Assembly: GCA_018985225.1 (NCBI GenBank)
Contig: JADGIF010000234.1
Coordinates: forward strand, 1-13,376
Direction: 5' to 3'
DNA: 13,376 bases
Origin: Amoeboradix gromovi X-113
Lineage: Eukaryota; Fungi; Sanchytriomycota
In this document: positions 1 through 13,376 of the stretch, one piece after another
Layout of the letters: the number at the start of each line of letters is the position of its first letter
How positions within the stretch are numbered: position 1 is the first letter of the stretch
Position numbers and translations under genes: made by a program
The notes under the pieces: generated by a model
The model's input: the letters and a program-made list of their open reading frames with translations, nothing else
The model's database searches: none
Told to the model about the DNA's origin: nothing

Positions 1-1605
1 AAGAGTAATGATGTTAGTATAGCATTAAATGAATTGAAGAAAGAGTACCGTCTAAGAAAATGCACCTTTTGCTTAGATGCTCAAAGACCTCATATATTTG
101 AAAGAGATGCAGGGTCTTCCAGTTTTATTTTAAAAAGAGGAATACAATCAATGAAAGAAAATTGGTATAATAGAAGATCTTTTATTAATGATTTCCTCCG
201 TATGGAGCACTTCCTTTAAAAGCGAGTTAGTCTAGTTTTTATATTTGGTGTCCCAGATGTAATTCCGAATATGTCAATCTAAAGAAATAACTAACAGGTA
301 CAGCATACATTCATCAGCACTGAGAAACTGGTCCAAACATGGAAGAATTAGATGTCTTTCAATGCCTAGAAGAGATCAACCAAAAAAATAAACATGCGAA
401 CCGTTTATTTAATAATTCTTGTAGTTGGTATTACCGAATATGCGACAATAGAGAGATAATATGGCAGCAAGAAACATATAAAAATATATACATCCTTATT
501 CAATACCGTCTCAGGGTAGTGCAAGAGTAAGAAACCACTTTAACGGATTCACTAGCACTACTAGTTTCTCTTTGCAAATTGTCGATTTTCTCGGAAATCA
601 GGACTTTTAACGAGAAGTCATGTAAAGATTTCCAATATTTTATCATTGTGAATCCGGCGACTGTGGTTTTCTGCCTATATCTCTGTCTTGCTGGCCATTT
701 GGATCGAAATTGTATATGATACGGATAGATCACGGCGCGGTCCTTGAGGGAAAACAAAAAATGAATTTTAATTAGGTAAAATTTGCTTATCGGGCTCCTA
801 ATGAATTAAAAAGCATTTCCAAGCCTAATTTATGCTGGAAAAAGTTTATTGACACCTTACTTCTCCACTAATGAACAAAAGCATTAATTCTTTTGCCTCG
901 TGAAAGTTCTGGTTTTTTAAAAAGCAAATTAGATTCCACAGAGAAAAGACAAAGCCTCTCACTCCGTTTTAGCGATTCACACGCTTTTTAGTACCCGAAG
1001 GAGGGATCGAACAGGGATGCATATTAGTGTATGTTTCTTGGTCAAATATCGCCGCTATCCGCTTTTACATCACAGATTGTGGTTGCATACAAGTTCACGA
1101 ACTATTTGATCACACTTATCGCAGATGGCAATGCTGGTACTATACCTTTGATTGGATTAATCATTTTTGCCAGATTTTCTGGTGTTAACGATGATTCTAG
1201 AGTTAGTGTAACAGTCTCATATAATTGCAAAATATGATTTGGGCACCATCTGATTGACATGTAATTCACATCTCTATTTTTTTCGTCTTTCTCTATCTGT
1301 CCGGTATGTAAAATAGCCACTTAGTTTGCTAGCATTGATGCTTAAATTAGAAAGTAAAATTATTATTTTCCCATTGTTTCACTGTTTCATAGAATCCATG
1401 GGAAATGAGTTGAGCACTACGTTGAGTAAGTCATTTAATTTTGAAGGCCCAGAGATGAAAGGTGGTTTCTGCTGGCAAATTCGCACTGCTACTTAATAAA
1501 ATAATAGATTAATATTTATATAGCCATTGCTTTAATATAAAGGTTAAAATAAATCTTTTAAAGAAATAATTTAAGGATAATAGATGAAACAAAATTCAAA
1601 TCAAT

Positions 1606-1624
1606 GAAAGAAAGAAAGAAAGAA
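1606..1624 (+). repeat. (GAAA)4+ microsatellite
   Basis: gaaagaaagaaagaaagaa read directly from the sequence. Confidence 0.8.
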
Positions 1625-1676
1625 GAGAACTCAATGGGGCCTGTCTAGACGATGTAAATTTCATTTGAAGTACGAG

Positions 1677-1707
1677 CCAATAGTAGAGAGTTGTAATGCT
1701 ATATAAA
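1677..1707 (+). promoter_or_regulatory. Candidate Pol II core promoter (CCAAT box + TATA box)
   Basis: CCAAT at 1677-1681 and TATATAAA at 1700-1707, followed by aaATG at 1728. Such motifs are common by chance in AT-rich DNA. Confidence 0.3.
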
Positions 1708-1727
1708 GAGCAGTTTCCCGTTTCTAA

Positions 1728-1889
1728 ATGACATCTACTATTAAGCGATCAGCAGCAAATCCTGAAACTGATGAACAGTCCAAAAAGATGAATCACGAAG
1801 AGATCATCAATCTGATTACAGATGATGAAGTTTCCGTGGAAAACATTTCTAATGATGATTACATTTTATTACAGGATCGTGGATGTTGA
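1728..1889 (+). CDS. Small acidic ORF (53 aa), or 5' end of a decayed gene
   Basis: MTSTIKRSAANPETDEQSKKMNHEEIINLITDDEVSVENISNDDYILLQDRGC*. It follows a TATA box, and protein-like sequence (IVDVDFENENNNYNLIHLCKAVILSS) continues in a shifted frame. No family recognised. Confidence 0.3.
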   Translation: MTSTIKRSAANPETDEQSKKMNHEEIINLITDDEVSVENISNDDYILLQDRGC

Positions 1890-2709
1890 TTTTGAAAATG
1901 AAAACAATAACTACAATCTCATTCATCTATGCAAAGCAGTCATCCTCTCTTCTCGACAGCTATAACGATCGTCGTGTAAGTGTGATTCTCATTAAAATAT
2001 CAGCAAATCATTTGATGCATCAATTTGAATCTCTTCGGTACTATGTTTCTATCCAAGATATTTAATCTTTTCTTTTAAACTCACTGTTCCTATTATTTTG
2101 TATTGAGTCATAGAAATATAGGATTCATCAATTGCTGGGATATACCGGTTGGTTATTCGTTTTTTAACATTACTTTGAACGAAGTTGATGACCGATTTGA
2201 AAGAATGTTGCTTTTTCACCCGTTTTACTTCACGCTTGGTAATGGAATAACATTTGTAGTAGGCATAGCAGTATTGTTGATCGACAATTCAGTCATTTGG
2301 TTATTCGATTGAATGAAATGCAAGTGTACATGTTATTTATGGAATTTACAAGGTGTCAGGGTTATCAATGTTTGCTATTTTGCAAGCTAAATTTCATATT
2401 TGCTATTTTCTATACGCATTTCTGAGGTGTTTTGTTTCGATGATGCGATTAATAGCGATTCTTATAAACAGGATTTACATTACATGAGTTAAGTTTTAAT
2501 GGGTTATTGTTATCAAATGCACCGGGCGGAATTGTATTTATTTCAACATTGTCATTTTTAATGACGTTTGTAAACCATGTAATTGTGCAATCTTGATACC
2601 AATTCCAGTTTTAAACTGGAGAACATTTCCAGTATAAAGATTAAACTGCATAAAGCGTCATATAGGCAGTATCTTGGTTAACAAATTATTTAATATTTAA
2701 TTCAATTTA

Positions 2710-3543
2710 CTAAAACTGCACGATTTGATAAAGGCTAACACCAAATAACGACATATACGTAAGACATGCTCCATCACTACTTAAACCTTGAGCCTCGCAA
2801 TATGTTTTGGAAATAGAGTTCATTACACCATTCACAGCAGGTAGGCATGCGTTTGGCAATTCGTTTTTACAAGTTAAAATACCACAAACTGCCTTACTGA
2901 TGTCGATAATCTTTGAATCTAAATTTGATGAAAATGATGAGTAGAATCGTCCTATATCCACACCAGTCTGTGATTTTAACACGCGCAGTACCAGCTCGCA
3001 GACAGGGGTCAAGATTGTTTTATCCACAGAATCAGACGCAATTCCGAGCATTTCCCGACATACTACCTTTGACAATGATCCATTGGCTTTGCTACACGTT
3101 CTTTTTGTAGGAAGGATTCTATTCACCACAGTATCACAGAAATTGCTGCTATACCCGACTAAATCCTTGCCTTCTTCTATCAAAGCGCCAATCATATCAT
3201 CACATCCACATTGAGCTCTTTGTAACGATTCCACATTACTACTGGTAGCTTGATTAGTCACTTCCAATAGTGCGTTTTTATAATATTCGTTACATTTAAA
3301 ATCACTTGAAAATTCCACGTAATTAAGCACTAAAGGAAATTTGGATGATGTTGCAAAATCATTCCAAGGAACGTTGCATACGGGATCTTTTGATCCAGAA
3401 CCTTGAAAATCATACGCAGACCAGCAATCATTAGCGCTTGCCCTGCAATAATTACCAGAAGACCAAATAGGATAAAGTCTAGCATTTGATTTGCAACGAG
3501 CAATACAAGCAACAGCACCAAATACTAGAGAAATAAATAACAT
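2710..3543 (-). CDS. Secreted cysteine-rich protein with saposin-like helical domain(s), probably GPI-anchored
   Basis: Uninterrupted ORF. The probable start is the ATG at 3543, giving a signal peptide (MLFISLVFGAVACIA). Many Cys. PVCELVLRVLK..ISKAVCGIL..NACLPAVNGVMNSI.KTYCEAQGL follows saposin-B Cys/helix spacing. The C-terminus SSDG plus hydrophobic tail ACLTYMSLFGVSLYQIVQF resembles a GPI signal. Confidence 0.75.
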   Translation of the reverse strand: MLFISLVFGAVACIARCKSNARLYPIWSSGNYCRASANDCWSAYDFQGSGSKDPVCNVPWNDFATSSKFPLVLNYVEFSSDFKCNEYYKNALLEVTNQATSSNVESLQRAQCGCDDMIGALIEEGKDLVGYSSNFCDTVVNRILPTKRTCSKANGSLSKVVCREMLGIASDSVDKTILTPVCELVLRVLKSQTGVDIGRFYSSFSSNLDSKIIDISKAVCGILTCKNELPNACLPAVNGVMNSISKTYCEAQGLSSDGACLTYMSLFGVSLYQIVQF

Positions 3544-4063
3544 ATAAAATATGTAACAGATTCTGAAAACCAATACGAGCCCAAGACGTGCAGTCATCAC
3601 CAGCGCACCATTTTAGGGCTTTTATGAATTTTGGAATCAATATTATTTACCAATTCCCTATTGGCAGGACCAGCTTCAAAAACAACCAATTTCTGGGTCA
3701 TTAACGCTATATTTCAATCTACAAGTATAACCTGCTATTCCAGTTATGTATTTCTAAGATGTAATAGCATGATGACTAAAAGAATGCGAATAACGGGTTT
3801 TATTGGATATTTTGGTATCGTCAGTATACGAGTTACGTACCTTGGAATTTTCACTAAGAGTTCCAACAGAGACAGCAATTCTTTACTAAATTAGACAGAA
3901 TTGTGCTGGCGGAATATCAATCGCATTATTGGAAGTTCTAATTTTTCGATTATAGGAGTTAGTAAATCTTCATCTTCAAAAAAAAGATTTGTAATGGCTA
4001 GCTTTTTCACGATATGATTTGGTCATGACGTCGTAATCGTTCGCTAGTTTTCTCGTTTGAGTT

Positions 4064-5734
4064 TTATCCCACTGGTACTATTGCTATTAGTCTAGAAAGA
4101 AGCAAGTCAGCCGGTTCTGGGAAGCGATAAGTTCTTTGTTTATTATTATTTTCATTACATTCAAGATGTCTAGGAGAATCTCGACAATTAATCAGTTTTG
4201 CATGCACGATCCTCGCTTTTCTATACTCTTGAATAGTATTTTCGCCCTCATGACAAGAATACTCATGTAATTCAAGCGTTCTAAATTGTTCTACCAAGTT
4301 GAGAACACTGAATGGTTCCTCTTTTGGATAGTCAACAGACGTTTCAAAAACCATAACAACCAGCGGCGTGCTAGGTCCAAACTTCTTTCTTAGATTTTTG
4401 GGTCTTTGTTTTGCATATTCTACTGAGTCTGTTGTATAAAATCCGCTTCCTATGTGCCCAGACGTGCATAGATCTAAATCGATGCCATATTTAAGAATAG
4501 ACTCACAAGAAAAGTAACTGGTACCATGATAGAGCAAGCTTTTTGAGCTGGTAGGATTCAGTTGCATCGAAACGCAGATCTCAACACTTTGGCCTTTTTT
4601 TGGTCGAAGAATTGGTATAGCTTTCTCAAGGTAGATAGAAAAAAATTCATTCTTTTCTTGAATAGAAGTTTCTTCTTCTAAAGTGGGCGTGCGCCAATTT
4701 TTTGAATTATTAGATAGTATGGTAATAATTTCTGAAATAAAAGTATAGTCAATTGTATCTTTTTTGTTACTATAGTGGTATAGGAGAAAATCACCAAATG
4801 AAACTGGTTCCAAGTCATTAGGATCAAAAAAGTTGCAATAAAGATTGTTAGTTTTGTAGTCAATGTTTAAAGCAACAATAAGGCACAACTGCTTCTTTCT
4901 CCAGTCCATCGTTAGTCCTTTAGGAAATTTATAGCGAATATCTGACCCAACTAGCTGTTTAATAATAAGGTTTGTATGAATTGGGCAGTAGAAACTACGA
5001 TCGTGATTTTTAACACAGGCATCTATGGCATGGACTGAATGACAGTCATTTGAAGCATTGCAGAGGAAAGCTACTCCGGAAATAGAAGCTTCTAATATTT
5101 TGTCAACACCTGGAATGATCTCACGATTTTGGTGAGCGGTATAAGATATGGGGCTATGTAGAAAAACTTCAAGTTTGTCATCTAGACCGCGATAAATGCT
5201 AAATGTTTCCGCCTTTTCTTCCATCAATGATTGAACTTTTTCTTTTAATGCTTCCATAATACTATTATCAACGCCTATAATGGGAGAAAAATGAGTAAGA
5301 AGTCCTATGTCTTCTTTTTCTAATCGAAACGTGATGTTTTTTGGAGCATCATAATCAAGAAGAGATTGTCCAGACTTCACGCTTGAAATATCCAAAAAGG
5401 TAGTTACAACTTCTTTATAATTACCCATTATTAAATCGCCACCCATTTTTTTCTGAACTGGCTTTAAGGATATAAATTCAGCATCACCAACAGCTAGTCC
5501 CAGTACATCTTCTTTTTCAACAGCATTATCAAAGTACAAATTGATAGCTGCAGAAGCGTCAAGCAACGTTTGATGTATTTTTCCCTCTGTTTTCAATGAA
5601 GTTAAAGATGAGACTAGATGGTAAAAAAGGGCGTCACCCTCTAGTTCTCTTTTTGTGTACTCTAACCTTGTAGCATAGAATTTCATTCTTTCCTTTTTGT
5701 TTTCAAAATTTGTTTCTTTAAATGACGGAGCCAT
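4064..5734 (-). CDS. 556-aa multidomain protein with a Cys/His zinc-finger-like cluster and a C-terminal ADP-ribosyltransferase-like domain (H-Y clade, PARP/DUF3990-like)
   Basis: Intact ATG-to-TAA ORF. LLYHGTS (H403), SILKYGID, HIGSGFYTTDSVEYAK (Y433) and LVVMVFE match the NAD-binding strands of H-Y ART folds. The terminal QRTYRFPEPADLLL resembles DUF3990-type ends. Cys/His cluster CNASNDCHSVH..C..YCPIH at about 4976-5062. Confidence 0.8.
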   Translation of the reverse strand: MAPSFKETNFENKKERMKFYATRLEYTKRELEGDALFYHLVSSLTSLKTEGKIHQTLLDASAAINLYFDNAVEKEDVLGLAVGDAEFISLKPVQKKMGGDLIMGNYKEVVTTFLDISSVKSGQSLLDYDAPKNITFRLEKEDIGLLTHFSPIIGVDNSIMEALKEKVQSLMEEKAETFSIYRGLDDKLEVFLHSPISYTAHQNREIIPGVDKILEASISGVAFLCNASNDCHSVHAIDACVKNHDRSFYCPIHTNLIIKQLVGSDIRYKFPKGLTMDWRKKQLCLIVALNIDYKTNNLYCNFFDPNDLEPVSFGDFLLYHYSNKKDTIDYTFISEIITILSNNSKNWRTPTLEEETSIQEKNEFFSIYLEKAIPILRPKKGQSVEICVSMQLNPTSSKSLLYHGTSYFSCESILKYGIDLDLCTSGHIGSGFYTTDSVEYAKQRPKNLRKKFGPSTPLVVMVFETSVDYPKEEPFSVLNLVEQFRTLELHEYSCHEGENTIQEYRKARIVHAKLINCRDSPRHLECNENNNKQRTYRFPEPADLLLSRLIAIVPVG

Positions 5735-5952
5735 TGTTTGACACCTTTTTTTGTTTTTTTTGAAAAGTTAATAACGTGATTCGTTATTTAAAGTTTAACT
5801 CAAACCCAAACAATGCAGATTTCAGATCTTTAATCAAATTACATAAGATAAAGAATAATGGCGTTCAGCAGTATTTTAAAGATGATTGAGTACTTAAGGT
5901 AAATATCGTCTTAAAGCCCCAAAAATAAACTATTAAATTTAAATATTCACAC

Positions 5953-7828
5953 TTGGATGTATTCCACACCTAAAGTGAAACGTTTTTTGATCGCAAATGC
6001 TTAAGTTAAAAAGGAGTTGTATTTACTCTGGATACTCTGGTTGAAATTCTCTTGGGACATATCGTTTAGCTTTGATCAAGTCCGTTTTCTTTCTAGCTGT
6101 CAGAGTAGGTGCTTCAAAGACTTCAGGTGTAAATTGGAAGAAGTCAGACTCTGGTGTATTCAAGTCCAAGTCATGTTTGTTCAAATCAACAGTAATCGTT
6201 TCAGCGTCTGACACTAATTTCTTCAGCATGACTTGTCCTGGTAGATCTTTTTTGAACTAACAGACTGATATCCTCGAATTCCAGGAATATCGTCAAAGTA
6301 GTAATTTAATTTAGAACGATAGTCTTTAAAGCGTCTACCTGGAAACACTTTGCATTCGTTTCCGCTAGCGCTTGTTTCAATCAATGCTTTGACTTGTTCC
6401 ACAGTGAATATGTCCTGTAAGGCATATTTCTTCTTAATATGACCAAACCCTGCGTCTGGACTAAATTTTGTATGTCCCTTGATCATAAATCGTATCCCAA
6501 TTGTATCACATTTACCAGTCAAACATAACCATGCCAACAACTTCATCATGGTGTTGTTTTTATTCTGTCCAACACAATTATCTGCAAGCAAAATTAGATG
6601 ACGTCTTTGATCAGATGGTAATAGGAAAATGTAATCAATCAAAAGACTTACAACATTATCACCACCTTTCTTACCATGATCTTCTCTGTAAATATAAGTC
6701 AACTGTTTCTTCTTTGTTTCATTGTAAATACCAAAAAGGTAAATATTCAAAAGAGACAAGAAATACAGTTCTGATGGTTGGTCTTGGAACTGTGGTAATA
6801 CCAAGTTTTGACTATAATCAAACGAAATACAAGTTACGTTCGCCAAGTGTTTACAGCGATTATAATCAAGTCTTGCTACTTTGGCTTGATTTAAATGTTC
6901 TTGGAAATCTCTTGTCAAAGCAATCAAAACTATTTCCGACTCCGTATATTTCATATCGTTCTTGAAAGTGGTACATGTATCGCACATATCTGATCTTGGT
7001 GACCGTATACGAATTGTTTCGCAATCATGAAATAAACGCCGAAAGGTCTCAGACTTAATCTGAATGGCGTTTTCTGAGTTCCAGTATAGTTCATGCAAGC
7101 GAGAAATAGTGTAGTCGCTCGGCAACCATAAATAAGTAACATCTCTTGTTCGACGAGCATTTTTGTAAAGATATTGTCTACCAGGTCTTGGTTCGCCGTG
7201 GGCTTCTGCAAAATTGAAGATAAATTCCTTTACGCAAGCCTTTTGTTCGTCAGTTAAGGCATGTAAAAATCGTATACCCTTGTTACCATGAACGCGAGGT
7301 TTGAACTGCGTTGACAGGTCGTTTGCAATTCTTTGTAATTGCTGTCTTGAGATAGATAACAAATGTACTAAAGCATCTCGACACATTTTGCCAATAGGAT
7401 AGATTTGGTACTTGAACGTTCTGCGCCTTCTGCTTGCTGAATGAGATTGGCAGCTTGTTAAAATACCTTTGATAAAAACATCGTTTTCCTGCTTATTCAA
7501 TGCACGATGCTTGGTTTTGAATTGGGATAAGAAATCAGGTGACGTTAATTGGAAGCATTTTTATGGACAACACTCTAAACTAGAAGTGGTTCTCGTCCAA
7601 TCATCCACGTCAAAGCTATCTTCTGAGGATGTAGTGGAGGTGGAGTGGTGATCAATTTCCTGTGGTGGTTCTTGTGTTGATGTAAACTGGATTCTTAAAT
7701 CTTGGGAGTGAAATGGATTACTTTCGCTGATGTGTGATGTCATGGAGGTGCATTTTTCGAGGGTTTTCTCGCCTTTTATGTATTTTTCAGCCAATTAATG
7801 GATGTGCTTGGTGATATCAATACACCAA
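5953..7828 (-). mobile_element. Sola-like (DDD) cut-and-paste DNA transposon, defective; boundaries tentative
   Basis: Contains the transposase pseudogene. Candidate degenerate inverted ends: ttggatgtatt..cacc (5953-5970) and ggtg..aatacaccaa (7810-7828). No clear target-site duplication. The right end falls where the upstream peptidase frame loses coherence. Confidence 0.6.
6023..7743 (-). pseudogene. Sola-like (DUF7869-type) DDD transposase, disrupted
   Basis: ATG at 7743, in frame with the 425-aa ORF through one TAA at 7561-7563 (LECCP*KCF). Motifs: PRSDMCDTC, ISFDYSQNLVLP, HLILLADNCVGQNKNN, FMIKGHTKFSPDAGFG. A one-base frameshift at about 6248-6260 joins the C-terminus KKDLPGQVMLKK..KKTDLIKAKRYVPREFQPEYPE*. 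Confidence 0.85.
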
Positions 7829-7829
7829 T

Positions 7830-8417
7830 AGATCTTTTAAATATGAAATTATTAGAAAAAATGTTTACATTTTTAGAAGCAAATTGTTTCCACTTTTTTT
7901 CTAGATTCGATCTGTGTGTAGTGAGTTCTTTTTTAAATAAATCTAGGAAATAATCACTAGCTGGTTTTTCAATAATGATAGAGGACTTTTTAATTATAAA
8001 TTCTCCAGTTTCTAAAAGGGCTTTAACTTCTACATTAAAACGAATTATGTCCAAACACTAGTTTTCTAACTCGTTCAGTTTCGGAATCACTGGAGTTAGA
8101 TAATCTCAAAAGCAAAGCAATCGTTTCAACAGTCAAGTGATGACAGTTTCTTGTGAATAGACAATATTTCTCTGCGTATCTCTTAATCAAACTCTTCAGA
8201 TGCTTTTCTTTTAATTCAAAATTTTGAAATTTCTTAATTAGAATACAACCATCTAAATTTGTTTTTTTTGGTAGTATTTTTTTTCAAACTGTGGTTTGCG
8301 TATAGTAAAGTAATAAGCGTGATATTCATCATTGACCAACAAAATTGGTTCAGTGTGAAAAAAGCTAGAAAAATCGGTAATCTTAATCCAAACTTCTTTG
8401 ACTGTAACAGAAGTCAT
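7830..8417 (-). pseudogene. PPPDE/DeSI-like (permuted papain, NlpC/P60-related) cysteine peptidase, frameshifted
   Basis: ATG at 8417 gives MTSVTVKEVWIKITDFSSFFHTEPILLVNDEYHAYYF (His codon 8355-8357). After a one-base shift in the T8 runs (8262-8284) the frame reads ..KYCLFTRNCHHLTVETIALL (NC at 8143-8148), matching the PPPDE Y-x-L-x3-N-C-x-H motif. A second shift near 8055 leads into the ORF-track ORF 7776-8054. Confidence 0.65.
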
Positions 8418-8787
8418 CTTTTGTTTAAGACAAGTATCCTGCTATTTATGCCTATCTAAGACACCTCAAATGGTATTGAGTTGCCAAGAAATTCGCCACT
8501 TTTTGCCCAAAGTTGGCAATGAACGTGGTGTATAGTGCAACCATCTCAAATTAGGCTGTTTGTTCAAAACTTATGGGTATTCATATACTTGTGATAAAAA
8601 TATTTAAAAATATCATCAAGAGCTTAGAATATCTAAAAAGTTTTAAGAGAATCAAATGTATTTATATCTTAAAACAAAAGCGCTGGGTTTCAGACAATTT
8701 GAATCTAAAATCTTTGATATTTAGGTAAATAATATTTATTGATGTTTAAAAAGCTTATGCAGCTTTTTCACTTGGATCGTTCTCTTC

Positions 8788-9951
8788 TTATAAATTTAGT
8801 GTATTAAATTCAGTTGACATAATGAATTCATCTCGTTTGTTTATATATTCTTCTGTTTCTTGCGGGGAGTTTGCATTACAGATAGGCCATTCGTCGCTTT
8901 CAATAAATGCTTTTGTATACTTCAAAGATTCAAAATCGTACTCTTTTTTATATAAAAAAGAAGTATCATTCTTCCATTTTCTTCTTAAATACGCAGTTGC
9001 TGCAAATTGATAAGTCATTGATAAGTCATAAAAAACGTCATCTTCCTCTGCAACTGCTAATTCCCAGTCAATCAAAATTGCACTTTCTTTTACAACAATA
9101 ATGTTGCTCGGCTTGACATCTCTATGGCAAATTTTAAGTTCGTGAGCAAATGTAAGCGCTTTGCTTATATCTTGACAATACTTGTTAATATTAGCTCTAT
9201 GCATTTCCCCCAAAGTCTGTCCAACTGGTGTCATCATAATAAAATTATAATGTGTGCTACCAATAATTGCACTCAGAATGTTATCTTCAACTAAGTAAAT
9301 AATGAACTCGCATTCACCCAACTTCTTTAAAGCTTCGAATTCAACATCCAAATTTTTAGACTTAAATCTTGCCTTTAAAACGACTTCTTTCTGATTGTAG
9401 GTACATTTGAATAAATCTGCTTTCTTTGACTTTCTAGGTCTCAAAATAGTTATATTACTAATTTTCTGATTAGAGCACTCCAAACTTTCCATGTAATCAT
9501 GATGACTAAGCGGCATTGAAAATAAATGATGAAAAGCTTGCTTCGCGTTATCCCAATTAATCTTTGATGACAAAGCAACTTCTATAAACTGCTCTGTTCC
9601 CTCAATCGAAAGAGATAGATCTTTTTTAGCGTTTGTTCGACAAAACTTGATCAAAACAGTCTCGTTAATATCTGTCACTAACATGAATATGATATGTCGA
9701 AGAGGTTGGTATTGAAATATCAATTTGGCGGTTTCGAGTGATTGACCAAGCGCATCTTTATATTTTCGAATAGGATTGGCCCAATCTTGTTTTAATTCAA
9801 TCGTAAAGACAACAGAATTTGAAGTTACATCGGAGAAGCTGTTACAAACAACAGAAACATCCGGCTTGGGATTACCATTAATACCAGAGATAGGGGAATT
9901 ACTAGTATCTACTAATCTAAACTGAGAGTTTGGTGGTAAAAGTTGTTTCAA
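8788..9951 (-). CDS. Uninterrupted part of a Crinkler-like effector: PD-(D/E)xK nuclease-like domain fused to a protein kinase domain
   Basis: N-half: KPDVSVV..VFTIELK..DALGQ..QPLR..LVTD (REase fold). C-half: VVLK, EFEALKKL, ICHRDVKPSNII, LIDWELA (kinase subdomains II, III, VIb, VII). The ORF starts at TTG; its real start appears to lie in the broken header upstream. Confidence 0.8.
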   Translation of the reverse strand: MKQLLPPNSQFRLVDTSNSPISGINGNPKPDVSVVCNSFSDVTSNSVVFTIELKQDWANPIRKYKDALGQSLETAKLIFQYQPLRHIIFMLVTDINETVLIKFCRTNAKKDLSLSIEGTEQFIEVALSSKINWDNAKQAFHHLFSMPLSHHDYMESLECSNQKISNITILRPRKSKKADLFKCTYNQKEVVLKARFKSKNLDVEFEALKKLGECEFIIYLVEDNILSAIIGSTHYNFIMMTPVGQTLGEMHRANINKYCQDISKALTFAHELKICHRDVKPSNIIVVKESAILIDWELAVAEEDDVFYDLSMTYQFAATAYLRRKWKNDTSFLYKKEYDFESLKYTKAFIESDEWPICNANSPQETEEYINKRDEFIMSTEFNTLNL

Positions 9952-10361
9952 AATACTAATAATATGCTTTTGTCTCTGCCTCTTTTTTTATTAAAAGAAA
10001 TGAGTCTTCATCTTTTAATGTAAATTTTGATTCATTGTGATTTTTGCCCAACATTTCTTCAATTTTTAGGCTTGAAGAGCTCTCTAAAATTACATTACCT
10101 TTCGTAACATTCGTTGTAGACTCAATCTTAGCTTTACGACTAGCGTTATTTTTTATCTCGTAGTAATAATCAGTATCCTGAACTTCAAAAGCAGCATCTA
10201 ATTGCTCTCCATTAGTTTTTTCTTTAAATATAGCTATTTGTAGTTGATAAACATTTTTTTGTTTTGCTATCTAGGCTTTTAGGTCACCTATATCTAAGTT
10301 TTCTTCAGATATGAGTTTTAAAACTTTCTAAAGTATTTCGTTCACGTAAGTATACTTTCAT
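9952..10361 (-). pseudogene. Disrupted ubiquitin-like N-terminal header and linker of the Crinkler-like gene
   Basis: ATG at 10361: MKVYLRERNTL / KVLKLISEENLDIGDLKA*IAKQKNVYQLQIAIFKEKTNGEQLDAAFEVQDTDYYYEIK..KKEAE / QKHIISILKQLL. Frameshifts at about 10325 and 9975, TAG at 10271-10273. DIGDLKxxI is a beta-grasp/Ubl helix signature. Confidence 0.65.
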
Positions 10362-10467
10362 GTGTTACAAGGAATAAACTAAATTATTATTTTTTTCTAT
10401 TATATTATATTGTTTAAAAATCAAATTTGAAACAGTCTAATTACTACCAAGATAAATTTATTTTTCA

Positions 10468-10679
10468 AGTCTCGATTTTACAGAGCAATATAGGTGAAAC
10501 CAATCCTAGTCTCGTTTTCATAGAGTAACTTCAAAATTACATTCAATAACATACCATTTTAAGAGTTGTGCTCTGAACATCTTCAAACAAAGATCAGAAA
10601 ATACCCTTTGATTACCACTATTCAAAATCGTCAATTTTGCTTTTTCAAATTTTCTGAGATAGTCTCGTTTTCACAGAGT
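10468..10679. repeat. Three dispersed direct copies of an 18-bp motif AGTCTCGtTTTcAcAGAG
   Basis: agtctcgattttacagag 10468-10485, agtctcgttttcatagag 10508-10525, agtctcgttttcacagag 10661-10678. Copies 2 and 3 match at 19/20 when one flanking base on each side is included. Confidence 0.8.
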
Positions 10680-11169
10680 GCGTCCCATTTGTTGGATTTA
10701 CTGACAAATCGATTAATATGGGAAAATTATGATATATTAACAAAATAATAAACTTGTAATAAACTATGAATCTTTCGCAATCTTTTTCATTTTATTATTT
10801 TAAAATTGATTTAAATCGACGGAGTTGTGACTTGGACCTTTCCAACTTTCAATGGAGAAATATTTCTTCGGGAGTCTACTTTTTTACTTTAAAGATTTCT
10901 TTTAAATAACTTTGATGAAATCAATGATTGGTTTTTTAATTATCATCCCCAAAAAGGGAAACATTATGGAATATTTTCAATATCATCTACGAATGGGAAA
11001 ATGGTCATATAGTTTAGAATTTGAAAGAATATATGAAAACCGGGAAGTTATATTCTTTGAATTTCCTTCGGGAAATCCCCTGTGGGTTGTCAGAAGCACA
11101 GACAGCGACTGCGTCAATTGAATCCCACTCTACGAGAGAGCCATGTAACTATAATCACTAGTATCCATA

Positions 11170-11520
11170 GAGAAGTGAATGACCAAAGAGCCAATACATA
11201 TATAAGTGAGAATATTGATTGAATGACTAGCTATTGGAGTAAATGAATACATACATGAAATAGAACCCTGATTGACCTATCAGCTATTGAAGTAACTGAA
11301 TAGTCACACAGCCATTAAGAATATTATGAACAAGAATTAGAGATGGAATGCATTCTTATATGTGACTGCAAAGGTCTGTACTATGGATCAAGAAGCATAG
11401 ATGGAATCTAATACGTGAATGAATTGGGAGGTATTTCATATGAATGATCAGAGATGGAATGAAATCCTATCAGAGAATGAAGTGGAAGATATCCTGTATT
11501 ATTGATCAAGAGAGAATGAG
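11170..11520 (+). repeat. Degenerate purine-rich tandem repeat tract, possibly a decayed repeat-protein gene
   Basis: 11229-11249 vs 11282-11302 match 19/21; 11339-11359 vs 11450-11470 match 18/21; 11376-11393 vs 11494-11511 match 16/18. Every frame is interrupted by stops. Confidence 0.55.
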
Positions 11521-12222
11521 TATTTAATGAAATAAAATACATTGTTTATGAACAACCATTGTAAGTTATTGTACACAATTAGAACAAGTATCCAACCCAA
11601 ATAGAATTATAAAGGATTAACTGCAGATGAAAATTCAATGAACTCAGATGAACTATACAAATATGATATATAATAAAGATGAATCCGTTGCTTCAAATCA
11701 CATTTATGTGTCATATTATTTCTTGGCTTTCTATACTCACAGAATTATTAGCTGTATATCGGGTAAGGATTAAAATGCAGAGAGTTATTCAGCGCAAAAG
11801 GAATAGCTTGAACCACCTTATATATCAGAATCGATTCATTCACCTTTTAATAAGCTACTACTCTCTGCTCGTCTTCTATCTTTCATATGTCTTGGATTTC
11901 GAATAGCATCTGGGATTTAAGTATACTTGCTATTCGTTCAACGATACTTTACAATCTCATTCATTTCTTTTCTTACGGTTTGGTTATTCATGGATCTCAT
12001 GAACCGATACGAGTTTCAGGAATCAAAGAAAAAATATGAATTAATTTGAAATAAATTAATAAGAGTATTATGGAATTCGTATTTTTACGAGACAAGTTCA
12101 CCAATGATATATGTGGAATGGTAATATTTGGATAACTGCTAAAAAAAAGGAGTTTAGATTTTACGTCTATTTTTTTCATAGTCGTTACATAATATTTTAC
12201 GGGCTCATAAAAAAAAAATAAA

Positions 12223-12486
12223 ATGGCAAGTTTTAAACGTAAACTCTCTAAAAGGAAAAGACAAGAACTATTGTCTGAACTCTTTTGGAATGTATATCCC
12301 AAAAGAGATGACGATAATACCCCGCTTGATATACATGGGTGTATTTATGTGAATAATGGTAGAATAGATTTTAAAACCTCTAATTTTGCACTTACAGAGG
12401 ATAAATATGTATTACTAATGGATTTGAACAAGTATGGCAATTTTATTGACTATGAAACTAATATTCTACGGCTTGTAGCATTGTAG
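12223..12486 (+). CDS. Small hypothetical protein with basic NLS-like N-terminus
   Basis: 87-aa ORF with an A-rich aaaATGG start context and KRKLSKRKR near the N-terminus. No family recognised. Confidence 0.35.
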   Translation: MASFKRKLSKRKRQELLSELFWNVYPKRDDDNTPLDIHGCIYVNNGRIDFKTSNFALTEDKYVLLMDLNKYGNFIDYETNILRLVAL

Positions 12487-12735
12487 TGTTACTACCATTA
12501 CCATTGTAAAATAAATAGATGAAAAGTTAAAATTTGCGGGAAAATAGTGATCAAAAGATCTATTTATTGAACTATTCTTTTCTAGTATCTACTTCTAAAA
12601 CAAATTATATCTTCCATTGTGCTTCTTTACATATACTTCAAGGAAGATTTCTTCAGTTTTATTTTACCAAAATTCTCTTTGAATCCATAAATGCCATACT
12701 ATGATTGTAAAATCAATAGATAAATTTATTATTTA

Positions 12736-13267
12736 TTACAATTCATTCATCATCTTCCCAAACTTTATGCTCTTTGTCATTTTCACTTAATTTACTAATA
12801 ATTGGCTCTAAAATACTCTCAATTTCTTTCTTCTTCTCTTCATAATCCTCTTTTAAGGCATAGTCCAGCTCAATCCCACAGCGCTGATTGTCTCTTTATT
12901 GTCAGCACTTAATTTCCTGTCCAAATCTCCATTTAATTGTTATTGAATAGATACTGATCCAACCATCTCCTTTGCATCCTGAAAATCTTCAACCAGCTTT
13001 TGAATCTCATAGATGCTTAATCTTTCACTATAAATTTCAACGGTAAGTTCTCTTGTCAGGCATAAAAAGTTCATTTAAAAATATCTCGCCATCAATCCTA
13101 AAATGAGACACCCCCCCCAATAATATTGACTTCACCTTTATCCATCTTGTCAAGAAATAAGCAATAGCTGCGGCTGTAGGTTTATTTAAAATTTAATCCG
13201 GCAATGACACCTGCATCTTATGCCTTTCCTAATAAAAGAATGGCAAAGAGAATGCAAAAGCTTTCAT
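12736..13267 (-). pseudogene. KAR2: ER HSP70 (BiP/Kar2) pseudogene with heavy internal deletions
   Basis: Collinear fragments: MKAFAFSL (signal-like), KDAGVIAGLN, ILNKPTAAAIAY, LDKMDKGEVNII, GGG.VS, IDGEIF, LTVEIY.ER, LSIYEIQKLVE, QLNGDLDRKLSADNKETISAV, LKEDYEEKKKEIESILEPIISKL, and EDDEL* after removing a 4-bp TGAA duplication at 12742-12749. Confidence 0.85.
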
Positions 13268-13376
13268 ACACCAGTAAATCAAAGAAGATGTAGTTGTTGG
13301 AACAGTTCAGCAAGACAAGAGTCAGGGAGACTGTCCATAGATTACACTTCAAAGAAATGCAGTGTCTGTAAAAACT

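Follow-up and report, generated by a model that had tools for sequence, protein, structure and literature searches.

What does the largest intact gene in a transposon-rich stretch of a sanchytrid fungal genome encode, and what might its product do? The window analyzed here is the whole 13,376-nucleotide stretch of contig JADGIF010000234.1 from Amoeboradix gromovi. Its longest open reading frame (ORF) lies on the reverse strand, starts with ATG and encodes a protein of 556 amino acids (P0001; the runner-up ORF has 425). Given the base composition of the window, an open frame of this length has a chance of ~5e-20 per start. An earlier reading of the letters (the original prediction) had recognized this ORF as the largest intact one in the window and proposed that it encodes a zinc-finger-like ADP-ribosyltransferase (ART) of the His-Tyr-Gln type among broken effectors. 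We refer to the following features:

4064..5734, reverse strand: whole ORF of P0001, 556 amino acids plus stop, single exon
4067..4552, reverse strand: ART-fold core, aa 395-556
4553..4747, reverse strand: helical stretch ahead of the first ART strand, aa ~330-394
4748..5734, reverse strand: N-terminal region, aa 1-329
4976..5062, reverse strand: Cys/His cluster, aa 225-253 (column counts on alignment A1)
5924..7500, reverse strand: near end of a DUF7869 DNA transposon, with a transposase-like ORF at 6223-7500

The ORF is a genuine nuclear gene of A. gromovi, with one exon. We rejected the idea of a contaminant or non-gene, because repeat and transposon families are common to this contig and more than 40 other A. 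gromovi contigs, and because a counterpart sits among housekeeping genes in a related sanchytrid. That counterpart lies between a RING-finger gene and genes for PX/Vps5, PI-PLC and PDI (66-83% identical to those of A. gromovi). Synteny is absent: the A. gromovi PX/Vps5 orthologue is on another contig (C1173), which has no ART match.

P0001 belongs to a tiny, fast-evolving family that is restricted almost wholly to sanchytrid fungi. Among 1.84 billion proteins, searched exhaustively, only nine relatives turned up. Five or six of these are eukaryote-like family members, the counterpart in the related sanchytrid being one of them, and a word-index protein search with the whole of P0001 found only P0001. 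One full-length homologue (P0003, 573 aa) is collinear with P0001 over aa 13-520. Five proteins that are ~30% identical share L401, H403, T405, I413, G417, G429, G431, F432, E472, Q533, R534, Y536, L545 and L549 without exception. A count of paralogues in the genome, as had been proposed, yielded one that is riddled with stops, a pseudogene (contig C485; fragment P0007), fragments on C592 and C410, and two further intact ART types, on C567 (SWIM+ART, located inside a transposon) and C880. Invariance of H403, Q533, R534 and Y536 at ~30% identity, together with the stop-riddled paralogue, fits selection on the intact copy, as the original prediction had supposed.

The C-terminal ~160-230 residues of P0001 are predicted to form a very divergent ART domain of the H-Y-[E/D/Q] clade, in which aa ~397-556 would adopt a split beta-sheet ART fold. 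This agrees with the fold expected for aa 395-556. The three residues named at the outset were located by codon: H403 (CAT, 4526-4528) in motif I, YHGTS from aa 402; Y433 (4436-4438) in motif II, GSGFYTT from aa 429; and Q533 (CAA, 4136-4138) in the putative motif III, KQRTYR from aa 532. An AlphaFold (AF2) model with a 73-sequence alignment as input was confident only at aa 400-470 (pLDDT 77-94) and aa 531-556 (pLDDT 74-87), and was unreliable for aa 473-530 and the whole N-terminal region; a model from the single sequence (pLDDT 30.5) was not usable. With VIA-align, the best 46 matches among 48,161 PDB representatives were all ARTs (Z 5-7.9), including tankyrase (7.9), KptA (7.8), PARP13 (7.1), a diphtheria-like toxin (6.9) and exotoxin A (6.9). 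The Foldseek matches listed were also all ARTs, with Tpt1 in the top rows, a best probability of 0.99 and weak E-values (>=0.03). Structural neighbors in the ESM Atlas were DUF3990 clusters. The Z scores are middling (<8) and the Foldseek E-values weak, so the fold assignment draws its strength from the agreement of every match and from sequence profiles.

Pfam assigned P0001 to no family at its cut-off. Weak matches to three families of the clan ADP-ribosyl fell on one shared motif: PARP (PF00644; 16.8 bits with the full protein, 18.5 with aa 380-556 alone, gathering cut-off 26.7), DUF3990 (PF13151; 11.4 bits, cut-off 32.2) and Tpt1/KptA (PTS_2-RNA, PF01885; 14.8 bits, cut-off 26). The DUF3990 cut-off was also missed by the family members P0004, P0005 and P0006 (18-31 bits). 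We detected no WGR, macro, WWE, PARP-regulatory or CCCH domain in P0001 and no full-length match to any PARP, in keeping with the original view that this is not a canonical PARP. Profile comparison bore out the suggested likeness to prokaryote-type DUF3990: by hhalign, the family profile matched DUF3990 at 98.8% (E 6.6e-17), with Q533 aligned to the invariant Gln of DUF3990. Against the PDB, the family profile (A7) matched PARP13 (E 6.6e-6), PARP15, PARP10 and PARP12 (~1e-3), exotoxin A (~1e-3 to 2e-3) and tankyrases (~4e-3), and the PARP13 and tankyrase matches extended back to profile positions 34-54.

Does this domain carry a working active site? All family members share H403-G-T405, whose His lines up with that of PARP15 and with the PARP13-position His. 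Y433 (G-S-G-F-Y-T-T) aligns with the Tyr of the PARP motif G-K-G-x-Y-F-A; the homologue P0003 has Ser at this position. Q533 is the first residue of a predicted strand (533-536) and is invariant in 10/10 aligned sequences, DUF3990 included, a placement based on strand order and low-confidence alignment columns. In PARPs and diphtheria toxin, the equivalent strand carries the catalytic Glu, and replacing this acid with Gln in diphtheria toxin and PARP1 sharply lowers transferase activity. P0001 could thus be a weak enzyme or a binder only. Note that Gln is accepted as the third residue of the H-Y-[E/D/Q] ART clade (PMC7955679).

A binder would be an inactive ART-fold pseudo-enzyme in the manner of PARP13/ZAP or TASOR, which holds NAD+, ADP-ribose or nucleic acid as a sensor or scaffold. 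Several observations point this way: the third catalytic position has Gln and no acid, in one family member the Tyr of motif II is missing, the inactive PARP13 domain is the best sequence match of solved structure, and TASOR, an L-Y-Q protein, is classed as inactive (PMC7955679). However, P0001 keeps both H403 and G-x-G-F-Y, which PARP13 and TASOR have lost. Furthermore, every family member has E472 and Q533-R534-x-Y536, and bacterial DUF3990 proteins, a toxin tip among them, keep the Gln without exception. Such strict conservation throughout the site favors chemistry over binding alone. We regard a pseudo-enzyme as unlikely, though not remote.

The helical stretch ahead of the first ART strand raises a different candidate. 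Residues ~330-394, modeled by AF2 at low confidence, align with the N-terminal portion of the PARP catalytic domain and, in P0001 alone, with part of Tpt1. P0001 could in principle be a very divergent Tpt1/KptA RNA 2'-phosphotransferase with an added N-terminal domain, standing in for a canonical Tpt1 gene, none having been found in the assembly. It is the genome's sole match to phrog_5470 (RNA 2'-phosphotransferase; E 6.6e-8 over aa 326-420), Pfam PTS_2-RNA (E 0.03) and an NCBIfam model (E 5e-4) match the same stretch, PF01885 matches nothing else in the assembly, and Tpt1 ranks high with Foldseek. The scores are nevertheless far under the curated cut-offs (14.8 vs 26 bits; 19.9 vs 239), and the catalytic residues R64 and R119 of Runella Tpt1 are replaced by Ser and Thr/Ser in the alignment. 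Motif II has Tyr, against the His of the H-H-h clade; the family conserves no Arg or His ahead of L401; the Tpt1-like 'GQSVEI' is private to P0001; and the family profile finds PARPs in the PDB, not Tpt1. Because the assembly is ~92% complete (PMC8371127), an absent Tpt1 gene proves little. We rejected this reading on the catalytic residues and consider it highly improbable.

What lies N-terminal to the ART domain is common only to P0002, P0003, P0004 and the pseudogene of the same genome (aa 1-329). For aa 1-390, nothing came back from Pfam searches with each member (at E-values up to 10), from a profile search of the PDB or from Atlas features, and a word-index search with the N-terminal profile found only P0004 and P0001 itself. 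The fold cannot be called new, because AF2 stays below pLDDT 60 there. The zinc-finger-like element of the original prediction is present as a Cys/His cluster at aa 225-253. Nonetheless, homologues conserve only C225, H232, C250 and H253, spaced C225-x6-H232-x17-C250-x2-H253 (4-5 homologues), and the cluster matches no family or fold in Pfam or the PDB (AF2 pLDDT ~50). H244 is kept in 4/5, and C231, H235 and C240 are private to P0001. The four conserved residues, with H244, are candidate metal ligands.

The same N-terminal region bears on where the protein acts. ART domains are frequent among pathogen effectors, and the family is lineage-restricted and fast-evolving. A. gromovi is an obligate parasite of algae (PMC8371127). 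P0001 might be a secreted effector that is injected into the algal host Tribonema and ADP-ribosylates host targets, and the original prediction had used the word effector. Against this, signal peptides and membrane segments are absent from every family member. The maximum 15-residue hydropathy within the first 55 residues of family members is <=0.83, and the N-termini are strongly charged. The word effector therefore fared poorly, and secretion into the host appears improbable.

We find that the neighbors of the gene are transposon remains more than decayed effectors, so the phrase 'among broken effectors' was right only loosely. The neighboring ORF matches DUF7869 (Pfam E 6.8e-17), a family with ~70 matches in the A. 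gromovi genome, many of them with stops. The element appears to extend to at least 10702: a copy on C558 has lost its middle but matches window positions 5924-7107 (92% identity) and 10454-10702 (88%). Other neighbors are a kinase-like ORF, very weak PPPDE fragments (E 0.04) and a Cys-rich ORF matching no family. The ATG of the ART gene is ~190 bp beyond the transposon end.

This proximity suggests that the ART gene could be cargo, an accessory gene that travels with the adjoining element and serves it, for instance as an anti-silencing factor or addiction toxin. Both the P0001 gene and the SWIM+ART gene on C567 are <1 kb from a DUF7869 transposase gene. The latter type is multi-copy (C751 and C1151, at 77-80% DNA identity), and on C567 it is flanked by the transposase on one side and a high-copy ~115-bp repeat on the other. 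In contrast, the DNA of the P0001 ORF is single-copy in the assembly, and the closest copy of the transposon (C558, 92%) ceases to match at 5924, short of the ATG. ART genes are near only 2 of ~45 transposase loci, gene order relative to the transposase is reversed between the P0001 and C567 loci, and neither the C485 pseudogene nor the counterpart in the related sanchytrid has a DUF7869 neighbor. For P0001, a cargo role is thus quite unlikely.

A tree with bacterial DUF3990 proteins, also proposed earlier, placed P0001 outside the DUF3990 clade; on origin it said nothing. The tree was unrooted, with the C880 ORF of the same genome as its only PARP sequence. Its eukaryote rows had very long branches and belonged to neither of the two prokaryote clades sampled (support 87/51). 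We accordingly dropped the idea of reading a bacterial donor from it.

Taken together, P0001 is most likely, and on balance probably, a mono-ART or NADase that uses NAD+ inside the cell and comes from a gene family of the conflict type, with an activity that is putative. NAD+ would be held by H403 and Y433, with Q533 at the position of the third residue in the arrangement seen in bacterial DUF3990. Choice of the target would fall to the ~330 N-terminal residues, whose conserved C-H-C-H cluster may bind a metal. The protein would remain inside the cell and either hydrolyze NAD+ or pass one ADP-ribose unit to protein or nucleic acid. The conflict role is drawn from the evolutionary pattern and the annotations of bacterial relatives: birth-and-death dynamics in transposon-rich DNA are, we infer, the pattern of genes in genetic conflict, whether in defense or in selfish elements. 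DUF3990 matches the PADLOC candidate defense proteins PDC-M13A/B and, in Serratia, serves as the tip of an Rhs toxin (PMC4524185).

A broader and rather doubtful proposal is that sanchytrids keep a diversifying set of His-Tyr-Gln ARTs as a eukaryotic conflict system, immune or selfish, that attaches ADP-ribose to an invader's proteins or nucleic acids. One enzymatic head would then be joined to three or more unrelated N-terminal modules (C-H-C-H, SWIM-finger and the C880 type); homology between the P0001-type and SWIM-type N-termini was not detectable by hhalign (probability 0.2%). The genes would be born, copied and lost in transposon-rich DNA, with at least one type inside a DNA transposon.

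ARTs are central to toxins, antiviral defense and DNA-damage signaling. Against this background, P0001 is of modest novelty and not a new kind of system. It gives the DUF3990-type branch a eukaryotic multi-domain representative from a little-studied fungal phylum, and its paralogues, which differ in their N-terminal modules, offer a hint of how such proteins select targets. An active P0001 would reveal what Gln-type ARTs do; a real transposon link would bring an NAD+-based weapon into the interplay of eukaryotic transposons with their hosts; if inert, P0001 is another lineage-specific orphan of a fast-evolving parasite.

Among known systems, Tpt1/KptA shares with P0001 the ART lobe (KptA, Z 7.8, rmsd 3.0 over 87 residues) and local similarity around H-G-T, in P0001 also over the ~70 residues ahead of the motif, whereas P0001 lacks the Arg-His-Arg-Arg catalytic set and has Tyr for the Tpt1 His in motif II. 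The catalytic domains of diphtheria toxin and exotoxin A (H-Y-E clade) resemble it in their Y-H-G-T and G-F-Y-[ST]-T style motifs (Z 6.3-6.9). P0001 differs from them in having Gln for the catalytic Glu and neither receptor-binding or translocation domains nor a secretion signal, a comparison that suggests no sign of toxicity to animals. With PARP catalytic domains (especially the mono-ART or inactive PARPs 10, 12, 13, 14 and 15, and tankyrases) it shares the fold and the aligned motif I His and motif II Tyr, and tankyrase 2 is its best structural match (Z 7.9 over 133 residues); at motif III, P0001 has Gln where PARPs have Glu, Ile, Leu or Tyr.

Small phage and bacterial ARTs (~150 aa, ART-PolyVal-like, some labeled PARP) have the same Y-H-G-T, G-x-G-F-Y-T-T and core length. 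They match P0008 and P0010 by phmmer (E 3e-4 to 9e-4), and more than 150 were recovered with a joint profile. Their third position is nevertheless an invariant Asp ([YWF]-D-x-S-F), where P0001 has Gln, and they form a separate well-supported clade of their own (97/95). DUF3990 is a bacterial ART-clan family of the His-Tyr-Gln branch, and we know of no organism in which its activity has been established. Its proteins differ from P0001 in their size (~150-190 aa), in lacking the ~330-residue N-terminal region and the ~60-residue insert between strands (aa 473-530), and in forming a clade from which P0001 is separated by long branches. They have in common with it L-Y-H-G-T, G-x-G-F-Y-T-T and a Gln that would open the penultimate strand ~20 residues before the C-terminus (H-Y-Q). 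Were the sanchytrid ARTs a conflict system, the set would parallel bacterial DUF3990 and DarT-like toxins.

The window carries an intact gene whose 556-aa product, P0001, is modelled with an ADP-ribosyltransferase (ART) fold at its C-terminus. Its host, Amoeboradix gromovi, is a sanchytrid fungus that obligately parasitizes Tribonema, a yellow-green alga, and has a published single-sporangium genome of 10.5 Mb, 36.3% G+C, an N50 of 13,376 and TransDecoder protein calls (PMC8371127). The assembly analyzed here (GCA_018985225.1, abbreviated G000) has a size of 10.5 Mb. The ART ORF runs from ATG to stop and is the longest in the window (runner-up, 425 aa); at 33% G+C, with a stop frequency of 7.5% per codon in its frame, the chance of such an open length is ~5e-20. 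We verified the residue positions of the three motifs named in the original prediction. The features of the window are as follows.

4064-5734, minus strand: ART ORF, 556 codons, encoding P0001
4526-4528, minus strand: codon of H403, in motif I, YHGTS (from aa 402)
4436-4438, minus strand: codon of Y433, in motif II, GSGFYTT (from aa 429)
4136-4138, minus strand: codon of Q533, in motif III, KQRTYR (from aa 532)
C225 to H253 of the minus-strand ART ORF: Cys/His cluster
6223-7500, minus strand: DUF7869 transposase-like ORF (E 6.8e-17), upstream of the ART gene and co-oriented with it
7776-8417: PPPDE-like fragments, within the probable span of the DUF7869 element
8788-9951: kinase-like ORF, within the same probable span
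2710-3600, minus strand: Cys-rich ORF, 296 aa, with a hydrophobic N-terminus, in the orientation of the ART gene

Contamination was rejected as a source of this contig, because its end repeats (1-255 and 256-620, >40 copies, 84-95% identity) occur on >40 other contigs and the DUF7869-type ORF family has ~70 matches over the assembly. The far end holds a shorter, high-copy repeat (13223-13369), of which 13306-13369 likewise recurs at 84-95% on >40 other contigs, and these repeats are probably why the assembly broke at the window ends. The Cys-rich ORF, which has no Pfam match, may encode a protein that is secreted or sits in a membrane. Another stretch of the assembly (G000:C558:3436-5255) matches window positions 5924-7107 at 92% and 10454-10702 at 88%, without the intervening 3.3 kb. 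Since it carries both ends without the middle, the DUF7869 element probably extends from ~5924 to at least 10702, with C558 as an internally deleted copy; this implies that the PPPDE-like fragments and the kinase-like ORF would be transposon content, not host genes. The ART gene could itself be transposon cargo, but its ATG at 5734 lies ~190 bp beyond the end of the element and its DNA is single-copy in the assembly, which makes this quite unlikely.

No Pfam family reached its cut-off on P0001. The sub-threshold matches to PARP (16.8-18.5 bits; cut-off 26.7), PTS_2-RNA/Tpt1 (14.8 bits; cut-off 26) and DUF3990 (11.4 bits; cut-off 32.2) all fall on the YHGT-to-GFYTT stretch, and all three are families of the ADP-ribosyl clan. 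No housekeeping PARP matched P0001 over its full length, in keeping with the original prediction. A word-index protein search returned P0001 itself alone, and phmmer, run exhaustively against 1.84 billion cluster representatives, matched nine other proteins, that is, fewer than 10 detectable relatives. P0003 (573 aa) is collinear with P0001 across aa 13-520, P0002 matches its N-terminal half, and P0004, P0005 and P0006 match via the C-terminal domain. P0007 (EukProt entry Amoeboradix gromovi NODE_245) is a piece of an own-genome pseudogene on contig C485, and the remaining three are bacterial, of DUF3990 or ART-PolyVal type (E 3e-4 to 9e-4).

P0002 and P0005 come from one metagenome assembly (ENA ERZ27314334). 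Their contigs, L011 (3' end) and L007 (5' end), terminate in Illumina adapter, translated as ...RSEERRVGKE and HSFPTRRSSDL, which also appends false residues to the P0002 C-terminus; the frame upstream of P0005 extends the homology. P0002 and P0005 are therefore halves of a single gene, divided by adapter sequence. This gene is flanked by a RING-finger gene on the one hand and PX/Vps5, PI-PLC, HLH and PDI genes on the other. Identity to the A. gromovi proteins is 66% for the PI-PLC product and 83% for the PX/Vps5 product, so the locus is a normal chromosomal gene in a related sanchytrid. Synteny between this locus and A. gromovi is not kept. Its product is ~30-33% identical to P0001, against 66-83% for the neighbors, so either the P0001 family would outpace housekeeping genes in evolution or the two genes would be old paralogues. 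The P0004 gene lies on a 4182-bp contig of 25% G+C from SRR22455130 (L008). The 689-aa neighbor has no A. gromovi match and no Pfam family, and the source organism may not be a sanchytrid.

The N-terminal ~330 residues of P0001 are common only to P0002, P0003, P0004 and the own-genome pseudogene, and return nothing from Pfam, PDB profiles or Atlas features. Within them, C225, H232, C250 and H253 are conserved, and H244 is present in four of five sequences; the C-x6-H-x17-C-x2-H set could be a metal binder. The zinc-finger-like cluster of the original prediction thus stands as a conserved set of four residues, but it matched no described zinc-finger family or fold in Pfam or PDB profiles. No member of the family has a signal peptide or membrane segment, so P0001 is predicted to stay intracellular. 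The missing signal peptides also make it very unlikely that P0001 is a secreted host effector.

The C-terminal ART fold is supported by structure prediction and, independently, by sequence profiles, as had been proposed for aa 395-556. An AF2 model built from a 73-row alignment (family members together with small ARTs from bacteria and phages, found with a joint profile) gave pLDDT values of 77-94 for aa 400-470 and 74-87 for aa 531-556, and below 60 for aa 473-530 and the entire N-terminal part. When the model was compared exhaustively with 48,161 PDB representatives, the top 46 were all ARTs, among them tankyrase 2 (Z 7.9 over 133 residues), KptA (7.8) and PARP13 (7.1), although such Z values are middling, those below 8 can reflect a common arrangement, and the weight lies in the unanimity and in the coverage of aa ~375-556. 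The others included RCD1, PARP10, diphtheria-toxin homologues, exotoxin A, cholix, RhsP2, ParT, DarT, RES and MbcT, pertussis toxin and LT. The Foldseek matches listed were likewise all ARTs at weak E-values (0.03 at best; probability 0.99), and an ESM Atlas search returned DUF3990 clusters, one of them eukaryotic (cnidarian). A profile of the five-member eukaryote family matched DUF3990 at 98.8% (hhalign, E 6.6e-17) and, in the PDB, PARP13 (E 6.6e-6) and PARP12, PARP15, PARP10, tankyrases and exotoxin A (~1e-3 to 1e-2). In the PDB alignments, H403 lines up with the motif I His of PARPs, and Y433 with their motif II Tyr.

The third catalytic position is probably Q533, giving a DUF3990-like His-Tyr-Gln site. 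Q533, R534 and Y536 are invariant across the family, as is a further acid, E472. In the model, the QRTY strand (533-536) is followed by a helix and then the last strand, the same order as the Glu-bearing and final strands of PARPs. In true DUF3990 proteins the terminal motif T-Q-[FYI]-S-[FI]-H lies equally far from the C-terminus, and both permissive hhalign and a ten-sequence MAFFT alignment set the family Gln on the DUF3990 Gln, in columns of low confidence. This agrees with the original prediction, which had Gln533 in place of the catalytic acid. In small phage ARTs, by contrast, the residue in place of the P0001 Gln is an invariant Asp, within [YWF]-D-x-S-F. Glu-to-Gln changes strongly lower transfer in diphtheria toxin and PARP1, so a P0001 that binds without transfer is a serious rival, if an unlikely one. 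Gln is accepted as the third residue in the H-Y-[EDQ] clade (PMC7955679).

A phage-family RNA 2'-phosphotransferase profile matches P0001 at aa 326-420 (E 6.6e-8), its sole match in the genome. Six-frame searches of the assembly, which is ~92% complete, detected no canonical Tpt1/KptA (PF01885), an enzyme normally required for tRNA splicing in fungi; its absence may be an assembly gap. A Tpt1-like enzyme is nevertheless extremely improbable: the positions aligned with the catalytic Arg64 and Arg119 of Runella Tpt1 are Ser and Thr/Ser, motif II has Tyr rather than His, no Arg or His N-terminal to L401 is conserved in the family alignment, only P0001 has the Tpt1-like 'GQSVEI' stretch, and the family profile favors PARPs. 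We therefore dropped membership and treat the likeness as probable common fold ancestry.

Gene birth and death are evident in this genome for the P0001 family and its wider ART relatives, at the following loci.

C485: decayed P0001 paralogue with 13 stops, flanked by a PAP2 gene and a TnpB/Fanzor-like fragment
L002:2896-3330, minus strand (L002 = G000:C485:8932-12995): that TnpB/Fanzor-like fragment, 144 aa, whose Cas12f1-like TNB domain scores 39.8 bits, over the cut-off
C592 and C410: ART-family fragments
L017:319-2040, plus strand (L017 = G000:C567:19132-22626): intact SWIM+ART ORF, 573 aa
L019:838-2424, plus strand (L019 = G000:C880:2500-6199): intact ORF of a third ART type, 528 aa, with FFHGT, GSGFYMT and MQLCVK

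The C567 protein combines a SWIM-like C-x-C...C-x-H motif with a His-Tyr-Gln ART domain (FHAT, GPGFY, IQIKY). It has a SWIM-like N-terminus in common with P0006 (27% identity, E 6e-17); no N-terminal homology to P0001 was detected. Its gene looks like transposon cargo: on one side is a ~115-bp high-copy repeat (L017:72-190, >30 copies) and on the other a gene for a DUF7869 transposase, with DNA copies of the SWIM+ART gene at 77-80% on C751 and C1151, the latter truncated with one stop. The C880 ORF scores 25.7 bits for PARP and 19.6 for DUF3990, and its N-terminal region differs again and is likewise unassigned. In an ART-domain tree, P0001-type proteins group (91/80) and eukaryote rows fall outside the DUF3990 (99/93) and phage His-Tyr-Asp (97/95) clades; the tree is unrooted with very long branches and so gives nothing firm on a donor.

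On balance, we lean slightly toward P0001 being an intracellular, NAD+-using His-Tyr-Gln enzyme. Its ART domain would carry out mono-ADP-ribosyl transfer or NAD+ glycohydrolysis, the novel N-terminal region would select the target, and the family would be lineage-restricted and fast-evolving, with unstable copy number. The family matches no curated model; its N-terminal region is new, and its ART core contains an insert of ~60 residues. Bacterial relatives match the candidate phage-defence proteins PADLOC PDC-M13A/B, and a DUF3990-type protein serves as an Rhs toxin tip (PMC4524185); this points to a possible role for the family in genetic conflict.
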